In this document: piece after piece, positions 1-64,000 of the stretch | Position numbering within the stretch: the first letter of the stretch is position 1 | How the letters are laid out: every line of letters begins with the position of its first letter | DNA from: Candidatus Calditenuis fumarioli | GTDB lineage: Archaea; Thermoproteota; Nitrososphaeria_A; Caldarchaeales; Calditenuaceae | Direction of reading: 5' to 3' | Assembly (NCBI GenBank): GCA_030059665.1 | Contig: JANVYR010000001.1 | Span: 256,001 to 320,000 of the forward strand | Length of the DNA stretch: 64,000 nt | Position numbers and translations under genes: made by a program | Notes under the pieces: generated by a model | Database searches by the model: none | The model's input: only the letters and a program-made list of their open reading frames with translations | Told to the model about the DNA's origin: nothing

Positions 1-1
1 C

Positions 2-313
2 ATAGGGGTGACCACCAACAACGTCGCGGAGTACAGGGCCCTGATCGAGGGCCTGAGAAGGTGCCTCGAGCTCGGGTGCAGGAGGGTCAGGGTGTGTTCT
101 GACAGCGAGCTCCTAGTCAAGCAGCTGCGTGGCGATTACAGGGTCAGGAGCAGGAACCTGATCGCGCTGCACGGAGAGGCGCTGGAGCTGATGCGGTCCT
201 TCGAGTCCGTGGAGGTGGTCCACGTTTCGAGGGAACTGAACGTGGAGGCAGACCGCCTCGCGAAGAGCGCCGCGAAGACGGGGACTGGGGAGACGAGGTC
301 TCGAGGACGGTGA
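2..313 (+). CDS. rnhA: Ribonuclease HI family protein (5'-truncated by window edge)
   Basis: TNNVAEYRALIEGL, SDSELLVKQLRGDYRV and RELNVEADRLA are RNase HI motifs; frame is open to the window start. Confidence 0.9.
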   Translation: MGVTTNNVAEYRALIEGLRRCLELGCRRVRVCSDSELLVKQLRGDYRVRSRNLIALHGEALELMRSFESVEVVHVSRELNVEADRLAKSAAKTGTGETRSRGR

Positions 314-654
314 GCCGGGATCAGGTAGATGAGCGGCCGTGCAGCGACCGGGACGAAATGACCAAGTACATAATCGGCGCCACGGCGGTCAAGATGGTCA
401 GGACCGGGCTGGAGGTCTACAGGGACTTCCTGATGTCGTTCTCAGAGCGGTTCATGGGAGGGCACAACGTTCCGCGGGAGGACAAGGAGGCCGTCCACCT
501 CGAGGTGAGCTGGGTGGAGGAACTCCTCTCGAGGCTTCCTCAGGACAGGGAGCTGGTCCTGGAAAACCCCAAGGCGACGGAGCTGGAGAGGCTCAGGGTC
601 GGTCTGGAGGTCTTCAGAACGCTGGCCGAGTACTCTAAGTCGAGGCTGAGCTAG
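310..654 (+). CDS. Hypothetical helical protein; probably extends to 759 through an in-frame TAG
   Basis: GTGA overlap with rnhA, host-like codons, internal repeat (RTGLEVYR / RVGLEVFR); see finding. Confidence 0.65.
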   Translation: MSRDQVDERPCSDRDEMTKYIIGATAVKMVRTGLEVYRDFLMSFSERFMGGHNVPREDKEAVHLEVSWVEELLSRLPQDRELVLENPKATELERLRVGLEVFRTLAEYSKSRLS

Positions 655-746
655 GTCCGGCCGGGAGCGCCGCTGAAGGATCTGAACTCAGCTCTGAAGA
701 GGGTCTCGGAGGAGCTCGAGTCTCCGAGGTTCGCGGTGGAGCAGCG

Positions 747-1445
747 TCAGGAGGCCTGAGCCCATACGCGCTCGAACTCCCGGGCGAAGGCCCTCGCGAC
801 CTCCCTGTCGTAGATGACCACGACGTTCTCGTCGTTCTCGTCCTCCGCGGACGCAGTGAAGTTGTAGCTCCCGGTGATCACCGTCTCGTCGTCGATCACC
901 ACGAACTTGTGGTGCATCAATTCCGAATTGCCGTCGAGCCTCACGTCGATGCCCGCGCTCTTCAGCCGCTGGTACTCGGACCCTCTGACGTCGGCCTGTT
1001 GCCGCTCGATGACGACCCTCACCTCGACGCCCCTCTGGTGTGCCCTGATGAGGGCTTCCGCAATCGGGTCGCTGGTGAACGAGTAGACCGCGACAAGAAC
1101 CCTGCTCTTGGCCGAGTCTATCAATGAGACTATCAGGGAGGCGCAGTTCATCGTCTTCGAGAAGCAGACCTCCCCCACTCCCCCGACAACTCGGGTGAAC
1201 GTCGTCGTCACGGTTGCAACGCTCGTGCTCACCACGGTCCGCGTGACTCCCACCGTGGTCGTCATGAGCGCCGTCTGGGTGACGGTACCTCCGGGCCTGG
1301 TAACGGTGGTCGTCGCGAGGGTCCTGATGGTCTCGGTGACCGTGACCGTGCCCCTGCCGTAGGCGCCGGCCGCGAAGCCCGCGACGAAGCCGAGGATCAG
1401 CACCGCGACGACTAGGACGGCAGATACCCCAGCGGTCCTGCTCAT
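747..1445 (-). CDS. Membrane-anchored phospholipase D-family (Nuc-like) nuclease
   Basis: Single HxKxxxxD motif (MHHKFVVIDD), GSYNFT and ENDEN motifs; N-terminal TM helix and Thr/Val-rich linker; start re-assigned to ATG 1445. Confidence 0.85.
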   Translation of the reverse strand: MSRTAGVSAVLVVAVLILGFVAGFAAGAYGRGTVTVTETIRTLATTTVTRPGGTVTQTALMTTTVGVTRTVVSTSVATVTTTFTRVVGGVGEVCFSKTMNCASLIVSLIDSAKSRVLVAVYSFTSDPIAEALIRAHQRGVEVRVVIERQQADVRGSEYQRLKSAGIDVRLDGNSELMHHKFVVIDDETVITGSYNFTASAEDENDENVVVIYDREVARAFAREFERVWAQAS

Positions 1446-1539
1446 GCGCTTCCCAACCCCTCGCTTTATTTCAACGTCCCGGACCTCCGAAGCATAGAAC
1501 TGGTTAAGGAATTTCTGAAGGATCGGGGTTTCGATCTGC

Positions 1540-2757
1540 GTGCAGCCCGCCAGGCGCGTCGAGCTCCAGAGGGGCCAGACGCTGCTGATGAAGGGCCCTG
1601 CTTCGGCGAGGTGCGTGGCCGGTAGCGTGGACGTCTTCGGGTACAGGCCCACGTCCCGGGAGCTGATGGTGGCGAGGCCCTGGAAGACGCTGCCGATCCA
1701 CGCGCTCGAGGACTCGGTGCTCGAGGTCAGTGCCGGACCGGGGAGCTCGACGGAGCTGCTGGACTTCGACGCGATCCCCAGGGAGTGGAGGGAGCTGCCG
1801 GAGAAACTCGGTAAAGAGTTCAGGGTCGCGTTCCTCGGCCGGGTCGACTCGGGCAAGACCTCGTTCCTCCTGCTCTCCCTGAACAGCAGGGTTGGAGAGG
1901 GTCCGGTGACGGTGGTAGATCTGGACGTCGGCCAGCCGGAGCTCTGCCCTCCCACGACCTTCGCCGTGGCAGAGGCGCGCGCACCCACCTACAGGCTCTC
2001 CTCCGTGAACGCGGCTGCCGTGTACCCCTTCGGGTTCACCTCGCCCTCCTACGCGATCTCGCGGTCCGTGGAGCTGATCAGGAGGCACATGGGCCGCCTC
2101 GCGGAGTCGGAAAGGGTCCTGCTGAACCTGGACGGGTGGGTGGACGGTGAGGAGGCCCTACACCACAAGGCCTCCATCGTCAGGGCCCTGAGGCCGACCG
2201 ACGTGGTCGCGATCGAGGCAGAGGTGTCCGGGGAGCTGCGGGAGGCCTGCGACGAGGTCGGCGCGGAGGTCCACCGGGTCGAGCGTCCCCCAACGGTCCC
2301 CAGGAGGGACAAGGAGGAGAGGAAGCGGGCAAGGGAGATGGGCTACGCGTCGGCGTTGAGGGGTGCCTCGCTGCGCCAGACGGTCAAGTCCTGGGTGACT
2401 TACTACCCGGTCAACTCGGACGACCCCATCCGCGATCCCGAGCTGTACCTGCTTGAGGTGATGAAGGACATCGAGACGAGGAGCCTGGACATCGGTCTGG
2501 ACCTGCCGGAGGATTACGGAACCGAGCCTGACCTCGGCAGAGCAGGTGCGGGCCTGCTTTCGTACGTGACCGACGAGGAGGGGAAGGTCCTGGGGCTGGC
2601 GCTGCTGGTGGGGTTCTCCAGGGAGAGGAACCTGGTGAGGCTGCTCACCAACCACCAGGGACCGATCCGGCACCTCAGGCTGGGGGCCGTGGTCCTCTCG
2701 CAGGGGTTCGAGGAGCTCTGCGTCGTGAGCCCGCCGGCTCTCAGGACCGGGAGCTGA
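1540..2757 (+). CDS. Clp1/Nol9-family polynucleotide 5'-OH kinase
   Basis: Walker A GRVDSGKTS, DLDVGQ motif, LNLDGWV motif. Confidence 0.85.
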   Translation: MQPARRVELQRGQTLLMKGPASARCVAGSVDVFGYRPTSRELMVARPWKTLPIHALEDSVLEVSAGPGSSTELLDFDAIPREWRELPEKLGKEFRVAFLGRVDSGKTSFLLLSLNSRVGEGPVTVVDLDVGQPELCPPTTFAVAEARAPTYRLSSVNAAAVYPFGFTSPSYAISRSVELIRRHMGRLAESERVLLNLDGWVDGEEALHHKASIVRALRPTDVVAIEAEVSGELREACDEVGAEVHRVERPPTVPRRDKEERKRAREMGYASALRGASLRQTVKSWVTYYPVNSDDPIRDPELYLLEVMKDIETRSLDIGLDLPEDYGTEPDLGRAGAGLLSYVTDEEGKVLGLALLVGFSRERNLVRLLTNHQGPIRHLRLGAVVLSQGFEELCVVSPPALRTGS

Positions 2758-3199
2758 GACCGGTGCCCTCCTCCACTATCTCCATCGGCTCCTGCTCGAA
2801 CCTCCGCAGGACTCCGTCCAGCCTCCAGGCGGCAATACCCCTCACCTCATTCCCCGAGACGGAGGCGATCACGTAGGTGAACCCAGGGAAAGCGTGCTCC
2901 AGGTCGTAGGCGCTCGGTATCGCCGGGTAGTCCGGGTGGCTGTGGAAGACGCCGATGACGATCCGGCCCCTCTGGGCCTCCTCCCTCTCCACCGCCATGT
3001 ACTCAAGGGGGTCTATCGAGTACCTCGTCCGGCGGGTTCCGTTGAAGGCGTTCCTCATGGGCACCACCCGCTCCACCACCCTCACGCCGTCGACGACCCT
3101 CCCCACCAGCAGCCCGCACCCCTCCTCTGGGTATGCCCTGATCAGGTGGTTCAGCATCTCGTCGAGGAGGCGTCTCGGGATCCGGATCATCCGGTTCAC
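2741..3199 (-). CDS. JAMM/MPN+ (Mov34) metalloprotease, desampylase/Mec-like
   Basis: EEGCGLLVG plus HSHPDYPAIPSAYD (HxH-x7-S-x2-D). Confidence 0.9.
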   Translation of the reverse strand: MNRMIRIPRRLLDEMLNHLIRAYPEEGCGLLVGRVVDGVRVVERVVPMRNAFNGTRRTRYSIDPLEYMAVEREEAQRGRIVIGVFHSHPDYPAIPSAYDLEHAFPGFTYVIASVSGNEVRGIAAWRLDGVLRRFEQEPMEIVEEGTGLSSRS

Positions 3200-3316
3200 A
3201 GCCCTCCTGCGGTTTCTATAAATCTTGACCGAGGAGGCACACCGGTTCCTGGGAAGCCACAGCGACGCCCTTCAACCAAACTTTATAGCCCACAACTCAC
3301 CTCGTGAGTTGGGATC

Positions 3317-3610
3317 ATGATACAGGGTCTCGAGTGGGTCATCGTCCTCGTCGTGGTACTGGTGCTGTTCCTCTGGGGTCCCGAGAAGCTGCCCAAACTG
3401 GCTAGGGCCGTGGGGCAGGCCAAGAGGGAGTTCGAGAAGGCGAGCAGGGAGGTCCAGGAGGAGCTGACGAGACCGTCCGCTGAAACCTCTCGGGCCGGTG
3501 GTTCCAACGATATAATCCAGATCGCGAGGTCCCTCGGGATCGAGACCGAGGGGAAGACCAGGGAGCAGATAGCCGACGAGATCGCTGCCAAGCTGAAGAA
3601 GGCAACGTAG
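3317..3610 (+). CDS. tatA: Twin-arginine translocase TatA/E subunit
   Basis: N-terminal TM, WGPEKLPKLARAVGQAKREF hinge and amphipathic helix. Confidence 0.9.
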   Translation: MIQGLEWVIVLVVVLVLFLWGPEKLPKLARAVGQAKREFEKASREVQEELTRPSAETSRAGGSNDIIQIARSLGIETEGKTREQIADEIAAKLKKAT

Positions 3611-3613
3611 GCC

Positions 3614-3865
3614 ATGCTCTCTCCGCTCGAGCTAGTGTTCATCGTGGCCGTCATCGCGTTCCTTTGGGTGCTGCTGAAGCCAGACGTCATCGTGAAGTGG
3701 GCCCGCGGTCTGGGGAGGCTAGCGGGTGAGGTGAGGAGGGGCCAGGAGGAGGACGACCTCATCCGGGTCGCAAGGGAGCTGGGGATCGAGACGGAGGGCA
3801 AGGAAAGAGGGGAGATCCTCGAGGAAGTGGAGAGGAGGCTCAGGTCCAGCTCTAAAGGGGCCTGA
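3614..3865 (+). CDS. Second TatA/E-like paralog
   Basis: TM plus amphipathic helix (WARGLGRLAGEVRR); shares the LGIETEGK C-terminal motif with the upstream gene. Confidence 0.75.
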   Translation: MLSPLELVFIVAVIAFLWVLLKPDVIVKWARGLGRLAGEVRRGQEEDDLIRVARELGIETEGKERGEILEEVERRLRSSSKGA

Positions 3866-3869
3866 AAGG

Positions 3870-3892
3870 AAAAAATCCGAACGGGTGTTTTG
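3870..3892. terminator. Probable bidirectional T-tract terminator between convergent tat and basic-protein genes
   Basis: A6 at 3870-3875 (T6 on -) and TTTT at about 3888-3891 on +. Confidence 0.4.
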
Positions 3893-3907
3893 GCCGTTCT
3901 CCTCAGC

Positions 3908-4093
3908 TCAGCCGGTCGGCGTCGGCGGCTTCTCGGCAGGTGCCTTCTCCGCTGGCGGCTTCTCTGCCTTGGCGACCTTCTTGGCAGCCTTCTTCACCGC
4001 TCTCTTGGCGCCCTTCGCAGCCTTCTTGGCTCCCTTCTTAGCAGCCCTTCCCATCTTCTTCCCACCCTTCTTCGCAGACTTCTTGGCGGGCAT
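3908..4093 (-). CDS. Small Lys/Ala-rich basic protein, histone H1 tail-like
   Basis: 61 aa with 20 Lys (all AAG) and 16 Ala; GGTGA RBS 3 nt before ATG; AT-rich/TATA element upstream; T-tract downstream. Confidence 0.8.
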   Translation of the reverse strand: MPAKKSAKKGGKKMGRAAKKGAKKAAKGAKRAVKKAAKKVAKAEKPPAEKAPAEKPPTPTG

Positions 4094-4162
4094 CGTTCAC
4101 CACTCACGATTTATTGTAAAACATTGGTATAAGAATCTTCTGCAACGCGCGGTGAATGTGGA

Positions 4163-4768
4163 ATGAGGTTCGGTGTGCTGGTGCTGGCAGCTGGGGGATC
4201 CACCAGGATGAGGGGCAGGTTCAAGCTGCTGGAGGACCTCGGGGGCAGGCCGGTGGTCAGGTGGGCAGTGGAGGCGGCGATGGGTTCAGGCTGCAGGCCC
4301 GTGATGGTCGTGCTCGGAGCCAGGGCGGAGGAGGTGAGGAGGGTGCTTCCTGAAACGGTCGAGGTCGTGGTGAACGAGGCCTGGCGTGAGGGGATGTCCA
4401 GCAGCATCAGGGCCGGCGTGGGATCGCTGCCTCCTGGAACCGGTGGGGTCGTGATTTGCCTCGGTGACATGCCCTTCGTCACGCCGGGGACCATCGATCG
4501 ACTGGCTTCGGCCGCAGCCGAGCACGGGATAGCCTACTGCAGGTCGGGCGAAGAGGTGAGGAGCCCATCCGCGTTCAGGTCCGAGTTCTTCGGAGATCTC
4601 CTCCGGCTGAGGGGTGACGCGGGCGCCAAGGACGTGATCAGGCGGAACCCCAGCAGGGCGGTTGGTGTCGATGTGGACCCGGTGGAGCTGCTGGACGTAG
4701 ACACCGAGGAGGAGCTTGAGGCCGCAAGGAGGATAGCACAGGAAAGGGGACTGGGGTGGAAAAGATAG
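4163..4768 (+). CDS. mocA: Molybdenum cofactor cytidylyltransferase/NTP-transferase (MocA-like)
   Basis: VLAAGGSTRM...KLL, GMSSSIRAG, LGDMP, GDAGAK and DVDT motifs. Confidence 0.85.
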   Translation: MRFGVLVLAAGGSTRMRGRFKLLEDLGGRPVVRWAVEAAMGSGCRPVMVVLGARAEEVRRVLPETVEVVVNEAWREGMSSSIRAGVGSLPPGTGGVVICLGDMPFVTPGTIDRLASAAAEHGIAYCRSGEEVRSPSAFRSEFFGDLLRLRGDAGAKDVIRRNPSRAVGVDVDPVELLDVDTEEELEAARRIAQERGLGWKR

Positions 4769-4807
4769 CCCAAAAAAGGTATGGTGGTCCCAGGATGCTG
4801 ACGGTCG

Positions 4808-5386
4808 TCAGGTCTTCCTGCGCCAGGCGAGGACGTACCCGAGTCCGCCGGCCAGCACGCCGATCCCCAGTATGATGATGAACACCGCTATCCAGAGCGG
4901 GTAGCCTCCGGGGATGGAGTAGAAGACTTTCTCGTGGACCTCCTGAACCGTCCACCCCTTGCCTCCGACCGCGGGCGGCAGCATGGCGGCCCCTGCCAGG
5001 TACCCTCCGATCATCATCAGCCAGGTAGCTCCTATGACGCCTACGTTCATGAAGATCAGGTGTATCCATGCCAGCAGGTTGAGCGAGCCGGAGTAGGGCT
5101 TACCCAGGGTCACCTCGATGTGGTGGTAGAACAGCGCGGTCACCGCAACGCCGATGACGCCGACGATCAGGTAGGTGACGTACCCGACCGTGAACCAGGT
5201 CCCTGCGCTGCCACCCGCGATGACCCTCGAGACCTCTGGCTTCAGCCACGCGAACTGACCTAGGACGAAGTAGGCCGTGAGGATCAGCGCCAGCGCCCCC
5301 TGCACGATCGCCGCAGCGATGAACCGGTTAGCCCAGGTGGAGACGCGACCGGACATACCCATCACCCGCACCATTTGATATGCCAT
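4808..5386 (-). CDS. Multi-pass membrane protein of unknown function
   Basis: About 5 hydrophobic helices, WIHL motif, host-like codons. Confidence 0.75.
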   Translation of the reverse strand: MAYQMVRVMGMSGRVSTWANRFIAAAIVQGALALILTAYFVLGQFAWLKPEVSRVIAGGSAGTWFTVGYVTYLIVGVIGVAVTALFYHHIEVTLGKPYSGSLNLLAWIHLIFMNVGVIGATWLMMIGGYLAGAAMLPPAVGGKGWTVQEVHEKVFYSIPGGYPLWIAVFIIILGIGVLAGGLGYVLAWRRKT

Positions 5387-5449
5387 CCCCGTATTTAGTT
5401 ATCACCGGTGCAGAAAATTGTAACCAAATGTGCGCAAATTTGTAAAGCG

Positions 5450-5746
5450 TTAGCCGCCGCCGAAGAGGAGCCCCATCCCCGAGAGGGAGCGCTCGTCCTC
5501 CTCCTTCAGGGCTTTGACGACCTCCTCGAGCTCGGCCCCTGTCACCACGCGGCCGTCCTCGCCGACCAGCTCCTTGGCCCTGGTCTCCTGCTCCTCGGTC
5601 CCCATCACCCGTATGTAGTAGCCCTCCCTTCCGGTAAGCAGCTTGGCGTCCCGAGAGATCACGCTCGCCCTCGAAGCTAGGTCGTCGGAGAGTATCCTCG
5701 AAAGGACCTTGTCGTGCTTCTCCCCCGGAACCCAGATCACCAGCAC
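5450..5746 (-). CDS. Archaeal hypothetical protein
   Basis: Host-like ORF directly downstream of argG; likely GTG start at 5746. Confidence 0.65.
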   Translation of the reverse strand: MLVIWVPGEKHDKVLSRILSDDLASRASVISRDAKLLTGREGYYIRVMGTEEQETRAKELVGEDGRVVTGAELEEVVKALKEEDERSLSGMGLLFGGG

Positions 5747-5810
5747 ACCACGATCTGAGGATCGCACCTAAAGTGGGTTCGGCTCTTCGATCGCGAGCGC
5801 TGGAACCCCC

Positions 5811-6998
5811 TCACCTGACGCCCCTCCTGGCCCTGTTCAGGATCCTCGTCTCGAGGGACCAGAGCCTGGAGAAGGCCTCGCCGGCGCGCTGGTCGAAGGT
5901 GCTCATGCCGGAGTAGGTGATCAGCTCCTCCGAGTAGGCCGAGAACCCGCTCCTCCTCCCCATCACCCTGAGAGACCCCTTCTCGAGCCTGAGCCTGACC
6001 TCTCCCGTGACCACCTTCTGCGTCTCCTCGATGAAGGCGTCGAGCGCCCTCCTGAGCGGGTCGTGCCAGAGGCCCGCGTAGGCGAGCCAGGTCCACTCCT
6101 CCTCGACCGCCCTCTTGAAGGCCAGGGTCCTCCTCCCCAGCACCAGCTTCTCGAGGTCCCTGTGGGCCCGGATCAGGACGGTCGCCGCGGGCGCCTCGTA
6201 GACCTCCCTCGACTTAAGCCCGATCACCCTGTCCTCGATGTGGTCAATCAGGCCGATGCCGTGTCTCCCAGCGCGGAAGTTCAGGTGGGTGATCATCGCC
6301 TCCAGGGGCATCCTCTCGCCGTTGACGGAGACAGGCGCACCTCTTTCGAACTCCACCGTGATCTCCTCGCCCTCGGGCCACTCGGACGGAGGCCTCAGGA
6401 ACTTGAAGGCGTCCCAGTCGACGGGGTGCCACGGGTCCTCGAGGTCGCCCGCCTCGATGGACCTACCCCAGAGGTTCTCGTCGATGCTGTACTTGCTCTT
6501 CTTGAGGTCCAGCTTGAGCCCCCTCGACCTGGCGTACTCGATCTCCTGGTCCCTGCTCATACCCCACTCCCTCACCGGCGCTATCACCCTCATCTCCGGC
6601 ACGAGGACGGAGAAGGTAGCGTCGAACCTCAGCTGGTCGTTCCCCTTCCCGGTGCAACCGTGTGCCACCGCATCGCACCCCTCCTTCTTGGCGACCCTGG
6701 CAACCTCCTCCGCGATCAGGTACCTGCTGAGGGCGGTCGAGACCGGGTACTCACCCTCGTAGAGCGCGTTCGCCTTGATGGCAGGCTTCACGAACTCCTC
6801 CGCGAACCTGGACTTCCCGTCGATGAGGTAGTGCTTGACCGCACCGGCATCGTAGGCCCTCCGCTCGACCTCCTCGAAGTCCTCGGGCTGGCCGACGTCG
6901 ACCGTCACGGTGATGACCTCGGCGTTGTACTTCTCCTGGAGCCACTTGATCGAGACCGTGGTGTCAAGGCCGCCGCTGTAGGCGAGTGCTACCCGCAC
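5811..6998 (-). CDS. argG: Argininosuccinate synthase
   Basis: LAYSGGLDT, HGCTGKGNDQ, YSIDENLWGRSIE and KSREVYEAP motifs. Confidence 0.97.
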   Translation of the reverse strand: MRVALAYSGGLDTTVSIKWLQEKYNAEVITVTVDVGQPEDFEEVERRAYDAGAVKHYLIDGKSRFAEEFVKPAIKANALYEGEYPVSTALSRYLIAEEVARVAKKEGCDAVAHGCTGKGNDQLRFDATFSVLVPEMRVIAPVREWGMSRDQEIEYARSRGLKLDLKKSKYSIDENLWGRSIEAGDLEDPWHPVDWDAFKFLRPPSEWPEGEEITVEFERGAPVSVNGERMPLEAMITHLNFRAGRHGIGLIDHIEDRVIGLKSREVYEAPAATVLIRAHRDLEKLVLGRRTLAFKRAVEEEWTWLAYAGLWHDPLRRALDAFIEETQKVVTGEVRLRLEKGSLRVMGRRSGFSAYSEELITYSGMSTFDQRAGEAFSRLWSLETRILNRARRGVR

Positions 6999-7046
6999 AC
7001 CGACACGCCCCGGTCCACGCTAATAGACCCTATCCCGCCAGGCCCC

Positions 7047-7554
7047 TCAGACCTCGACTACCTCAGCCTCCATCCTATCGAGGTCCAGGACCGCGAAGGT
7101 CGACCTGCCGGTCAGGGCTCCGTAGACCTCTCCCGGGTTCAGAACGAGCGTCTGCCCGACGCGCCGGAGGTCAATTCTGTGCGTGTGGCCGTAGAGAACC
7201 GCGTCCCACCTGTCCGAGACCGCGAGGGCCTCCACTACCCTGACGAGCGTGTCCGCCGAGCCGAAGCCCGTGGACCAGCAGCCTCCTCCCTCCCAGCTCC
7301 AGCTCGTGGGGCCAGTGCGCCAGCTCGATCCCGGACCTCGACGCGACCGAATGAAGCATCAGCGGGTCTCCGTCGTTGTTGCCGAGGACGGCCACGACCC
7401 TCGGGGCAGCACCGGAGAGCTCGCGCAACGTGAACGGGCTAGTGAAGTCTCCGAGGTGGACAACGGCCTCAACGCCCCTCTCCCTGGCGAGCGAGAGGGC
7501 CGACCTCAGCTTGACGAGGTTGTCGTGGGTGTCCGAGAGGACGGCGACCTTCAC
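7047..7554 (-). pseudogene. YfcE/MJ0936-family metallophosphoesterase, frameshifted
   Basis: SDTHDN, HLGD and GNND in one frame; YGHTH and NPGE in another; junction at the C3 run 7267-7269. Confidence 0.8.
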
Positions 7555-7594
7555 GCGTTGCCTTGCCGTGCGCGGCCGGGAAAAACCTTGCCCC

Positions 7595-8194
7595 TCAGAG
7601 GGCCCGGACCAGCAGGTCCATCGCCAGCACCAAGAGCATCGTCGCAAGCCCGGCGGTCAGAAGCCTCTTCACGGCGAACACGGTCCTGAGGTGGAGGGCA
7701 CGCTCCAGAGCAAGGCCTACCGTGACCAGCAATCCGAGCGAGACGGTCACCGAGGCGTAGGTACCGATCAGGGGGTCCGCGTTCAGCAGGAGCGAGAGCA
7801 AAAAGGGCATCGCGACGATTCCGACGCCGAATGCCGCAGAAAGGCCGTTTACGGTCCCCACGAGGACCGGTGCGCTCCGTGCGACCCTCTGGTAGAGCGT
7901 CCCCTTGAGGTCTGCCAGGATGGCCTCCTCCAGCTTCCTGAGCCTGTGCTCCTGCTCGATCCTCTCCGCTATCCAGGCGCCCGTGAAGCCCGAGATGGCA
8001 GATCCGACGGCCACGGAGAGGACCGTCATCAGCGCCGCCTGGTAAGAGAAGGTCCCCGAGAGGAACATGCCCAGCACGAGGCCCGAGCCGACCATGATAC
8101 CGTCGAAGAAGTTCATCACTGCGACCCGGCGGGCCACATCGGCCGCCTTCGCGATGCTCAGGACCTCCCTCGCCCTGCGGATCAGCTCCATCAC
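7595..8194 (-). CDS. VIT1/CCC1-like membrane protein
   Basis: NFFDGIM motif, AWIAE, five TM segments, coupled to DUF211 gene. Confidence 0.75.
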   Translation of the reverse strand: MMELIRRAREVLSIAKAADVARRVAVMNFFDGIMVGSGLVLGMFLSGTFSYQAALMTVLSVAVGSAISGFTGAWIAERIEQEHRLRKLEEAILADLKGTLYQRVARSAPVLVGTVNGLSAAFGVGIVAMPFLLSLLLNADPLIGTYASVTVSLGLLVTVGLALERALHLRTVFAVKRLLTAGLATMLLVLAMDLLVRAL

Positions 8195-8484
8195 TTCCGC
8201 TCCGGCCTCCTAACCTCGGCCACTACGGCGTCCACCGAGTGGACCACGCCTCCCAGATCGCGGATGGCCTGTGAGATCTCCTCCAGGTCCAGGTCCCTAC
8301 CCTCGACGGTGACCTTGATCGTCTCCGTCTCGGCGTCCACCTCTACCACAGAGGAGTCCACCCGCTCGACGCCCCTCACCCTCGTCAGCTCCAGGGCGAA
8401 CTCGACGACGCTCGGCTGGTGAGGCTTCAACACGTCCAGTACCAGACGGGTGATGTGGGCTTTCCCCTGCGGACCTTCGCCCAC
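8191..8484 (-). CDS. DUF211-family protein
   Basis: RLVLDVLKPHQP...GGVVHSVDAV signature. Confidence 0.85.
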   Translation of the reverse strand: MGEGPQGKAHITRLVLDVLKPHQPSVVEFALELTRVRGVERVDSSVVEVDAETETIKVTVEGRDLDLEEISQAIRDLGGVVHSVDAVVAEVRRPERK

Positions 8485-8586
8485 CGCCTTACCCTCACCT
8501 GGGACGGAAAGGTGCGTCCAGCTATTAAAGCGCGTTGACCCGTTGACTTATAAGCTGAGAGCGCGGGGGGATTTCAGGGGAACGGG

Positions 8587-8802
8587 ATGGTCAGGCTCTT
8601 CAGGACGCCGGTGGTGGTGGAGGGCAGGAAGGTCGGCGAGTGGTTCTGGGGGGTCACGTGCGACGCCTGCCTGGTCGAGATCGATGCGGCCCACGAGGTG
8701 ACCAGGTGCCCCCACTGCGGTGCCGTCTTCCACTCGTTCTGCTATAACGCCCTCCTCGCCAGCAAGGGCAAGTGCCCCAAGTGCAAGATGGATCTGGCGT
8801 AG
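8587..8802 (+). CDS. Small C4HC3 RING-variant zinc-finger protein
   Basis: C-x2-C-x12-C-x2-C-x4-H-x2-C-x10-C-x2-C; TTATAA at about 8548 upstream. Confidence 0.8.
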   Translation: MVRLFRTPVVVEGRKVGEWFWGVTCDACLVEIDAAHEVTRCPHCGAVFHSFCYNALLASKGKCPKCKMDLA

Positions 8803-8983
8803 TTTTCGGGCTCGGTGACATTTCCATGTCGTCGGTCAATGCGCCTCTCGGTGAATGTCCTCAACGGCTCCCTTGAAGGTCGCTGGCCCTCCGACGTACA
8901 ACCGAGGACTCGCGCTGAGCCCCTTCCGGAATGGGCCGAGGAAACTCTTATCAGAACGGCGGGGTTTCGGTCGGTGAGGCCTC

Positions 8984-9361
8984 ATGTCAGAGACTGGGGG
9001 CGACGAGATACCGCTGGACTACGTGGAAACTCCCACGGGCCTGCGCGTGCCGACCTTCGAATCGGTGCAGAAGGCCTTCGAGAGGGTCAGGGAGTGGTTC
9101 GAGAGCGCGGAGCAGTACCTGCAGGAGGACGACAGGCGGATAGAGGAGCTCCGGCGCAGGGTTGAGGACCTCCAGATGTCGGCGAGGAGCACGGGAGCGG
9201 CGGGCGAAGACGAGGAGTTCAGGGAGCAAATCCTGAAGGCCATCGACGAGATGAAGAGGCGCCTTGAGAGGATAGAGGAGGAGCTGACCGAGGTGAGCGA
9301 GGCGGTCCAGCTCCTATTTGAGATCGCAGAGCGGCTCGAGCGGTCCGAGAGAAAGTCGTGA
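8984..9361 (+). CDS. Coiled-coil hypothetical protein
   Basis: GGTGA RBS, E/R-rich heptads. Confidence 0.75.
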   Translation: MSETGGDEIPLDYVETPTGLRVPTFESVQKAFERVREWFESAEQYLQEDDRRIEELRRRVEDLQMSARSTGAAGEDEEFREQILKAIDEMKRRLERIEEELTEVSEAVQLLFEIAERLERSERKS

Positions 9362-9367
9362 TCGGCG

Positions 9368-10300
9368 CTAACCCTGCTTCAGCTCGCCCTCATCGATGTC
9401 CGTCCTGCCGTATCCGAGGACCTTCCGCTCCGACTCGAGCCTCCGGATCTCGGACTCCAGCTGCTCCTTCCTCCGCTCGAGCCTCCTGATGTCCTCCATC
9501 AGCTCCTCGAACTGCTTCCTGTACGACTCCAGCACCGCCTTCTCCTCCTCCAGCCGTTTGACCTCCTCCCTCTTCCGCTCCTCGAGCCTGGCGAGCCGGA
9601 GCAGCCTCGCCTCCCTGACCCTGAAACGCCTGTCGAGGTCGTTGAAGGCGACCTCCACCTTCCTCGAGGCCTCGTCCAGCTTCCTGAGGTAGCGCTCCTC
9701 CAGGTCCCTGATCTGACGCTCCAGCAGCGCCTTCCGCTCCTCGAGCTCCTCGATCCGTCCGTATACCCCCTGTATCTCCCGTTCCTTCTCCTCCAGCTCC
9801 GCCCTCAGCCTCATCGTCTCCTCCTTGAGCTCCTCCAGCTTCCTCCTCTCCTCGATCAGCTTCGACCGCTCCTCCTCCAGAAGATCCCTGGCCTTCATCA
9901 GGTCCTCGACCGTGTCGTACTGGAGCTTCAGGTACTCCACGAACCGGTCCTGGTCCGCCTTGTACGCCTCGAGTATCCCCCTTATCTTGGTGAGGGTGTC
10001 GAGGGCCTCCAGCAGCCGCTCGGCCACGGTCTCGGTGTGCGCCTTGAAGGCCGCCTCCATGCTCTCCTCGATCACCTGCCTCGTCCCCTCCGACATCGCC
10101 CGCCTCACCTCCACGCCGATCGATCCCAGCCTCGCGGAGACGCTATCGACCGTCTGGGAGAGCCTCTCGAGCTCCCGGGAGAGGTCCTGCTGTAGCGCGT
10201 CGATCCTGGACCTGAGTTCTAGGAGAGCGTTGACGAGCTCCTCCTGCTTTCTCCCTCCGCCGAGCGGGCTCAATCTGTTCAATCCCGAAACGCATATCAT
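9368..10300 (-). CDS. Long coiled-coil hypothetical protein (about 300 aa)
   Basis: Continuous E/R/L heptads; start at 10300 or TTG 10273; the longer ORF-track extension overlaps pyrD. Confidence 0.75.
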   Translation of the reverse strand: MICVSGLNRLSPLGGGRKQEELVNALLELRSRIDALQQDLSRELERLSQTVDSVSARLGSIGVEVRRAMSEGTRQVIEESMEAAFKAHTETVAERLLEALDTLTKIRGILEAYKADQDRFVEYLKLQYDTVEDLMKARDLLEEERSKLIEERRKLEELKEETMRLRAELEEKEREIQGVYGRIEELEERKALLERQIRDLEERYLRKLDEASRKVEVAFNDLDRRFRVREARLLRLARLEERKREEVKRLEEEKAVLESYRKQFEELMEDIRRLERRKEQLESEIRRLESERKVLGYGRTDIDEGELKQG

Positions 10301-10332
10301 AAATATTTTTCCCACGCGGAGGATTCCCGTGA

Positions 10333-11334
10333 TCAGGGAACCCAGCGCATGAGCTCCTCGACGCTGTTGAGACCCCTCGCCCTCAGCTCCGCGAGAATCT
10401 CCTCGAGGATCCTCCGCACGGCATAGGGACCGCGATAGGCCAGCACCGTGTAGAGCTGGACCGTGTTGGCTCCGGTAGAGAGGGCCTCTACTGCATCTCG
10501 ACCGGTGAACACCCCGCCGACAGCGTTCAGCTCGAACTCCCACCCGAACCTCCTCCTCAGCTCGTTGACGGCCCTCATCATCAGCGGGAACAGGGGCCTT
10601 CCGCTGAGACCCCCCCTTCCCGTGGAGAGGCGGCGGTCCTCGGTGGGGAGCGCGTTGACCGCTGTCACGCCCTCGAACCCCGCGTCGAGCCAGACCCTGA
10701 TCGCCGAGAGGACGGCCTCCCAGAGCCCCTCGATCGGCGGATGGACCTTCAGGTATGTTGGCCTCGACTTGATGGGGCGCAAGGCCTCGACCAGGTCCCT
10801 GAACTTCGTCCCGGAGAGGTAGCTCCTCAACTCCGGAGTGTTAGGGGAGGAGATGTTCACCTCGACGCCGTCACCCACCTGCTGGGCTAGCCGGTAGCAC
10901 CGGACCATCTCCTCGATCTCGACGGCACCGATGCTCACCATCAGTGGTACCTTCCCACCTCTCCTCGCGGAGAGACGGCGTACCGCCTCCTCGATCCCCG
11001 GGTTCGGGAAACCCATGGCGTTCAGCAGAGCCTCCTGCTCCCTCAACCTCACGAGCCTCGGCCTCGGGTTCCCGGGCCTCGGTGAGGCGGTGAAGGTCCC
11101 CGCGGTCACGTATCCGAACCCCAGCTTGGCCAGTCGCGTGGCGTACGATCCCGTCTTGTCAAATCCGGCCGCGAGTCCCACGGGGTTCCTGAGGGTTCCA
11201 AGTGCGGTCCTGACCCTGAGAGCTGGGTCCTCGAGCGAGACTTCAGGGAAGAGCGCGAGCGCCCTCAGCCCCAGGACGTGGGAGGTCTCCGGAGGCATCT
11301 TCCGCAGCAACCTGAAGGCCGCCTCGGCCAGCAA
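10333..11334 (-). CDS. pyrD: Dihydroorotate dehydrogenase (quinone, family 2)
   Basis: NPVGLAAGFDK, GNPRPRL, LNAMGFPN, NISSPNTP and GGLSG motifs. Confidence 0.93.
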   Translation of the reverse strand: MLAEAAFRLLRKMPPETSHVLGLRALALFPEVSLEDPALRVRTALGTLRNPVGLAAGFDKTGSYATRLAKLGFGYVTAGTFTASPRPGNPRPRLVRLREQEALLNAMGFPNPGIEEAVRRLSARRGGKVPLMVSIGAVEIEEMVRCYRLAQQVGDGVEVNISSPNTPELRSYLSGTKFRDLVEALRPIKSRPTYLKVHPPIEGLWEAVLSAIRVWLDAGFEGVTAVNALPTEDRRLSTGRGGLSGRPLFPLMMRAVNELRRRFGWEFELNAVGGVFTGRDAVEALSTGANTVQLYTVLAYRGPYAVRRILEEILAELRARGLNSVEELMRWVP

Positions 11335-11443
11335 CCCGCATCCGTCAGTATGCCCGCGAATATGAGCCTCCCCATCCGGAGCGTCGCGATCGGCATCGGA
11401 TACAGGTTTTTTTTTTGGAGAGCCTTCAAGCTCCGGGCGGAAG

Positions 11444-12907
11444 ATGTGGCTGCTTCCGGTGCCTGATCAGCTGGAGGTACTGATCGTCGGCGCTCTCGTG
11501 ACGCTCGCCGTCGGTTCCCTCTCCGGCAGGGAGTGGGGCAGGCTCGCGTCCTCCGTCACGGCCACGGTTTCCTTCACGGCCTCCCTTTACATCACCCTCG
11601 TCCAGTTCCTGAACGGTTACAGGGTCACGTTCGGACCGGGTCAGGGAATACCGGGGTCGGTCATCGTCGTCGACCAGCTCTCGAACTTCCTCTCGCTGGT
11701 CGTCTTGGCGATCTTCGTCTTCTCCTCGATCTACTCGGTTGGGTACATCGAGGAGAGGCACACCGAGTTCTTCTCGCTCCTGCTGGTCCTCGCGATCGGG
11801 ATGCTAGGCGTCTTCTACGCCGGCGATGCGGTCTCCTTCTTCATCTACTGGGAGGTGATGAGCCTCAGCTCCTACCTTCTAGTGGCGTTCAACTACCGGG
11901 AGTGGGAGGCCGTCGAGGCGTCGCTGAAGTACCTGATCATGAGCTCCACCGGATCCGCGGCGCTCCTCTTCGGGATATCGTTGCTTTACGGCCTGACGGG
12001 GGACCTGACCTTCGCGGGGATGAGAAGCGTTCTGGCCTCCGAAGCTCTCGCCAGGGAGACGTGGTCGATAGCAGCCTTCGCCTTCGTCGTAGGAGGGCTT
12101 GCGGTGAACGCCGCGGTCGCGCCCTTCCACTTCTGGCTTCCGGACGCCCATCCGGCCGCACCTTCCCCGGTCAGCGCTCTCCTTTCCGGCGTCGTGATCA
12201 AGGCCGGCGTCTACGGCATGCTGAGGCTGCTGCTCAACGTCTTCCCGCTTGAGCAGTACGGCTGGCAGCTAGGGCTGCTGATGCTTGGGCTCGTGACGAT
12301 GACGGTGGGGAACCTGATGGCCGCCCTCCAGGACGACATCAAGAGGCTCTTGGCCTTCAGCAGCATCGCCAACATAGGCTACATCGTCTTCGGGATCTCG
12401 CTCGGCAACCAGCTGGGCCTGGTGGGGAGCGTGCTGCACGTCCTCAACCACGCGGTGGCCAAGGCCCTCCTCTTCCTCTCCGCGGGGTCCTTCATCCACA
12501 CATTCCACACCCGCAGCCTCGAGGAGCTCTCCGGCGCCGGCAAAGTCCTTCCCGTCACCGGCATAACCTACAGCGTCGGTGCCCTGAGCCTCGCGGGCGT
12601 TCCCGGACTTAACGCCTTCGTCAGCGAGTACGTCATCATCGCTGGAGCCCTCGCCTCCCCCTTTTGGCCCTTCGCGGTCGTGATGATACTGAACGTGCTG
12701 ATCGGTGCCATGTACCACCTCAGGGTAATTCAGACGATATTCCTGAAGCCCTCGTCGCAGAAGGTGAACCCTGCCCGTGAGCCGGGCTACTCGATGCTGG
12801 TCCCGATGGTGATTCTGGCCATAGCTGCGATCGTGATCGGCGTCTACCCGGCGCCCTTCCTCTCGGCAGCGGAGGCGGCCCTGAGGTCCGTGATCTTGGT
12901 CAGGTGA
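11444..12907 (+). CDS. MrpD/NuoN/HyfB-type proton-conducting membrane subunit
   Basis: FFIYWEVM, ASLKYLI, PFHFWLPDAHPAAPSPVSALLSG, KRLLAFSS and NHAVAKALLF motifs. Confidence 0.92.
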   Translation: MWLLPVPDQLEVLIVGALVTLAVGSLSGREWGRLASSVTATVSFTASLYITLVQFLNGYRVTFGPGQGIPGSVIVVDQLSNFLSLVVLAIFVFSSIYSVGYIEERHTEFFSLLLVLAIGMLGVFYAGDAVSFFIYWEVMSLSSYLLVAFNYREWEAVEASLKYLIMSSTGSAALLFGISLLYGLTGDLTFAGMRSVLASEALARETWSIAAFAFVVGGLAVNAAVAPFHFWLPDAHPAAPSPVSALLSGVVIKAGVYGMLRLLLNVFPLEQYGWQLGLLMLGLVTMTVGNLMAALQDDIKRLLAFSSIANIGYIVFGISLGNQLGLVGSVLHVLNHAVAKALLFLSAGSFIHTFHTRSLEELSGAGKVLPVTGITYSVGALSLAGVPGLNAFVSEYVIIAGALASPFWPFAVVMILNVLIGAMYHLRVIQTIFLKPSSQKVNPAREPGYSMLVPMVILAIAAIVIGVYPAPFLSAAEAALRSVILVR

Positions 12908-13006
12908 GGGGATGAGGCCTCCTGCAGGGCCTGAGAATTCCCACCGTAGTGCTCCTTCCTGTGGAGAGGCCCCCCTTAACCGGGAAGGGGAGCGAACAGT
13001 CGGGCG

Positions 13007-13840
13007 ATGTCGTTGAGACGGGAGATGAGTTATATGCAGAACGCGGACTCCGGACTGATGGGGGTGCTGAGCTCGGCGTTGAGGCTCAAGCCGCCGGTAG
13101 CGATGCGGGTGAAAGACCTGCTGAACCTCGCGAGGCTTACGCTGGTCGGAACGGAGCAGCAGACCTTCTTCTGGCACTTCAGCCACGGTAACTCCAGGAT
13201 ACTGGGGTCGCTGTACTCGATACCATACTGGAGGCGTAGCCTCCCGATCTTCTTCTACACGAAGCTCCCGGAGGGCGTGGTGCCGGACGCCTACGTGGCT
13301 TACCGCTACATCGACCGGGAGGAGGTCTTCTTCACCAGGGACAACGACGACCCTAAGTTCCTGTACGCGCCCGTGGTGGAGCTGGACCAGCCACCCGGTT
13401 TCCTCGTGGACGCCGTGAGCGGCAAGTCCAGACCCCAGGTCGAGATGCCGGTACTGACGAGGACCTCCAACTTGTCCTCGTTGCTGAGGCTGCTCGTGGT
13501 GGCCTCCTACGACGGCCAGCAGCCTCCGATACTGAGGTTCGACGCCGACGGCAGGTCGGTCCTCGGCGTGCTACTGCCGTTCTTCGACTACTACGAGGCC
13601 AACGCGCTCCCTGTCTTCGTCTACGTCGAGCTCGAGGCCGCGCCCCAAACGGGCTTCATCAGGTACATCGCGTCGGAGGGCGTCGAGGACGCCGAGTTCA
13701 CCGACCGGGTGACGGACATGAAGTTCTTCTACGCAAGGACCGTCTCGGTTGAGGACAGGCCGTTCTGGATGCCCAACGACGTCGGAGCGAGGAGGAAGAG
13801 GAGAGTGGGGGTGCATCGGTCCAGGGAGGGGGTAGGCTGA
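13007..13840 (+). CDS. Hypothetical protein built from two tandem copies of one domain
   Basis: Alignable halves (see finding); host-like codons. Confidence 0.75.
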   Translation: MSLRREMSYMQNADSGLMGVLSSALRLKPPVAMRVKDLLNLARLTLVGTEQQTFFWHFSHGNSRILGSLYSIPYWRRSLPIFFYTKLPEGVVPDAYVAYRYIDREEVFFTRDNDDPKFLYAPVVELDQPPGFLVDAVSGKSRPQVEMPVLTRTSNLSSLLRLLVVASYDGQQPPILRFDADGRSVLGVLLPFFDYYEANALPVFVYVELEAAPQTGFIRYIASEGVEDAEFTDRVTDMKFFYARTVSVEDRPFWMPNDVGARRKRRVGVHRSREGVG

Positions 13841-13913
13841 GCTGGCGCGGATACGTCCTGTCCGTCGTTCCTGGGGTTAACTTCTAATTAGGCCGAACGC
13901 GCTACCGTTTCGG

Positions 13914-14090
13914 ATGTCTGCTGGCAGGAGGCGGAGGAGGGAGGCACCGATGCCGGCTACCGGCGCGGGACTCCTGAGGTTCTTCGAGGAGGAGGGGAGG
14001 GGGCTCAAGCTGAGGCCTGAGATCGTCCTGATCGCTGGAATCGCGCTGATCGCTGGCGTTGTGGTTCTCTCCAAGTTCTTCCCGGTCTAG
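13914..14090 (+). CDS. secG: Preprotein translocase subunit Sec61beta (missed by ORF track, 58 aa)
   Basis: Hand translation MSAGRRRRREAPMPATGAGLLRFFEEEGRGLKLRPEIVLIAGIALIAGVVVLSKFFPV; AGLxRFFEEE plus C-terminal TM is the archaeal Sec61beta signature. Confidence 0.88.
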   Translation: MSAGRRRRREAPMPATGAGLLRFFEEEGRGLKLRPEIVLIAGIALIAGVVVLSKFFPV

Positions 14091-14348
14091 GTGGTGACCT
14101 TGCTCTCGATCGACACGAGGCTCAGGGCCCGAGGGTTCAGGTACGAGGCGGTCAGGTCGCCGTTGATCAGCGAGGCGGTGGCCGTCAGCAGGTCGCTGAG
14201 GGAGGAGGAGAAGGAGAGGGCCGCAAGGGTCCTCTCGGAGCTGGGATCCACCAGCAAGAGGATTCGGGAGTCCGAGCGCCGACGCCTGGACGCGATCGTT
14301 CGGGGAGTGAACGAGATCCTTCCGACCATCAGGAGGAAGGCCTTCTGA
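14091..14348 (+). CDS. Hypothetical protein
   Basis: Abuts the Sec61beta stop; host-like codons. Confidence 0.6.
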   Translation: MVTLLSIDTRLRARGFRYEAVRSPLISEAVAVSRSLREEEKERAARVLSELGSTSKRIRESERRRLDAIVRGVNEILPTIRRKAF

Positions 14349-14389
14349 GGCAGCAGGCCCCGCGTCATGCCCTTCCGCAGGTCTGCCCC

Positions 14390-14584
14390 TTGAGCGCCGC
14401 GGCGGTCCTCGTCAAGGCCACGCAACTGGCGATCGCGCTGGCACTTCCGGTGCTGGTCCTCGTCTTCCTCCACCATTACGGACAGGGCGTTGGAAGGACC
14501 TGGGTGCCGATCTGGCTGGTGCTGACGCTCCTCTGGAACGCCCTGCTGATAGCGCTGGCGTTGAAGGGGAAGTTCCCAAGGTGA
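14390..14584 (+). CDS. Small two-TM membrane protein
   Basis: Two hydrophobic segments. Confidence 0.55.
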   Translation: MSAAAVLVKATQLAIALALPVLVLVFLHHYGQGVGRTWVPIWLVLTLLWNALLIALALKGKFPR

Positions 14585-14591
14585 GGGGCCC

Positions 14592-14852
14592 TCAGAAGGG
14601 CCTCGGCCTCAGGACCACCTGCTTGCCCTCACGCCTGAGGGTTATGGTCTTGTGCTTCCCGACGTTCTCCCTCAGCTGCGACGGGACGTACACCCTGCCG
14701 TACCTGTCGATGGGGACCACCCACCTCTCGCCGCCGAGCTCGATCACAGCCTCCACCGCACCCTCCGCGATCCGCTTCGGCACCTTCACCCGCCAGTACT
14801 TCCGAACGTTCTTGTCGATCTGGATTACCTCCGCAAGACCCTGAGACTCCAT
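14592..14852 (-). CDS. AbrB/MazE/MraZ-like DNA-binding protein
   Basis: IDRYGRVYVPSQLRE motif and a second related unit (WRVKVPKRI). Confidence 0.65.
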   Translation of the reverse strand: MESQGLAEVIQIDKNVRKYWRVKVPKRIAEGAVEAVIELGGERWVVPIDRYGRVYVPSQLRENVGKHKTITLRREGKQVVLRPRPF

Positions 14853-14900
14853 TGGTATAACGAATTATGCCTCACCTTATAAATTGGAGGCGAGGGCGGT

Positions 14901-15776
14901 TCAGGTGGAGCCGGCGCCGGCCCGGGAGGCGACGAAGTAGATCCCTGTTATCACGAGGGCAGCACCGGCCACCAGCTCGGGCCTGGGGACCTCGTTCAGG
15001 AAGAGGGCCGCGAGGGTGGGTGCCACGACGGGCTCGAGGAGCGCAAGGGTCGCGGCCTGATGGGGCGTCAAGCCCTTCAGGGAGGAGAACTGCAGCGTGT
15101 GTCCCAGAGTAGTAGGAAGCAGCGCTTGCCCCAGCAGGGGCGCGAGCTCGGCGCTGTTCGGGAGCCTGATCAACTCCCCGGTGGCGGGCGAGGACGCGGC
15201 GATGGTCAGGGCCGCGGCGCCGTACACGAAGGGGAGGAGGGAGAGCGGGCTGCCTGTCCTCCTGACGGGTCTCGCGACGATGAGGTAGACGGCCCAGGTG
15301 AGAGCAGAGAGCAGGGCCACCGCGTCGCCCAGCAGGTTTCCGGGAGAGAAGGCGAGCTGGGATCCGGAGATCACCACTACGCCCGAGACGGCCAGGACCG
15401 TCCCGATCATCGCGGTCCCGTCGGGGACGTGCCTCCACAGGACGTACGAGAGCGCTAGGGCCCAGATCGGTGTGGTGTTGACCAGGACGGCCGCGTTCAG
15501 CACCGAGGTGAGCTTGACCGCTGTGGTGAAGAGGAGGACGTGAAGCCCGAGGAGGGCGCCCATCGCGACGAGCTTCGGCCACCCTACCCTGGAGGGGGAG
15601 GGAACGTCACGCCGGAGAAGCAGGTGACCTAAGGTCAGGAAGAGAGCTGAGAGCCCTAGTCGGTAGAGAGAGATCGAGGTCGCCGAGAGCTCGGGCATGA
15701 GCCGGATGAAGACCGCTGACGTCCCGAAGAAGGTCCCCGCGAGGGCCCCCTCCAGGAGGTGGACGTTGACTTTCAA
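14901..15776 (-). CDS. EamA/DMT-family transporter
   Basis: About 10 TMs, two EamA repeats (NAAVLVNTTPIW; LALLEPVVA). Confidence 0.9.
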   Translation of the reverse strand: MKVNVHLLEGALAGTFFGTSAVFIRLMPELSATSISLYRLGLSALFLTLGHLLLRRDVPSPSRVGWPKLVAMGALLGLHVLLFTTAVKLTSVLNAAVLVNTTPIWALALSYVLWRHVPDGTAMIGTVLAVSGVVVISGSQLAFSPGNLLGDAVALLSALTWAVYLIVARPVRRTGSPLSLLPFVYGAAALTIAASSPATGELIRLPNSAELAPLLGQALLPTTLGHTLQFSSLKGLTPHQAATLALLEPVVAPTLAALFLNEVPRPELVAGAALVITGIYFVASRAGAGST

Positions 15777-15786
15777 TCCTCCCTCC

Positions 15787-16965
15787 TCAGGAGACCACAC
15801 CGGTCCCGTACGTGGTGGTGATCGGCCTGCCCCTGCTGAAGCGGTCGATCGAGAAGTGGTCCGGGTCGAAGAACTCCGGTCTCCTCCCGAGCGCCAGGTC
15901 CCTGACGGCCATTCCGATCGCCGGTGCGAGCTTGAAGCCGTGGCCGCTGAGGCCGAAGGCCCAGATCAAATTGCGCACCTCCGGGTCCCTGCAGATCACC
16001 GGGTGCCAGTCGGGCGTGACGTCGTAGAGCCCGGTCCAGCCCCTGACCAGATGCGGCGACCTCTCGAAGGCCGGGAACCTCCTGGATATCCGCTCGTGGT
16101 AGCTGAGGAAGGTCTCCCTCGAGACGGGCCTCCCTCCCTCATCGGGCGAGGCGATGGCGGTCGGAGGAGGCTCGATCGATCCGACGTAGGTCTCGGCATC
16201 TCCGTGGGGCCTCATGTAGAAGTCCAGTCCGAGGTCCGCGAAGACCGGGTGCTCGCCCCTGAAGTCCTCGGGCCTAGCGAAGACCCCTATCTCCTCCCTC
16301 AGCACCTTCATCGGTACATCCCTCCCGAAGGTCGAGGCGATCCGCTGGGTCCAGACGCCGGTGGCCAGGACGAGCGTCTCCGGCGCGTACTCTCCCCTCT
16401 CCGTGACCACCCTGCTAGCCTCGTTCCCCTCCACGACGACCTTGGTGACCCGCACGCCCTCGACTATCCTGGCTCCGTTCCCGGCAGCGGCCTTCGCGAA
16501 GGAGAGGGCGGTCTCAGTGGGCTCAGCGAAACCCGACCCGGGCTCGTAGGCGGCAGCGGCGATCCCGTCCACGTCAGCCTGTGGGATCAGGTCCTTCACC
16601 TCATCCGGAGAGATCGTCCAGGTCTCGACGCCGAGCGACCTTAGCATGCTCACGTTCCGCTCCAACCCCGCCCTGAGCCGCTCTGGAACGGCGAGGACGA
16701 ACCCGACCCGCCGGAAGCCGCAGCTCCCTCCCACCAGCTCCTCGAAGCGCTCGAAGACCCTGTAGCTGGTCAGGGCCATTCTGGCGACCTCAGGCGTGCT
16801 GTAGTGCAGCCTTATGATGGCAGTTGAGTACCCGGTCTGACCCGAACCTATCCTGTTGGCCTCGAGGAGCACGACGTCCCTCCCCACCTCGTTCGAGAGG
16901 TAGTAAGCGATCGCGGTTCCTGTAGATCCGCCGCCGACGACGAGGAATCGCACGCGCTCAACCAT
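15787..16965 (-). CDS. FAD-dependent oxidoreductase, DAO/sarcosine oxidase-beta family
   Basis: VVGGGSTG Rossmann motif, GLYDVTPDWHP, GLSGHGFKLAPAIG. Confidence 0.9.
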   Translation of the reverse strand: MVERVRFLVVGGGSTGTAIAYYLSNEVGRDVVLLEANRIGSGQTGYSTAIIRLHYSTPEVARMALTSYRVFERFEELVGGSCGFRRVGFVLAVPERLRAGLERNVSMLRSLGVETWTISPDEVKDLIPQADVDGIAAAAYEPGSGFAEPTETALSFAKAAAGNGARIVEGVRVTKVVVEGNEASRVVTERGEYAPETLVLATGVWTQRIASTFGRDVPMKVLREEIGVFARPEDFRGEHPVFADLGLDFYMRPHGDAETYVGSIEPPPTAIASPDEGGRPVSRETFLSYHERISRRFPAFERSPHLVRGWTGLYDVTPDWHPVICRDPEVRNLIWAFGLSGHGFKLAPAIGMAVRDLALGRRPEFFDPDHFSIDRFSRGRPITTTYGTGVVS

Positions 16966-17011
16966 CGCGATCCACCTGGGTGCGCTCGCTCTTATGAGTT
17001 GAACTGCGCCT

Positions 17012-18169
17012 TCAGGAGCTCGATCTGGACTTCACCGCCTCAACGATCCGCCTGATCCTAGCCCTCCCCAACGGGTACACTGGTTTCTCGGGAAGGATGC
17101 CCTGTGGCCTCGCGATCAATATCACGATCAGCACTATGCCCATCAGCAGGCGGTCGAGCCAGACGACGCTGAACGGCAGCACCGGCTCGAGCAGTCCCTT
17201 GTACTGGTCGATCAGAGCACGCGCGGTGACGTAAATCGAGGTGCCCAGCAGGACGCCGACCTCGTTCCCCGCACCCCCGAGGATCACCATCACCCACGGC
17301 AGGAAGGTCCATGTGGCCCTGTCGTAGGCCGTTGCGATCAAGCCTCCCGCGTAGAAGGCCCAGAGGGCGCCGCCGATCGCCGCTATCGCGGAGCTCACCA
17401 TCAGGACGTTCCTCCTGAGCGCTACCGTGTCCTTCCCCAGCACCTCGGCTGCAACCTCCTGGTCCCTCATCGCCCTTAGAGCCCTGCCCAGGGGCGACCT
17501 CGAGACGAGCCTGACGTAAAGGACGATGAGACCCGCGACGGCGGCGATTATCAGCGTGGCAGAGAGGAACCTGAACTCCCCTCCGACCCATCCGAAGGGG
17601 TCCACCACGCTGACGCCTAGCGTTCCGCCCACGATGTCCCTAGTGTAGTAACCGATCGCGGTGAGGAACTCGCCGAAGGCGAGGAGCGTCATGGCCAGGT
17701 AGTCCTCCCTCAGGCGAAGCGCAGGGTAAGAGGCCACGAGACCGAGGGCAGCGCCGACGGCGGCAGCCATCAGTAGCGTCATGAGGAGGATGCCGATGGA
17801 GAGCACGGGGTTAGCGTAAAGGACTTTGTTGATGCAGATGACGATTATCGAATTGTCCTCGATGTAATCCATCCGATCTAGGATCGTGGGCTTCTGGGGC
17901 GAGAGGCCCCTGATGCACTCAGCCACCACGGGGTCAGTTATTCCGGAGACACCTGAGTAAACGTTGAACAGGTAACCGAGGAGTCTGCCCGGGATGGAGC
18001 CGGCGACGAAGGCTCCTGCAGCGACGCTCAGCACCTTCCCGAAGTTGGGTATCCCCGACTTGCCGTACTCGAGGTCGAGCGAGAGGTTGACGATGAGGTA
18101 GATCGCTAGGTATGCGAGCAGGTACGTCAGGAAAACGTACGCGGACCTTAGGGCCTCTTCGTCGATCAA
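17012..18169 (-). CDS. livM: Branched-chain amino acid ABC permease (LivM)
   Basis: LRLREDYLAMTLLAFGE, SPLGRALRAMRDQE, MVILGGAGN. Confidence 0.9.
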   Translation of the reverse strand: MIDEEALRSAYVFLTYLLAYLAIYLIVNLSLDLEYGKSGIPNFGKVLSVAAGAFVAGSIPGRLLGYLFNVYSGVSGITDPVVAECIRGLSPQKPTILDRMDYIEDNSIIVICINKVLYANPVLSIGILLMTLLMAAAVGAALGLVASYPALRLREDYLAMTLLAFGEFLTAIGYYTRDIVGGTLGVSVVDPFGWVGGEFRFLSATLIIAAVAGLIVLYVRLVSRSPLGRALRAMRDQEVAAEVLGKDTVALRRNVLMVSSAIAAIGGALWAFYAGGLIATAYDRATWTFLPWVMVILGGAGNEVGVLLGTSIYVTARALIDQYKGLLEPVLPFSVVWLDRLLMGIVLIVILIARPQGILPEKPVYPLGRARIRRIVEAVKSRSSS

Positions 18170-19110
18170 GCCCCCTTCCCACCTCCTTTCCTGAGACGTG
18201 CGGTTATGCCGGATAGCTGGAGGCCAGAGAGGCCCTTAGGGAAGACGAGCAGCGTGACCGCCATGATGAGGAGCGGGAAGACGATCCTGTACGGGAGGAT
18301 CCAGCCGCCGACGGCCCTGGAGAGCTGGAATATCCCGTAGATTTCGACGAGGCCGATCGTGAAGCCACCCAAGACGGCGCCGTAGATGCTTGATAGGCCT
18401 CCGAGGATGCTCGATGCGAAGATGCTCACCAGCATCCTCGATCCGAATGCGGGGTCCTGCTGGTAGTGGAGTCCGAGGAGGACGCCCGATACCCCGGCCA
18501 GACCACCTGCCAGGAACCAGGAGAAGAGGTAGACGAGCTTCACGTTGACGCCGAGCGTCCCAGCAAGCATCGGGTTCTCGATGGCCGCCCTCATCGCCAC
18601 GCCGAAGCGGGTCCTGTGGAGCAGCAGCACGAGCGCTGTGAGTGTCACCGCAACGAAGGCGATCGAGGCCAGGAAGACTCCGGGGCCTATTCCCTCGATC
18701 TGGACGTCGAACCTCCTCAACAGGACGTCCCTCGACTGCACCCTGAAGGTCTGCGTGATCAGGTCGGCGTAGATGTTGAGCGCCGCTATCAAAACGAGCT
18801 CGAAGGCTATCGTCGCTATCATCTGGTGGAGCAGTCCGGCTCCCCTGTTGATGAGGGGCCTGAGCGCGAGAAGGTAGAAGGCGGCGGAGACGGCACCGGA
18901 AATCAGGAAGGCCGCTGGTATCGAGTAGTACGCATTCAGCTTCAGCACCGAGGCGAAGGTCAACAGCGTGTATGACCCGACGGTGGCTAAGCTCCCGTGG
19001 GCGAAGTTGGGCACCTTCGTCGTCATGTAGGTGAGCGTCAGCCCAAGACTCAGCATCGACAGCGTGCTCGCGTAGATCACGGCGTCCCTCACTAGCGGGT
19101 CAACTGCCAC
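18166..19110 (-). CDS. livH: Branched-chain amino acid ABC permease (LivH)
   Basis: NFAHG, TRFGVAMRAAIEN, SILGGLSSIYGA; start re-assigned to GTG 19110. Confidence 0.9.
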   Translation of the reverse strand: MAVDPLVRDAVIYASTLSMLSLGLTLTYMTTKVPNFAHGSLATVGSYTLLTFASVLKLNAYYSIPAAFLISGAVSAAFYLLALRPLINRGAGLLHQMIATIAFELVLIAALNIYADLITQTFRVQSRDVLLRRFDVQIEGIGPGVFLASIAFVAVTLTALVLLLHRTRFGVAMRAAIENPMLAGTLGVNVKLVYLFSWFLAGGLAGVSGVLLGLHYQQDPAFGSRMLVSIFASSILGGLSSIYGAVLGGFTIGLVEIYGIFQLSRAVGGWILPYRIVFPLLIMAVTLLVFPKGLSGLQLSGITARLRKGGGKGA

Positions 19111-19222
19111 GTGCCACCGTGTCCCAGATCGGGTATAAAGCTGATCCGCCCAGGTGTGTTCACGGCCATAAGGATGAATTCCCGAACTGCTTAAATGTAG
19201 GCTCTTGACAAGTTCATCTGCA

Positions 19223-20557
19223 ATGAAAGCCGCGGAGAAAGGGCTCGGAATCTCGACGGCTGCCGCCGCCGGACTCGCGGTGGTTCTGCTGGTGGTTGGG
19301 CTTGCGATCGGAGCGTTCGCGATCGGTCCAGCCGTCTCACCTGCGAGGGTGGAGACCGTAAGGGTGACCGAGAGGGTTACAGTTACGGCTGCAGGCCTTC
19401 CAAGCGAGGTGACGATAGGTGCTTTGCTGCCTCTCACGGGAGACCTGGCCTCCTACGGCGAGAACAGCAGGGCAGCGCTGGAGCTGGCCCTCTCCGAGAT
19501 CAACGACTACCTGAAGAGGATAGGAGCAGGATTCACCATCAAGCTCGTCATCGAGGACACCGAGACCAAGCCCGAGACCGCTGACGCGAAGCTGAAGAGC
19601 CTCCATGCCAGGGGCATCACGCTGATAGTCGGCCCCCAGACGAGCGGCGAGGTCAGGCGTATCAAAGGATATGCCGACTCGAACAAGATCCTGTTGGTCA
19701 GCCAGTCCTCTACGGCCCCCGACCTGGCGATACCCGACGACTTCGTCCTGAGGTTCTGCCCCGACGACACCATACAGGGACCGATAGGACCGAGGCTGGC
19801 TAAGGAGCTAGGAGCGACGCACATCATCTACGTCTGGAGGGGAGACGCCTGGGGTGACGGTCTATACAGGACGTCCAGCGATGAGGCCAAGAAACTCGGT
19901 CTGACCATCGCGGGTGAGATCAGATATGCCCCTGAGAAGAAGGAGTTCTCCGCGGAGGCTGCCACACTCGCCGACACGGTGAAGAAGTTGATCAACCAGG
20001 GAGTCGACCCTAAGAAGATCTTCATCGAGTACGTTGCCTTCGGAGAGGCGGTTGCCTTCATGAGCGCCGCAGCCGACTACCCCGAGCTAGCCCAGGTCAG
20101 GTGGTTCGGAAGCGACGGGACCGCACAGCTAGCGGAGGTCCTTCAGGACCCGAAGATATCGGCTTTCGTGGCCAACGTGAAGTGGGTCAACCCGCTCTTC
20201 GCACCGGCCGAGAACGAGAAGAAGCAGAAGGTGATGAACTACGTCAAGCAGAAGCTCGGAAGGGAGCCTGACGCCTACGCCTACGCCGCATACGACATAC
20301 TGTGGGTGTACGCCCTGACGATTCTGCAGGTGCAGAAGGTCGATGCCGACCTGATCAGGAAGGCGATGCCCGAGGTGGCCAGGAGCTACTACGGTGCGAT
20401 AGGGCGGGTCGTGCTCAACGCAGCGGGAGATCTGGCAGGCGCCGACTACGACCTGTGGGTCGTCCAGAAGGCCGGTGACAAGTACCAGTGGGTAAAGGCA
20501 GGAGTCTACAGCTTCACGACGGGTGCCTTCAGCTGGACGCCAGGCTTCTCGCTGTAG
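19223..20557 (+). CDS. livK: Branched-chain amino acid ABC substrate-binding protein, membrane-anchored
   Basis: IGALLPLTGDLASYG, EDTETKP, DAYAYAAYD; N-terminal TM and short Thr/Val stalk. Confidence 0.9.
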   Translation: MKAAEKGLGISTAAAAGLAVVLLVVGLAIGAFAIGPAVSPARVETVRVTERVTVTAAGLPSEVTIGALLPLTGDLASYGENSRAALELALSEINDYLKRIGAGFTIKLVIEDTETKPETADAKLKSLHARGITLIVGPQTSGEVRRIKGYADSNKILLVSQSSTAPDLAIPDDFVLRFCPDDTIQGPIGPRLAKELGATHIIYVWRGDAWGDGLYRTSSDEAKKLGLTIAGEIRYAPEKKEFSAEAATLADTVKKLINQGVDPKKIFIEYVAFGEAVAFMSAAADYPELAQVRWFGSDGTAQLAEVLQDPKISAFVANVKWVNPLFAPAENEKKQKVMNYVKQKLGREPDAYAYAAYDILWVYALTILQVQKVDADLIRKAMPEVARSYYGAIGRVVLNAAGDLAGADYDLWVVQKAGDKYQWVKAGVYSFTTGAFSWTPGFSL

Positions 20558-20635
20558 AGCACCTGAACGGTTGACGTTTTTATCTCGTTCCATTCACCCT
20601 TATATCAGTAGCCAGAACCCGGAGGGGAAGCGGCG

Positions 20636-21400
20636 ATGACCGGCCTCGGGATAACGGTGAGGGGGGTCGTCAAGACCTTCGGGGGACTGAGGGCTCTGGA
20701 CGGGGTGGACATGGAGGTGAGGCCTTCCTCGATCTCGCTGCTGATAGGGCCGAACGGTTCCGGCAAGACCACGCTGATCAACGTCATCTCGGGCGTGCTG
20801 AAGCCCGATGCCGGAAAGATCTTGCTCGACGGAAAGGACATCACAGGCAGGCCTCCCCACGAGATCTACAGGCTCGGAGTCCTCAGGACATGGCAGATAC
20901 CGCAACCCTTCCTCAGGCTCAGCGTCCTGGAGAACGTGATGGTCGCCGACGGCACCAATCCCGGAGAGGGTTTCATCGCGTCGGTGCTCGGCAGGCGGCG
21001 GTGGATCAGGTACGAGGAGGAGCTGGTCGAGAGGGCGTTCAGGATACTGGAGCTGGTTAGGCTGGACCACCTCTGGGACTCGGAGGCCTACAAGCTCAGC
21101 GGAGGACAGATGAAGCTGCTCGAGGTCGCTCGTGCCCTGATGAGCGGAGCGAGGGTCCTACTGCTCGACGAGCCGGCGGCCGGAGTCAACCCAGCCCTCG
21201 CAGAAGAGCTCTTCGCGAACCTCGTCAGGGTCAGGGACAGGCTCGGTGTGACCTTCCTGATCGTGGAGCACAGGCTGGAGCTGGCGATGAAGTACACGGA
21301 GCACTGCTATGCGATGTTCAACGGAAAGGTGATCGCGGAGGGGAAGCCGGTTGAGGTTCTGGAGAACGCTAAGGTGATCGAGGCTTACCTGGGTGGTTGA
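20636..21400 (+). CDS. livG: ABC ATP-binding subunit LivG
   Basis: GPNGSGKTT, LSGGQ, LLLDEPAAG. Confidence 0.92.
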   Translation: MTGLGITVRGVVKTFGGLRALDGVDMEVRPSSISLLIGPNGSGKTTLINVISGVLKPDAGKILLDGKDITGRPPHEIYRLGVLRTWQIPQPFLRLSVLENVMVADGTNPGEGFIASVLGRRRWIRYEEELVERAFRILELVRLDHLWDSEAYKLSGGQMKLLEVARALMSGARVLLLDEPAAGVNPALAEELFANLVRVRDRLGVTFLIVEHRLELAMKYTEHCYAMFNGKVIAEGKPVEVLENAKVIEAYLGG

Positions 21401-22112
21401 CGTGATAGCCATCAGCGACCTCGAGGCCGGATACGGGCCCCTCCACGTGCTCTTCGGGATCACGACCTCTTACCAGAGGGAGGCCATAACAGCGATCGTG
21501 GGGCCCAACGGCTCGGGGAAGTCCACGCTGCTTAAGACGATCTTCGGGCTGACGAAGGTCTTCAGGGGTCAGATAACCTTCGACGGCAGGGACATCACCG
21601 GGAGGCCTCCCCACCAGATCTCGAGGCTCGGCATCGCGTACCTCCCACAGACCGACAACGTCTTCGCGAACCTCACGGTCAGGGAGAACATCGCCATGGC
21701 CACGTACGGCATGCGGAAGGAGGAGGCTGCGGAGAGGGTTGAGGAGGTCAAGTCCTTCCTGCCGGTGATCGAACGGTACTGGAACAGGAAGGCCGGATCC
21801 CTCAGCGGCGGCGAGCGGCAGATGGTCGCGATGGGGATGGCGCTGATCAGGAGGCCGAAGGTGATGCTCTTCGATGAGCCCACGGCCAACCTCTCGCCGA
21901 AGTTCGCGAAGATCGTGCTCGAGCAGATAGTGAGGCTGAGGGACGACCTCAGGATCACGGTGCTCCTGGTGGAGCAGAACGCCCTAAGGGCTCTGGAGCA
22001 CGGCGACAGGGCCCAGCTCCTCGTCAGCGGCCAGCTGGTCTACGACGGCCCCGCCCGAGACCTCCTGGAGAACAGGGAGCTCGGCAGGCTTTACCTGGGC
22101 CTCAGGTCCTGA
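21393..22112 (+). CDS. livF: ABC ATP-binding subunit LivF
   Basis: GPNGSGKST, LSGGERQM, DEPTANL, LLVEQN. Confidence 0.92.
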   Translation: MVDVIAISDLEAGYGPLHVLFGITTSYQREAITAIVGPNGSGKSTLLKTIFGLTKVFRGQITFDGRDITGRPPHQISRLGIAYLPQTDNVFANLTVRENIAMATYGMRKEEAAERVEEVKSFLPVIERYWNRKAGSLSGGERQMVAMGMALIRRPKVMLFDEPTANLSPKFAKIVLEQIVRLRDDLRITVLLVEQNALRALEHGDRAQLLVSGQLVYDGPARDLLENRELGRLYLGLRS

Positions 22113-22160
22113 ACCGAGTGGTCGTGTCAGGTTCATATCCCGTTTCCTCGCGGAAGAGCC

Positions 22161-22634
22161 GTGACCGTCAAGGTCGGAGATAGGGCACCTGACTTCGAGC
22201 TCCTGGACCAGGACAGGAAGCCGAGGAGGTTGAGCGAGTTCAAGGGGAAGAAGGTCGTGCTGGCGTTCTTCCCGGGAGCCTTCACGTCCGTCTGCACGAA
22301 GGAGATGTGCACCTTCAGGGACGGAATGGCCGAGTTCAACAAGCTCGACGCCACGGTCATCGGGATATCCGTCAACGACCCCTTCACGCTGAAGGCCTTC
22401 GCTGAGCAGAACAAGCTGAACTTCGTCCTGCTGTCCGATTACACCAGGGAGGTCTCCCGGAAGTACGGCGGCGTCCACGAGGACTTCATCGGCATGAAGG
22501 GTTACTCGGTAGCCAAGAGGGCCGTCTTCGTCCTCGACAGGGACCAGGTGGTCCGCTACGCGTGGGTCTCAGAGGACCCGACCAAGGAGCCGAACTACGA
22601 GGAGATCAAGAAGGTTCTGGCGCAGATATCGTGA
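22161..22634 (+). CDS. Peroxiredoxin (AhpC/TSA, BCP-like)
   Basis: FPGAFTSVCTKEMC peroxidatic motif. Confidence 0.92.
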   Translation: MTVKVGDRAPDFELLDQDRKPRRLSEFKGKKVVLAFFPGAFTSVCTKEMCTFRDGMAEFNKLDATVIGISVNDPFTLKAFAEQNKLNFVLLSDYTREVSRKYGGVHEDFIGMKGYSVAKRAVFVLDRDQVVRYAWVSEDPTKEPNYEEIKKVLAQIS

Positions 22635-22683
22635 TCCGCAACCGGTCTTCCTGTCCCACTTTTTCGCGCGTTCAGCCCGTTTT

Positions 22684-23256
22684 TCAGGGCGGTTCCGGCG
22701 TGGACTCCCTGAGCCTCCTGGCAGCGACTTCAGCGGCCTCCTTCAGGATCTTCCTCACCTCCTCCTCGTCCGGCTCTATCGGAGGCATGTACATGCTCGG
22801 GACGGTGCCGATCTCGAACGAAAGGTCCTCCAGCTGCTCCTGGACCGACTGGAGCTGATGACCTATCTCGGGCGCTACGCCCCTGATCGAGGGGGCCACC
22901 GACGATATGAGGGACCTTATCGGACCGATGAACTTCCTGAACTCGTCTATGTCCCTGATGGTCTCCAGCTTGTTCACCACCGCCTCGATCATCAGCTGGT
23001 TCCTGATGGCCGCGTTCAGCATCGACCTGAGCTGCCTGAGCTCGTTCGCGTAGATCACGGCCCTCTCCTCGTCGCCCTCCAGCTTCGCGGCCACCACCTG
23101 CTCGAAGAGCAGCTTCGAACGGTTCGTCATCTCCCTCACGCGCCTCTCCATCCTGTCCCTTACTATCGAGAGGCCCACGGTGACCCTCTCGATCTTCTCC
23201 TCCCTGCTCTTCCTGAGCTTGAATCCCATCCGGAACAGCCGCATGCCATGCGACAT
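22684..23256 (-). CDS. ESCRT-III/Snf7 (CdvB-like) protein
   Basis: Helical core with A-x-IYANE-L, V-x-x-KLET and terminal EVRKILKEAAEVA, typical of archaeal CdvB paralogs. Confidence 0.8.
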   Translation of the reverse strand: MSHGMRLFRMGFKLRKSREEKIERVTVGLSIVRDRMERRVREMTNRSKLLFEQVVAAKLEGDEERAVIYANELRQLRSMLNAAIRNQLMIEAVVNKLETIRDIDEFRKFIGPIRSLISSVAPSIRGVAPEIGHQLQSVQEQLEDLSFEIGTVPSMYMPPIEPDEEEVRKILKEAAEVAARRLRESTPEPP

Positions 23257-23404
23257 AATACCGATGAACGCCCTGCTCTACGCTGCAATACGCCGGTACG
23301 ACGCCGCGAGGTCTGGCGTCATCACGGCGGACTCCGTGCCCTTCGGCGTAAACCGATTCCCTCCGGCAAAATTATTTCAAGCGCTGGACCACGGTATCGG
23401 CGGA

Positions 23405-24745
23405 TTGGCGTCGGCCGAGGACTATTACGAGCTGGCCGTTCAGCTTTCGCGCTTCTACGGAGGCAAGATCGAGACGGTCCCGAAGGTTCCGGTCAGGTCG
23501 CTCAAGGACTTCGCGATCTGGTACACTCCGGGCGTTGCGGCGGTCTCGAGGGCTATCGCGCGGGACAAGGACGAGTCCTTCAACCTGACCAACAGGTGGA
23601 ACACGATCGCGGTCATCACCAACGGAAGCAGGGTCCTGGGGCTCGGCGACATAGGACCGGAGGCTTCTCTCCCGGTCATGGAGGGGAAGGCGCTGATCTT
23701 CAAGTACCTCGGAGGTGTGGACGCGGTACCTCTTCCGATAAGGGCCAGCACGCCGGAGAAGTTCGTGGAGATCGCTGAGGCCCTCGAGCCGGCTTTCGGG
23801 GGCTTCAACCTGGAGGACATCAGCTCGCCCGAGTGCTTCCAGATCCTCGAGGAGCTCTCGAGGAGGCTGGAGGTTCCTGTCTGGCACGACGACCAGCTGG
23901 GCACGGCGGCCTCGACGCTCGCGGCGCTGATCAACGCCCTCAAGGTCACCGGCAGGACGGTCCGGGGAACGAGGGTCGTGCTGCTGGGGGCTGGTGCAGC
24001 GAACATAGCCACCGCCATAATGCTGGAGAAGTACGGCTTCGACCCCGGTGACATGATACTGGTCGACACGAAGGGCGTCCTCCATCCGGAGAGGGAGGAC
24101 ATGGACTCGTTGATGCTGAGGCACAGGTGGAAGTACGAGCTCGCGATAAGGACCAACAGGTCCAGAGTTAAGGGAGGGCTGGAGGAAGCTCTGGTAGATG
24201 CGGACGTTCTGATAGCAGCCTCGCGCCCGGGTCCAGGAGTGATCAAGCCCGAGCACATCAGGCTCATGGCCCGGGACCCGATCGTCTTCGCCCTCGCCAA
24301 CCCGGTTCCGGAGATTTGGCCGTGGGAAGCCAAGCAGGCGGGGGCCGCGGTGGTCGCGACGGGGAGGAGCGACTTCCCCAACCAGGTCAACAACAGCCTC
24401 GTCTTCCCGTCGGTCTTCAGGGGCGCGCTGGACGTCAGGTCGAAAGGGATCACCTACGAGTCCGCCATAGCGGCGGCCGTCGAGCTGGCGAGGTTCGCGG
24501 AGGAGAAGGGGATATCGCCGGACTACATCATACCCACGATGGAGGAGTGGGAGGTCTATCCGAGGGTGGCAGCGGCGGTGGCGGACTGGCTCTCCCGCAA
24601 CGGCTTCGCGAGGAGGCCGACGACGTACGAGGAGGAGGTCGAGAGGGCCAAGAACATCATCGGACGTGCGAGGAGGGTGCTGGAGGAGATGGTCAGGACC
24701 GAGCTCGTCAGGCCGATACCTACGTCAGGTCGACAGCCCGTCTGA
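23405..24745 (+). CDS. mae: NAD(P)-dependent malic enzyme
   Basis: WYTPGVA, VMEGKA, NLEDI, HDDQLGT, GAGAA, FALANP, QVNNSLVFP; start re-assigned to TTG 23405. Confidence 0.93.
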   Translation: MASAEDYYELAVQLSRFYGGKIETVPKVPVRSLKDFAIWYTPGVAAVSRAIARDKDESFNLTNRWNTIAVITNGSRVLGLGDIGPEASLPVMEGKALIFKYLGGVDAVPLPIRASTPEKFVEIAEALEPAFGGFNLEDISSPECFQILEELSRRLEVPVWHDDQLGTAASTLAALINALKVTGRTVRGTRVVLLGAGAANIATAIMLEKYGFDPGDMILVDTKGVLHPEREDMDSLMLRHRWKYELAIRTNRSRVKGGLEEALVDADVLIAASRPGPGVIKPEHIRLMARDPIVFALANPVPEIWPWEAKQAGAAVVATGRSDFPNQVNNSLVFPSVFRGALDVRSKGITYESAIAAAVELARFAEEKGISPDYIIPTMEEWEVYPRVAAAVADWLSRNGFARRPTTYEEEVERAKNIIGRARRVLEEMVRTELVRPIPTSGRQPV

Positions 24746-25517
24746 CTTCGCCCTCCAACTCAAGACCAGCGGGCGATATGCCGTAGTGCCTGCACGAGAA
24801 GACCGTGTAGGCCAGCCCTCCGAAGTGCTCGGCCACCCCGCTCTCCACGGGCTCGTGGGCCCTGATCAGGCACTTGAGGCCGGAGTTGCTGAGGAACTGC
24901 CTCGTGGCCGAGCGGCCGTACCTGTATATCCCGGGGCCCCTCCAGCTGGGACCGAACCACTCTATCGACTCGTCGGGGTCGTTCCACAGCAACTGGATCA
25001 CGCTGTCGTCCTCCAGGTCCTCTCCCTGCTTCCTCAGTGGCATCAGCTCCCTCAGCGACGTCGGGCCCATGGGGATGCCTCCGTGGACGAGGAAGAAGGA
25101 GTCGTTGAGCACCGCAGCGATCGGCAGCTCAGCGTAGAGCGACCCGACCAGGCCGAACGCGCCGTGACCGAAGCGCCTGACCACGACCTCGTGGAAGCCG
25201 TAGTGGTAGTTCATCTGCGACGTCTCGTGGTTCCCCCTCAGCGTGATGACCCTCTCCGGGTTCTCCGCCTTCGCTCTGAGCAGGTCCACGAAGACCTCCA
25301 GCTGCTCCGGTCCCCTGTCGACGTAATCCCCCAAGAAGACGATCAGGTCGTAGTCCCGCAGGCGACTCAGGGCCGAGACGAGCGAGCGGTGGTCGCCGTG
25401 AAGGTCTCCGACTACGAGGACCCTCTTCCCCTCCAGTTTGAGCAGGGCCTCCTCGCGCCTCAGGACCTCCGCCGCCGCCTCAATGGCCTCCCTGAACTCC
25501 CTGAAGGAGGGCATCAA
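24720..25517 (-). CDS. PPP-family Ser/Thr protein phosphatase
   Basis: GDLHG, GDYVDRG, LRGNHE, VHGG, LLWNDP and IRAHE motifs. Confidence 0.92.
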   Translation of the reverse strand: MMPSFREFREAIEAAAEVLRREEALLKLEGKRVLVVGDLHGDHRSLVSALSRLRDYDLIVFLGDYVDRGPEQLEVFVDLLRAKAENPERVITLRGNHETSQMNYHYGFHEVVVRRFGHGAFGLVGSLYAELPIAAVLNDSFFLVHGGIPMGPTSLRELMPLRKQGEDLEDDSVIQLLWNDPDESIEWFGPSWRGPGIYRYGRSATRQFLSNSGLKCLIRAHEPVESGVAEHFGGLAYTVFSCRHYGISPAGLELEGEVRRAVDLT

Positions 25518-25530
25518 CCCGCAGACTCTC

Positions 25531-26079
25531 TCAACCAGACTCCGCGGGGACGAAGGCGTAGGTCAGGTAGTTCTCCGGCATCCTCCGCTCGACCACCAGC
25601 CTCACGTCCATGCCGATCTTGATCTGACTCGGATCCTTCGCCTTGAGCCAGGCGAGCACGTTGAAGCCCTCCTTCATCCGTGCGATGGCGACGACGTAGT
25701 CATCGTAGTGCATGAAGCTGGTGGGCTTGACGTTGATGACCGTGTACGTCAGCAGCTTCCCGGGCCCCTCGATCGGCCTCCACTCCATCTCGGTGCTGCC
25801 GCATTTCGAGCAGTCCGCCTGCGGCGGGAAGAACCTGAAGCCGCACGATTTGCACTCGGTGTAGAGGACCTGGTCCTGCTGGAGCCCCTCGAAGAACCGC
25901 TGGATCCGCTTGACGGGGATCAGGTACCTGAGCCTGAGCTCGCGTTGGTCGAAATACAGCGGGTCGCCCGTCTTCTCGTCCCTGACGATGGGCAGGCCCG
26001 TCCTGACCTTCTCCTGTTCGACCGATTCGAGCCACATCTTGATGAAAGCCTCGATCTGGTCCCTGGGGATGCCGCTCAT
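25531..26079 (-). CDS. DUF35 Zn-ribbon/OB-fold protein
   Basis: CKSCGFRFFPPQADCSKC followed by G-x-L-x-TYT OB fold. Confidence 0.88.
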   Translation of the reverse strand: MSGIPRDQIEAFIKMWLESVEQEKVRTGLPIVRDEKTGDPLYFDQRELRLRYLIPVKRIQRFFEGLQQDQVLYTECKSCGFRFFPPQADCSKCGSTEMEWRPIEGPGKLLTYTVINVKPTSFMHYDDYVVAIARMKEGFNVLAWLKAKDPSQIKIGMDVRLVVERRMPENYLTYAFVPAESG

Positions 26080-26124
26080 TTCGCACTAATTCAGCTCCCG
26101 CGGTATATCCGTCTATCGCGACGA

Positions 26125-27318
26125 TTACGGACCGCGGGCCTCTGTCACGTCGGCCCTGAGACCGAGGGCGGCGAGCGCGAGCACCGGGAGCGCGATCAAG
26201 GCCATCGTCCCAAAGGGGCCGGTCGGCAGACCCGAGGCAAAGATCAGCGCGGAGAGCGGAGACCCGACCGCAACGCCGAGCAGACCAGATGCGTTCAGGA
26301 TCCCTGAGGCCGTTCCCCTGACCTCGCGGGGCAGCGAGAGGGCGATGTAGCTCGAAGCGTGGAAGACGAAGCCGAGGGCCACCGAGAAGACCAGAGCCGC
26401 CATCAGCCTCATCCAGGACGCCTGGACTCCTAGCTGGAGGAGGGCGGAGCTCGCAGAGACGGCCACGAGTCCGACCGTAAGCGCGGCGTTCGGCCTCCAC
26501 TTCCCTGCGACCCTGGAGGAGGCGAAGAAGAACGGTATCGAGAGGCCCGTGGAGACGGCCATGAACACCCCTATCTGGGCCGCGGCCGACCTCTCGTCCA
26601 TCCCTACCGCCTTCACGAGCAGCGAGGGCAGGGTTCCAACGACACCGCCGATGACGAGGTAGAGCGCGAGCATCGAGAGGGAGGCCGTGACCACCGGTAA
26701 GGCGAACTCCGATATGCCGTGTCCCCGACCGCGATCTTCGTCGATGACCGCGCTCTCTGGCTGCAGGGGCCTAGCGATGAGAGCGTACACGCAAACGGCC
26801 GCTGTGATCGCCGCTACCGTGGCGTAGACGCCGCCAAACCCGTACCTCAGAACCAGCGCCGTGGCGGAACCTGAACCCATCACGATGGAGATCGCGACGA
26901 AGGTCCAGAAGACCGCGAGCGTTCTACCCAAGGTCTGCCGGAATACGTCACCGATCGCGGCGAGGGCGGATGGGACGACGAACGAGTCGGAGACCGCGTG
27001 GAGCGCCCTGAAGACCAGCAGGTGAAGCGGTGTGGGCGAGTACGCGTAGCCCATCATCACGGCCGCGTCCACGAGGAGTCCCATAATCATGGGCCGAGTC
27101 CTTCCTATCCTGTCGACGACGATCCCAGCTATCGCGCTCATCGGAATCGCGATCATCGAGTACAACGCCGCGATGACCGAGGCCAGCAACTCGTCGGCGC
27201 CTAGCGAGAGGGCGTGTGAAGCTATGACCGGTGAGATCATCGATGTGTCGATCAGCGACGCGAACCCTATCGCCCCTACGCCGGCTATCGACCTCGCTGA
27301 TGCCACGCCCGGATCCAC
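26125..27318 (-). CDS. MFS transporter
   Basis: GIVVDRIGR loop motif, about 12 TMs. Confidence 0.9.
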   Translation of the reverse strand: MDPGVASARSIAGVGAIGFASLIDTSMISPVIASHALSLGADELLASVIAALYSMIAIPMSAIAGIVVDRIGRTRPMIMGLLVDAAVMMGYAYSPTPLHLLVFRALHAVSDSFVVPSALAAIGDVFRQTLGRTLAVFWTFVAISIVMGSGSATALVLRYGFGGVYATVAAITAAVCVYALIARPLQPESAVIDEDRGRGHGISEFALPVVTASLSMLALYLVIGGVVGTLPSLLVKAVGMDERSAAAQIGVFMAVSTGLSIPFFFASSRVAGKWRPNAALTVGLVAVSASSALLQLGVQASWMRLMAALVFSVALGFVFHASSYIALSLPREVRGTASGILNASGLLGVAVGSPLSALIFASGLPTGPFGTMALIALPVLALAALGLRADVTEARGP

Positions 27319-27433
27319 AGGAGTGCACTCTATAAGCTTGCGGTTTCGTCAACAATCGGGCAGAGGATTGTGGAAACCACCAAAGTGAAACCGGAACCGA
27401 GCCGAGCGATCTCAGACCGGACGGAGGGTGGGG

Positions 27434-28024
27434 CTACCGGGAGGCGAGCGCTATCCTCTCCTGCTCGACCTTCTTCTTGATCGCGTAGCTCCTCACGTCG
27501 TTGGAGGCGGCCGCGATGATCTCGTCGGCGAGCGCCTCGTCGATAGTCCTCACGTTCCTGAAGGAGCTGAGCCGGGCCCCCTCTGCCAGCCACCGGAGGG
27601 CCAGGTCGAGCCTCCTCTGGGGAGAGATATCGACGGCCTTGAAGTAGGTGATCCCTCCGTAGGTCACCCTCGTGGTGTCCTCCCGCGGCGCGGCGTTCTC
27701 TATCGCCCTCACCAGGACCTGGATCGGGTTCTCCCCAGTCCGGAGCTGGATGATGTGGAGCGCGTTCAGGACTGCCCTCAGCGCCTTCTGCTTCTTGCCC
27801 CCGTTCTTCCCCGGCCTCATCAGCATGTTGGCGAGCCTCTCGACGACGTTCACTTTCGCTTTCCCGAAGCGCCGGTGCTCGTGCCTCCCTCCGCTGTGTG
27901 GCAGCACGATGGGTGAGAGCGCTATGTACGCCCTCAGCCCAGGGTCCCTCACCTCGACCTGCGAGAGGTCCCACTGGTGGAACAGCCTGAGCGGCGGCAG
28001 CCTCACCTCTTCCTCCTGCGCCAA
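27434..28024 (-). CDS. rps7: 30S ribosomal protein uS7
   Basis: [43 protein letters not shown]. Confidence 0.97.
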
Positions 28025-28129
28025 CCCGGAGCATTCCTGAGGCCCCGTTATGTAAACCTGAGCGGACGGGGGAGGGGAACGCTGGGAGGACCGTCACGGT
28101 TAATGAGGCGGCGCGAGCTTTCGGTCTTG

Positions 28130-28204
28130 GGGCCCGTGGCCTAGCCTGGATAAGGCGGCGGCCTCCTAAGCCGCAGATCCCCGGTTCAAATCCGGGCGGG
28201 CCCG
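28130..28204 (+). tRNA. tRNA-Arg(CCT), intron-less, CCA not encoded
   Basis: Acceptor GGGCCCG/CGGGCCC, anticodon stem GCGGC/GCCGC with loop CT-CCT-AA, T-arm CCCGG-TTCAAAT-CCGGG. Confidence 0.97.
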
Positions 28205-28470
28205 TGGGTATCTAATGGCAATTCGCAGGGAATGAGGGAGCGGATTTTGAAGTTTGTAACGACGCGACCGCAGATGGTGTGCCCACTCTCCAGCGCCGAT
28301 CAGATGGATTCGGGGCCGTCTACAGCTCCATTGATAATAGAATACCGTTATTCGGCCCGACTTTCGACAATCCGTCGTCTTCGCTTTGGCAATCCGCAAG
28401 GGCGATTACATGCTCCTTCCCCATCTGAGGCCCTCAAACGGAAAACGCAATATGACGCCAATGGAGGCCG

Positions 28471-29379
28471 GTGGCGTTGAGGACGCTGATCGGGTCGGGC
28501 GCCGTCGAATCGCTAGAAGCCTGGCACGAGGCTGACGCCATCAAGGTCAGGGTGAGGCTCAGGTCCGGAGTTCACGTGAACTCGGTCACCACCGGTCTCC
28601 TACGCTACATGTTCGGCGGGTATCTCGATCCGTTCACGTTCACAATGCAGCACACGGAGGTGGATTTCCTCGAGGTCGAGCAATCGAATCCGATTACAGC
28701 GCGGAGCGGCGAGCTGGAGCTCGCTATCCCTGCCGGGCGAGTAGCGCGAGGGATGCTGTGGGAGTACGAGACGATGGGGACTATAGTGGCCCCTGGGTTG
28801 AAGGTTGACCTCAAGGGAAGGCCTGACGTAGTGGTGATGCTGATGAGACCTCCAGGGCCTGACGCTCGCATCGTTGCAGACAAGAGCAGGCTAACGGCGT
28901 CGTCCGGTGACGGGTGGGCGTTCGCCGGGTTGGAGAGCTCCCCGAGCGGCGGGCTGAGGATCGAGGTCACCTCGGGTGGTCGCGGCTTCAGCGGGGTCAA
29001 GGTGGAGGTCAGGAGGAGCGTCGAGTGGTGCCCGATGTACACGACGATGTTGAACGAGATCTCCCAGGTGGAGAAGATCGCCTCCTTCGAGCCCGGCAGC
29101 CCGGGTGTAGTCGAGTGGCGCCCCGATTACCCCGTGTACGAGCCCTTCCTGGCGGCGCTCTCAACCCAGCCGAGTTACGACGAGATCCTGAGGTTGCTGG
29201 ACATGATGGGCATCGAGGCCCGGCGCGACCTCTTCCGGATGATGATAGTTCTGGGTAGGCCCCACTACGTCCTCGCGGACCTGAAGCCGGTTAGGACGAA
29301 GCTGAGGGTCTGCATGAGCAGGCGTCTGAGGAGGGACGTCGTCGACGAGACCGAGCTCCGGCTTGAGGGCCTGGAGTAG
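28471..29379 (+). CDS. Hypothetical protein (302 aa)
   Basis: Long ORF with host-like codons; no motif recognised. Confidence 0.7.
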   Translation: MALRTLIGSGAVESLEAWHEADAIKVRVRLRSGVHVNSVTTGLLRYMFGGYLDPFTFTMQHTEVDFLEVEQSNPITARSGELELAIPAGRVARGMLWEYETMGTIVAPGLKVDLKGRPDVVVMLMRPPGPDARIVADKSRLTASSGDGWAFAGLESSPSGGLRIEVTSGGRGFSGVKVEVRRSVEWCPMYTTMLNEISQVEKIASFEPGSPGVVEWRPDYPVYEPFLAALSTQPSYDEILRLLDMMGIEARRDLFRMMIVLGRPHYVLADLKPVRTKLRVCMSRRLRRDVVDETELRLEGLE

Positions 29380-29402
29380 CAGGAGCCCGTGGATCCTCTT
29401 AT

Positions 29403-30560
29403 TTGCGTCCATCGCAACCGATGCTGGAGGGGATAGCGACCAGTGCGGTCTGCGGAACCACCTCCGCCCTGATATCGAGGTCGATAGGCGTCTGCAAGAG
29501 GTGCCTCGTCGAGTCGGAGAAGGGGCTCGAGGTGGCCATCTCCAACCACAGGCGCTTACGTTCGGAGTTCGGGCTCCCTCCTGAACCTCCGAGGACGAAG
29601 GGAGGGCTGCCGTGCAACCTCTGCGCCGCGAACTGCGTGATCGGTGAGGGCGAGGCTGGTTACTGCGGCATCAGGGGTGTCGGGAACGGAAGGCTCTGGA
29701 GCCTCTCGACGACGGAGCAGGGCCTCCTCCACTACTACCTCGACCCTCACGTGACCAACTGCTGCAACGCCTGGTGGTGCCCCGCTGCCACGGGTTGCGG
29801 CTACCCGAGGTACGCGGTCACCAGCGGTCCCGAGGTCGGACACTTCAATCTCGCGCTGTTCTTCTACGGTTGCTCCTTCAACTGCCTCTTCTGCCAGAAC
29901 TGGACCCACAAGGTACTGAGCTGCGGTAAGCGCGTTTCCGCCAGGGAGCTCGTCGAGCTCACCCTCTCGAACCCAAGGATCACCTGCTGGTGCTGGTTCG
30001 GTTGGTCGCCAGAGCCGCAGCTGCCGTTCGCGCTGAACGCGTCGAGGCTCCTGGTCGAGTCGAAGGGAGAACGGGTCTGTAGGATTTGCTGGGAGTGGAA
30101 CGGCGACGGACATCCCGCGCTGGTCAGGAGGGCGGCCGAGCTGTCGCAGGTTACGTGCGGGAACGTGAAGTTCGACCTGAAGGCGTTCGACGGGAGGGTG
30201 CACGTGGCCCTGACTGGGATGAGCAACAGGCGGACGCTGGAGAACTTTGAGCTGGTCTGCAGGGAGTTCTTCGACGCCCGGCCCGAACCTCCGGTTCTCG
30301 GCGCCACCACGCTCCTGGTGCCGCACTACGTAGACGCCGAGGAGGTCTCGAGGATAGCGGAGTTCATCGCGAGCATCGACGACCGCATCCCCTACAGCCT
30401 ACTGGTCTTCCACCCAGACTTCAGGATGGACGACGTCCCCGTGACGCCGGAGAGGCAGGTCTGGGAGTGCTACAGGGCTGCGCGGAGGCACCTCAAGAGG
30501 GTGAACGTTGGGAACCTGCACCTGCTCTATTGGCCGGCAGGGATTCGCCCGCTGGCGTGA
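29403..30560 (+). CDS. Radical SAM protein, PFL-activase/AmmeMemoRadiSAM-like
   Basis: CSFNCLFC (Cx3Cx2C), N-terminal Cys pairs, VKFDLKA, LVFHPDF. Confidence 0.88.
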   Translation: MRPSQPMLEGIATSAVCGTTSALISRSIGVCKRCLVESEKGLEVAISNHRRLRSEFGLPPEPPRTKGGLPCNLCAANCVIGEGEAGYCGIRGVGNGRLWSLSTTEQGLLHYYLDPHVTNCCNAWWCPAATGCGYPRYAVTSGPEVGHFNLALFFYGCSFNCLFCQNWTHKVLSCGKRVSARELVELTLSNPRITCWCWFGWSPEPQLPFALNASRLLVESKGERVCRICWEWNGDGHPALVRRAAELSQVTCGNVKFDLKAFDGRVHVALTGMSNRRTLENFELVCREFFDARPEPPVLGATTLLVPHYVDAEEVSRIAEFIASIDDRIPYSLLVFHPDFRMDDVPVTPERQVWECYRAARRHLKRVNVGNLHLLYWPAGIRPLA

Positions 30561-30607
30561 TCATCAAAGATATCCTGATATTATGCGAATTCTCGCGACA
30601 TATCTGG

Positions 30608-31102
30608 ATGAGGTGGTTCTTCGGACCGGGACCGTGGCACGGGTTCAGGTGGATCACACGGGGGGACATGAGGATACTGGTCCTGGAGGCGCTCGCCGAC
30701 GGACCGAAGAGGGGGTACGAGGTGATCAAGGCCATCAGGGACAGGTTCCACGGCCTTTACTCGCCCAGTCCCGGAGCGGTCTACCCGACGCTTCAGCTCC
30801 TGGAGGACGAGGGGCTCGTGGCGTCTGAGGTCCTGGACGGCAAGAGGGTCTACCGGATAACGGACGAGGGCAGGAGGTTCCTCGAGGAGCGGAAGGACAG
30901 GGCGCGGGAGCTGCTCGAGAAGGGAAGGAAGGTGATGGGCGCGGAGGCCGCTGAGCTGATGGACGCCGCGCGCTCGCTGGCATTGACGGTCTTCCAAGCC
31001 TACGCGACGCTTCCGCCGGAGAGGTTGCTCGAGGTGGCGGAGGTCCTGAGGGAGGCGAGGGTCAAGGTCCTGAGGGTGATAGGAGGGGGAGGGAGCGGTT
31101 GA
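30608..31102 (+). CDS. PadR-family transcriptional regulator
   Basis: GYEVIKAI...PSPGAVYPTLQLLEDEGLV...KRVYRITDEG; start re-assigned to ATG 30608. Confidence 0.92.
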   Translation: MRWFFGPGPWHGFRWITRGDMRILVLEALADGPKRGYEVIKAIRDRFHGLYSPSPGAVYPTLQLLEDEGLVASEVLDGKRVYRITDEGRRFLEERKDRARELLEKGRKVMGAEAAELMDAARSLALTVFQAYATLPPERLLEVAEVLREARVKVLRVIGGGGSG

Positions 31103-32094
31103 GGGCGATAGAGGCGGAGGGCCTCAGGAAGGTCTTCGGGAGAGTGGTGGCGCTCGACGGCGTCTCCTTCACCGTCGAGGAGGGGGAGGTCTTCGGGCTC
31201 CTCGGCCCCAACGGCGCCGGGAAGACCACGACCATCAGCATCCTCACCACCCTGATCAGGCCGACCTCCGGATCGGCTAGGGTCTGGGGCTACGACGTCA
31301 GGACCGAGACCTCCAAGGTGAGGAGCGTGATAGGCCTTGTACCCCAAGACCTGACGGTGGACGACGAGCTCACCGGGCTCGAGAACCTGAGGCTGATGGC
31401 CGCGCTCTACCACGTCCCCAAGGACGTCGCGGAGCGGAGGATCGAGGAGGTCCTGGAGCTGGTGGACCTCAAGGAGGCAGCGGGGAGGAGGGTCGAGACC
31501 TACTCGGGAGGGATGAGGAAGAGGCTTGAGCTGGCGGCAGCGCTCGTCCACAGACCCAAGGTCCTCTTCCTCGATGAGCCGACGCTCGGGCTCGACGTGC
31601 AGACCAGGGCCCACATCTGGGACTACATCAGGAGGCTGGTGAGGGAAGAGCAGCTGACGGTGCTGATGACGACGCACTACATGGACGAGGCCGACGCCAA
31701 CTGCGACCGGATAGCCGTCATCGATCGGGGGAGGATCATGGCCATAGGAACCCCGAGGGAGCTGAAGGTGAAGCACGGGTCCGACGTGATAGAGCTGGAG
31801 GTGCAGGGCGACGGCTTTGACCTGCAGAACCTGGTGAAGGGCGTGGAAGGCGTGACGGACGTCCGCGTCTCGGGCAACAGGATCTCGGTCAGGGTCGTCA
31901 GGGGCGAGGAGGTGCTGCCGGAGCTGATGCGGAGGATGATCTCGAGCGGCCTATCGGTGAGCAGGATCGAGATGAGGAGGCCGACGCTCGACGAGGTCTT
32001 CATCGCGCTCACGGGCCGCAGCATCAGGGAGGAGCAGGGGAGCTGGGAGGAGGTCTTCAGGCAGTCGATGAACGTCAGGAGGGTGAGGGCTTGA
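31099..32094 (+). CDS. ABC-2 exporter ATP-binding subunit (DrrA-like)
   Basis: GPNGAGKTT, YSGGMRKRL, DEPTLGLD, TTHYMDEA. Confidence 0.93.
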   Translation: MRAIEAEGLRKVFGRVVALDGVSFTVEEGEVFGLLGPNGAGKTTTISILTTLIRPTSGSARVWGYDVRTETSKVRSVIGLVPQDLTVDDELTGLENLRLMAALYHVPKDVAERRIEEVLELVDLKEAAGRRVETYSGGMRKRLELAAALVHRPKVLFLDEPTLGLDVQTRAHIWDYIRRLVREEQLTVLMTTHYMDEADANCDRIAVIDRGRIMAIGTPRELKVKHGSDVIELEVQGDGFDLQNLVKGVEGVTDVRVSGNRISVRVVRGEEVLPELMRRMISSGLSVSRIEMRRPTLDEVFIALTGRSIREEQGSWEEVFRQSMNVRRVRA

Positions 32095-32957
32095 TGGGCG
32101 AGGTATCCGCGATAATGGGGAGGGAGCTCCGGAAGTGGGTGAGGTCACCGCCACTGCTGGTGATGGCCCTCGTCCAGCCCCTCTTCTGGATGGGCCTCTA
32201 CGGCAAGGCCTTCAACCTCACGGGCCTCTTCTCGGTCCCCGAGGACGTGCTGAGAACGCTTCCGCCCGAGTCGACGAAGGTGGTGGCGGAGCTCTTCAAC
32301 AGCATGGCCGTCCGCCTCTTCGGATCTCCTGGGACGGATTACTTCTCCTTCGTCGCGATCGGGATGACCTCGGTCATCGTGCTCTTCGTCTCAGTCTTCA
32401 GCGGGATGTCCATCGCCTGGGACAGGAGGCTCGGCTTCCTGAACAAGCTGCTGGTGGCGCCGATCAGGAGGTCCTCGATCGTGATGGGGAAGGTCCTGGC
32501 GTCCTCTGTGAGGGCATTCATCCAGTCGTCGATGGTGCTGCTCATGGGGCTCGCTCTGGGCATGAAGCTGTCTCCGGCCTCGCCGTTGCTCGTCGCAGGG
32601 GCCCTCGCCTCGATCTTCCTCCTCGCGATCTCGCTCTCATCTCTGGTCATAGCCATCACGCTCAGGCTCCGGAGCTGGGAGTACCACATGGCGGTCGCGA
32701 ACCTGCTGAACCTCCCGCTGATGTTCACCAGCACGGCCCTGTACCCGCTGAACCTGATGCCCGATTGGATGAGACCGCTCGCCACGATCAACCCGCTGAC
32801 GCACACAATCGAGCTCCTCAGGGGCGCGCTGCTGTACGGTAACTCCCTGGACATCGCCGCGTATCAGTTCCACCTGGCATACCTCGCGGCCTTCGCACTG
32901 CTGGCAGCCGGCCTCGGCTCCTACCTCGCCAACAGGTACCTGACCGCGGAGAGGTGA
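32091..32957 (+). CDS. ABC-2 exporter permease
   Basis: DRRLGFLNKLLVAP, NLPLMFTSTALYP, INPLTH. Confidence 0.92.
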   Translation: MMGEVSAIMGRELRKWVRSPPLLVMALVQPLFWMGLYGKAFNLTGLFSVPEDVLRTLPPESTKVVAELFNSMAVRLFGSPGTDYFSFVAIGMTSVIVLFVSVFSGMSIAWDRRLGFLNKLLVAPIRRSSIVMGKVLASSVRAFIQSSMVLLMGLALGMKLSPASPLLVAGALASIFLLAISLSSLVIAITLRLRSWEYHMAVANLLNLPLMFTSTALYPLNLMPDWMRPLATINPLTHTIELLRGALLYGNSLDIAAYQFHLAYLAAFALLAAGLGSYLANRYLTAER

Positions 32958-32958
32958 G

Positions 32959-33876
32959 TCACCCCAGACCTCCGAGAACCCTCTCGATGACCTCGGCCTT
33001 GGAGAAGGGCGCCAAATCCCTCAGGTCCTGGCCGGTGCCGACGAAGAGGATGGGCTTCCGCGTCGCGTAGCAAAGGGATATCGCGGTCCCTCCCTTCACG
33101 TCGCTGTCGAGCTTCGTGAGCACGACGTAGTCCACACCCACGTAGGCGTCGAACTGCCTCACCTGCTCCACCGCGGCGTTCCCGGTCAGCGCGTCTCCGA
33201 CGTAGATCACCCTCTTGGGCATGGCGACCCGCTTGATCTTCCTCATCTCCTCGAGGAGGTTCCTGTTCAGCTCGGACCGTCCCGCGGTGTCTATGAGGAC
33301 GACGTGGGCCCTGCTAGACCTGGCCGATGCGATGGCGTCGACCGCAACGGCCGCTGGGTCCGCGCCGTACCGCTGGCTGACGCACCTCACCCCAACCCTC
33401 TCCGCGAGGGTCCGCATCTGCTCGATCGCCGCCGCCCTGAAGGTGTCTGAGCAGGCGATCACCGGTGTCAGGCCGGATTCCTTCAGGAAGAGGGCCAGCT
33501 TCGCGACGGTCGTGGTCTTGCCGCCTCCGTTGGGGCCGACGAAGAGCACGGGGTACGGCTCGCCGGTCGAGGAGTGGTAGGCCTCGATCTCCCTGACCAG
33601 GGCCTTCGGGTCACCCTCGATCAGCGTCTCCTCCAGGGCTTTCCTGAGCGCATCCACGACGACGCTCCTCCTGTCCGAGAACCTCGCCACCCTCTTTCCC
33701 CTCAGGGCCTCAATCACCTTCTCCGTCAGGAACTCGGAAGCCTCCACGGAGACCTCGTTCGCTATCAGGGCGATCCTGAACTCCTCGAGCAGTTCACCGA
33801 GCTTCTGGTCCGTGAGCTCCTCAGTCGCGACCGATTCGACCAGGCCCCTGAAGGCCCTTCTCAGACCCTCGAGCAA
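32959..33876 (-). CDS. ftsY: SRP receptor FtsY
   Basis: GPNGGGKTTT, DTFRAAA, DTAGR, TKLD, GTGQ. Confidence 0.95.
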   Translation of the reverse strand: MLEGLRRAFRGLVESVATEELTDQKLGELLEEFRIALIANEVSVEASEFLTEKVIEALRGKRVARFSDRRSVVVDALRKALEETLIEGDPKALVREIEAYHSSTGEPYPVLFVGPNGGGKTTTVAKLALFLKESGLTPVIACSDTFRAAAIEQMRTLAERVGVRCVSQRYGADPAAVAVDAIASARSSRAHVVLIDTAGRSELNRNLLEEMRKIKRVAMPKRVIYVGDALTGNAAVEQVRQFDAYVGVDYVVLTKLDSDVKGGTAISLCYATRKPILFVGTGQDLRDLAPFSKAEVIERVLGGLG

Positions 33877-34085
33877 AGCAGACCCGCCTTGTCGAAGTGA
33901 ATAGGGCCGTAATCAAGGTGACAACTGCGGTGCGGTGAACCTTCCTTCCCTCCTCACCGGTTACAGCTCTCCCGGTTGATCAGCCGATGGTCCTCGCTCG
34001 ACCGCTCTCAGATGATCGATGTGGAATTGCCGGTGAAGGGCTCAGAGGGTAATGCGCTCCGAGGCGCGTGCAGCTCCCTGACCGT

Positions 34086-34565
34086 TCACCCGCCTCCCAC
34101 CCCGGCCCCTCCCTCCCCGGATTCCCTCGCGGCAGCGACCGCCTCCTGAACCCTCTGGAGGAAGGCGCGCAAGAGCTCGGCCCTCTCGAGGTAGGCGTTG
34201 AGCGTCTGGACCAGCTGCGACCTGGACCTCTCGATGAGGGCCTTCCTGCTGCTCACGATCTCCCTGCACCTCTCGACGGGCGCCTCGATCACCACGTTCT
34301 GGCCTATGTTCACCTTCATCCTGCCGGAGAACCTGATCTCGGCCTCGACGAGCCCTCCGCCGCCGATCGGGACGAGCACCTTTAGCTCGCTGGGGTTGCT
34401 CGAGAGGTAATCGATCACCTCGAGGGCCCTCTCGTGGTCGAGGATCGAGGCGTTCAGCGCGGTTATCCTCGCCTGGAGGTCGACTATCGCCTGCTCCAGT
34501 ATCGCCAGCTCCTCCGCAGCTCGCTGGACGTCCTCGTACGTTATCCGCACCTGTCGCCCAGACAT
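34086..34565 (-). CDS. pfdA: Prefoldin alpha subunit
   Basis: Two coiled coils flanking VLVPIGGG and VNIGQNV hairpins. Confidence 0.92.
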   Translation of the reverse strand: MSGRQVRITYEDVQRAAEELAILEQAIVDLQARITALNASILDHERALEVIDYLSSNPSELKVLVPIGGGGLVEAEIRFSGRMKVNIGQNVVIEAPVERCREIVSSRKALIERSRSQLVQTLNAYLERAELLRAFLQRVQEAVAAARESGEGGAGVGGG

Positions 34566-34659
34566 TCCCCGTTCGCTGGGGCTACCACCGCATCCTCTAT
34601 TAGCTTATCGCCCGTCAGCGGCAAAAGGGAATTTCGGACGCCCCTCTCACGCAGGTCGG

Positions 34660-35355
34660 ATGGGGATAGAGGAGCTGAAGCGATTGCTGGACGAGGTGCT
34701 CGCGTCGATGCCTGAGCTTAGGGAGCTCGGCGACCGGTGCCTGTCGTCGAGGAGGTGGGGTGGGAGCGCGGTGCTGATGGTGGTGGACGCGGCCTTCACC
34801 TCGATCGGGATGTCCTACTTCAGGAGCGTGGTCCCGGCCGTGATCAGGTTCAAGGAGCTCTTCGTCGACACCGGCAGGGTCTCCTCCCTCCTCGAGCTGG
34901 CCTCGATGGAGTCCGACGAGCTGCGAACGGTTTGGAGGAACAGGAGGTCGTGGAGCGTGGCTCGGGAGGTGGCACGTCGGCTCATCTCCTTCGACGGCGA
35001 GGACGACGTTCGGCGCCTCAGGACCTGGGCACTCGGCAGCGATCTGGAAAACTGGCGGGCGGATCCGATCGGCTCGATCAAGGGCGTGGGCCTCGTCACG
35101 TACCAGTACCTCAGGATGATGGGCGGCGTGGATACGGTGATGCCGGACAAGGTGGTGAAGCGGGTGATCAACTCGCTCCTTCGCCAAGCAGGCCTGAACG
35201 AGGTCTGGGACGACCTGGGTTTCGTGAGGGAGGTGGAGAGGCTGGCGGTCCTCACCGGACACAGGCCCGTGGAGCTGACCTGGATGACCTGGCTCCTCAC
35301 GGAGCGGAGGCTGATGGGCGAGCCGAGCTACTCGCGTCTCATCCACCTGATCTGA
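34660..35355 (+). CDS. HhH-GPD-superfamily protein (DNA glycosylase-like)
   Basis: IKGVGLVT helix-hairpin-helix followed by VMPD. Confidence 0.65.
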   Translation: MGIEELKRLLDEVLASMPELRELGDRCLSSRRWGGSAVLMVVDAAFTSIGMSYFRSVVPAVIRFKELFVDTGRVSSLLELASMESDELRTVWRNRRSWSVAREVARRLISFDGEDDVRRLRTWALGSDLENWRADPIGSIKGVGLVTYQYLRMMGGVDTVMPDKVVKRVINSLLRQAGLNEVWDDLGFVREVERLAVLTGHRPVELTWMTWLLTERRLMGEPSYSRLIHLI

Positions 35356-35402
35356 TGTACATCGCCGCGTATCCGCTACGCTGGCCAATTCACTTATACG
35401 GG

Positions 35403-36839
35403 ATGATTCGAGTTTTGGGCGAAGGTGAGTCGCTCTTGAGCAGGTCCGGATGGCTCGTCCCGGTCGCGCTGCTCCTCCTGCTCTCCTTAACACTTCACCA
35501 GGTCGACGCGATCACCTACAACTCGCTGATCGACGACGGCAAGCTTTCCATCACGTTCAACTATCCGAGCGAGGTGAAGAGGGGGACGTGCTTCAACGTC
35601 CGGGTCGAGGCGAACGCTCTCGTTGCGGTCACAGACCTCAACGTCACGGTCTCCATCGAGCTGAGGTCAGGCCCCTCGGTCTACGTCCTCTTCTCGGGGA
35701 AGGTCGTCGACGACTGGAGCGGAGGTCCGGGACCGGTGACCAACAACGTCGTGGGAGCCTGCGTCTCCAGCTCCCATCCCGTCGGGATCGTGATCCTCAG
35801 GACCTCCATCGAGTACGATCTCGGGTCGGATAGGCTCACGCTCGATAACTCGTTTCTGATGGCGAGCGTCCGGGACACGACCTACGACGAGCTGGCTGCG
35901 CTCTACTCGGCGGCTCAGTCAGAGATCTCAAGGCTCAGGGCGGCGATGGGCGAGATGGGGCGTGAGATCGATAGGCTCAGGGCGCAGGTCTCGGACCTCA
36001 TGTCGCAGGTCTCCGTGCTGAGCGATAGGCTAGAGCAGATGAGGACGAGGTACGACGAGCTTCAGTCCGCATACAACGCGCTCCTCGCGCAGTTCAGGGA
36101 CCTACAGGACAGGTACGTGAGGCTCCAGCAGGAGCACGAGAGGTTATCGAGGGACTACGCGGCCCTTCAGGCGAGGGAGTCGGACCTCAGGGGAGCCTAT
36201 GCGGGGCTCCAAAAGGAGCTCGATGCGCTCAGGTCGGAGTACGCTGAGCTCCAGAAGCGGCACGCAGCGCTCAACGCGCTCCACGACGACCTGAGGAAGA
36301 GATTCGAGGAGCTGAACTCGGCGTATCAGGACGCGGTGCGGCAAATCGGCTCCCTCTCGGGCGCTCTCGAGGAGAGGGGTAGGCAGATGGAGGTCCTCAC
36401 GGCGATGCTGGACAACGCGCTGAGGGAGAGGAACGTCTTCAGCAACATAGTCATCGCGCAGGCGCTCGGCCTCGGCGGACTCGGTGCCCTTTACATGATC
36501 GAGAGGAGGAGATTGAGGAGGCCCGGGTCGTCCCAAGCTGCGCCGGGCGTGGAGGCGCCTGAGGGCGGTTCCGGGGCACCACCGACCCCGTCACCTGAGC
36601 TGGCGAACATCGGGCCCGATGAGAACAGGCAGGATAACGGGAACGGCGGCATGGTCCAGAGGGTGATCTCGGGGAGGAGGATCACCATACCGAAGAAGGT
36701 CGCGGAGCTTCTGGGGATAGAGGTGGGTGACCCGGTGGAGCTGGGCGTGGTGGGCGACGCGATCTTCGTCAGGAAGCTTGCGAGGCGAGGAGACGGTCCA
36801 CCTCCATCTGAGCCTGACGGACCTTCTCGACGCTCCTGA
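35403..36839 (+). CDS. Secreted domain + coiled coil + TM + C-terminal AbrB-like domain protein
   Basis: Signal peptide (WLVPVALLLLLSLTL..VDA), beta-rich domain, about 190-aa heptad stalk, TM followed by ERRRLRR, then GRRITIPKKVAELLGIEVGDPVEL. Confidence 0.8.
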   Translation: MIRVLGEGESLLSRSGWLVPVALLLLLSLTLHQVDAITYNSLIDDGKLSITFNYPSEVKRGTCFNVRVEANALVAVTDLNVTVSIELRSGPSVYVLFSGKVVDDWSGGPGPVTNNVVGACVSSSHPVGIVILRTSIEYDLGSDRLTLDNSFLMASVRDTTYDELAALYSAAQSEISRLRAAMGEMGREIDRLRAQVSDLMSQVSVLSDRLEQMRTRYDELQSAYNALLAQFRDLQDRYVRLQQEHERLSRDYAALQARESDLRGAYAGLQKELDALRSEYAELQKRHAALNALHDDLRKRFEELNSAYQDAVRQIGSLSGALEERGRQMEVLTAMLDNALRERNVFSNIVIAQALGLGGLGALYMIERRRLRRPGSSQAAPGVEAPEGGSGAPPTPSPELANIGPDENRQDNGNGGMVQRVISGRRITIPKKVAELLGIEVGDPVELGVVGDAIFVRKLARRGDGPPPSEPDGPSRRS

Positions 36840-37722
36840 CCAGGGCCTCCCGCTCCTCGGGGCTCAGCTCGAGCTCTATCACCCTCTTGACGCCCGTCCT
36901 CCCGATCACCGCCGGCACCACCGAGCAGACCCCCTCGAACCCGTACTCGCCCATGTGGTAGAAGGAGACGGGGATCACCGCGTTCCGGTCCCTGACGATG
37001 GCGTCCACCATCAGCGCCGCGCCAGCACCCGGGGCGTGGTGTGCGGACCATCCCTTGAGCGAGATGATCCTGGCACCCATCTCCCTCGTCGCCTTCACGA
37101 CCTCCTCGATCTTCTCCTTGCTGAGGAGCGAGGTGAGAGGTCTCCCTCCTACAGTAGTGTGCCTCGGGAGGAGCACCATGGAGTCGCCGTGCTCGCCCAG
37201 GATCGGGGCCTCGATCGAGTTCCAGGAGACGCCGAGCTCCTTAGCGATCAGCGTCTTGTACCTCCCCACGTCCAGCAGACCGCTGAAGCCCATCACCCTC
37301 TCCCTCTCGAAGCCAGTCGTCTTGAGGGCGACGTAGGTCATGACGTCGAGCGGGTTGGTGACCACTATCACCTTCGACTTCGGGGCGTGCTCCCTGATCT
37401 TGAGCGAGACGTCCCGGATTATCCCGGAGTTCTTCACGAGCAGGTCCATCCTGGTCATGTCCGCCTTCCGGACGAACCCGGCTGTGACCACCACCACCTC
37501 CGAGCCCTCGATGTCCCTGTAGTCGTTGGTGCCCGTGAACTCGACGTCGAGTCCCAGGATCGCGGCCATGTGGTTCAGGTCGAGCGCCTCACCCTGGGGA
37601 AGCCCCTGCACGATGTCCACCAGAACTACGTCACCCAGCTCCCTCAGACCGATGTGGAGCGCGGCCGAGGTGCCGACCCTTCCGGAGCCGATCACGGCTA
37701 TCTTGGGCCTCATACCACGCAT
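36769..37722 (-). CDS. mdh: Malate dehydrogenase (LDH-like)
   Basis: GSGRVG, TAGFVRKADMTRMDL, VTNPLD, GEHGDS. Confidence 0.93.
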   Translation of the reverse strand: MRGMRPKIAVIGSGRVGTSAALHIGLRELGDVVLVDIVQGLPQGEALDLNHMAAILGLDVEFTGTNDYRDIEGSEVVVVTAGFVRKADMTRMDLLVKNSGIIRDVSLKIREHAPKSKVIVVTNPLDVMTYVALKTTGFERERVMGFSGLLDVGRYKTLIAKELGVSWNSIEAPILGEHGDSMVLLPRHTTVGGRPLTSLLSKEKIEEVVKATREMGARIISLKGWSAHHAPGAGAALMVDAIVRDRNAVIPVSFYHMGEYGFEGVCSVVPAVIGRTGVKRVIELELSPEEREALVRSVEKVRQAQMEVDRLLASQAS

Positions 37723-37815
37723 CTACTCCCGTCCGGGATTTGAAATAGTGAATGTCGCAATGGGTTGTCAGGGCCTGAGCTTCGATGTCGAGTTCCCTTT
37801 CGTCGAATTGCCTGG

Positions 37816-39150
37816 TCACGAGGTCGGTCTGGTGAAGTTGACCTCCCTCACGAGGAGGTAGGGTGCCAGCACTGGCGTCTCCACCTCCCACCACACGATC
37901 GGGTAACGCTCCGCGGACATGTCCTCTATCCCCGCGAGGATCCTGAGCATGTTGTCCGAGATGCGGAGGCCCTTCAGCGCGCGCTCGATCGATCCGTGCC
38001 GGACGAGGAAGAGGCCGTCCCTGGGTATGGTGGAGAACTCCCCACTCCTCACGTCCCTGTAGCGGAGGTACCAGTCGTTCGTCACCATGATGCCGTTGTC
38101 GACCTTCGAGATCAGCTTGCTGAACGGCGTTCCCCCTCCCTCGACCACCAGGTTGAAGGGCGAAGGGACGATGATCCCCGCGTTCCCGGTGGACTCGGTG
38201 CCGAACTTCCGCGCTGTGGCAGAGTTGTGCAGGTATCCCCTCAGGACGCCGTTCTCGATGATCACCTTCCTCCTCGTTGGCACCCCCTCCTCATCGAAGG
38301 GCTCCGAGCCGTAGGCGCCCCGAACGGTGGGGTCGTCGATGAGCGTGAAGTTCTCGTGGGCCACCTTCTCCCCGAGCTTTCCGGTCAGGAAGGAGAACTG
38401 GCTGTCGACGTAGAAGGCCGAGGCCATTGACCCGACCTCCTCGATCAGGTTCGCGGCGGTCATGGGGCCGATGATCGCGTCGTATCTCCCCTCGCTCGCC
38501 TCGACCGGGTCCTTCATCATCTTCGCAATCTCACCCGCCTCCCTCCCGACCTTCTCGGGGTTGAAGTCGCTGAGCGAGCCGGTGCCTATCGCGAACTGCC
38601 CGCTGGATTCGCCGTCGAGGAAGGCCCTGACCGAGATCTCGAGCGTGTCCTTCACCGCCTCCGCCTCCACACCGCCGCTCGTCACCAGCCGCCTCACGGT
38701 CCTCCTGTGGACCAGCGTCCCGGCCACCCTTTTGGCACCCGCGTTGAGGGCCTCGTTCACCGCCCCCTCGACGAACCCCACGAGCCTCTCCTCGGTCACC
38801 CCGCGGATCCTCTGGTCCAGCAGGCCCTTGTCGTAGGAGAACGGACCCGAGGGCAGAGGTGCGTAGAGGTCGCTCGGCGGGGTGCTCTTCGCGGTCCTCA
38901 CCGCCTCCTGCGACAGCCTCTTCAGACCTCCTGCGGTCAGGTCGGTCGTCGTGAGGACGGCCCGCTGGGGGCCGAAGGCGACGTAGAGCTTGACGCTGCT
39001 CTCGTCGAACCTCTTGGCAACGGAGATCTCGCTGTTGGCGAACCTGATCATGTGCGTCACGGTGGTGAACGACTCGACGGCGACGTCGGTAGCTCCAGCG
39101 CCCCTCAACCTCTCCATCAGGGACCTGGCCTTTTTGGGTGTCAGACCCAC
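37816..39150 (-). CDS. TldD/PmbA-family protein
   Basis: IRFANSEI, FDEEGVPT, STGNAG, LKGLRISDN. Confidence 0.9.
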   Translation of the reverse strand: MGLTPKKARSLMERLRGAGATDVAVESFTTVTHMIRFANSEISVAKRFDESSVKLYVAFGPQRAVLTTTDLTAGGLKRLSQEAVRTAKSTPPSDLYAPLPSGPFSYDKGLLDQRIRGVTEERLVGFVEGAVNEALNAGAKRVAGTLVHRRTVRRLVTSGGVEAEAVKDTLEISVRAFLDGESSGQFAIGTGSLSDFNPEKVGREAGEIAKMMKDPVEASEGRYDAIIGPMTAANLIEEVGSMASAFYVDSQFSFLTGKLGEKVAHENFTLIDDPTVRGAYGSEPFDEEGVPTRRKVIIENGVLRGYLHNSATARKFGTESTGNAGIIVPSPFNLVVEGGGTPFSKLISKVDNGIMVTNDWYLRYRDVRSGEFSTIPRDGLFLVRHGSIERALKGLRISDNMLRILAGIEDMSAERYPIVWWEVETPVLAPYLLVREVNFTRPTS

Positions 39151-39282
39151 GTGATTCCGATCATCTGGGCCGCCTTAAGGACTTGCGCTGAAGCGGCGGG
39201 GCAACAGGTCACGGCCGCGACCCCAAGGGTCGGCGTCGGGGCTGACAGGCTCAAGAGAGGGCATCGCCACTGGATTTCGGGC

Positions 39283-40818
39283 GTGTCGGTGCTGGAGATC
39301 AGGTACCCTGTGATGACGAGGAAGGGCCTGCAGGAGGAGGTGCTGAGGGTTCTAGGGCAGGGTCATAGACACCTCTTCTCCGAGCGGTCAGACGGCATCA
39401 GGGTCGTCTCGGTGGACCTGAGGACGTTGAGGGAGGACGTGGAGCGCTCAGAGATCGGCGAGCTGCTCGCCGCGAGACTTCTCACGCCTTTCTCAGCGTC
39501 GGGCGATCCCGATCCGCTCCGGGAGCTCCTCGTCGGCTACGGCATGAGGTTGGTGACCGAGGGCGTGAGCGACCTTCTCAGGGACTTCGGGGGGATGGCC
39601 CACAGGCTCAGGTTCGGGCCCGAGTACTTCGTGCTCAGAAAGGTCCGCGCGCTCACCTCCATCTACCCGCCTTTGTGGAGGGTCTTCTGGTGGGCGTCCA
39701 CCGAGCACTACGACGCGTCGGCGTTGAGGAGGGTGGTCGAGAACCTCAATCCCGCACTGGACCGCGCCGTCGAGGACGGAATTGTGACCCGTGACCACGC
39801 CTCCGGGTCGCTGCGAATCCCCGTTTCGGAGAGGGCGCTCCGATCCGGGTCGGTCGCTAAGACCACGAGGGCCCTTGCGGGGAGGCTCCAGGCCTTCCTG
39901 CGCGCCGGCGCCTCCGGGATCGCGCTGCCGAGGATCGTGCTGGAGGAGATGGCCGAGGGCGGATGGGAGGGGCTGGGGATGAGGGACCCGGAGTCGCTGC
40001 TGACGGTCATGACGGATCTCGGGCCTTCGAGGATAGATGACGACTCGGACGTCGTCGACCTCATCACCAGGAGCCTCAGGGTCGAGAGGTCAAGCGTCAG
40101 GGTAAGCCGGATCGGGAAGGCTTTCAACTCCACTTACCTGATCGAGGTGGAGGTTGACGGGGACCGGAGGACGCTCTTCCTGAAGAGGTACCTGGCGTGG
40201 AACAGCGTCAAGTGGGTGGCTGCGAAGCTCTGGGCCTTCCCGCTGAGGAACTTCCACGTCTCGCCCGCCATGCGTCTCAGCAACGAGCTGTTCTTCATGG
40301 ACTACCTGAGGGAGAGGGAGATCCCGACGCCGAGGGTAATCCACGTCAGCTGGAGGCGGAAGCTCATGGTGAGGCAGGCGGTCAGGGGGTCCTCCGCGAT
40401 GGAGGTGTGGACCTCTAACCGTTCCAGCGGCTCGGAGGCCGAGGGGGTCGCGAGGGAGTGCGGCCGCCTGATCGCGAGGGTCCACCGGGAGGGAGTGGTG
40501 GTGGGCGACTGCAAGGCAGACAACGTCGTGGTCGACGAGTCCGGAAGGCTCTGGCTGGTGGACCTCGAGCAGGCTTCTCTCTCCGGAGACAGGTCATGGG
40601 ATCTGGCGGAGTTCGTCCTCTTCGCGTGCAGGTACCTCGAGCCGGCGACGGCGGAGAGGTTCGCGGAGTCCTTCGCAGGCGGTTACCTGGAGCTGGGAGA
40701 TGAGGGCGTCGTGAGGAGGGCGCTGGACCCGAAGTACGTCCTGGTGATGATGCCCTGGTCGCCGATATGGACGCAGATGGCCGCGATCGACGGCCTCAGA
40801 AGGGCCCTGAAGGCCTGA
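39283..40818 (+). CDS. Kdo/RIO/Bud32-like kinase with large N-terminal extension
   Basis: FLKRY, GDCKADN catalytic loop, LVDLEQA, WDLAEF; start re-assigned to GTG 39283. Confidence 0.75.
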   Translation: MSVLEIRYPVMTRKGLQEEVLRVLGQGHRHLFSERSDGIRVVSVDLRTLREDVERSEIGELLAARLLTPFSASGDPDPLRELLVGYGMRLVTEGVSDLLRDFGGMAHRLRFGPEYFVLRKVRALTSIYPPLWRVFWWASTEHYDASALRRVVENLNPALDRAVEDGIVTRDHASGSLRIPVSERALRSGSVAKTTRALAGRLQAFLRAGASGIALPRIVLEEMAEGGWEGLGMRDPESLLTVMTDLGPSRIDDDSDVVDLITRSLRVERSSVRVSRIGKAFNSTYLIEVEVDGDRRTLFLKRYLAWNSVKWVAAKLWAFPLRNFHVSPAMRLSNELFFMDYLREREIPTPRVIHVSWRRKLMVRQAVRGSSAMEVWTSNRSSGSEAEGVARECGRLIARVHREGVVVGDCKADNVVVDESGRLWLVDLEQASLSGDRSWDLAEFVLFACRYLEPATAERFAESFAGGYLELGDEGVVRRALDPKYVLVMMPWSPIWTQMAAIDGLRRALKA

Positions 40819-40820
40819 GC

Positions 40821-41834
40821 TCACCCGAGGAGCTTTATCTGCTCAGCACCGACGGCCTCGTAGGACCCGAGGACGATCTGAAGGACCTCGCCGCGTGGAC
40901 CCTTGACCTCCTCGAGCTTCGCCCTAACCCGGAGCCTGTCGCCCGGCTCGAAGAGGCCCGCGAGGACCATGTGGTAGGACATGATCCGCTCGATCCCGAA
41001 CGCCTTCTCCTCAACGAGGTAGATGGAGGGTGTGAAGAGCGATTCCGAGGAGTCGGTGATCTCCACCTCGACCTCCACTATCCCCTTGCCGACGTACTGG
41101 TAATCTCCGTATCCGTGCATAGGTTGATCCCTGACGCCGAAGACCGAGTAGGGCGTCGTGCCGAAGAGGCCCTTGTGGGCCACCCTCGCCGCCAGAATCC
41201 TCGCATCGGTCGCAGGCATCCTGTAGATCGACCTGAGCGTCTCGACCAGCCCCTGCCCGGCACCGGGTTTCACGGGCTCGACCGCTGTCCTGAGCGCCTC
41301 CATGGCCTTCATCAGGTTACGCCGTCCGTAAACGAGCAGGTCTATGTCCGAGCGATCGTGGTGGATCCCCAACAGCAGCGAACCGGTGATGCCGAAGTCG
41401 TTCCGCTTGAGGCCGGCGTGCTCCTCGAGCCAGCGAACGAGGCCGATGGCTTCAAGCTCCAGCCTCGAGGCACGTCCTTCCTCCACACGCTCTGCGATCC
41501 TCTTCAGCCCCTCCGAGGCGCTCCAGTACTCGACCACCGCCTCCAGCGGCGGAGCCATCACCTCGTTCCCCACGGTCGGATCGTAGTACAGGTATTCCGG
41601 CCTCTTCGCCCTGACCTCGTCCATTATCGCGAGCAGCTCCCTCACCGTGTAGGTGGTGAAGGCCCTGCTGTAGGTCCTTCCGTCGGCAGCCCTCCACGGC
41701 CCTGGCCCGGGCACGTACTTCAGGTAGCTCCAGATCCTCTTCGGCGGATGGACGTCTCCGAGTACCGAGAAGATCCAGCCCTCCTCCGTCGCGAACATGT
41801 CCCTGTCCCGCGGCGCTATTCTGTCGACCCTCAA
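40821..41834 (-). CDS. Archaeal nucleotidyltransferase-fold protein (COG1665-like)
   Basis: GITGSLLLGIHHDRSDIDLLVYG (GS...DxD); ORF open to 41939, likely start TTG 41834. Confidence 0.8.
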   Translation of the reverse strand: MRVDRIAPRDRDMFATEEGWIFSVLGDVHPPKRIWSYLKYVPGPGPWRAADGRTYSRAFTTYTVRELLAIMDEVRAKRPEYLYYDPTVGNEVMAPPLEAVVEYWSASEGLKRIAERVEEGRASRLELEAIGLVRWLEEHAGLKRNDFGITGSLLLGIHHDRSDIDLLVYGRRNLMKAMEALRTAVEPVKPGAGQGLVETLRSIYRMPATDARILAARVAHKGLFGTTPYSVFGVRDQPMHGYGDYQYVGKGIVEVEVEITDSSESLFTPSIYLVEEKAFGIERIMSYHMVLAGLFEPGDRLRVRAKLEEVKGPRGEVLQIVLGSYEAVGAEQIKLLG

Positions 41835-42052
41835 GGTCCGTCCTCCCCGCACAGCCCTGCTTGATAACGGATGGGTGGCACCCTCAGGCCCCCTTGCGGT
41901 GCGCCCTGGTCCTCCGGAATACGCCATAACTTCCCTCAATTTTTGACAATTTGCCGAAGAAATGCCGTATTTACCCGTTAAGTAGCCACCACGTGACCCG
42001 CTAACGCGTCAAAAGTGGCAGATATAAATAATGGTCTTGAAAGGGGCGTGGC

Positions 42053-43021
42053 ATGGTGCTCGAGGTGGGAAGGCGGGTCGACGACGCTTCGATAGCCGAG
42101 CTGACCAGGGCTGACTCGATCGAGAAGAGGAGGGCTCACTTCGCGGTGGGGACGGTGGTTTTGAAGACCATGGTCGAAGAGCTGATCGACATGGGATTCG
42201 AGTGGGTCCTCCCCGTGATGCTCTCCAGGACCACGGACCCTCTCTGGCCCGACCCAGGCGCGAGCATAGAGAAGAGGATAGAGTTGGAGATCTACGGCGA
42301 GCGCGTCAGGACCATGCAATCGATGATCGTCCACAAGAGAGTTCTGGTATCGCTTGGGCCAGAGAAGTTCTTCATTCTCTCACCCAACATAAGAATCGAG
42401 AAGAGGGAGAGGGCATACACCGGGTGGCACCTCTACGAGTTCACGCAGCTCGAGATCGAGATGGCCTATGCGAGGATGCAGGACGTCTTCAGGGTGTACG
42501 AGCGGATAATGAGCGCAGCTGTCAGGAGAGTCCGTGAGGAGATGCGGGACGTCCTACAGGCCCTGGGGAGGGAGCTTCCGGAGCTGAGGCCTCCTTTCAA
42601 GGTCGTCAGCAGGAGGGAGCTCGTCAAGAAGTACGGCGAGGATTGGGAGAGGAGGCTGCCCCACGAGATCAGGGAGCCGGTATGGGTCACCGACATACCC
42701 AGGGAGTTCTACGACTACGAGGACTTCGAGACCGGCGAGTGGAGGAACTACGACCTCTACCTACCCGAGGGTTACGGCGAGGTGATCTCCGGTGCGGAGC
42801 GCGAGTACGAGTACGAGAAGATGCTGACCAAGATCAAACGGGACGGTCTCAGGGCCGAGGACTTCGAGGTGCTTCTAAGGCTTGCGAGGGAAGGGAGGTT
42901 GAAGCCCTCTGCGGGTGCAGGGCTCGGCGTCGAGAGGTTCATCGCGTACGTCGTTGGGGCACGTCACGTTGCGGAGGTCCAGCCTTTCCCGAGGATACCG
43001 GGGTTCGTCGGGGAACTCTAG
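42053..43021 (+). CDS. asnA: Archaeal asparagine synthetase A (AsnRS catalytic-core-like)
   Basis: TDPLWPD, SMIVHK, HLYEFTQL, EVISGAEREY, SAGAGLGVER; no anticodon-binding domain; TATA ATATAAATA at about 42021. Confidence 0.9.
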   Translation: MVLEVGRRVDDASIAELTRADSIEKRRAHFAVGTVVLKTMVEELIDMGFEWVLPVMLSRTTDPLWPDPGASIEKRIELEIYGERVRTMQSMIVHKRVLVSLGPEKFFILSPNIRIEKRERAYTGWHLYEFTQLEIEMAYARMQDVFRVYERIMSAAVRRVREEMRDVLQALGRELPELRPPFKVVSRRELVKKYGEDWERRLPHEIREPVWVTDIPREFYDYEDFETGEWRNYDLYLPEGYGEVISGAEREYEYEKMLTKIKRDGLRAEDFEVLLRLAREGRLKPSAGAGLGVERFIAYVVGARHVAEVQPFPRIPGFVGEL

Positions 43022-44019
43022 CGATCCCACCCCTGACCCTCAAGCCTCCTCTGGACGGTTTTCAGGACCTCGCCGGCAAGCCTCCGTCCCAGCTCCCTCG
43101 GGTCGGCGCCGGAGGCCAGCTCCCTCCTCGCCCGCTCGAGGTGTCCCTCCTCGATCAGAGCCGATTCGACGAGGGATTTGACCCGTTCCATCAGGACCTC
43201 CCTCATCTCCCACTCGTGGATCCTCGTCCTCCTGGCGTCGAGCTCGCCCGACTCTTTCATCGCCTCCAGCTCCGACCAGATCAGGTCTACCAGCTCCCGG
43301 ACGTTCTCGCCGGTCGCAGAGCTCACGGTCATCACCCTCACGCGCCTGTTCCTGCCGGAGAGAAGGGACTCCAGAACGGAGGCCATGAGCTTGGAGTTGG
43401 GGAGGTCGGACTTGCTCACGACGTAGACGTCGCCTATCTCGAGGAGGCCCGCCTTGATCGCCTGGATGCTGTCGCCGTAATCCGGAGGGACGACGATCAC
43501 CACGAGGTCCGCCACGCCCATGATCTCAACGTCGGACTGACCCGCGCCAACGGTCTCGACCATCACGGCATCGAACCCCGCAGCGTCCAGAACCCTGCAC
43601 ATGGCCCTGATGTTCCTGGCTATCGCGCCAGTCGCTCCCCTGCTGGCCAGGCTCCTGAAGTAGATCCCGGACTGGTTGACCTTCCCGACGAGCCTTACCC
43701 GGTCCCCGAGGACGGCACCGCCCGAGATGGGGCTGGTCGGATCCACCGCCAGCACCGCGACCGATTTTCCCCTCTCCCTCAGGACGCCGATCAGCGCCCC
43801 GATCAGCGTGCTCTTCCCCGCACCCGGCGGGCCCGCGAAGCCGATGACCGGAACCCCCCTCAGGTTTCCCCTGAGCCTGGAGAGCACCAAATCGCCAAGC
43901 GGGTCACCCGACTCTATCAGCGTGATGGCCTTCGCTATGTGGATCCTGTTGCCGGAGAGGACACCTGTGACGAGCTCGGTGAGCTGCTGCTCTGTCCCGT
44001 CTCGCTCAGGGGGCCCCAC
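43018..44019 (-). CDS. meaB: MeaB/ArgK GTPase (methylmalonyl-CoA mutase chaperone)
   Basis: GPPGAGKST, VDPTSPISGGAVLGDRVR, VETVGAGQS, QAIKAG. Confidence 0.93.
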   Translation of the reverse strand: MGPPERDGTEQQLTELVTGVLSGNRIHIAKAITLIESGDPLGDLVLSRLRGNLRGVPVIGFAGPPGAGKSTLIGALIGVLRERGKSVAVLAVDPTSPISGGAVLGDRVRLVGKVNQSGIYFRSLASRGATGAIARNIRAMCRVLDAAGFDAVMVETVGAGQSDVEIMGVADLVVIVVPPDYGDSIQAIKAGLLEIGDVYVVSKSDLPNSKLMASVLESLLSGRNRRVRVMTVSSATGENVRELVDLIWSELEAMKESGELDARRTRIHEWEMREVLMERVKSLVESALIEEGHLERARRELASGADPRELGRRLAGEVLKTVQRRLEGQGWDR

Positions 44020-45793
44020 CCTCCCCTTCCTCCACCGCGATCACCTTCAGCTGTGACCTATACATTTCCACTATCTCGTCGACCGTCGTGGCGTCCTCCG
44101 GCCTCTTGTCGGTCCTGTACCTCCCCGTGAACCTCGGGAACCTGACCGCCAGGCCCGAGTTCTTCTCGATCACGCCGTAGGCGCAGGTGTGGATGGGGCT
44201 CAGCGTGATCTCGTCGCCGACGATCTCCAGGACGATCTCGGGCTCAACCCAGACGTCCGGCTCCATCACGGAGTCCACCCTCGCGGGCTTCCTCGGAACA
44301 GCCCTCTCCTTGACCATCTCCGTCAGCCTCTGGAGGTCCTCCTCCTTGAACCCGGTGCCGACCTTGCAGACGCTCTTGAAGGTGTCAGTCGCCTTGTCGT
44401 ATGCGGCCATCAGGAAGGTCCCGAACCAGCCGCTCCTCTTCCCCTTCCCGTGGAAGGCACCTATGACCACGAGGTCGAGCGTGTCGACGAGCTTGGAGAC
44501 GTATGAGCGCTTGTATTTGATCCAGAGCCATCCTCTGGCACCGGCCCGGTAGACGGACTTCGGGGAGACGTCCTTGACGATGACCCCCTCGCAGCCGTCC
44601 TCGACGGCCTTCCTCATGAACAGGTCCAGGTCCTCCGGGTCCTCCACCATCTTTGCGACGGTCAGGCCGATGTTCTCGTCGGGAACGACGATCTGCTCCA
44701 GGACCTTCCTCCTCTCGAGGAGGGGCCTGCCGGTGAGGTCCTCGCCGTCGACGTAGATGGCGTCGAAGAAGAATAGACCGACCGGGTACATCTCGATCGC
44801 CTTCTCGATGTCGTACTTCCTCCTCCGGTGCATCAGTTCCTGGAAGGGGAGCATGCTCCCGGTGTCCGGGTCGACGGCCACCGCCTCGCACTCCACTATC
44901 GCCTCCTTCGCTTTGAGGTTCGTTTTGCATCGCTGGACCACGTCCGGGAACTGGTGGGTGATGTTCTCCTGCCTCCTGGAGAATATCACGATCTCGTCGT
45001 CGAGCTTGTGGATCTGCATCCTCTCGCCGTCGTACTTGTACTCCGCCAGCCCACGCCCTCCGAGCTTCTGGAGGATCTCGGCAGCGCTCGTCAGGCGCTC
45101 CGCCAGCATGGGCCTGACCGGGACCCCCACCTTGATCCTGACGGATCTGACGGCCTCGATCCCTCCCTCCTTGACAAGCCTCATCACCAGACCGATGTTC
45201 GAGGTGATGTTGTAGGCCCGCTCGATCTCCTCCTTGTAGAGATCCGGGTCGCCGAGGTAGGCGGCTGCGGCGTCTATGAAGGACATGTCGGCCACCCCGA
45301 GCCTCATCTTGCCGGTGATCAGCCGGACGATGTACTTCGCCTCCTTCGGCTCCGCCTTCCCAAGAAGGCCAGTCAGGAGCCTGACCTTGTCCTCCATCGC
45401 GCCCTCCCCCGTCTGGCGGGCTATCCTCTCAAGGGTCGCGTAGACCTGGTTGACCGTGAGGGGTTCCTGGAAGAGGAGCGTCTGGGACTTCTTCCGGGAG
45501 AGGAGCTGCTCCGCGACGAGCCCAAGGTCACCGAGCTTCGCCATGGCCTTCTCGATCTCCGACTCGCTCGCACCGGTCACCATCCTGATCGACCTCATGG
45601 CGAGCCGCTCGGCCATCCCAAGCTCTATCCCGACGTACGGAGGGTACAGCCTGCCGAGGGAGAGGAAGGTGATCTTCTCGGCCTCCTCGGGGCTCACCTC
45701 CCTCAGCAGCCTCACGAGGATCTCCCTCATCTCGAGCCTCTTCGTGGTCCCCTCGAGCATCTCATAGTACTCGCAGAGCCTCCGGAACTCCAT
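44006..45793 (-). CDS. lig: ATP-dependent DNA ligase
   Basis: EYKYDGER adenylation motif, EGVIVK, WIKYK, VRFPRF; start re-assigned to ATG 45793. Confidence 0.97.
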   Translation of the reverse strand: MEFRRLCEYYEMLEGTTKRLEMREILVRLLREVSPEEAEKITFLSLGRLYPPYVGIELGMAERLAMRSIRMVTGASESEIEKAMAKLGDLGLVAEQLLSRKKSQTLLFQEPLTVNQVYATLERIARQTGEGAMEDKVRLLTGLLGKAEPKEAKYIVRLITGKMRLGVADMSFIDAAAAYLGDPDLYKEEIERAYNITSNIGLVMRLVKEGGIEAVRSVRIKVGVPVRPMLAERLTSAAEILQKLGGRGLAEYKYDGERMQIHKLDDEIVIFSRRQENITHQFPDVVQRCKTNLKAKEAIVECEAVAVDPDTGSMLPFQELMHRRRKYDIEKAIEMYPVGLFFFDAIYVDGEDLTGRPLLERRKVLEQIVVPDENIGLTVAKMVEDPEDLDLFMRKAVEDGCEGVIVKDVSPKSVYRAGARGWLWIKYKRSYVSKLVDTLDLVVIGAFHGKGKRSGWFGTFLMAAYDKATDTFKSVCKVGTGFKEEDLQRLTEMVKERAVPRKPARVDSVMEPDVWVEPEIVLEIVGDEITLSPIHTCAYGVIEKNSGLAVRFPRFTGRYRTDKRPEDATTVDEIVEMYRSQLKVIAVEEGEGGAP

Positions 45794-45882
45794 GCCCACC
45801 TTCCGACGCGAAATGGGGGTGCGGGCGTGATGAACCTTGCGCTGAGCTCGTGCGGGGATCTGGTTCCGTTCTGACCGAAGTA

Positions 45883-47445
45883 TCACCCAAGGGACCTCCT
45901 GAGCAGTGCGGCCTTGACCAGGTCTTCCCTCGGGTCGTCGTTGGAGAGGATCGAGAAGACCACGTTCTCGACGAAGTTGAGGTACCTCCGGTCCGAGAGG
46001 TTCCTTGGGCCGACCTTGATCCCAAGGACCTCCTCTGCCGCAGCTAGGTCCTCGAGGTATGCGGGTATGAAGCCGTGTACGAACTCACGACCGAGGGTTT
46101 TGACCGCCTCCTCGGAGTTGTCGAGCAGGACGTTGATCGCCTCGAGCGAGACCCTCCTCCCCGCTGATCCCAGGTCCTCGTCCAGATGGACGTAGGTCGA
46201 CCTCAGGAAGGAGTACTCCTCCTCCGTCAGCTCCCTGATCGCCCTCAGCCCGATGAACTCTGGCGGAGTTCCGAGCGAGTAGAGCGCCGCGGTGAAGGGG
46301 ATGGCCCTCGGGAGCCTCTTGCCGGCTACGCGCCTGCTGTACCCGAAGAGGCCCACGTGCTGCCTCCTGGTCCTCCTCGGTGGAACGAAGGCGGCGACGA
46401 AGTTGATGGCGTCTGCTGCCATCTCGACCATCGCCTGGTACTTCGGCACCAGCTTCGAGGCGATCCTGGTGAGCGTCTCCCTGTCGACGTGGACGGGCTC
46501 GCCACCCGGAAGCCTTGAGTTCAGCTCCTCGACTCCAGCCCTCGCCCTCTGGACGTCCCAGTCGTACCTGAAGGCGGACTGGACCGTGACGGTGTAGACC
46601 CCGCGGTACTCCTCAACGAAGCGCTCAACCCGCTCAGGCGTGTTGTGGCCCCTGAAGGGGAGGGAGCCGGTGCCGATGATGGGGTATATGGGGATGCCGG
46701 TCTCCTCCGAGACAGAACGGCAGACGTGGAGCCCCAGCTTGGCCATCAGAACCGACGTGATGAGGCCGTAGTTCATCGCCGGATCGGACCTCGCCAAGAA
46801 GACCCTCATGTAACGCGGTCCCGTCACCTCGATGTATTTGAGAAGGAGTTCCTCGAGCCCGAGGAAGGAATCGATGTCCTCGACCAGCGGTATCACCTCG
46901 ATCTCCTCCGGCTCCAGCTCGCCGATCCAGTCGATCAGACGCGTCCCCCGGTAATCGATCGGTGACCTGAGGGGTTCGACCACGCCCTTCCTGTAGCTCT
47001 CCCTCACCCGTACCAGCTCCAGGTGGCTCGTCGTGAAAGGCAGGATCACCTCGAAGACGGCAGGGCCTGCGGAGGGGCCGTAGAAGGCGCGGGCGACGTC
47101 GTTGTGTCTCGGTATCGACTGGAGGGTCTCGAGGAAGAGCTTCCGCTCGGGTTCGATGGATGGGTTCGGCAGCCTGAAGGTGAGGAAGACGTCCCTCCCC
47201 AGGACCTTTTCCCTGAAGAAATCTGGGTAGTTCGTCAGGAGCTTCCTGACCACGTAGGGGTCGATGTCCTTCCCCTCAGCGTCCCACATGATCTCCTCGG
47301 CGCCGTACTCCGCGTAGGCCCAGTAGACCTCCGTGACCTCGTCCTCGCCCGAGATCATCGGATCGTCAGTCCAGGGAGGAGCGGCTGCGTGGTCGGGGTG
47401 CTGGCTCGCCATCGTCCTCGGGATCCTCCTCTCTCCCTCGACCAA
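45883..47445 (-). CDS. ppcA: Archaeal-type phosphoenolpyruvate carboxylase
   Basis: IPRTMASQHPD, MWDAEGK, ARSDPAMNYG, GSLPFRGH, LPRAIPFTAALYSLG. Confidence 0.93.
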   Translation of the reverse strand: MVEGERRIPRTMASQHPDHAAAPPWTDDPMISGEDEVTEVYWAYAEYGAEEIMWDAEGKDIDPYVVRKLLTNYPDFFREKVLGRDVFLTFRLPNPSIEPERKLFLETLQSIPRHNDVARAFYGPSAGPAVFEVILPFTTSHLELVRVRESYRKGVVEPLRSPIDYRGTRLIDWIGELEPEEIEVIPLVEDIDSFLGLEELLLKYIEVTGPRYMRVFLARSDPAMNYGLITSVLMAKLGLHVCRSVSEETGIPIYPIIGTGSLPFRGHNTPERVERFVEEYRGVYTVTVQSAFRYDWDVQRARAGVEELNSRLPGGEPVHVDRETLTRIASKLVPKYQAMVEMAADAINFVAAFVPPRRTRRQHVGLFGYSRRVAGKRLPRAIPFTAALYSLGTPPEFIGLRAIRELTEEEYSFLRSTYVHLDEDLGSAGRRVSLEAINVLLDNSEEAVKTLGREFVHGFIPAYLEDLAAAEEVLGIKVGPRNLSDRRYLNFVENVVFSILSNDDPREDLVKAALLRRSLG

Positions 47446-47556
47446 GCCCCTAAGCCCCTTCGCTGGCAGCGGCTCCGTCCTTTAACCTAAACCGTCGACG
47501 CGGAGGAGCACGACGATGGGAACCACGCATTTTAACGGCCTACATCCAAGCAGTGT

Positions 47557-48096
47557 GTGCGCGTCAGGGTTCTGGAGTCGAGATCGATCTACAAGGGCAG
47601 GACCGTGGGCCTCAGGGTCGAGCGGATAGAGGTCGACGGGAGGGAGGTCGTGCGGGAGATCGTCGAGCACCGAGGTGCCGCCGTGGTGGTTCCGGTGCGT
47701 GATGACGGTAAGCTCGTCCTCGTGAGGCAGTACCGGAGGGCCGTCGACGAGGTGCTGCTGGAGTTCCCCGCTGGAACGCTCGAGCCAGGCGAGGACCCCG
47801 AGGGCTGCGCGAGAAGGGAGCTGATGGAGGAGACGGGCCACGAGGCCCTGGAGCTGGAGAGGCTCGGGACGATATACCCCGCACCGGGCTACACCTCGGA
47901 GGTCATCCACGTCTTTCTAGCCAGGGCCAGGCCTGTCGGACGGGGAACGCCGGAGGCGGACGAGCAGATCGAGGTGGTGCTGATGGGGTTCGACGAGCTG
48001 CTGGAGAAGGTGATCTCAGGAGAGGTGAAGGACGCGAAGACGATAGCAGGGGCCTTCCTCGCTCAGGTCAGACTGCGAGGTCGCGGAGGGGCGTAG
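47557..48096 (+). CDS. NUDIX hydrolase (ADP-ribose pyrophosphatase-like)
   Basis: Nudix box GTLEPGEDPEGCARRELMEETG. Confidence 0.92.
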   Translation: MRVRVLESRSIYKGRTVGLRVERIEVDGREVVREIVEHRGAAVVVPVRDDGKLVLVRQYRRAVDEVLLEFPAGTLEPGEDPEGCARRELMEETGHEALELERLGTIYPAPGYTSEVIHVFLARARPVGRGTPEADEQIEVVLMGFDELLEKVISGEVKDAKTIAGAFLAQVRLRGRGGA

Positions 48097-48137
48097 ACGT
48101 CTCAGCTTTATCCTCTGGGTTTCCCGATTGAGAGAGG

Positions 48138-49199
48138 ATGCAGCCGAGCGAGAGGGACGTGCTCGAGGCGCTCAGGCGGGTGAGGGACCCGGAGCTAGGC
48201 ACCGACGTGGTCAGCATGGGGATGATCAAGGACCTCAGGGTGGAGGGCGGCAGGGTCTCCTTCACGCTGGAGCTCACAACGCCCGCGTGCCCCTTCAACG
48301 AGCAGCTGAAGGAGGAGGTGCTGAGGGCGGTTAGGTCCGTGAAGGGCGTGACGGACGTCTCGATGGAGGTGAGGTCGCGAGTCCCCTCGACGAGGCCCCA
48401 GCTCCCCAACCTCGCACCGGTTCCTGGCGTGAAGAACGTCGTGGCCGTCGCGAGCGGCAAGGGCGGCGTCGGGAAGTCCACAATTGCGGTCAACCTCGCG
48501 GCTGCGCTCTCGGTCATGGGCGCCAGGACGGGCCTTCTGGACGCGGACGTCTACGGTCCCACGGTTCCCCGCTTCATCAGGGACTACAGGGTTCCGGTGG
48601 TGAGGGGGAAGGACAGGAAGGTGGAGCCTGCGGTGGGGCCGAACGGGCTGAAGCTGATCTCCCTGGGCATGCTCGTGGAGGAGGAGACGCCGGTCATCTG
48701 GAGGGGGCCCCTGGTCGGGTCGGCGGTGAGGCAGCTGCTATTCGACGTCGACTGGGGCGAGCTGGACTACCTGATCGTCGACCTCCCTCCCGGGACCGGT
48801 GACGCCCCCCTCACCCTGGCGCAGAGCGTGCCGATCTCGGGCGTCGTGATCGTGACGACTCCTCAGCAGGCAGCAGTCGCGATAGCGATGAAGGCCCTGA
48901 GGATGTTCCAGAAGCTCGGCGTGCCGATCATCGGGATCGTCGAGAACATGTCGTATCTGAGGTGCGGACACTGCGGGAACGTCGTCAGGGTCTTCGGCGA
49001 CAGCTGGGCCAGGAGGGCGGCCCTTGAGGCGGGCGTCCCCTTCCTCGGGGAGATACCGATGGACCCGGAGATACTCGAGGGGAGCGAGTCGGGAACGCCT
49101 GTGGTCTTCTCGAACCCAGATTCGGAGGGCGCGAAAGCGCTGAGGGAGGTCGCACGGCGCGTCGCCGGGAGGGTGAGCGTGCTCGCGGTGGGGAGGTGA
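48138..49199 (+). CDS. apbC: Mrp/NBP35 (ApbC) Fe-S carrier with N-terminal DUF59 domain
   Basis: DPELG..TTPACP, SGKGGVGKST, WRGP, DLPPGTGD, ENMS..CGHC. Confidence 0.93.
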   Translation: MQPSERDVLEALRRVRDPELGTDVVSMGMIKDLRVEGGRVSFTLELTTPACPFNEQLKEEVLRAVRSVKGVTDVSMEVRSRVPSTRPQLPNLAPVPGVKNVVAVASGKGGVGKSTIAVNLAAALSVMGARTGLLDADVYGPTVPRFIRDYRVPVVRGKDRKVEPAVGPNGLKLISLGMLVEEETPVIWRGPLVGSAVRQLLFDVDWGELDYLIVDLPPGTGDAPLTLAQSVPISGVVIVTTPQQAAVAIAMKALRMFQKLGVPIIGIVENMSYLRCGHCGNVVRVFGDSWARRAALEAGVPFLGEIPMDPEILEGSESGTPVVFSNPDSEGAKALREVARRVAGRVSVLAVGR

Positions 49200-49203
49200 C
49201 GTC

Positions 49204-49674
49204 ATGGAGAGGCTGAGGACGCTCCCTCCGACGGGCGTCTACAGGAAGGGAGAGCTCGACCTGCTCGAGGTGCTGAGGTCCCTCGAATCGGTGTACTCCG
49301 ACGGCTCGGTCGGCGCGATGGCCACGTTCCTCGGGGTCGCGCGGTCCACCAGCAGCGACGGGCGGGAGGTCGTCGAGGTCCACATGGAGGCCTACGCCGA
49401 GAACGCGGAACGCGAGCTCTCGAGGATCGTCTCCGAGTGCGTCAGCAAGTACTCGCTCCGGTTCGGCGGGATATGGCACCTTCTGGGGAGCTTCTCGCCG
49501 GGTGAGCCGATCGTCCTGGTGGTCTCTCTTGGCCCCAGGAGGAGGGAGGTATTCGCGGCGCTGCAGGAGATGGTCGAGCGGTACAAGCGCGAGCCGGCGC
49601 TGTTCAAGCGCGAGACCTTCCGGGACGGTTCGCACAGGTGGGTCGGAGAGGAGGAGATGTTCCGGGAGGGATGA
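49204..49674 (+). CDS. moaE: Molybdopterin synthase catalytic subunit
   Basis: GAMATFLGVAR, EAYAE, HLLG, FKRE motifs. Confidence 0.85.
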   Translation: MERLRTLPPTGVYRKGELDLLEVLRSLESVYSDGSVGAMATFLGVARSTSSDGREVVEVHMEAYAENAERELSRIVSECVSKYSLRFGGIWHLLGSFSPGEPIVLVVSLGPRRREVFAALQEMVERYKREPALFKRETFRDGSHRWVGEEEMFREG

Positions 49675-49695
49675 GGCAGAGGTCCGGGCACGTCT

Positions 49696-51033
49696 TCAGC
49701 TCCTGGCCTCCTGGTCGCTGACCTTCAGCACCTCGTCGAGGACCTCGATCCCTCGATCGATCTCCCGCTCGGTTGCGATCAGCGGTGGCGCTATCACCAG
49801 GTTGTTCACGTAACCGAGGACGTACACTCCTCTCTTGAGCGCCTCGGCCGCGAGCCTCTCGGCCATCACCGGCCTCCCCTCGTACTTGTCCTGATAGGTG
49901 CTGAAGGGCTCCCTGGTCCTCCGGTCCCTGGTGAGGTCTATCGCCCAGAACATCCCAATCCCCCTCACCTCTCCCACCGACCTGTGCTTCTCCCCCAGCT
50001 CCCTCAGCCTTCGCTCGAGGTACCTGCCGACGCGCTCGACGTTCTCCCAGATCCTGAGGCGCCTGTACTCCTGGATCGCGGCCTTGGCCGCGGCCAGCGC
50101 GACCGGGTGGGCCTCGTAGGTGTGACCGTGGGCGAAGAAGTTCTCCTCGAAGTGCTCCGCGATCTCCTTGCTCACCGCGGTCAGCGCCAGAGGCACGTAT
50201 GAGGACGTGAGGCCCTTGGCGGTCACGAGGATGTCCGGCTTGACGCCCCAGTGCTCGACCGCGAACCATTTTCCTGTCCTGAACCAGCCGGTCATCACCT
50301 CGTCGTCGATGAGCAGGACGTCGTTCTCTCGGGCTATCTCCTGCAACCTCTCCATGTAACCCGGAGGTGGAACTATGACGCCGTTGGTCCCGACGACTGG
50401 TTCGAAGAGGATGCCAGCGACGCCGAACTCGTTCTTGACGATGTGGTCTATCACCTCGACGCACGCTATACCGCACTCCGGATACCTGAGCTTGAAGGGG
50501 CACCTGTAGCAGTAGGGCGGAGGTGCGAAGACCACGTCACCTGCCTTCCCGAAGTGCTCGACGAACCACCTCCTCACCTCACCGCTCGCGGCTATCGAGC
50601 CCATCGTGGAGCCGTGGTAGGAGAAGTACCTAGAGACGATCTTCGGCCTGCCGGTCTTGAGGCGTGCGATCTTCAGGGCGGCCTCTATCGCGTCGGTTCC
50701 TGATGTCGAGAAGAAGAACTTCTCCAGGTTATCCGGCAGGACCTCCTTCAGGAGCTTCGCGACCTCCGCCTTCACCTGGGTGGTCATTGACGGTATGATG
50801 TAGGGGAGCCTCTGGATCTGTTCCGTGACGGACTCGACTATGGCCCTGTTCGAGTAGCCCAGGTTGACGCAGACCAGCATCGAGGAGAGGTCGAGGATAT
50901 CTTTTCCGGAGGCGTCGTGGAGGTAGCAGCCCTCGCCGCCGACGACGTTGAGGGGGCTCCAGTCGCGCTGTTTCCTCCAGGTCCCGAAGAGGTGGCGCCT
51001 CGTTACGGAGGAGACGTCGTTGTCCGAGCTCAA
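49696..51033 (-). CDS. Class III aminotransferase (omega-amino acid/taurine type)
   Basis: GGEGCYL, SYHGST, DDEVMTGWFRTG, TAKGLTSSY (PLP Lys), HGHTY. Confidence 0.93.
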   Translation of the reverse strand: MSSDNDVSSVTRRHLFGTWRKQRDWSPLNVVGGEGCYLHDASGKDILDLSSMLVCVNLGYSNRAIVESVTEQIQRLPYIIPSMTTQVKAEVAKLLKEVLPDNLEKFFFSTSGTDAIEAALKIARLKTGRPKIVSRYFSYHGSTMGSIAASGEVRRWFVEHFGKAGDVVFAPPPYCYRCPFKLRYPECGIACVEVIDHIVKNEFGVAGILFEPVVGTNGVIVPPPGYMERLQEIARENDVLLIDDEVMTGWFRTGKWFAVEHWGVKPDILVTAKGLTSSYVPLALTAVSKEIAEHFEENFFAHGHTYEAHPVALAAAKAAIQEYRRLRIWENVERVGRYLERRLRELGEKHRSVGEVRGIGMFWAIDLTRDRRTREPFSTYQDKYEGRPVMAERLAAEALKRGVYVLGYVNNLVIAPPLIATEREIDRGIEVLDEVLKVSDQEARS

Positions 51034-51259
51034 CGGGTCCAGCTCGCGTGCGGCAGTTAGTAAATTTTGGTCGACGGCTTGACCAGGGAATGGGGCGTCG
51101 TTACTGGAACCGTGGATCTACGCTCATCACCTGCTCCTGCTTCCACGCATCGGTTAAAGCAAAGGAGTGATGTCAAAAGGCAACTGAGGTAATACCATTT
51201 TTCAGCAACTGATAAGTCCTTAGAATTGAGTTGATATTGAGATTCAATTTTTCGCGCAT

Positions 51260-51402
51260 CGAGCAGCATATATAAATCACCTATATGAATTTTGCTGAAG
51301 AAGACCCCCATCATCTTAAAATAGAGGTCGAAAAATTCATCCGTGAGAAGGGGTGGCGCGCGGGAAGCCGCGCGGAGCCTGAAATTCCCGAAATCGGGAA
51401 CG
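51260..51402 (+). promoter_or_regulatory. CRISPR leader
   Basis: AT-rich, TATATAAAT at about 51269-51278, TTAAAA at about 51316; hairpin TTCCCG-AAAT-CGGGAA just upstream of repeat 1. Confidence 0.6.
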
Positions 51403-51920
51403 GTGATCCCGAGAGAGGGAGTTGAAAGCCCAGCCCTCCATGTGTTGGTACACCCTCCAGAATGCGCTGTGATCCCGAGAGAGGGAGTTGAAAGGACTGT
51501 CCTTGAAAATTATCTTGACATCTCGAATTGTCGGTGATCCCGAGAGAGGGAGTTGAAAGCCAGCCCGAGGGACCGGATGAGGTCCCCCACCTCCCCGGGG
51601 TCGAGTGATCCCGAGAGAGGGAGTTGAAAGAGCAGCATCCTCGGGCTCGTCGCGAACAGCTCGTACTCCTGGAGTGATCCCGAGAAAGGGAGTTGAAAGA
51701 TGGATCTGCGTCTCTGTTGAGCTCCATGAACCTCATTATCAGGGGTGATCCCGAGAGAGGGAATTGAAAGTATCCTGAAGGCCACCGCCTGTTCGTCCCG
51801 CGCTCTCGGTTTATTGTTTAGTGATCCCGTGAGAGGGAGTTGAAAGTCCGCCGTAGGCAGCCGTCCGGCGGTGTTCCTCACGAACCGCCCGTTCGTAATC
51901 CCGAGAGGGGGAGTTGAAAG
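51403..51920 (+). CRISPR. CRISPR array: 8 x 26-nt repeat GTGATCCCGAGAGAGGGAGTTGAAAG, 7 spacers (40, 39, 45, 43, 45, 50, 48 nt)
   Basis: Repeats start at 51403, 51469, 51534, 51605, 51674, 51745, 51821, 51895; the last four carry substitutions; 3' TTGAAAG end and leader position give + orientation. Confidence 0.97.
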
Positions 51921-51985
51921 GTCCGACCAGCGCCGTGCGAAGGGCGACGAGGTCCTTATAGCCCGTCTCTGCGACGGTCTGATGG

Positions 51986-52252
51986 TTGAGGCAGGCGAAG
52001 TACCTGGTCGAGGTCCGCGCTGCCAAGAGGGCCTTCAGGGTCGACAAAGAGCTCGAGGAGGCTCTGAAGGGAACCCTCAGCTCGAAGATGATCTCCAGGA
52101 TGAAGCGGGAGTACGTCGAGTGCCCGGTCGCCGGCAAGGAGGTGGCCTTCCTCCTCTGCTACAGCTGCGTCTCCTTCATCCGAAGGGTATCGGGCGTCGT
52201 CCACTGCGAGGGCGTCGAGTTCCGCATCAAATCGAAGGGGGAGGGCGGTTGA
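51986..52252 (+). CDS. Small archaeal hypothetical protein with Cys/His cluster
   Basis: ECPV...LCYSC...HC; host-like codons. Confidence 0.7.
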   Translation: MRQAKYLVEVRAAKRAFRVDKELEEALKGTLSSKMISRMKREYVECPVAGKEVAFLLCYSCVSFIRRVSGVVHCEGVEFRIKSKGEGG

Positions 52253-52506
52253 ACCAGGGCCTGATGATCTCGGGGATCCTCGTGGCGCTCTTCGGCTTCA
52301 TCATCGCGGTGATGGGTTTCCTGATGTTCGCGCTCTTCGTGCCGTTGGGGGTGCTGATGTTCATCGCTGGCATCTACGCCAAGCCCTCCGAACCCGTCGT
52401 GCCCAGCGACCCGAGCAAGAAGTTCTGCTGGTACTGCATGGAGGAGATAGGGAAGGAGGAGAAGGTGTGCCCGTACTGCGGACTGGAGCAGCTGGACCGA
52501 GAGTGA
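52249..52506 (+). CDS. Small two-TM protein with C-terminal Zn ribbon
   Basis: Hydrophobic hairpin, then CWYC-x10-CPYC; TTG 52249 overlaps the upstream stop. Confidence 0.75.
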   Translation: MNQGLMISGILVALFGFIIAVMGFLMFALFVPLGVLMFIAGIYAKPSEPVVPSDPSKKFCWYCMEEIGKEEKVCPYCGLEQLDRE

Positions 52507-52580
52507 GTTGTGGTCCGCCTGACCCACGTGCCCTCACCGACCGGCCCGGAGGCCTGCTCGGGCACGCTTAGGCGCGGACC
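52506..52580 (-). ncRNA. Candidate single-hairpin H/ACA pseudouridylation guide RNA
   Basis: Lower stem GGUCCGC/GCGGACC, upper stem CGUGCC/GGCACG, tandem GA/GA K-turn, C(UCCG)G tetraloop, ACA right after the lower stem, 15 nt from upper stem to ACA. Confidence 0.7.
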
Positions 52581-53062
52581 GTTCTTCGGTTGTGCTCCGG
52601 CTCCTTAAGGAGCTTTACGCCAGACCGAGGGAGTCTTGAAGAGTCGTACCCAAAGACCATCAGGTCGCGTCCCCAACACCTCCCCGCACGGCTAAGCGGT
52701 CCTACGGACCAGAGACCCACCCGTCCCCCACTTCGTTGGCTCCGCTGAAAGGCCGCCGTTACGGATCCCGCATCTCCGTTACGCGATCCGGCATCGGGCT
52801 CATTGGTTTTCAACTGAATCAATTGGCAGTACAATGTTTGACAACTGCCCATCAATAGCGCTCACCAGAATTTACATTGCTTGAAACCACGTGAAATTTC
52901 CGATCAATCATCTAGCAAATTGCTGAACATTTGGAATCCGCAAAGAATAAGACAGTCCTTCAGCAAGATTTATGAGCTGCTCGGTTTTATGGCGACGACA
53001 AGATTGACGATGACCGGAATTGCAACTCAATTCGTCAATGAGGGTGGGGGTGAGTTGGCAAA

Positions 53063-54370
53063 GTGATGGGTGAGCAGGTTGGACGGACGGAAGAGAGGAC
53101 TCCACTCTTAGTGGACAGATATCTGAACATACCGAGGCAGACCTCTCCGGAGTTCTGGAGCGTCGCCAGAATAGAGCACATCAGGAGGCTGGCCGCCACG
53201 GGCAGGCCGGCGTACGTCTGGGACCCGTGCAAGGAGGGCTCGATGAGGGTCCTGGACAGGCTGCGCTTCCGGAGGGAGCTCGAGGACCCAGTGGCATCGG
53301 CGGACGGTCTGGAGGTCCCCGACGACGTCGAGGTGGGGTGCGAAATCGCCTACGGCCGCATCAGGATGTCGGTTCCCCTCTACCTGGGTGACATGTCCTT
53401 CGGAGCGCTGAGCGGCGTCCCCAACGTGGCCCTCGCGAGGGCAGCGGACTCCACCGGCGTGCTCTGCGGAATCGGAGAGGGAGGGGTACATCCGGAGGTG
53501 GCTAAGTGCAGGCGCATCGTCGTCCAGTGGGCATCTGCCAGGTTCGGCCTCAACCTCCACCTGATCAGGCTCGGAGAGGGCGTGGTGATCAAGATCGGTC
53601 AGGGCGCGAAGCCGGGGATAGGAGGGCACCTGCCGGGAGCGAAGGTCGTCGAGGTGATCTCCAGGACGAGGAGGATACCGGTGGGGACCGACGCGATATC
53701 GCCGGCGCCGCACCACGACATCTACTCGATCGAGGACCTGGAGCAGAGGATATGGGCCCTGAAGGAGGCGACGGGCAAACCGGTCTTCGTGAAGGTCGCG
53801 GCCACCAACTACGTGGCCTACGTCGCTGCCGGCGTAGCGAGGATGGGTGCTGACGGGATCATCATCGACGGCCACGGAGCTGGGACTGGGGCAGCTCCAG
53901 CTGCGGTCAGGGACAACGTCGGGATACCTGTGGAGCTTGCGGTGGCTACGGCCGACGCGATGCTGAGGAGAGAGGGGATGAGGGATGGGTTCACCGTGAT
54001 AGCCGCTGGCAGGGTAAGCAGCGCTGAGGACGCGGCCAAGCTGATGGCGCTCGGTGCGGACTGCGTCTCGATAGGCACGGCGGCCCTGATAGCCATGGGG
54101 TGCATCATGGTCCACAAATGCCACCTCGGCTTCTGCCCGGCGGTGATCACCAACCGCATCGAGGACAACCCGAAGAAGGTGCTCTCGCCCGAGTTCGCCC
54201 AGAGGTGCGTTGAGAACCTGATCCGAGGGTGGAGTGGCGAGCTGAAGCTGATCCTGGAGAGGCTTGGACTGAGGCGGGTCACGGATCTCGTGGGCCGGAG
54301 GGACCTTCTGGTCGGCATCGGGCTTCGGGAGCCTACGCTGGGGGTTCTGGGGGTTGAGGGTCTACAGTAA
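53063..54370 (+). CDS. Glutamate synthase FMN/3Fe-4S subunit (GltB2-type)
   Basis: [40 protein letters not shown]-x5-C-x4-C. Confidence 0.93.
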
Positions 54371-55391
54371 GCGCCTCGGGATGGACGACAGGACGCTGTC
54401 CCATCTGAGGCAGATGTCCGGGGTCGAGGGGAGGATGCCCGGGGAGCCGCCGATAGTCAGCATGGGATCAACCGCACCGCCGTTCGTCGAGCAGCCGCGA
54501 GCCGTCCTTGACCACATCGTCTCCGACGGAGCTCAGGTCACTCGGCCCAGCATAGACCCATACCGGGAGCCGGTGGAGACGTCCGTTCACATCTTCGGAG
54601 GCGCCGTAAGGCTCTCGATGCCGCTCGGCGTATCGGGCCTCAGCGACCTCTTGGAAGGCCTCGTCGAGGAGGTGGTCAGGACCTGCTACCGGATGGGCGT
54701 GCTGGCGGACCTCTTCGGTCTCCACTACGAGCCATCGTCGGTCGAAGGCAGGGGGGATTACGTCCTCACGCACGCCGTTAGAGGAACTGCGGCCGCGAGG
54801 AACGTTCAGGTCGTGGTGCTCGGCGATGACGACGTAGACCCTCAGCTGGTCGAACGCATTCGGGCGGAAGGGAGGAGACCGGTGGCCAGGGTACCGTCTA
54901 CCGGAACCGCGGACCTCTACAGGGCAGTGGCGTCGGCACGCTTCGACGCGATCGTCATCGACGAAGACCTCGAGGGCGATACCGAGGTGGACCTGGAGCT
55001 GGCCGTGGCGCTCTGCGACAGGGTCCTTAGGGATCCTTCGATGGGAGGCGGAAGGTTGCGCTACTCGGTCACCCTCATCGCCACGTCATCGCGACTGCGG
55101 GGATCCGGCGACGTCTTCAAGCTCCTCGGGCTGGGGGCCGAGGTAGTTTTGCTGAAGGACTCCTGGAAGCTCGGGACCAACGTCTCCCGCGACACGCGAC
55201 CATCGGTCCTTGCGGAGAGGCTCGAGAACTTGCTGCTCGGAATGCAGAAGGAGCTGAAGCTGCTGGCCGGTGCGGCCGGTGCCAGCTCCCTCCACTCCAC
55301 CGTCTGCGGCAACCGGGAGCTCTTCAGGGCCGTGGAACTCGACGGTCGGGTCCTTGAAGCTCTGGGGGTGAAGGCTGCTGGGAGCTGGTGA
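54354..55391 (+). CDS. Degenerate glutamate synthase barrel subunit (central-domain-like)
   Basis: [12 protein letters not shown] and KLLGLGA remnants; lacks GQGAKPG and the Fe-S Cys. Confidence 0.75.
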
Positions 55392-55395
55392 GGGA

Positions 55396-57462
55396 CTGAC
55401 CTGCTGGCCTAGCAGGCAGATCTCCTCCTGCGGCGTCTTCGGGGTGCTTCGGAAGCGAGGGGCTCCGCCCATCTCTCCGAGGATCGCGTTCACGGCGATC
55501 GAGTGCGTCAGGTACAGGGGAAGCAGGTTCGGCGCGGGCTTCGGTCTTGTGAACCTCCAAACCGGTGTGAGGAGGATGAAGGCGTTCGCGGTCTCGGAGC
55601 AGGCCGAGCGGGAGCTCAGGAGGGAGCTCTCCATGAGGCTAGGTGAGCTGGAGCCCCTGGGGTGCGAGGTCGCTGGCGACGGCTTGACGCCCGGCTCCTA
55701 CGTTTACGCGCTGCGGCAGGACCCCGGGGATGAGGCGGTAAGGCGCGCGGTCCAAGAGGTGAACAGGAAGTTCTTCAGGCCCAGCATCAGGGCCCACGTC
55801 TACGCTTGGGGCAGACACGTCGACGTCTTCAAGGGCGTCGGATACCCTGCTGACGTATACCAGCTGTACGACCTGGAGAGGAGGCTGAGGGGTGCGGACC
55901 TGTGGGTCTCGCACACGAGGCAGCCGACCAACTCCCCGGGCCGTCTCCCGATCTGGTCGCACCCGTTCTCATCCGGCGAGTGGGTCGCGGTCCACAACGG
56001 CGACGTCAGCTCCTTCGGAGCCAACATGTCGTTCCTCGAATCGGTAGGGTTCCTGAACTTCGTAGGCACCGACAGCGAGGTGATCGCGTTTTTGCTCGAC
56101 CACCTTACATCGGTCGAGAGGCTGCCGCTCGAGGAAGCGTGCCGGATCCTCGTGAACCCCTTCGAGGACTATGTCCAAGACGGCCGCTCGCAGGGACGCT
56201 CGGTCGTGTTCAGGGGTGCCAGGCTCGACGGGCCCTTCACCGTCGTCGCGGGCTACTCGGACGGCAAGGACGTCTACATGGTCGTCCTCGCGGACAGGTT
56301 CAAGTTCAGGCCGGTCGTGGTCGGGGAGGACGAGAACTACGTCTACGCAGCGAGCGAGGAGGTCCAGATAAGGGCCGTCTCACCCGACGCTAGGGTCTGG
56401 ACGCTCGAACCGGGCAGCTTCATGCTCGCCTCCAGCAGCAGAGGCGTGATCATCGCGGGGAGGAAGAGGCTCGACCTCTTCGTGAGACCTCAGCTCTCGA
56501 TCCCGCGGCCGGAGCCAGTGGGTCACGTGATCGACGCGTCAGAGCTTGGGTACCAGCAGATCAACCGATTGCTGCGTGAGCTGAGCCAGCGAGGCGTCTC
56601 GGACGTGAGCCTCCTCAACGTCAGGGGCCAGAGGTACATCGGCGTCGGAGTGGAGGGACACATCCGCGTGAGGATCTACGGAACCCCTGGCAACTGCCTC
56701 GCGAACCTGAACGATTCGATCGACTTCGAGGTCTTCGGCTCGGTGCAGGACGACGTGGGTGACGTGATGCACGGCGGCAGCGTCGTGGTCCACGGCGACG
56801 CACGGGACGTCCTCGGGCAGGCGCTTCAGGGCGGTGAGATCCTCGTCAAGGGCAACGCGGGGAACCGGTGCGGCATCCAGATGCGCGAGTACGAGGGCAG
56901 GAGGCCCTACCTCGTCGTCGGAGGGCGCGTGGACGACTACCTCGGCGAGTACATGGCCGGAGGCGTGATCGTCGTGCTTGGGCTGGGTTACGAGGGCTCT
57001 GACGTTCCTGTGGTCGGCAGGTTCGCAGGCACCGGGATGGTCGGCGGAAGGATCTACGTCAGAGGCACTGTGCCGAGGTCGCACATAGGTTACCTCCCTC
57101 CGAGGCGTGACGTGCTGCAGTACCTTAGGGGCCTCTGGCTCGACGGCGAGCTCGACGGAAGGGCGTTCGAAAGCCTCGCGGCCTGCGAGCACCTGGACCC
57201 CGAGACGCTGTCTCGTCACCTGCCACCTGACCTGCTGAGGAGGGTGATGAAGCTCTTCGAGCACAAGTACTTCCGCAGGCTTCTGGTTGAGGAGCGTCAC
57301 CTGAACGAGGCGGAGGTCCACGAGCTGGGGCCGGTTCTCAGGGCTTTCGGCGAGAAGTTCTCCCTGGAGCGGGAGGTTAAGGGCCTGCTCGATGAGAAGT
57401 TCACGGTGATCCATCCCTCCACAGCGCAGGCTCCCAAACCAGTCGTCTCCGAAGAGGGATGA
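55396..57462 (+). CDS. Glutamate synthase glutamine amidotransferase + GXGXG fusion (GltB1+GltB3)
   Basis: CGVFG Ntn nucleophile at 55429, HTRQPTNS, HPF, HNG, DSE, DGPF; GXGXG repeats GQRYIG, GNCLAN, GEYMAGG; start uncertain. Confidence 0.9.
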   Translation: MTCWPSRQISSCGVFGVLRKRGAPPISPRIAFTAIECVRYRGSRFGAGFGLVNLQTGVRRMKAFAVSEQAERELRRELSMRLGELEPLGCEVAGDGLTPGSYVYALRQDPGDEAVRRAVQEVNRKFFRPSIRAHVYAWGRHVDVFKGVGYPADVYQLYDLERRLRGADLWVSHTRQPTNSPGRLPIWSHPFSSGEWVAVHNGDVSSFGANMSFLESVGFLNFVGTDSEVIAFLLDHLTSVERLPLEEACRILVNPFEDYVQDGRSQGRSVVFRGARLDGPFTVVAGYSDGKDVYMVVLADRFKFRPVVVGEDENYVYAASEEVQIRAVSPDARVWTLEPGSFMLASSSRGVIIAGRKRLDLFVRPQLSIPRPEPVGHVIDASELGYQQINRLLRELSQRGVSDVSLLNVRGQRYIGVGVEGHIRVRIYGTPGNCLANLNDSIDFEVFGSVQDDVGDVMHGGSVVVHGDARDVLGQALQGGEILVKGNAGNRCGIQMREYEGRRPYLVVGGRVDDYLGEYMAGGVIVVLGLGYEGSDVPVVGRFAGTGMVGGRIYVRGTVPRSHIGYLPPRRDVLQYLRGLWLDGELDGRAFESLAACEHLDPETLSRHLPPDLLRRVMKLFEHKYFRRLLVEERHLNEAEVHELGPVLRAFGEKFSLEREVKGLLDEKFTVIHPSTAQAPKPVVSEEG

Positions 57463-57549
57463 CCCGGAAGATCCCTGCGTAATACGCTAACCACATCGGG
57501 GGATGGACGGAGCTCCTCCGGTGGGTCAAGCCATATCATCGACTCGGCG

Positions 57550-57828
57550 TTGCGAGATCACGTGAACAGGGTAAGGCTCGGACTGACCGTGTCGCTCCTG
57601 GGGGTCACGATGAGCTTCCTGCCACTGATCATAGGCGCCGTCGCCCTCTGGGGAGGAGCGGACTTCGTGTTCCAGCTCTTCACGGTTGGCAACGGCGCGA
57701 CCATGCACGTCCCCCTCTCGTTGGTCTTCTGCGCGGTCTCAGTACCCGTCACGCTGCTCGGCCTCTCGGTGTTCAGGCGATCGATCAGGCAGATGGTTCG
57801 CGAGGTGCAGGGCTCAGGCGGTACCTGA
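57550..57828 (+). CDS. Small membrane protein
   Basis: Two hydrophobic segments. Confidence 0.6.
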   Translation: MRDHVNRVRLGLTVSLLGVTMSFLPLIIGAVALWGGADFVFQLFTVGNGATMHVPLSLVFCAVSVPVTLLGLSVFRRSIRQMVREVQGSGGT

Positions 57829-58938
57829 TGCCAGCTCGACGGCCCTCCTCGCCGCCTCCTCCATCGACCTGAAGAACTCGTACCCGTTCTCTCTGAGGAT
57901 CCTCTGTCCCTCCTCCTCCCTCGTGCCGACCAACCTGACCACGAGCCTGACTTCCTTCCCGGACTCCCGGATGCCTCTCACGAGGCCGAGCGCCACCTCG
58001 TCGCATCGCGTTATGCCGCCGAGCACGTTCACGAACACCACCCTGATCCCCTCCTTCTGCAGGAGGAACCTGACGGCCTTCTCGACCCTTTCGGCGTTCG
58101 CGCCGCCTCCAATGTCGAGGAAGTTCGCGGGCCTGCCGCCGTAATGCTTGATGAGGTCCATCGTAGCCATCGTGAGGCCTGCGCCGTTGCAGATCACGCC
58201 GATGTCGCCGTCGAGCTCGACGTAGCTGAAGCCCAGATCCCTCGCCACGTCCTCAGGCCCCTTCTCCCTCTCGAAGGGCATGCCCTTAACCCTGACGAAG
58301 TTGTCGTCGATGATCACCTTCGCGTCGAGCGCCATCAGCCTATTCCTCTCGTCGACCACCAGGGGGTTGATCTCGGCGAGCTCGCAACCGTAATCCGAGT
58401 AGAGCGAGTAGAGGCCCGTGAGGACCCGCTCGCAATCCGCGGCAGCCTCGCCCTCAAGCCCGAGGAACCGCACGGCCTTCCTCACGTGATAGCTCCGGAG
58501 GCCGACGATGGGATCGATCGGGACGCGCAGGACGCTCTCAGGATGCTTGGCCGCTATCTCCTCGATGTCGACCCCTCCCATCGGTGAGACCAGGAGCAGG
58601 TGGCCCCTGTTGGTCCTGTCCGCGGTCAGCGACAGGTAAAGTTCTCTCCCGAATCCGATCAGTTCTGCCACCAGAAGCTTCCTGACGACCTCGCCCTTCA
58701 GCGACGCGCCGAGCATCAATCTGGCGACCGCCTCCGCCTCATCAGGGGACCCGACGACCCTTATCCCGCCGGCTTTACCCCTACCTCCCACGAGGACCTG
58801 CGCCTTCAGCACAGCTCTTCCGCCGAGCTCGACGACGGCCTTCCTGACGTCCTGGGGTGAGGACGCGACGATCGATCTGGGAACCGGTATGCCGTAGGAC
58901 CTGAAGAGCTCGACGGCCTCATGCTCGTAGAGCTTCAT
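57814..58938 (-). CDS. sucC: Succinyl-CoA synthetase (ADP-forming) beta subunit
   Basis: MKLYEHEA, KAQVLVGGRGKAGG, EINPL, NGAGLTMATMD, NFLDIGGG, GGITRCD. Confidence 0.95.
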   Translation of the reverse strand: MKLYEHEAVELFRSYGIPVPRSIVASSPQDVRKAVVELGGRAVLKAQVLVGGRGKAGGIRVVGSPDEAEAVARLMLGASLKGEVVRKLLVAELIGFGRELYLSLTADRTNRGHLLLVSPMGGVDIEEIAAKHPESVLRVPIDPIVGLRSYHVRKAVRFLGLEGEAAADCERVLTGLYSLYSDYGCELAEINPLVVDERNRLMALDAKVIIDDNFVRVKGMPFEREKGPEDVARDLGFSYVELDGDIGVICNGAGLTMATMDLIKHYGGRPANFLDIGGGANAERVEKAVRFLLQKEGIRVVFVNVLGGITRCDEVALGLVRGIRESGKEVRLVVRLVGTREEEGQRILRENGYEFFRSMEEAARRAVELASGTA

Positions 58939-59023
58939 GCTCCCTGCTCCCGACCGTCGGGGACGACTTAAACTCCTCGACCCCGTTAGGAGCACACGTG
59001 ATCGGCCGCGACCGCGGAGGAGG

Positions 59024-60310
59024 TCACTCGAACTCCTTCTGAGGGTTGATCTTGCTGAAGACTGCCCTCATCCTGCTGAGGTCGAGGCCCCGGGAGAGGA
59101 GAATTCCCTCCACCTCCTCCACGAACTCCCTCCCGATGCCTCGGGGCAGCGAGATCAGCTCGTCCACGAGGTCCAGGGCCAGGGGAAGGCCAGTTGCGGG
59201 GTTGGCGGTCTCGAACGCGTAGGTCACCGCGAGTTCGACCGTCTCGGCATCGACGCCCTTCGGGAACTCGATGCAGACCGGCGGCTGGTCCGGCACGGTC
59301 CTGAGGAAGACGCGCTTCGTCGAGAGGACGGTTTCGAGAATCCTTGCCTTTCTCTCCTCCGGCTCATCCGTCCCGCGATGGAGGAGGTCCGTGACGATCT
59401 GGTTGCTGACCCGCCTCCAGGATTCTTTGTACAGTTCATTCACGTTCACCTCCTTTCCCCTCCTACGCCGCTCGTGGATCATGCCCGAGAGCGCCGATAA
59501 GACCTCCGGTGGGTTCTCTGGACCCAGAAGCTCGCTCATGTCCAGGACCTGGCCGACCTCCATCGCAAGCGTCAGGATCGACCTGTCCGTGAGACCAGTC
59601 GTCAATTCCGCGTTGCCGGTGCGGTGCGCGACGTAGCCGTCGATGGCCGAGGTGGCAACCCTCTTCACGACCCCGAAGGCCCTGCCCGACTGGAGGAGTT
59701 TCTCCGTCATCCTCACCAGCTCGTCGATCAGCTGATGCGTTTCGCGGAAGGTCTTCTGCGTGACGGGATCGGTCCAGTTCAGCTCGAGGTGCTTGACCCT
59801 GCTGCACCCTGCCCTGAACCCCCAGAAGGAGCCGTCGATGACCACGTAGTCGACTCTTTTGTCCTCGAGGGCCTTGACGGCGTAGAGCCTCTCCAGGTAC
59901 GTCGTGACCAGGTCTAGGGTCTTGGCGAAGTCCTCTCGGGAGGTGTGATGGGTGCCCCTGAGGGCGTCGCCGACGTACCACTCGGCCTCCGGGATCTGCC
60001 CGATGCCCCTGAAGTCCTTACGGCACGCGGCCACCAGCCCAAGCCTCAGGCCTATCCTCTCGTCGATGGAGGGCGTGTCGGAACCGTCCACGACGGCGAA
60101 GACCTTATCCCTCCACTCGGGCCTTTCGGCGCCATCGGCGCGAGACCTCAGCAGCGGCACCAGGAGCTCGAAGGCCCTCCGGATCGGTTCGCTGACGACC
60201 GACAGCTCGCTTAGTATCCTCTCGGCCTCCTTCTTCGCCAGCTCGAAGTAGGCCTCCTGTAGGGGTCGCGGTATCCTCAGGATCTCCGGGATCTCCTCCT
60301 CAGCCTCCAC
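59024..60310 (-). CDS. NurA-domain (RNase H-fold) nuclease
   Basis: AVVDGSD and VVIDGSF acidic motifs, GVVKR, PLALDLVD; co-oriented and overlapping with HerA-like gene. Confidence 0.75.
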   Translation of the reverse strand: MEAEEEIPEILRIPRPLQEAYFELAKKEAERILSELSVVSEPIRRAFELLVPLLRSRADGAERPEWRDKVFAVVDGSDTPSIDERIGLRLGLVAACRKDFRGIGQIPEAEWYVGDALRGTHHTSREDFAKTLDLVTTYLERLYAVKALEDKRVDYVVIDGSFWGFRAGCSRVKHLELNWTDPVTQKTFRETHQLIDELVRMTEKLLQSGRAFGVVKRVATSAIDGYVAHRTGNAELTTGLTDRSILTLAMEVGQVLDMSELLGPENPPEVLSALSGMIHERRRRGKEVNVNELYKESWRRVSNQIVTDLLHRGTDEPEERKARILETVLSTKRVFLRTVPDQPPVCIEFPKGVDAETVELAVTYAFETANPATGLPLALDLVDELISLPRGIGREFVEEVEGILLSRGLDLSRMRAVFSKINPQKEFE

Positions 60311-61817
60311 CCCATCCCACCCTCTCGTGCTCCGGTATCTCGAAGGTCATCAGGAGCGGAACCGGTGACGGGTTGACCTTCCCCACGATGTAGAAGTGAC
60401 CCTCCGGCAGCCTCAGCAGGCTGTCGCTGGTGACGAAGGAGTTGGCGAAGTACCTCTCGGCCTCCGGCGCGTCGAGCGGGTGGATCCTTCCGATGAAGAG
60501 CGTGTTGAGGTTCCTCCGGACGGCCGCGTTGATCCCTATCTCGCCTGCTATGCCCTGGGAGACCAGCGTCAGGGAGAGCTTGTACGACCTTCCCAGCGCA
60601 GCGAGCTCGATCAGGGTCTTCGTCGTCTTCTCCTCGAGACCCCTGGGCTGCCACGGACAGTACTGCGGTGCCTCGTCGATCAGCAGGGCTATCCTCAGCT
60701 CGTTCTTCTCCTCCATCAGCCGCTTGAGGTACCTGGTCAGGGAGAGGAAGACGGAGAGCTTCTGCTCCTTCGAGCCGTAGGAGAGGTCCATCACCAGCAC
60801 GCCCTTCTCCCTCAACAGCTGTATGATTTCGCTCGGCTTCATCGTTCCCATCAGGGGCTTCAGATCATCGGGCGAGAGCCTCTCGAACGCGCGCATCGCC
60901 TTCCGCTGGTAGATGTAACCCCATCTGCCCAGCTTCCCGGTCGGCTCGAGGTTGTCCTCCTTGATTACGTCGAGGAGGTTGTAGAGCAGCCTCTCTTTCG
61001 TCTCCGTCGCAGTCCTACCGCGCCATTCCGACGTCGAAATCACCTCCTCTAGGTAGCTCACCATGCGCATGCCGGAGTCGCCGCCTCCGAAGTATCCCAG
61101 AGCCTCCGCGAGGTAGGAGACGACGGCGCTGTCGTCGAGCTCCACATCGCCCATGCTGATCACGTTATCGGGGTAGTACGGCGCGTAGTCGCTCCCCTTC
61201 CAGTCCAGCACGAGGACGTCGTACCCGTACTCCCTCAGAAGTGGTATCAGCTGGTACCTGCATAGGAACGACTTGCCCGAACCGGTCACGCCGAAGACGC
61301 CTATGTGGTGTGATAGGTAATCGGCCATCAGCGGTATCGTCCAGCTCTTGTGACCCTTCGCGTAGTACCCGACGGTGAACCTGGACCTGTACAGGAAGTT
61401 CATGGGGTTGAGGCGCTCGTTGAACCGGTAGACAGGAGAGCCGGGTGCAATGATCATCGTGTTCTGCTTGACGGTTCCGTCGGTCACGTCACCTATCACC
61501 ACCAGCCTGAAGCCGAAGTACTCCTTCGAGCTGCTGGGTCCGTGACCCCTCTTGGCGTAGGCGATGCCGGGCGTGTATGCGGAGGTCCTGAGGGCGTCGT
61601 TGTACCCGAACCCTCCCCTGCAGACCGCGAGTATCTTGTTCCCTGCCCTGTTGTCGATCAGCACGAGCGTCTCGTTGGTGACGGTCCCCTCCTTCCCCTC
61701 CTGGAGGACCATGATGGCGCTGTTCTCCGTGGACTGGCTCGCTATCACGCCGATCTGCTCGAGCGACTTAGTCCAGCTGCTCCAGTCGATCCCCTCCTCT
61801 CCACCCATCCGCACCAT
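60300..61817 (-). CDS. HerA/FtsK-family ATPase with N-terminal HAS barrel
   Basis: HIGVFGVTGSGKS (Walker A), LLIDEAPQY (Walker B), LVSQG, RRN finger. Confidence 0.88.
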   Translation of the reverse strand: MVRMGGEEGIDWSSWTKSLEQIGVIASQSTENSAIMVLQEGKEGTVTNETLVLIDNRAGNKILAVCRGGFGYNDALRTSAYTPGIAYAKRGHGPSSSKEYFGFRLVVIGDVTDGTVKQNTMIIAPGSPVYRFNERLNPMNFLYRSRFTVGYYAKGHKSWTIPLMADYLSHHIGVFGVTGSGKSFLCRYQLIPLLREYGYDVLVLDWKGSDYAPYYPDNVISMGDVELDDSAVVSYLAEALGYFGGGDSGMRMVSYLEEVISTSEWRGRTATETKERLLYNLLDVIKEDNLEPTGKLGRWGYIYQRKAMRAFERLSPDDLKPLMGTMKPSEIIQLLREKGVLVMDLSYGSKEQKLSVFLSLTRYLKRLMEEKNELRIALLIDEAPQYCPWQPRGLEEKTTKTLIELAALGRSYKLSLTLVSQGIAGEIGINAAVRRNLNTLFIGRIHPLDAPEAERYFANSFVTSDSLLRLPEGHFYIVGKVNPSPVPLLMTFEIPEHERVGWGGG

Positions 61818-61895
61818 GAGGCCTATCCCGAATGATATAAGCTCCGATGCGCACGAACCCGGGTCACGGAAAGGCTATTGAGATGTTGAGGGAAG

Positions 61896-63035
61896 TTGGA
61901 TATTGGAGTGAGGAGGGTCGGTACCGCTCGGCTCTGGCTGGTGGAGGGCCCAGTACCCCACTTCAGGGAGATGGTGGAGCTGGGACGCGAGATCGTGCGG
62001 GCCCTCGTCGAGGTGAGAGGACCTGCGGAGACGGTCAGGCTCTTCTCCGACCCCCACTGGCTCACTGCCCTCTCCTGCGTTCTCGGCTTCGAGTGGGACA
62101 CGAGCGGCCAGACGACGGTCACGCTCAGGGCGATCAAGGAAGGCCTGAAGGGGACCGAGATCCCGGTTAGGGTGCTCGGCGGCAAGGGCGAGGAGATGAG
62201 GTGGGTTCCCTACGAGGTCGAGCGGGAGCTGAGGCACCTGGACGTGGATGACCCCGACGAGATCGCGACCGTCTCGAGGCTCACGTGCAGCGTCGACGAG
62301 TCGGCACTTCAGGACTCCTACCACGTTTACTTCCACGCGGTGGTGGTCTCGGAGGGAGGCGAGTGGTCGGTCGTGAATCAGGGGATGAACGTTAACGACC
62401 TGACAGCGAGGCGCTACCACTGGTCGTCTTCCGTCGGAGCCTCATCGGAGGGGCACTACTCCGCAATCTACTCCGAGCGGACGGAGGAGATCGTGCTGGA
62501 CATGACCAGCCCCGAGTCGAAGGAGACCAGGGAGACGATCTTAGAGGTTTTGAGGGACACGCCGCCGAGCGACATCAGGCAGGACCTGATCAGGGCTAAG
62601 GCGATGCTGAAGGGCCAGAGGACCCTCGACGAGGAGGGGCCGATCCCTGTAGCCCGACCGGCCGAGATACCCGAGCACCTGAGGCCGCCGCACGACCTGG
62701 ACGTCGAGGTGCTGAGGAGGGCGAAGAACGTCGGGTCCTTCGACGAGCTCCTCCTGACGAAGGGGGTCGGTCCTGCTACGATCAGGGGACTTGCGTACGT
62801 CTCGGTCCTCGTTTACGGATCACGGGCCTCCTGGAAGGACCCTGCGAGGTTCGCGTACGCCCACGGCACCAAGAGCGGCAGGCCCTATCCGGTCAACAGG
62901 AGGGCGATGAGGGAGGTGGCCGCGGTGCTGAGGGAGGCGGTGATGGCCTCGAGGCTCGGCGATCCCGAGAAGCTGCAGGCGCTGAGGCGCCTCGCTGCCC
63001 TCCTTCAGGAGTCGGAGGGTTCGGGCTCCAACTGA
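61896..63035 (+). CDS. DUF763-family protein
   Basis: FSDPHWL..GFEWDTSGQTT, VVNQGMN, RRYHW, LLLTKGVGPATIRGL, FAYAHGTK. Confidence 0.85.
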   Translation: MDIGVRRVGTARLWLVEGPVPHFREMVELGREIVRALVEVRGPAETVRLFSDPHWLTALSCVLGFEWDTSGQTTVTLRAIKEGLKGTEIPVRVLGGKGEEMRWVPYEVERELRHLDVDDPDEIATVSRLTCSVDESALQDSYHVYFHAVVVSEGGEWSVVNQGMNVNDLTARRYHWSSSVGASSEGHYSAIYSERTEEIVLDMTSPESKETRETILEVLRDTPPSDIRQDLIRAKAMLKGQRTLDEEGPIPVARPAEIPEHLRPPHDLDVEVLRRAKNVGSFDELLLTKGVGPATIRGLAYVSVLVYGSRASWKDPARFAYAHGTKSGRPYPVNRRAMREVAAVLREAVMASRLGDPEKLQALRRLAALLQESEGSGSN

Positions 63036-63165
63036 CGGGAACGTCAGCTCTGCGCGGACCAGACGTCTTGCTGTTGAGTGGGACGATCGCTTACTCCGGA
63101 TACCGGATCTGAGGCACCTATAAAACATCCCGCTAATCCAATGTCGATCGAGGCGAGGGAGGTTC

Positions 63166-64000
63166 ATGCTGGTCTTCCTGTTGACGAAGGCGGTGCCAGC
63201 GAGGACCACGAGGGTCGTGACCGTGGGCGGGGTTCTTCGGAGGGAGGAGATGGATCTCGTAATCAACCCGCTCGACTTCAAGGCCCTCCAGGCGGCGGAC
63301 TATGCGAAGAGGTACAACGGTGGCAAGCTCATCGCGGTCAGCATGGGCCCGGACTTCAAGGTCAAACCGCTCCTCTCGGAGCTGTACTCCCACCCGATCG
63401 AGGGGGTTGACGAGGCGATCGTTCTGAGCGACCGGAGGATGGCGGGTGCGGACACCTGGGCCACAGCTTACACTCTCTCGCTGGGGGTGAAGAAGGCGCT
63501 CGACCTGAACAGGGGAGCGGTGGAGGAGGTCTTAGAGCTGGTCGAGTCTGGCGCATCGGGCGAGAAGGTCCTGGAGAGAGCGCGGGAGCTCTATCACGCT
63601 AATCTCCTCCCCAACCTGGTCTACACCGAGAAGCCCGGTCTTCCGGAGGGAGTGGTCCAGCGGTACGCGAAGGGGAGGGCCACGGTCGAGGAGGTCAGGG
63701 AAGCGCTGCTGAAGGTGAGGACCGAGCTGGAGAGGTTCCTGATTGTGGCCGGCCTGAAGACCTCGGACGGCGAGACAGGCAGCACCGGACCCCAGACCGC
63801 GGAGGCCCTCTCCGACGCCCTCGGAAGGAAGATCCCGGACATAACCCACGTTGTGGACTTCGAGGTCGACGCTGAATCGGGGACTCTTGTCGCGGTGAGG
63901 AAGACCGGATCGTACCTCCAGAGGCTCAGGTCCCCGCTGCCCTGCGTCATCACGATCATGCCGGATTACAGGGCCGGGGTGACACCTGTCCTGAGGCGAA
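63166..64000 (+). CDS. fixA: Electron transfer flavoprotein beta subunit (3'-truncated; absent from ORF track)
   Basis: Hand translation MLVFLLTKAVP...INPLD...VSMGP...LSDRRMAGADTWATA...GLKTSDGETGSTGPQTA; TATA CTATAAAA at about 63118. Confidence 0.88.
   Translation, partial: MLVFLLTKAVPARTTRVVTVGGVLRREEMDLVINPLDFKALQAADYAKRYNGGKLIAVSMGPDFKVKPLLSELYSHPIEGVDEAIVLSDRRMAGADTWATAYTLSLGVKKALDLNRGAVEEVLELVESGASGEKVLERARELYHANLLPNLVYTEKPGLPEGVVQRYAKGRATVEEVREALLKVRTELERFLIVAGLKTSDGETGSTGPQTAEALSDALGRKIPDITHVVDFEVDAESGTLVAVRKTGSYLQRLRSPLPCVITIMPDYRAGVTPVLRR

What the first reader, a model, noticed from the sequence alone, without database searches (positions are those of the whole stretch)
3908..4093. 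Histone-H1-tail-like basic protein in an archaeon
MPAKKSAKKGGKKMGRAAKKGAKKAAKGAKRAVKKAAKKVAKAEKPPAEKAPAEKPPTPTG: one third Lys, AKK repeats, then three AEK(P/A)P units. All 20 Lys codons are AAG, and there is a GGTGA RBS, an upstream TATA and a downstream T-tract, so it looks like a real, probably well-expressed gene. Composition resembles the eukaryotic H1 C-tail, chlamydial Hc1/Hc2 and Pseudomonas AlgP. A linker-histone-like or DNA-condensing factor of this type is not an established archaeal chromatin component to my knowledge.
Basis: partly seen in the sequence, partly recalled or inferred. Interest (0 to 1): 0.75.

Follow-up and report, generated by a model that had tools for sequence, protein, structure and literature searches.

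The report
Tiny lysine-rich protein of hot-spring archaea
A real gene, missing from the large protein collections I searched, encodes a 61-residue floppy protein that is one third lysine; it is conserved across an order of hot-spring archaea (Aigarchaeota) and most likely coats DNA or RNA by charge like the tail of histone H1, but this is untested.

Summary
Window 3908-4093 (minus strand) is a 61-codon ORF with 20 Lys, all AAG, a GGTGA, an upstream TATA-like box, and a hairpin plus T-tract behind it. It is the only lysine-rich stretch in the 1.57-Mb genome.

It is a true gene. I found counterparts in 41 genomes of the order (Candidatus Calditenuis and kin, Caldarchaeales):
- all 7 genomes of the genus;
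- 11 of 12 other genomes of the family;
- 18 of 18 in a second family;
- 5 genera of a third family.

Only the lysine frame is open in all 39 copies tested. pN/pS is 0.12. Promoter and terminator keep their positions.

All copies share one plan:
- a start of MPAKK or a close variant;
- a Lys/Ala head of 20-46 residues, net +11 to +26;
- a 9-21-residue Pro/Ala/Glu tail.

No copy has a hydrophobic core, and lengths run from 34 to 87 residues. No Pfam, NCBIfam, PDB or 1.8-billion-protein match exists.

It is not a member of the H1, Hc1/Hc2 or AlgP families, but it probably works like them as a disordered polycation on nucleic acid. A chromatin role is plausible because 75 of 76 genomes have a histone. 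That role is inferred only.

This scan noted similar lysine micro-genes before, in DPANN, Thorarchaeota and CPR bacteria.

The parts
3908..4093 (-). Coding sequence, 61 codons plus TGA stop, of the lysine-rich microprotein
   Evidence: The frame is open in 39 of 39 orthologues. pN/pS is 0.12.
3959..4093 (-). Basic head, residues 1-45: MPAKK start, then AKK/GKK repeats, net charge +19
   Evidence: AlphaFold2 gives one low-confidence helix over residues 3-44. Degenerate 12- and 33-nt tandem repeats.
3911..3958 (-). Pro/Ala/Glu/Lys tail, residues 46-61, net charge 0, with three AEKxP units
   Evidence: Every family member has a P/A/E tail of 9-21 residues.
4097..4101 (-). GGTGA Shine-Dalgarno-like element, 3 nt before the ATG
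   Evidence: GAGTGATGG or GAGG-type elements sit at the same place in relatives.
4128..4140 (-). TATA-like box TTCTTATA (4128-4135) with purine-rich BRE-like bases just upstream. It lies about 39 nt before the ATG, implying a leader of about 10-15 nt.
   Evidence: Invariant in the three closest genomes. A TATA-like box lies 34-44 nt upstream in 39 of 39 members. CTTATA and TTATAC are enriched 8-10 fold in upstream regions of this genome.
3870..3899 (-). Terminator-like hairpin (3879-3899) and T6 run (3870-3875) on the coding strand
   Evidence: The T-run is conserved. A run of at least 5 T lies within 70 nt downstream in 33 of 39 members, against 4 of 39 on the other strand.

Best explanation
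This is a genuine, independently transcribed gene for an intrinsically disordered polycationic microprotein. It has a Lys/Ala head and a short Pro/Ala/Glu tail, and it is conserved across the Caldarchaeales (Aigarchaeota).

Shown here: it is coding, under purifying selection, always a single-gene unit with a canonical archaeal BRE/TATA promoter and an oligo-T terminator, and free of any fold-forming residues.

Inferred: the head binds polyanions without sequence specificity, by charge alone. The most likely target is chromosomal DNA or histone chromatin in these thermophiles. There it would neutralise phosphate charge and so compact, bridge or heat-stabilise DNA, as the H1 C-terminal domain and the domain-less H1-like proteins of bacteria, kinetoplastids and Toxoplasma do. 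The head may become helical on binding. The conserved uncharged tail probably stays free, as a spacer or a docking peptide.
For: Real gene:
- Orthologues at conserved positions in 41 genomes.
- The lysine frame is open in 39 of 39. The other frames are open in 1 to 36 of 39.
- pN/pS is 0.12 in the lysine frame, 0.20 in the antisense frame that shares its wobble positions, and above 2 in the other frames.
- Conserved ATG, a TATA-like box 34-44 nt upstream, and a sense-strand T-run downstream.
- Two families of the order share the promoter CCGAAAATTTTTTAT.

Polycation without a fold:
- Composition is K 31%, A 28%, P 13%, with no L, F, W, Y, C, H, D or N. Net charge is +9 to +24.
- Lengths of 34-87 residues arise by repeat gain and loss.
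- AlphaFold2 gives pLDDT 63 and pTM 0.30, a single low-confidence helix. The ESM Atlas model has pLDDT 0.56.

Chromatin plausibility:
- It is a stand-alone gene, as known archaeal nucleoid proteins usually are (PMC7613761).
- A histone is present in 75 of 76 genomes of the order.
- Its own genome has two Alba genes and no detectable Cren7.
- Domain-less H1-like proteins condense DNA and phase-separate (PMC11062459), and one acts as a linker histone in Toxoplasma (PMC9769792).
- Lysine-rich disordered ends contact DNA non-specifically in archaeal Rpo13 (PMC3479171).
Against: - There is no transcript, peptide or binding data.
- There is no sequence homology to any DNA-binding family.
- Composition alone cannot tell DNA from rRNA, mRNA or other polyanions.
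- Gene neighbours differ between families of the order and give no functional hint. The gene sits beside a MobA-like gene in one family and is convergent with a membrane-protein gene in the others.
- The conserved neutral tail has no counterpart in H1 tails and hints at a specific partner that I could not identify.
Confidence: 0.5

Rival explanations
1. RNA- or ribosome-associated polycation. The protein binds rRNA or other RNA, as an accessory or loosely bound ribosomal protein, a biogenesis or hibernation factor, or an RNA chaperone in thermophiles.
For: Tiny, very basic, stand-alone genes with strong promoters are typical of small ribosomal proteins. The nearest structural look-alike in the ESM Atlas is the Lys/Ala-rich N-extension of eukaryotic uL23, which is a weak, low-complexity match. 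The Toxoplasma H1-like protein also accumulates in the nucleolus with ribosomal proteins (PMC9769792).
Against: Length varies 2.5-fold, and repeats come and go even within a genus. That is unlike stoichiometric ribosomal proteins with fixed rRNA contacts. There are no aromatic residues, Arg makes up only 4.6% of residues, and no ribosomal family matches.
Confidence: 0.22
2. Docked subunit or tether of a specific machine. The conserved Pro/Ala/Glu tail binds a partner such as RNA polymerase, a topoisomerase, the histone or Alba, and the lysine head gives that partner an unspecific grip on DNA, as in Rpo13.
For: The tail is conserved in length (median 15 residues) and composition across three families while the head drifts. 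Rpo13 is a precedent for a small archaeal protein with a lysine-rich disordered end on a machine (PMC3479171).
Against: The tail has low complexity and no invariant residue. No gene is consistently linked across families. The helix-turn-helix core of Rpo13 is lacking.
Confidence: 0.12
3. Binder of another polyanion, such as polyphosphate granules, as for Pseudomonas AlgP.
For: AlgP is an H1-like Lys/Ala/Pro protein that localises to polyphosphate granules (PMC9239181).
Against: No PPK1 or PPK2 was found in this genome, which is 91% complete. Other routes to polyphosphate are not excluded.
Confidence: 0.05
4. Not a protein-coding gene. Either it is a chance ORF in GC-rich repetitive DNA, or the hydrophobic antisense ORF (3885-4166, plus strand) is the real gene.
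For: Two antisense frames are also open in this window. The antisense frame that shares wobble positions also shows a low pN/pS of 0.20. Neither frame is in the 15-billion-protein collection.
Against: The antisense frames carry stops in 3 and 10 of 39 orthologues, while the lysine frame is always open. The ATG, the BRE-to-TATA orientation and the T-run all fit the lysine strand. Indels are always whole codons. The antisense ORF has varying starts that run into the promoter.
Confidence: 0.03

Closest known systems
C-terminal domain of eukaryotic linker histone H1, and the domain-less H1-like proteins of kinetoplastids and Toxoplasma gondii (TgH1-like, 91 aa; PMC9769792)
   Same: Lys/Ala/Pro-rich, disordered and strongly cationic. 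It is small, and it coexists with histone-based chromatin.
   Different: No detectable homology and no S/TPKK motifs. It carries a distinct uncharged Pro/Ala/Glu tail. It is archaeal, so it would meet tail-less archaeal histone polymers rather than octameric nucleosomes. No winged-helix domain is present.
Bacterial H1-like proteins: Chlamydia Hc1/Hc2 and Pseudomonas AlgP (PMC2848022, PMC9239181, PMC11062459)
   Same: Low-complexity Lys/Ala(/Pro) repeats whose length varies by repeat slippage. They are thought to act by charge on DNA or polyphosphate and are able to phase-separate.
   Different: This protein is much shorter (34-87 aa against roughly 125-350 aa). Pfam HC2 scores only 11 bits against a cut-off of 40, in 1 of 34 members. 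No polyphosphate kinase was found in this genome.
Rpo13 of Sulfolobales RNA polymerase (PMC3479171)
   Same: A small archaeal protein with a lysine-rich disordered end that touches DNA without sequence specificity.
   Different: Rpo13 has a helix-turn-helix core and a Glu-rich N-end and is a polymerase subunit. The protein here has no core at all.
Candidate nucleoid protein WP_019177984.1 of Methanomassiliicoccus (74 aa, lysine-rich; PMC7613761)
   Same: A small, basic, lysine-rich product of a single-gene unit, proposed as a new archaeal nucleoid protein.
   Different: That protein is predicted to fold (a novel fold) and has bacterial homologues. This one is low-complexity and restricted, as far as I searched, to one archaeal order.

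Membership tests
Linker histone H1/H5 (Pfam PF00538) | Winged-helix globular domain | tested here: not met
   No Pfam hit at E up to 1 in 34 members. No hydrophobic residues. AlphaFold2 shows no globular fold.
Linker histone H1/H5 (Pfam PF00538) | Lys/Ala/Pro-rich disordered basic domain | tested here: met
   K 31%, A 28%, P 13% over the family, with net charge +9 to +24.
Linker histone H1/H5 (Pfam PF00538) | Binds linker DNA at histone particles | not testable with these tools
   It only co-occurs with a histone gene, in 75 of 76 genomes of the order.
Chlamydial Hc2 (PF07382) and Hc1 | Profile match above the curated cut-off | tested here: not met
   HC2 at E 0.47 and 11 bits against a cut-off of 40, in 1 of 34 members. 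No Hc1 hit.
AlgP-type polyphosphate-granule protein | Polyphosphate synthesis in the same cell | tested here: inconclusive
   PPK1 (PF02503) and PPK2 (PF03976) were not found in a 91%-complete genome. Other synthases cannot be excluded.
Archaeal Rpo13 | Helix-turn-helix core flanked by a Glu-rich N-end and a Lys-rich C-end | tested here: not met
   No hydrophobic core residues and no acidic N-end.
Known ribosomal protein families | Match to a curated ribosomal protein model | tested here: not met
   No NCBIfam or Pfam ribosomal model at E up to 1.

The most novel reading that the evidence does not exclude
The Caldarchaeales carry a working analogue of a linker histone. This free-standing H1-tail-like polycation would bind the DNA between or around the polymers formed by their single histone and condense chromatin, possibly by phase separation. 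H1-tail-type chromatin compaction would then exist in histone-bearing TACK archaea, independently of or before eukaryotes.
Probability: 0.12. Interest if true: 0.8.

Novelty: new variant of a known kind. Interest (0 to 1): 0.5.

Why it matters
Archaeal chromatin is described in terms of folded proteins: histones, Alba, Cren7, Sul7d and a few others. A conserved, probably well-transcribed, structure-less polycation found across a whole order would add a component of a different physical kind. Current annotation and homology pipelines miss it. It is absent from the 15-billion-protein collection, and profile searches cannot see it. Tryptic proteomics would probably miss it as well, because the head would be cut into very short peptides. 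It also offers a simple test system for charge-driven DNA compaction or protection at 70-85 °C alongside an archaeal histone.

Tried and rejected
Sequence searches that failed, because the sequence is short and low-complexity, so they do not show absence:
- Word-indexed search of 5.8 billion proteins: no hit.
- Profile search of 1.84 billion representatives: 0 hits.
- PDB: 0 hits.
- The search for related loci on all GTDB species: 600 pattern hits, none confirmed by tblastn.
- The genome search with the protein or a profile missed members already known from synteny.

What worked was synteny and DNA patterns for the start. A looser KK..KK..KK pattern was noisy but pointed to further copies.

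Ideas rejected:
- High expression inferred from AAG usage; it follows from GC bias.
- A functional link to the TatA or MobA neighbours; the neighbours differ between families.
- An Rfam RNA; none found.
- An antisense hydrophobic protein.

Not found:
- In the one genome of the sister genus g2 (88% complete), neither beside its MobA gene nor by pattern.
- Outside the order among about 340 genomes of the phylum. Only the MPAKK..KK start was searched, so this is a weak negative.

In family f2 I saw only two basic-only ORFs of 32-35 aa without the tail. I do not count them as members.

Full report
**1. Observation**

The minus strand of window 3908-4093 carries an ATG-to-TGA frame of 61 codons. 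The product has 20 Lys, 16 Ala, 7 Pro, 6 Gly, 3 Glu and 2 Arg. Every Lys codon is AAG, as read.

- GGTGA lies 3 nt before the ATG.
- An AT-rich TTCTTATA lies about 39 nt upstream.
- Downstream there is a 6-bp hairpin, then T6.

The stretch is exceptional for this genome. In all six frames of the 1.57-Mb, 62.5%-GC assembly, nothing else reaches 11 Lys in 40 residues except poly-A contig ends.

The AAG argument for expression is weak. AAG is 86% of Lys codons in long ORFs.

TRF sees degenerate repeats of 12, 15 and 33 nt, so the gene is built from decayed tandem units.

**2. Is it a gene?**

A protein search of relatives found only two orthologues. Synteny then showed that the search was blind rather than the gene absent.
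- All seven genomes of the genus have a 42-61-codon lysine-rich ORF at the same place, between a divergent MobA-like nucleotidyltransferase gene and a convergent pair of TatA-like genes.
- A DNA pattern for the start MPAKK, and walking from neighbour genes, added all 8 genomes of genus g3 and 3 of 3 of g4 in the same family.
- The same approach found it in all 18 genomes of a second family.
- It also found one genome in each of five genera of a third family.
- That makes 41 genomes in all.

The lysine frame is open in 39 of 39 copies tested. The two mostly open antisense frames are broken in 3 and in 10 of them.

In five close, gap-free pairs there are 52 synonymous against 20 non-synonymous differences. 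That gives pN/pS of 0.12 in the lysine frame. The antisense frame that shares its wobble positions gives 0.20, as it must, and the other four frames give more than 2.

The signals around the ORF agree:
- Indels are always whole codons.
- A TATA-like box is centred 34-44 nt before the ATG in 39 of 39 copies.
- Its hexamers (CTTATA, TTATAC) belong to the set enriched 8-10 fold upstream of genes in this genome.
- The second and third families even share CCGAAAATTTTTTAT, a textbook BRE plus TATA.
- A run of at least five T follows within 70 nt on the coding strand in 33 of 39 copies, against 4 of 39 on the other strand.

No Rfam family matches. I take the gene as real, with probability about 0.95.

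**3. Who has it?**

ArgG neighbours name the closest records as Candidatus Calditenuis and Calditenuaceae. More distant ones are Candidatus Geocrenenecus. This is the Aigarchaeota, or Caldarchaeales, of hot springs.

The held class equals the order, at 76 genomes. I did not find the gene in the single genome of genus g2, which is 88% complete. In family f2 I saw only two basic-only ORFs of 32-35 codons.

Among about 340 other genomes of the phylum, the MPAKK..KK start pattern gave no member. This is a weak negative, because starts vary even inside the order (MAKKK, MPKAKKK, MARKR).

**4. Anatomy**

The 34-sequence alignment A4 shows one plan:
- Met, then Pro or Ala, then A(K/R)K.
- A head of 20-46 residues, almost only Lys, Ala, Arg, Gly, Thr and Pro, with net charge +11 to +26.
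- A sharp switch, often at KKP, to a tail of 9-21 residues (median 15). The tail is made of Ala, Pro, Glu, Gly, Thr and Gln and has net charge 0 to -3.

Over the family the composition is K 31%, A 28% and P 13%. There is no Leu, Phe, Trp, Tyr, Cys, His, Asp or Asn at all.

AlphaFold2 with this alignment gives one low-confidence helix over residues 3-44 and a coil tail (pLDDT 63, pTM 0.30). The ESM Atlas holds the exact sequence, with a model of pLDDT 0.56. So the protein cannot form a hydrophobic core. It is a disordered polycation that may become helical on a polyanion.

**5. Context**

The gene is always a single transcription unit. In its own family it sits beside the MobA-like gene.

In the other two families it is convergent with the gene for a polytopic membrane protein of about 190 residues, next to a DNA ligase gene. 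In this genome that membrane-protein gene lies on another contig.

The neighbours therefore say nothing about function.

The genome has one canonical histone, two Alba genes and no detectable Cren7. A histone is found in 75 of 76 genomes of the order. PPK1 and PPK2 were not found.

**6. Mechanism**

Shown: the product is a conserved, selected, fold-less protein carrying +9 to +24 charges.

Inferred: it binds polyanions by charge. I favour chromosomal DNA, at about 0.5, for four reasons:
- Known archaeal nucleoid proteins are typically single-gene units (PMC7613761).
- Free-standing H1-like proteins without a globular domain condense DNA and phase-separate (PMC11062459).
- One such protein serves as linker histone in Toxoplasma (PMC9769792).
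- Lysine-rich disordered ends of archaeal Rpo13 contact DNA non-specifically (PMC3479171).

In a thermophile, charge neutralisation would also raise duplex stability, much as polyamines do. That last point is inference.

The rapid change of head length fits an unspecific coat better than a stoichiometric structural part. This argues against a ribosomal protein but does not exclude RNA as the target.

The conserved neutral tail is unexplained. It may be a spacer or a docking peptide.

**7. Comparison and novelty**

The protein is not a member of the H1, Hc1/Hc2, AlgP, Rpo13 or any ribosomal family. Pfam gives only HC2 at E 0.47 in 1 of 34 members, NCBIfam gives nothing, and PDB gives nothing. 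It works, I infer, like the H1 C-tail class.

Neither reading frame is in the 15-billion-protein collection, and profile searches find nothing. In my paper searches I found no description of such a protein in archaea.

Earlier notes of this scan report comparable lysine micro-genes in a DPANN archaeon, in Thorarchaeota and in CPR bacteria. I did not test those. They suggest a wider, overlooked class rather than a single oddity.

I rate it a new variant of a known kind, with interest 0.5.

Noticed in passing
window 3317-3610 (+) and 3614-3865 (+): Two tandem TatA-like genes. The first matches Pfam TatA_B_E (E 2.5e-14). The second has no Pfam hit but has the same build, an N-terminal membrane helix. 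Both carry a shared motif, (S/E)LGIETEGK followed by an acidic helix, which is unusual for TatA. The pair is conserved in the genus.
   Followed up: partly
window 2741-3199 (-) and 1540-2757 (+): A prokaryotic JAB/MPN metalloprotease gene (Prok-JAB, E 1e-23) overlaps the end of a Clp1-like polynucleotide kinase gene (CLP1_P, E 6e-27). They lie about 0.7 kb from the lysine-rich gene in this genus only.
   Followed up: no
L124 1202-1648 (+) and L230 127-600 (+): In two genera of the third family, a folded domain of about 100 residues (EthD-like by eye) carries a Lys/Arg-rich C-terminal tail of about 45-55 residues. This is a separate family from the microprotein.
   Followed up: no
L122 1517-1615 (-) and L123 1489-1596 (+): The one f2 genome inspected has two ORFs of 32-35 codons that are basic throughout and lack the Pro/Ala/Glu tail. 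They may be degenerate or unrelated relatives of the family.
   Followed up: no
L220 and L226, the ORF starting at base 1501 of the minus-strand reading: A genome elsewhere in the phylum has two copies of a 17-18-codon ORF, MPAKKKKAEQPKPEEKK(Q). It might be another lysine micro-gene.
   Followed up: no
L071-L077 and L029/L030/L055, flanking the microprotein gene: In genera g3 and g4 the gene is followed by a conserved protein of about 260 residues with a coiled-coil-like motif (NRLKNKYAGLEARGKEYFERC). I did not identify it.
   Followed up: no
genome contigs C2 and C3, at their ends: Poly-A runs of 20-25 bases at contig ends. They look like assembly or library artefacts.
   Followed up: no

What the first reader, a model, noticed from the sequence alone, without database searches (positions are those of the whole stretch)
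35403..36839. Envelope-spanning stalk protein fused to a cytoplasmic AbrB DNA-binding domain
One ORF encodes a signal peptide, a roughly 125-aa beta-rich domain, a roughly 190-aa coiled coil, a TM with a positive-inside ERRRLRR, a Pro/Gly linker, and an AbrB/SpoVT domain (from 36651). The outer part mirrors the S-layer stalk design of SlaB (beta domains + coiled coil + TM). AbrB domains dimerise to bind DNA. This would be a one-component envelope-to-DNA link, either a chromosome tether or an envelope-stress sensor; I know of no described example.
Basis: partly seen in the sequence, partly recalled or inferred. Interest (0 to 1): 0.75.

Follow-up and report, generated by a model that had tools for sequence, protein, structure and literature searches.

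The report
Envelope stalk protein with tethered AbrB
A hot-spring archaeon makes a single-pass membrane protein with a ~28 nm rigid stalk outside the cell and a small AbrB-type DNA-binding domain inside, and the gene's promoter carries a conserved DNA motif that disappears in the relatives that lost that domain, so the protein probably controls its own gene from the membrane.

Summary
One uninterrupted ORF (35436-36839, +; an alternative ATG lies at 35403) encodes these parts in order:
- a Sec-type signal peptide
- a ~125-aa Ig-like beta sandwich with an invariant Cys pair
- a 187-aa coiled coil in a single heptad register
- a Gly/Ala-rich TM helix followed by ERRRLRR
- a Pro-rich linker
- an AbrB/MazE/SpoVT domain that scores above the Pfam and NCBIfam cut-offs

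Contigs from independent metagenomes bridge the TM-linker-AbrB junction without any change.

The fusion is old. It occurs as a single copy in three of four Caldarchaeales families, down to about 25% identity. It was lost twice: in one genus (g7) and in part of another (g6). More distant homologues, such as a Thermofilum pendens hypothetical protein, have the stalk, TM and poly-Pro tail but no AbrB.

New here: an 11-mer, GTAGCGGATAC, occurs once in the 1.57-Mb genome, 14 nt upstream of this gene's TATA box. In seven genomes of the family it is the only genomic copy, and it is always at this promoter. Its core, GTAGCG/CGCTAC, is present upstream in 8 of 9 AbrB-bearing lineages and in none of 11 AbrB-less orthologues.

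Best reading (about 0.5): a membrane-tethered, self-regulating AbrB fused to an SlaB-like stalk. It is undescribed in the literature I searched. This scan has already found the same family on three other genomes.

The parts
35365..35380 (.). Candidate operator. The 11-mer GTATCCGCTAC (reverse complement GTAGCGGATAC) lies at 35369-35379, within CGCGTATCCGCTACG.
   Evidence: It is the only exact copy in the 1.57-Mb genome, against 0.30 expected, and the only match in the window. In G001, G003, G008, G010, G012 and G017 the same 11-mer is also the only genomic copy and sits upstream of the orthologue. Its core is absent upstream of AbrB-less orthologues.
35394..35399 (+). TATA-box-like word TTATAC, 14 nt downstream of the motif.
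   Evidence: Read from the sequence. Orthologues have TTAAATA or AATTATA words at the same relative place. This is an inference, not an experimentally mapped promoter.
35423..35429 (+). Shine-Dalgarno-like AGGTGAG, 7 nt before TTG 35436.
   Evidence: Read from the sequence. This is an inference.
35436..36839 (+). Coding sequence of the stalk-AbrB protein, 467 aa from TTG 35436. An upstream in-frame ATG at 35403 would give 478 aa. Residue numbers below count from 35403.
   Evidence: Homologues start at the position of 35436.
35436..35510 (+). Sec-type signal peptide (aa 12-36): a basic n-region, a Leu-rich core, and V-D-A before the mature end.
   Evidence: Hydrophobic peak of 1.82. A36 is invariant and the -3 residue is small across the family. 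Cleavage itself is inferred.
35511..35882 (+). Extracellular Ig-like/arrestin-like beta sandwich (aa 37-160) with invariant C63 and C120, the motif YP.EV, and one conserved N-V-T sequon.
   Evidence: AF2 pLDDT 93.1, pTM 0.84. VIA Z scores of 10.8-9 to arrestin, Vps26, RbmA and MG/CARDB-type sandwiches. No Pfam family.
35883..36443 (+). Extracellular coiled-coil stalk (aa 161-347): 26.7 heptads in one register, with Leu at d and Tyr/His/Phe-rich a positions, about 28 nm long.
   Evidence: Across the family the length is quantised at 180, 187, 194 or 201 aa. Indels are 7, 7 and 14 aa.
36444..36521 (+). TM helix (aa 348-366, small-xxx-small pattern, AQALGLGGLGALY) followed by the positive-inside cluster ERRRLRR (aa 367-373).
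   Evidence: It is the second most conserved segment of the protein.
36522..36650 (+). Cytoplasmic Pro/Gly/Ser-rich linker (aa 374-416); 25-64 aa long in the family.
   Evidence: pLDDT 29-37. Lengths. A poly-Pro stretch after the TM also occurs in AbrB-less and distant homologues.
36651..36788 (+). AbrB/MazE/SpoVT swapped-hairpin-type domain (aa 417-462). The motif SGRR(I/V)T(I/L/V)P is nearly invariant: one orthologue, L022, has AGRR. It is followed by LG..GD.
   Evidence: PF04014 and TIGR01439 above cut-off, including distant orthologues. Motif conservation is 0.81, the highest of any segment.
36789..36839 (+). C-terminal tail (GDGPPPSEPDGPSRRS) and stop codon. It overlaps the 3' end of the convergent malate/lactate dehydrogenase gene (36769-37722, -) by 71 nt.

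Best explanation
The gene encodes a type-I (N-out, C-in) envelope protein.

Outside the cell, an Ig-like head sits on a rigid, roughly 28-nm coiled-coil stalk. This is the same design as the S-layer stalk SlaB, and a stalk-TM-poly-Pro scaffold of the same design also occurs without AbrB in other Thermoproteota.

Inside the cell, a flexible 40-60-aa linker carries an AbrB-type domain. This domain was added in the ancestor of most Caldarchaeales.

The AbrB domains of adjacent chains most likely pair into the usual swapped-hairpin dimer. The dimer would bind a short operator (GTAGCGGATAC, core GTAGCG/CGCTAC) placed next to or around the TATA box of the protein's own gene. The amount or assembly state of stalk protein in the membrane would then feed back on its own transcription, most simply as autorepression, while the locus is held at the membrane.

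Shown: the architecture, conservation of the fusion, AbrB family membership, the uniqueness and conservation of the motif, and its co-loss with AbrB.

Inferred: signal-peptide cleavage, topology, AbrB dimerisation, DNA binding, the sign of regulation, and what the head binds.
For: 1. The architecture and the AbrB domain are confirmed.
2. The fusion is conserved in 3 of 4 families of the order, down to about 25% identity, as a single copy per genome.
3. The first strand and loop of AbrB (SGRRITIP) form the most conserved stretch of the whole protein: 0.81, against 0.47 for the head and the stalk. This includes the Gly-Arg that aligns with G14-R15 of B. subtilis AbrB, a DNA-contact residue by my own knowledge.
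4. The 11-mer GTAGCGGATAC occurs once in the genome (0.30 expected), 14 nt upstream of the TATA-like word of this gene.
5. In six further genomes of two genera (protein identity about 30% between the genera) it is again the only genomic copy and is again at this promoter. In the window's own clade it lies in the opposite orientation and behind a different upstream gene.
6. The core GTAGCG/CGCTAC (background 0.04-0.08 per 150 nt) is found upstream in 8 of 9 AbrB-bearing genus-level lineages and in 0 of 11 AbrB-less orthologues of the order.
7. Within one genus with alignable promoters, the two AbrB-bearing species keep a perfect inverted repeat, GTAGCG-N20-CGCTAC, around the TATA box. All four AbrB-less species have both half-sites decayed.
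8. One-mismatch copies elsewhere in the genome are at chance level, and all but one or two lie inside long open frames (not all checked as genes). The site therefore looks dedicated to this gene.
9. The other four AbrB domains of the genome are ordinary cytoplasmic proteins of a different sequence type, with an LPKEW-type motif and a long C-terminal part that I take, by recall and untested, to be PhoU-like.
Against: - No experiment or fold shows that this AbrB domain binds DNA. The two Arg that follow the helix in B. subtilis AbrB (R23, R24) are Ala-Glu here, as in MazE-like members.
- The exact 11-mer is confined to one family. Elsewhere only a 6-mer core or GTAG repeats recur, and one AbrB-bearing genus (g4) shows none.
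- The k-mer was found by inspection after looking, and related genomes are not independent. There are only two independent AbrB losses.
- Another regulator could bind the motif.
- AbrB is dispensable in two lineages, so the main function of the protein lies in the stalk.
- The oligomeric state of the stalk is unknown. A trimer, as in SlaB, would not match a dimeric AbrB.
Confidence: 0.5

Rival explanations
1. A structural stalk with a general nucleoid tether. The AbrB dimer binds DNA with little sequence preference, as Sso7c4-type chromatin proteins do, and physically links the chromosome to the envelope. This would be a prokaryotic analogue of SUN-domain/LINC bridges. The promoter motif would belong to another regulator.
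For: - The stalk design and its quantised length suggest a structural spacer.
- The AbrB domain has a net positive charge; I counted this by eye from the sequences, and no tool computed it.
- The AbrB profile hits Sso7c4 (2L66) about as well as AbrB and MazE.
- The long flexible linker would suit reaching into the nucleoid.
Against: - A motif that is unique in the genome, specific to this promoter and lost together with AbrB is not expected for a non-specific tether.
- AbrB was lost twice without loss of the stalk.
Confidence: 0.13
2. The C-terminal domain does not bind DNA here. The swapped-hairpin barrel would serve as a heat-stable cytoplasmic clasp that locks stalk chains together, or as a docking site for a cytoplasmic partner, as MazE/VapB domains and the CDC48 N-domain bind proteins. 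The promoter motif would then be bound by an unrelated factor.
For: - Equal weak similarity to the CDC48-N double-psi barrel, MazE and AbrB.
- The R23/R24 equivalents are missing.
- There is a conserved C-terminal tail...PSRRS, in the genus.
- The ancestral cytoplasmic part is only a poly-Pro tail, which suggests a protein partner.
Against: - The most conserved residues are the basic loop SGRR, not the dimer core.
- The motif is lost together with AbrB in two lineages.
- No toxin or other conserved partner gene lies nearby.
Confidence: 0.17
3. A signal-transducing one-component sensor. The head senses an envelope or environmental cue. The signal reaches DNA either through altered oligomerisation or through intramembrane proteolysis that releases the AbrB tail, which then regulates other genes as well.
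For: - The bitopic layout with a cytoplasmic DNA-binding domain resembles ToxR/CadC (own knowledge).
- The Gly-rich, strongly conserved TM helix could be a substrate for an intramembrane protease.
- The TM helix of the AbrB-less genus g7 is not Gly-rich.
Against: - A 26-heptad leucine zipper is likely to be constitutively oligomeric.
- No regulon is visible: one-mismatch sites are at chance level and mostly lie inside open frames.
- The head has a generic Ig-like fold with no ligand site identified.
- The gene behaves as a single-copy core gene rather than an accessory sensor.
Confidence: 0.12
4. An artefact: two genes (stalk and AbrB) joined by an assembly or frame error, or AbrB translated separately from ATG 36651.
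For: None found. One relative (G017) looked split.
Against: - The apparent split in G017 is a run of N in the record.
- More than 40 clusters from independent sources carry the same fusion.
- Contigs from three other studies cover the junction without change.
- Met417 is not conserved; it is Leu, Ile, Val or Ala elsewhere.
Confidence: 0.01

Closest known systems
SlaB, the S-layer stalk/anchor of Sulfolobales (S. acidocaldarius; eLife 2024, PMC10903991)
   Same: Both have a signal peptide, N-terminal beta-sandwich domain(s), a long C-terminal helix forming a coiled-coil stalk perpendicular to the membrane, and a single C-terminal TM helix (for SlaB; here).
   Different: - There is no detectable homology: NF040788 scores 25 bits against a cut-off of 700, over the coiled coil only.
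- This protein has one sandwich where SlaB has three.
- The stalk is 187 aa against 132 aa.
- No slaA-like gene is adjacent.
- The oligomeric state here is unknown; SlaB is a trimer.
- SlaB ends at the TM helix (aa 448-470 of the protein), whereas this protein continues with about 110 cytoplasmic residues that include AbrB.
AbrB/MazE/SpoVT swapped-hairpin DNA-binding proteins (B. subtilis AbrB, 1Z0R; MazE, 1UB4; Sso7c4, 2L66)
   Same: Pfam PF04014 and TIGR01439 score above their cut-offs. The G-R in the first hairpin loop and the LG..GD box are present. Like MazE/VapB/AbrB, it appears to have an operator at its own promoter.
   Different: The known members are small soluble proteins, or are N-terminal domains of soluble proteins. 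Here the domain is C-terminal and is tethered to a membrane-spanning extracellular stalk by a disordered linker. The R23/R24 equivalents are absent.
Membrane-bound one-component transcription regulators (ToxR, CadC, TcpP in bacteria; ArnR in Sulfolobus). These are cited from my own knowledge.
   Same: A bitopic membrane protein with a cytoplasmic DNA-binding domain joined to the TM helix by a flexible linker, and an extracytoplasmic domain on the other side.
   Different: - Those proteins have an N-terminal wHTH/HTH domain and N-in topology. Here the topology is type I with a cleavable signal peptide and a C-terminal AbrB fold.
- The outer part is a 28-nm coiled-coil rod rather than a compact sensor domain.
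- The only candidate target found is the protein's own promoter.
Uncharacterised stalk-TM-poly-Pro proteins of other Thermoproteota (for example a Thermofilum pendens hypothetical protein, P0064, 342 aa)
   Same: A homologous head domain (profile E 1e-14 to 6e-20), a coiled coil, a TM helix, a basic cluster and a poly-Pro tail.
   Different: They have a shorter stalk, no Cys pair and no AbrB domain. They have no assigned function either.

Membership tests
AbrB/MazE/SpoVT domain (Pfam PF04014; NCBIfam TIGR01439) | The sequence matches the family model above its curated cut-off. | tested here: met
   PF04014: 36.7 bits on aa 400-478 (32.6 on the whole protein) against 24.7. TIGR01439: 32.3 against 28.3. 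Orthologues at 25-30% identity also pass.
AbrB/MazE/SpoVT domain (Pfam PF04014; NCBIfam TIGR01439) | Two chains interleave into a swapped-hairpin beta barrel (an obligate dimer). | tested here: inconclusive
   The monomer model shows a helix plus two strands at pLDDT 52-74. No usable oligomer model was obtained (see Tried and rejected).
AbrB/MazE/SpoVT domain (Pfam PF04014; NCBIfam TIGR01439) | Binds DNA, usually at its own promoter. | not testable with these tools
   Only indirect evidence exists: a conserved promoter motif that is unique in the genome and is lost together with the domain.
SlaB (NCBIfam NF040788) | The sequence matches the family model. | tested here: not met
   25 bits against a cut-off of 700, and the match covers coiled coil only.
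SlaB (NCBIfam NF040788) | Signal peptide, N-terminal beta sandwiches, a coiled-coil stalk and a C-terminal TM helix. | tested here: met
   with one sandwich instead of three (SlaB features).
SlaB (NCBIfam NF040788) | Encoded next to, and anchoring, an SlaA-type canopy protein; forms a trimer. | tested here: not met
   The neighbours are a prefoldin subunit, an unknown 231-aa protein, malate dehydrogenase and PmbA/TldD. No conserved partner gene is seen across the order. Trimer formation was not tested.
ToxR/CadC-type membrane-bound one-component regulators | A bitopic protein with a cytoplasmic DNA-binding domain and an extracytoplasmic domain. | tested here: met
   The predicted topology rests on the signal peptide, the conserved Cys pair and sequon outside, and the RRRLRR cluster after the TM helix. 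The topology is inferred, not measured.
ToxR/CadC-type membrane-bound one-component regulators | An N-terminal winged-helix (OmpR-type) DNA-binding domain. | tested here: not met
   The only DNA-binding-type domain is a C-terminal AbrB fold.

The most novel reading that the evidence does not exclude
The stalk is a trimer, as in SlaB, while AbrB can fold only as a dimer. Tails of neighbouring stalks would then have to pair with each other. This would cross-link stalks into a lattice under the membrane that also clamps specific DNA. Such an arrangement would be a mechanical envelope-to-chromosome coupling, a prokaryotic counterpart of SUN/LINC bridges, in which envelope assembly or strain is read out directly at a promoter.
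Probability: 0.12. Interest if true: 0.88.

Novelty: new variant of a known kind. Interest (0 to 1): 0.64.

Why it matters
Membrane-bound transcription factors and S-layer-type stalks are each known, but I found no report of the two in one polypeptide, nor of a membrane-tethered AbrB domain.

If the tail binds the gene's own promoter, this is a minimal circuit in which an envelope structural protein counts itself. It would also be an unusually simple system for asking how a gene locus is held at the membrane in an archaeon.

The family also identifies a conserved, unstudied envelope component of Caldarchaeales and of other Thermoproteota such as Thermofilum, whose envelopes are uncharacterised.

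The natural AbrB-plus and AbrB-minus species pairs within one genus offer a ready-made comparison.

Tried and rejected
- Complex prediction: two copies of aa 300-478, with the alignment. The result was no verdict (score 0.29, mark 0.42). It is not evidence either way.
- RNA evidence: no RNA holder was listed among the public runs, so expression could not be examined.
- Fold searches of the head (Foldseek PDB, VIA wide, ESM Atlas) gave only generic Ig-like, arrestin, MG or CARDB sandwiches and unnamed archaeal clusters. No function follows.
- Pfam and NCBIfam hits over aa 160-345 (SMC, Rad50, ATG16, ZapB, arcadin-4 and others) are coiled-coil noise, all far below their cut-offs.
- Conserved operon partner: none. 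The convergent mdh is conserved only within one family. Upstream neighbours differ (a 2-hydroxyacid dehydrogenase, or an unknown 231-aa ORF), and in another family there is a convergent ThiF-rhodanese gene.
- Split forms: the one apparent split (G017) is a run of N. The AbrB-less genomes hold only generic AbrB domains at about 20 bits and no detached copy of this one.
- Other long proteins with a closely related AbrB domain: none beyond this family. That search is limited by its word index.
- Regulon search: one-mismatch copies of the 11-mer are at chance number (9), and most lie inside long open frames; only one was inspected as a gene.
- Literature searches for a membrane-anchored AbrB or for an Aigarchaeota S-layer stalk found nothing relevant.
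- The sigma-70 and terminator scan is not applicable to archaea and found nothing.
Full report
**1. What is there**

The + strand frame is open from 34737 to 36839. Translation from ATG 35403 gives 478 aa (P0001).

The likely start is TTG 35436 rather than ATG 35403:
- Homologues begin at the position of TTG 35436.
- That codon is preceded by AGGTGAG at 35423-35429.
- A TATA-like TTATAC at 35394-35399 lies only 4 nt upstream of ATG 35403.

- A hydrophobic N-terminal segment ends in V-D-A. The Ala is invariant.
- A beta-rich domain follows.
- One helix runs from aa 161 to 350.
- A second hydrophobic segment at aa 348-366 is followed by ERRRLRR.
- A low-complexity linker follows.
- An AbrB/MazE/SpoVT domain passes both curated cut-offs: PF04014 at 36.7 against 24.7 bits, and TIGR01439 at 32.3 against 28.3.

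**2. Is the fusion real?**

Yes.
- A search of 5.8 billion proteins returned 44 clusters at 46-100% identity. The 39 full-length ones of 456-487 aa all carry PF04014 except one (P0042); the others are shorter. Where a source names them, they come from Caldarchaeales, Candidatus Calditenuis, or hot-spring Nitrososphaerota/Thaumarchaeota MAGs.
- Contigs of three other metagenome studies cover 35973-36900 with no difference and no indel in the TM-linker-AbrB part.
- One relative that looked split contains a run of N.

**3. Anatomy**

Head:
- Folded alone with a 20-sequence alignment, it gives a confident beta sandwich (pLDDT 93, pTM 0.84).
- It resembles arrestin/Vps26 lobes, RbmA and MG/CARDB-type domains (Z 9-10.8). 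It also resembles unnamed archaeal clusters in the ESM Atlas (TM 0.81-0.83).
- This is a generic Ig-like fold, and no Pfam family matches it.
- Two Cys (C63, C120) and the word YP.EV are invariant across the whole family. That fits an extracellular, disulfide-bonded domain.

Stalk:
- It keeps one heptad register for 187 residues. Leu occupies 20 and Met 2 of the 26 d positions. The a positions are unusually rich in Tyr, His and Phe.
- Across 24 family members, the distance from head to TM helix is 180, 187, 194 or 201 aa, always differing by whole heptads.
- The stalk is therefore one continuous rod of about 27-30 nm whose phase between head and membrane is preserved.
- Its oligomeric state is not known.

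Membrane and cytoplasmic parts:
- The TM helix carries a small-xxx-small pattern. After part of the AbrB domain, it is the best conserved segment.
- The linker is 25-64 aa long and Pro-rich.

Topology: N-out, C-in follows from four features. These are the signal peptide, the Cys pair and an N-V-T sequon conserved within the window's genus in the head, and five Arg within seven residues after the TM helix. This is an inference.

**4. Distribution and history**

- With the head profile, the gene is found once per genome in 37 of 40 sampled genomes of three Caldarchaeales families. It is found in none of two genomes of the fourth family (one search agrees).
- A profile search of 1.84 billion representatives found only 20 clusters.
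- AbrB is present in genera g1, g3, g4, g9, g10, g11, g12 and part of g6.
- In g7 and the rest of g6, the protein stops shortly after the TM helix. In g7 it stops right after the poly-Pro stretch.
- A maximum-likelihood tree of the core needs two changes, and the AbrB-less clades are nested within AbrB-bearing ones.
- The AbrB-less genomes hold no detached copy of this AbrB type.
- Outside the order, weaker head matches (E 1e-14 to 6e-20) lead to 340-440-aa open frames (338-438 aa). These have a signal peptide, head, shorter coiled coil, TM helix, basic cluster and poly-Pro tail, but no AbrB.
- One of these is a hypothetical protein of Thermofilum pendens.
- The simplest history is an old stalk-TM-poly-Pro scaffold that gained AbrB near the base of Caldarchaeales and lost it twice.

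**5. The promoter motif**

An earlier follow-up of this scan, on another genome, mentioned a conserved repeat array in the promoter. I tested that lead here.

The 11-mer:
- Upstream regions of the orthologues show GTAGCGGATAC 12-14 nt upstream of the TATA-like word.
- In this genome the 11-mer occurs exactly once in 1.57 Mb (0.30 expected). It sits at window 35369-35379, on the opposite strand relative to the other genera.
- A pattern search over 41 related genomes shows 0-2 copies per genome, like a reversed-pattern control.
- In all seven genomes of family f1 that have a copy, it is the only copy and lies within about 100 nt upstream of this gene (one search places compared places).
- These seven genomes span two genera whose proteins are about 30% identical. 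They have different upstream genes.
- In other families the exact matches lie elsewhere, consistent with chance.

The 6-mer core, GTAGCG/CGCTAC:
- Its background is 0.04-0.08 per 150 nt.
- It is present upstream in 8 of 9 AbrB-bearing genus-level lineages.
- It is present upstream of none of 11 AbrB-less orthologues of the order.

The cleanest comparison is within genus g6, where the promoters align:
- The two AbrB-bearing species have GTAGCG-N20-CGCTAC bracketing the TATA box.
- The four AbrB-less species have both half-sites decayed, for example CGCTAC to CGTTAT or TATTAT.
- In g9 and g6, GTAG words also repeat at about 10-nt spacing.

One-mismatch copies of the 11-mer in this genome are at the chance number, and most lie inside long open frames.

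Caveats:
- The motif was found by inspection.
- Relatives are not independent.
- There are only two loss events.
- One AbrB-bearing genus (g4) shows no core.

**6. Mechanism**

The most economical reading is that the tethered AbrB domain binds this operator and regulates its own gene. Soluble AbrB, MazE and VapB proteins do the same (own knowledge).
- The most conserved stretch of the entire protein is the basic first hairpin, SGRR(I/V)T(I/L/V)P. It aligns with the G14-R15 loop of B. subtilis AbrB.
- An operator beside or around the TATA box suggests autorepression.
- The protein would then set its own density in the membrane, with the locus held at the membrane.
- DNA binding, its sign and AbrB dimerisation are all inferred.
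- The equivalents of AbrB R23/R24 are absent, and the profile matches MazE, AbrB, Sso7c4 and the CDC48-N barrel about equally.
- A protein-binding or clasp role therefore stays open.
- What the head binds is unknown.
- The genome encodes a 2470-aa signal-peptide protein with 45 sequons and its own C-terminal anchor. This is a plausible outer-layer protein that the stalk tip could reach, but nothing links the two.

**7. Comparison with known systems**

- SlaB is the closest in design. It has beta sandwiches, a 132-aa helix forming a trimeric coiled coil, and a TM helix at the very C-terminus (PMC10903991). It is not homologous, and it has no cytoplasmic domain.
- ToxR/CadC/ArnR-type regulators share the idea of a membrane-tethered DNA-binding domain. 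They differ in fold, orientation and outer part.
- I found no paper describing a membrane-anchored AbrB domain or this family. NCBI names members only as AbrB/MazE/SpoVT family DNA-binding domain-containing proteins.

**8. Verdict**

The envelope-to-DNA link is plausible and now has comparative support. The evidence favours a specific self-regulatory site over a general chromosome tether or a stress sensor.
- The stalk clearly has a function of its own.
- This scan has already met the same family on at least three other genomes, with similar readings. The points tested independently here are the genome-unique 11-mer, the co-loss of operator and AbrB within one genus, the quantised stalk length, and the AbrB-less relatives outside the order.

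Noticed in passing
G000:C2:161274-168686 (-), outside the window: A 2470-aa ORF with a signal peptide, 45 N-X-S/T sequons and a strongly hydrophobic C-terminal segment. It is a likely giant surface or S-layer-type protein of this organism.
   Followed up: no
window 34660-35355 (+): A 231-aa ORF directly upstream of the stalk gene has no Pfam family. It is conserved only in the closest relatives. In other members of the genus and in genus g3 a D-2-hydroxyacid dehydrogenase gene occupies this position.
   Followed up: partly
window 36769-36839: The 3' ends of the stalk gene and of the convergent malate/lactate dehydrogenase gene overlap by 71 nt. The convergent arrangement (the ORFs overlap in most of these loci) is conserved across genera g1 and g3.
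   Followed up: partly
G000:C1:764368 (L054:1869-1902): A one-mismatch copy of the operator whose flanks also resemble the stalk promoter: I counted about 26 of 34 positions identical by eye, including a TATAT word. It lies inside a minus-strand methyltransferase-like gene of 251 aa. I cannot tell whether this is chance or a second site.
   Followed up: partly
L047 (G174:C1:947089-948114), P0064: A Thermofilum pendens hypothetical protein and 15 metagenomic relatives form an AbrB-less sister family with head, coiled coil, TM helix and poly-Pro tail. Its function is equally unknown.
   Followed up: partly
P0001 aa 161-345 (window 35883-36437): The a positions of the coiled coil are mostly Tyr, His or Phe, with Leu at d. 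This 'tyrosine zipper' is conserved across the family. Its meaning for oligomeric state is unexplained.
   Followed up: no
G000:C1:401401, C1:567962, C1:668941, C2:566386: The other four AbrB domains of the genome sit at the N-terminus of about 340-370-aa open frames. They carry an LPKEW-type motif and a long C-terminal part that I take, by recall and untested, to be the archaeal AbrB-PhoU-like type. They are unrelated in detail to the tethered domain.
   Followed up: partly

What the first reader, a model, noticed from the sequence alone, without database searches (positions are those of the whole stretch)
52506..52580. Candidate H/ACA guide RNA aimed at 23S rRNA helix 69
Minus strand: GGUCCGC-GCCUAAG-CGUGCC-C-GA-GCA-GGCC-UCCG-GGCC-GGUC-GGU-GA-G-GGCACG-U-GGGUCAG-GCGGACC-ACA. 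It has every archaeal H/ACA element: two stems, a K-turn for L7Ae, a UNCG cap and ACA 15 nt from the upper stem. The 3' pocket strand GGGUCAG pairs with CUGACCC and the 5' strand UAAG with CUUA. This matches the crenarchaeal-type H69 sequence as I recall it, ...CUCUGACCC-U-CUUAAGG, placing the U equivalent to yeast 25S Psi2266 in the pocket. The 5'-side pairing is short and leaves one rather than two unpaired target bases.
Basis: partly seen in the sequence, partly recalled or inferred. Interest (0 to 1): 0.75.

Follow-up and report, generated by a model that had tools for sequence, protein, structure and literature searches.

The report
Archaeal H/ACA guide RNA for helix 69
This is very probably a real, uncatalogued small guide RNA of a hot-spring archaeon that tells the pseudouridine synthase Cbf5 to modify one uridine in helix 69 of the large ribosomal RNA; it is a sound new member of a well-known RNA class, not a new kind of system.

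Summary
The 72-nt hairpin on the minus strand (52580-52509) is exactly as described. It fits the measured rules for productive archaeal box H/ACA guides: 7-bp lower stem, 7-nt pocket strands, 10-layer stem up to the K-turn G.A pairs, and ACA 14 nt from the pocket-closing pair. Rfam gives only sub-threshold hits, all to Pyrococcus H/ACA families. The best aligns it to the helix-69 motif of Pab40.

Orthologues occur in 5 of 6 same-genus genomes, 2 genomes of a sister genus and 8 metagenome contigs. Guide strands, K-turn and ACA are conserved, while the stems change compensatorily.

The organism's 23S rRNA contains the predicted target once, at U2670 (E. coli U1923, yeast Psi2266). This is the best site in all its rRNA; 0 of 300 shuffled guides match as well. 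In the sister genus the guide reads GAGUCAG where the 23S reads CUGACUC, so guide and target co-vary.

The relatives correct one detail. The 5' strand pairs with UUAAGG and leaves U and C unpaired. This genome alone has a U-to-A change that creates one mismatch.

The same uridine is an experimentally proven Psi in Sulfolobus islandicus. In five relatives a LAGLIDADG intron sits exactly inside the target. The scan has found similar H/ACA guides before on other DNA, including a helix-69 guide in Caldarchaeum.

The parts
52509..52580 (-). Whole single-hairpin box H/ACA sRNA, 72 nt from the first G of the lower stem to the last A of ACA
   Evidence: Sequence read. Sub-threshold Rfam hits only to H/ACA families HgcG, HgcE and Pab91. 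Conserved in 7 relatives' genomes and 8 metagenome contigs.
52574..52580 (-). Lower stem (H1), 5' strand GGUCCGC
   Evidence: Pairs with 52512-52518. Invariant within the genus. In the sister genus two pairs changed on both sides.
52568..52573 (-). 5' guide strand of the pseudouridylation pocket, GCCUAA (plus G52567 of the closing pair)
   Evidence: Relatives carry CCUUAG, CCUUGG or CCUUAAG, complementary to 23S UUAAGG(U). Only this genome has A instead of U at 52570. Duplex energy is -1.6 here against -5.7 kcal/mol in relatives.
52558..52567 (-). 5' strand of the 'GA stem': closing G, CGUGCCC, then the GA of the K-turn
   Evidence: The G.U closing pair, 7 Watson-Crick pairs and 2 sheared G.A pairs make 10 layers, the value found for productive archaeal guides (PMC4652768). 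Compensatory changes at four pairs.
52539..52557 (-). Apical part: G-C pair of the K-turn C-stem, 4-bp stem and variable loop
   Evidence: The G27-C46 pair is invariant. Loop sequence and length vary among copies, as expected for a non-functional cap.
52534..52538 (-). K-turn bulge GGU followed by GA (L7Ae site, 3' strand)
   Evidence: GGUGA is invariant in the genus; the sister genus has CGUGA or UAGGA. It aligns to the UUCGAUGA K-turn of Pab40 motif 3.
52526..52533 (-). 3' strand of the GA stem, GGGCACG plus closing U
   Evidence: Pairs with 52560-52567. The closing pair is G.U in some copies and G-C in others, which only works on this strand.
52519..52525 (-). 3' guide strand GGGUCAG
   Evidence: Seven Watson-Crick pairs with 23S CUGACCC (LSU 2663-2669), immediately 5' of U2670. 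Invariant in the genus. It is GAGUCAG in the sister genus, whose 23S reads CUGACUC.
52512..52518 (-). Lower stem, 3' strand GCGGACC
52509..52511 (-). ACA box, 14 nt from the pocket-closing pair
   Evidence: Invariant in all 16 copies. The spacing lies within the 14-15 nt rule (PMC2377435; PMC4652768).
52605..52608 (-). Candidate TATA element (TTAA inside GCTCCTTAAGGAGC), 25-28 nt upstream of the lower stem
   Evidence: An A/T tetramer (TTAA, ATAT or ATTA) sits at the same distance in all six genus copies, within otherwise unconserved G+C-rich flanks. The sister genus has ATATAT there. The promoter role is inferred, not shown.

Best explanation
A stand-alone gene on the minus strand makes a ~72-75 nt single-hairpin box H/ACA sRNA. 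L7Ae binds its K-turn. Cbf5 (through its PUA domain) binds the lower stem and ACA, together with Nop10 and Gar1. The open pocket pairs with 23S rRNA. The 3' strand GGGUCAG pairs with CUGACCC, the 3' strand of helix 69. The 5' strand pairs with UUAAGG(U) just after the helix. This leaves U2670 and C2671 unpaired, so U2670 (E. coli U1923, yeast Psi2266 position) enters the Cbf5 active site and is isomerised to pseudouridine. Shown here: anatomy, conservation, compensatory changes, target presence and uniqueness, guide-target co-variation, and the protein genes. Inferred: transcription, RNP assembly and the modification itself. In this genome the 5' duplex carries one A x A mismatch. It is therefore weak, which published work shows can be tolerated when the 3' duplex is strong.
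For: (1) Sequence and fold are as described.
(2) All four Rfam E-value hits but one are H/ACA families. The best (HgcG, E = 6.7e-4) aligns the RNA without indels in the upper stem or K-turn to Pab40 motif 3. That motif guides a helix-69 Psi in P. abyssi (PMC2377435).
(3) The geometry fits published rules for productive guides: lower stem 7 bp (rule 7-9), GA stem 10 layers, 14 nt to ACA.
(4) Orthologues occur in 5/6 congeners, 2/3 genomes of a sister genus and 8 metagenome contigs. On the 8 genome copies 95% of cells pair and 7 pairs have double changes (1 of 500 shuffles reaches that); slid controls pair 36-49%. The G.U pairs fit only the minus strand.
(5) The own LSU rRNA has CUGACCCUCUUAAGG once. 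U2670 is the top-scoring site across 23S and 16S, and 0/300 shuffled guides reach it.
(6) U2670 aligns with E. coli U1923, six nt after U1917.
(7) In sister-genus genome G009 the guide G-to-A change matches a 23S C-to-U change.
(8) Cbf5 with TruB_N, TruB_C_2 and PUA domains, Nop10 and L7Ae are encoded; Gar1 is a weak hit.
(9) The same uridine is a deletion-validated Cbf5/H/ACA-dependent Psi in Sulfolobus islandicus: U2066, equivalent to yeast Psi2266 (PMC11077068).
(10) An A/T patch lies at -25 to -28 in all copies.
Against: There are no expression or modification data. The single-sequence fold z-score is only -1.9. RNAfold and RNAalifold partly close the pocket (GCCU with GGGU). This genome's 5' guide has an A x A mismatch, giving -1.6 kcal/mol against -5.7 in relatives. 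An alternative register with only one unpaired base, or a bulged target A, is energetically comparable. Gar1 scores below the Pfam cut-off (22-23 bits); the same search also missed the Sulfolobus control. No T-tract terminator follows ACA. Sister-genus orthologues have 9 rather than 10 GA-stem layers and 16-17 nt to ACA, outside the 14-15 nt rule. Their 23S also has a U at the 1921 position, so the site chosen there is uncertain. The G-C to A-U guide-target change could pass through G.U and rests on one lineage. No classic guide was found in two other genera of the family that share the same target sequence. The 8- and 16-sequence alignments were fitted to the model's structure.
Confidence: 0.85

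Rival explanations
1. It is a genuine H/ACA sRNA, but in this particular genome the guide is impaired or decaying. The private U-to-A change in the 5' strand weakens target binding enough that U2670 is modified poorly or not at all.
For: Only this genome among 16 copies has GCCUAAG; all others have CCUU(A/G)G or CCUUAAG. The 5' duplex energy drops from -5.7 to -1.6 kcal/mol.
Against: In P. abyssi the 3'-guide duplex matters more than the 5' one, and guides with weak 5' duplexes are efficient (PMC2377435). All other elements are intact here (7 Watson-Crick pairs on the 3' guide, K-turn, ACA). S. islandicus sR148 modifies the same site with a 6-bp single-sided duplex. The change could also be an assembly error.
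Confidence: 0.1
2. It is an H/ACA sRNA whose physiological substrate is a different RNA or a different uridine, for example another rRNA site, a tRNA, or the U1921 position in the sister genus.
For: H/ACA motifs can guide up to three sites. The sister-genus geometry (16-17 nt to ACA) would place U1921 rather than U1923 at the 14-nt position. The second-best rRNA site here is LSU U1656, with 5+6 pairs.
Against: The helix-69 site is clearly the best: 13 pairs including 7 Watson-Crick on the 3' guide, with 0/300 shuffles reaching it. Both guide strands are conserved to match it in 16 copies. This genome has C, not U, at the 1921 position. tRNAs and mRNAs were not scanned.
Confidence: 0.05
3. It is a conserved K-turn hairpin with another role and no guide function, such as an L7Ae-binding regulatory element or a transcript-end structure of the convergent neighbouring genes.
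For: K-turn hairpins that bind L7Ae also occur in mRNA leaders. The hairpin abuts the stop codon of a convergent 211-aa ORF, 3 nt from ACA. The pocket strands can partly pair with each other.
Against: The unpaired pocket strands and ACA are the most conserved parts, while the stems and flanks vary. Both strands match one rRNA site, with co-variation. Flanking genes differ between subgroups of the genus, yet the RNA is retained. The spacing matches H/ACA rules exactly.
Confidence: 0.03

Closest known systems
Pab40 / Pf7 (Rfam HgcG, RF00064), motif 3, of Pyrococcus
   Same: Best Rfam alignment. Same G.U closing pair, 7-bp stem, GAG...GA K-turn layout and 15-nt stretch from the last upper-stem Watson-Crick pair to ACA. 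Both are aimed at helix 69 of 23S rRNA (P. abyssi U2016).
   Different: Pab40 is a three-hairpin RNA; this one is a single hairpin. The score is 21 bits against a gathering threshold of 77. The guide strands differ. Pab40 motif 3 targets a loop uridine of helix 69, whereas this RNA targets the 3'-strand uridine six nt after the 1917 position. The lower stem is 7 bp rather than 10.
Sulfolobus islandicus sR148 (PMC11077068)
   Same: Guides Psi at the same rRNA position (23S U2066, equivalent to yeast Psi2266), validated by gene deletion. It depends on Cbf5.
   Different: sR148 is an atypical H/ACA RNA without lower stem or ACA. It uses a single 3' guide and a 6-bp duplex, and it also guides U2060 (E. 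coli 1917). The present RNA is a classic bipartite guide with lower stem and ACA, and it cannot reach 1917 because that base lies inside its 3' duplex.
Single-hairpin classic archaeal H/ACA sRNAs (Pab91, Pab160 = Pf9; S. islandicus sR115, sR435)
   Same: One hairpin with lower stem, pocket, K-turn in the upper stem and ACA tail. Geometry of 10 GA-stem layers and 14-15 nt.
   Different: Different guide sequences and targets. No sequence-level homology above Rfam thresholds (Pab91 14.8 bits against 71).
Yeast snR84 (guide for 25S Psi2266)
   Same: Same target position by the equivalence given in PMC11077068. The snR84 assignment itself comes from my own knowledge and was not checked here.
   Different: It is a eukaryotic two-hairpin H/ACA snoRNA with H box, no K-turn, and Nhp2 instead of L7Ae. 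No sequence comparison was made.

Membership tests
Archaeal box H/ACA guide sRNA | Hairpin-internal loop-hairpin with a lower stem of 7-9 bp and loop strands of 5-11 nt | tested here: met
   Lower stem 7 bp; pocket strands 6-7 and 7-8 nt. Rules from PMC2377435 and PMC4652768.
Archaeal box H/ACA guide sRNA | K-turn or K-loop (tandem sheared G.A plus 3-nt bulge) in the upper stem, 10 stacked layers from the pocket-closing pair | tested here: met
   GA (52559-52558) faces GGU-GA (52538-52534). The G.U closing pair, 7 Watson-Crick pairs and 2 G.A pairs give 10 layers. The motif is invariant in the genus. L7Ae binding itself was not tested.
Archaeal box H/ACA guide sRNA | ANA (usually ACA) box 14-15 nt 3' of the pocket-closing pair | tested here: met
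   ACA at 52511-52509, 14 nt after U52526. Invariant in 16 copies. Sister-genus copies have 16-17 nt, outside the rule.
Archaeal box H/ACA guide sRNA | Bipartite complementarity to a stable RNA that leaves a U-N dinucleotide unpaired | tested here: met
   Seven Watson-Crick pairs on the 3' guide plus 6 pairs with one mismatch on the 5' guide around U2670-C2671 of the own 23S. This is the top site, and 0/300 shuffled guides equal it. Relatives pair 6-7 bp on the 5' guide without a mismatch.
Archaeal box H/ACA guide sRNA | Guide and target co-vary between species | tested here: met
   G009 has guide GAGUCAG with 23S CUGACUC, against GGGUCAG with CUGACCC here. This is one independent event only. 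The 23S of the second sister-genus genome, G011, was not recovered.
Archaeal box H/ACA guide sRNA | Genome encodes Cbf5 (with PUA), Nop10, L7Ae and Gar1 | tested here: met
   Cbf5 has TruB_N, TruB_C_2 and PUA domains. Nop10 scores 56.7 bits and L7Ae 109 bits. Gar1 scores only 22-23 bits, below the cut-off.
Archaeal box H/ACA guide sRNA | Expressed as a small RNA that associates with Cbf5 and L7Ae | not testable with these tools
   No transcriptome data. Only a conserved A/T patch at -25 to -28.
Archaeal box H/ACA guide sRNA | Target uridine is pseudouridylated in a guide-dependent manner | not testable with these tools
   The equivalent U is a Psi in S. islandicus and yeast. Nothing is known for this organism.
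Rfam HgcG / HgcE / Pab91 families | Score at or above the family gathering threshold | tested here: not met
   21.4 bits against 77, 19.7 against 50 and 14.8 against 71. No hit in the gathering-threshold scan. The RNA is the same class but not a member of these curated families.

The most novel reading that the evidence does not exclude
In five relatives (G001, G002, G003, G009, G010) a 0.76-0.85 kb intron interrupts the 23S gene exactly between the two halves of this guide's target (CUGACCCUC | UUAAGG). In the two relatives whose intron ORF was scanned, it encodes a LAGLIDADG endonuclease. The guide's two strands therefore pair with the two different exons. The most novel reading not excluded is that the H/ACA RNP does more than make Psi: by binding both exon ends it could act as a chaperone or checkpoint for exon alignment and ligation after intron excision, or mark only correctly spliced 23S rRNA.
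Probability: 0.06. Interest if true: 0.7.

Novelty: new member of a known kind. Interest (0 to 1): 0.35.

Why it matters
It adds an unannotated guide RNA gene to a poorly studied hot-spring archaeal lineage. Earlier notes of this scan place the genome in Calditenuaceae/Caldarchaeales; I did not verify that. I found no paper on H/ACA RNAs in Aigarchaeota. The finding makes a precise, testable prediction: Psi at 23S U2670.

It also shows that the helix-69 3'-strand pseudouridine (yeast Psi2266, Sulfolobus Psi2066) is served by three different guide designs: classic H/ACA here, atypical H/ACA in Sulfolobus, and a snoRNA in yeast. That argues the modification is old and selected, even though the guides have been replaced or remodelled.

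The overlap of the target with a polymorphic homing-intron site offers a natural system to ask how rRNA splicing and RNA-guided modification are ordered.

Tried and rejected
- Rfam at gathering thresholds found nothing at this locus; the window's only hit is a tRNA.
- My first structure string was off by one column, so one search is void; one search is the correct count.
It returned only chance bacterial hits, so I have no organism names from that source.
- Covariance model R1 found no further orthologues in the 76 genomes of the order beyond the genus and one sister-genus genome. A hit in G064 and weak hits in G007, G008 and G024 carry other guide sequences, or none, and are not orthologues.
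- Two weak hits in the own genome lack ACA and were dismissed.
- A pattern search over the order added one orthologue, G011. Its other hits match the background rate of the reversed-pattern control. The G024 hit was read and is not a hairpin guide.
It is not supported by the other 15 copies.
- UNCG tetraloop as a feature: rejected because it is not conserved.
- Plus-strand transcript: rejected because the G.U pairs become A x C and there would be no ACA or GA motifs.
- Protein-coding reading: overlapping ORFs of 58-122 aa have no support, and indels of 1-2 nt occur among copies. The two flanking candidate ORFs have no Pfam hit.
- Literature searches for H/ACA RNAs in Aigarchaeota and for guides spanning rRNA intron sites found nothing relevant.

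Full report
**Observation.**
- Lower stem: GGUCCGC/GCGGACC.
- Pocket strands: GCCUAAG and (U)GGGUCAG.
- Upper stem: CGUGCCC/GGGCACG.
- K-turn: a GA facing GGU-GA.
- Apical part: a 4-bp stem with a UCCG loop.
- ACA box directly after the lower stem.

RNAfold reproduces the two stems, but the energy is only modestly better than shuffles (z = -1.9). Both RNAfold and RNAalifold close part of the pocket. The single sequence is therefore suggestive, not conclusive.

**Known RNA families.** Rfam at gathering thresholds reports only a tRNA elsewhere in the window. A permissive scan of 52300-52900 gives four hits. Three are archaeal H/ACA families: HgcG (Pab40), 21.4 bits, E = 6.7e-4; HgcE (Pab105), 19.7 bits; and Pab91, 14.8 bits. 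All are far below the gathering scores, so the RNA is not a member of those curated families.

The HgcG alignment is still instructive. The RNA aligns to motif 3 of Pab40 without indels through the upper stem and K-turn (GAG-A ... UCG-UGA), and with the same distance to ACA. Pab40 motif 3 is the P. abyssi guide for a helix-69 pseudouridine, 23S U2016 (PMC2377435).

**Fit to published structural rules.**
- Muller et al. 2008 require a lower stem of at least 7 bp, loop strands of 5-11 nt and ANA 14-15 nt from the target. They found the 3'-guide duplex matters more than the 5' one.
- Toffano-Nioche et al. 2015 found that productive archaeal guides have exactly 10 stacked layers from the pocket-closing pair to the second G.A pair, and 14-15 nt from that closing pair to ANA.
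- Here the closing pair is G.U (G-C in several relatives), followed by 7 Watson-Crick pairs and 2 G.A pairs, which makes 10 layers.
- The 3' strand GGGUCAG (7 nt) plus the lower stem (7 nt) gives 14 nt to ACA.
- All geometric rules are met in this genome.

**Conservation.**
- BLAST over 40 relatives finds clear homologues, 79-89% identical over just the RNA, in five of six same-genus genomes. The flanks are not alignable between subgroups.
- A covariance model built from the six sequences and a pattern search add two genomes of a sister genus, G009 and G011.
- A metagenome scan adds eight more copies.
- Invariant or nearly so across copies: the ACA, the K-turn GA motifs, the G-C pair next to the K-turn, and both pocket strands.
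- Variable: the apical loop in sequence and length, and the stems, which change in a compensatory way.
- Six genus sequences: 94% of cells paired, 3 pairs changed on both sides.
- Eight genomes (model-fitted alignment): 95% paired, with 7 pairs and 12 cells changed on both sides. These are reached by 1 and 0 of 500 shuffles. Partners slid by 1-3 columns pair only 36-49%.
- Several pairs alternate G.U with G-C or A-U, which fits only the minus strand.

**Target.**
- The genome's LSU rRNA (contig 2, 3682 nt) contains CUGACCC once, in the context UCCUGACCCUCUUAAGGUAGCC.
- I scored every U in 23S and in the two 16S pieces for bipartite pairing. U2670 is the best site, with 7 Watson-Crick pairs on the 3' guide and 6 pairs with one mismatch on the 5' guide. 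None of 300 shuffled guide pairs reaches that score.
- Aligned to an E. coli 23S gene, U2670 falls on the U of GGUCC, six nt after the U of the AUA loop triplet. That is E. coli U1923 in the 3' strand of helix 69. That E. coli rrn copy lacks 3 nt upstream, so the standard numbers come from my knowledge of the canonical sequence.
- The Sulfolobus islandicus Psi map gives independent support. It lists 23S U2060 (E. coli 1917, yeast 2260) and U2066 (yeast Psi2266), also six nt apart. Both are lost when the atypical H/ACA RNA sR148 is deleted (PMC11077068). The predicted site is thus a proven H/ACA-dependent Psi in another thermophilic archaeon.

**Register of the 5' guide.** The relatives show otherwise. 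Fifteen of sixteen copies carry CCUUAG, CCUUGG or CCUUAAG. These pair with UUAAGG(U) over 6-7 bp and leave the canonical U-C dinucleotide unpaired.

This genome alone has CCUAAG. In the conserved register that gives G.U, A-U, A x A, U-A, C-G, C-G, G.U. The isolated 5' duplex is worth -1.6 kcal/mol here against -5.7 in relatives. Published work shows weak 5' duplexes are tolerated when the 3' duplex is strong. The guide is probably still active, but a weakened guide, or an assembly error, cannot be excluded.

**Guide-target co-variation.** In sister-genus genome G009 the 3' guide reads GAGUCAG and the 23S reads CUGACUCUC. The opposite strand of helix 69 also changes, GGGAG instead of GGGGG. A guide G-to-A change therefore accompanies the target C-to-U change. 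This is one lineage only, and a G.U intermediate is possible.

The sister-genus RNAs also differ in geometry. They have a 9-bp lower stem, 9 GA-stem layers and 16-17 nt to ACA. Their 23S has U at both the 1921 and 1923 positions. Which uridine is modified there is open.

**Machinery and promoter.**
- Cbf5 is encoded with TruB_N, TruB_C_2 and PUA domains. Nop10 and L7Ae are present.
- The Gar1 candidate scores below the Pfam cut-off. The same search also fails on the Sulfolobus control genome, so this is weak evidence either way.
- An A/T tetramer lies 25-28 nt upstream of the lower stem in all six genus copies, and ATATAT lies at the same place in G009. The flanks are otherwise G+C-rich and unconserved. 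This is where an archaeal TATA box would be expected; the promoter role is an inference.

**Intron at the target site.** In G001, G002, G003, G009 and G010 the 23S gene is interrupted by 764-850 nt exactly between CUGACCCU(C) and (C)UUAAGG. The introns of G001 and G009 encode LAGLIDADG endonucleases. G000, G005, G007 and G008 lack this intron.

G000's LSU has about 630 extra nt elsewhere, between E. coli positions 1112 and 1600. In intron-bearing relatives the two guide strands pair with different exons, so the canonical substrate exists only after splicing. I found no paper describing such an arrangement. Whether it has any functional meaning beyond fixing the order of events is speculative.

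**Distribution limits.** Two other genera of the family (G007, G008, G010) have the same target sequence. No classic guide for it was found there by the model or the pattern. They may use a divergent or atypical guide, or none.

**Verdict.** This is a classic single-hairpin box H/ACA sRNA that most likely guides Psi formation at 23S U2670 (helix 69, E. coli 1923, yeast 2266). It is a new member of a known kind, in a lineage where I found no such RNAs described. Earlier notes of this scan place the genome in Calditenuaceae and report a helix-69 H/ACA guide in Caldarchaeum; I did not verify either. Confidence is 0.85 and interest is modest.

Noticed in passing
Loci L049 (G001), L050 (G003), L051 (G002), L052 (G009), L102 (G010); the homologous site in this genome is LSU position 2671/2672 on contig 2 (L001): A 764-850 nt intron is inserted in the 23S gene of five relatives exactly at CUGACCCUC | UUAAGG (E. 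coli 1924/1925 region). A LAGLIDADG endonuclease ORF was found in the two introns checked (G001, G009). Presence is polymorphic even within the genus: absent in G000, G005, G007 and G008. The first intron bases (GAG-UAAG / GGG-UUAAG) can pair with the CUUA that starts exon 2, as expected for a bulge-helix-bulge splice motif.
   Followed up: partly
L001 (G000 contig 2, 363427-367108, minus strand): This genome's LSU rRNA is 3682 nt against a 2987-position model. About 630 extra nt lie between the equivalents of E. coli 1112 and 1600, probably another intron at a different site.
   Followed up: no
L002 / L003 (G000 contig 2 end and contig 1 end): The 16S rRNA gene is split between two contig ends at model position about 829/830. 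This suggests the assembly broke inside the gene, possibly at an intron or repeat.
   Followed up: no
window 51871-52506 (+): A convergent 211-aa ORF without a Pfam hit ends 3 nt from the ACA box. Its C-terminus (CPYCG...) and the protein-atlas neighbours suggest a zinc-ribbon membrane protein. The C-terminal coding sequence is conserved in G005 and G002.
   Followed up: partly
window 52581-53062: An unusually long (about 480 nt) spacer without a convincing ORF lies upstream of the sRNA. It includes the palindrome GCTCCTTAAGGAGC at 52600-52613, which holds the candidate TATA element. The spacer is not conserved in congeners.
   Followed up: partly
L042:439-522 (+) (G064), L103:1501-1577 (-) (G007), L105:1501-1575 (-) (G024): Weak covariance-model hits with H/ACA-like layout (K-turn, ACA) but other pocket sequences. 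They are probably further, different H/ACA guides in related genomes.
   Followed up: no
L101 (G008 contig 4): G008 holds a second, 85%-identical LSU fragment with the CUGACUC form of helix 69. This is either a divergent rRNA copy or contamination of that assembly.
   Followed up: no
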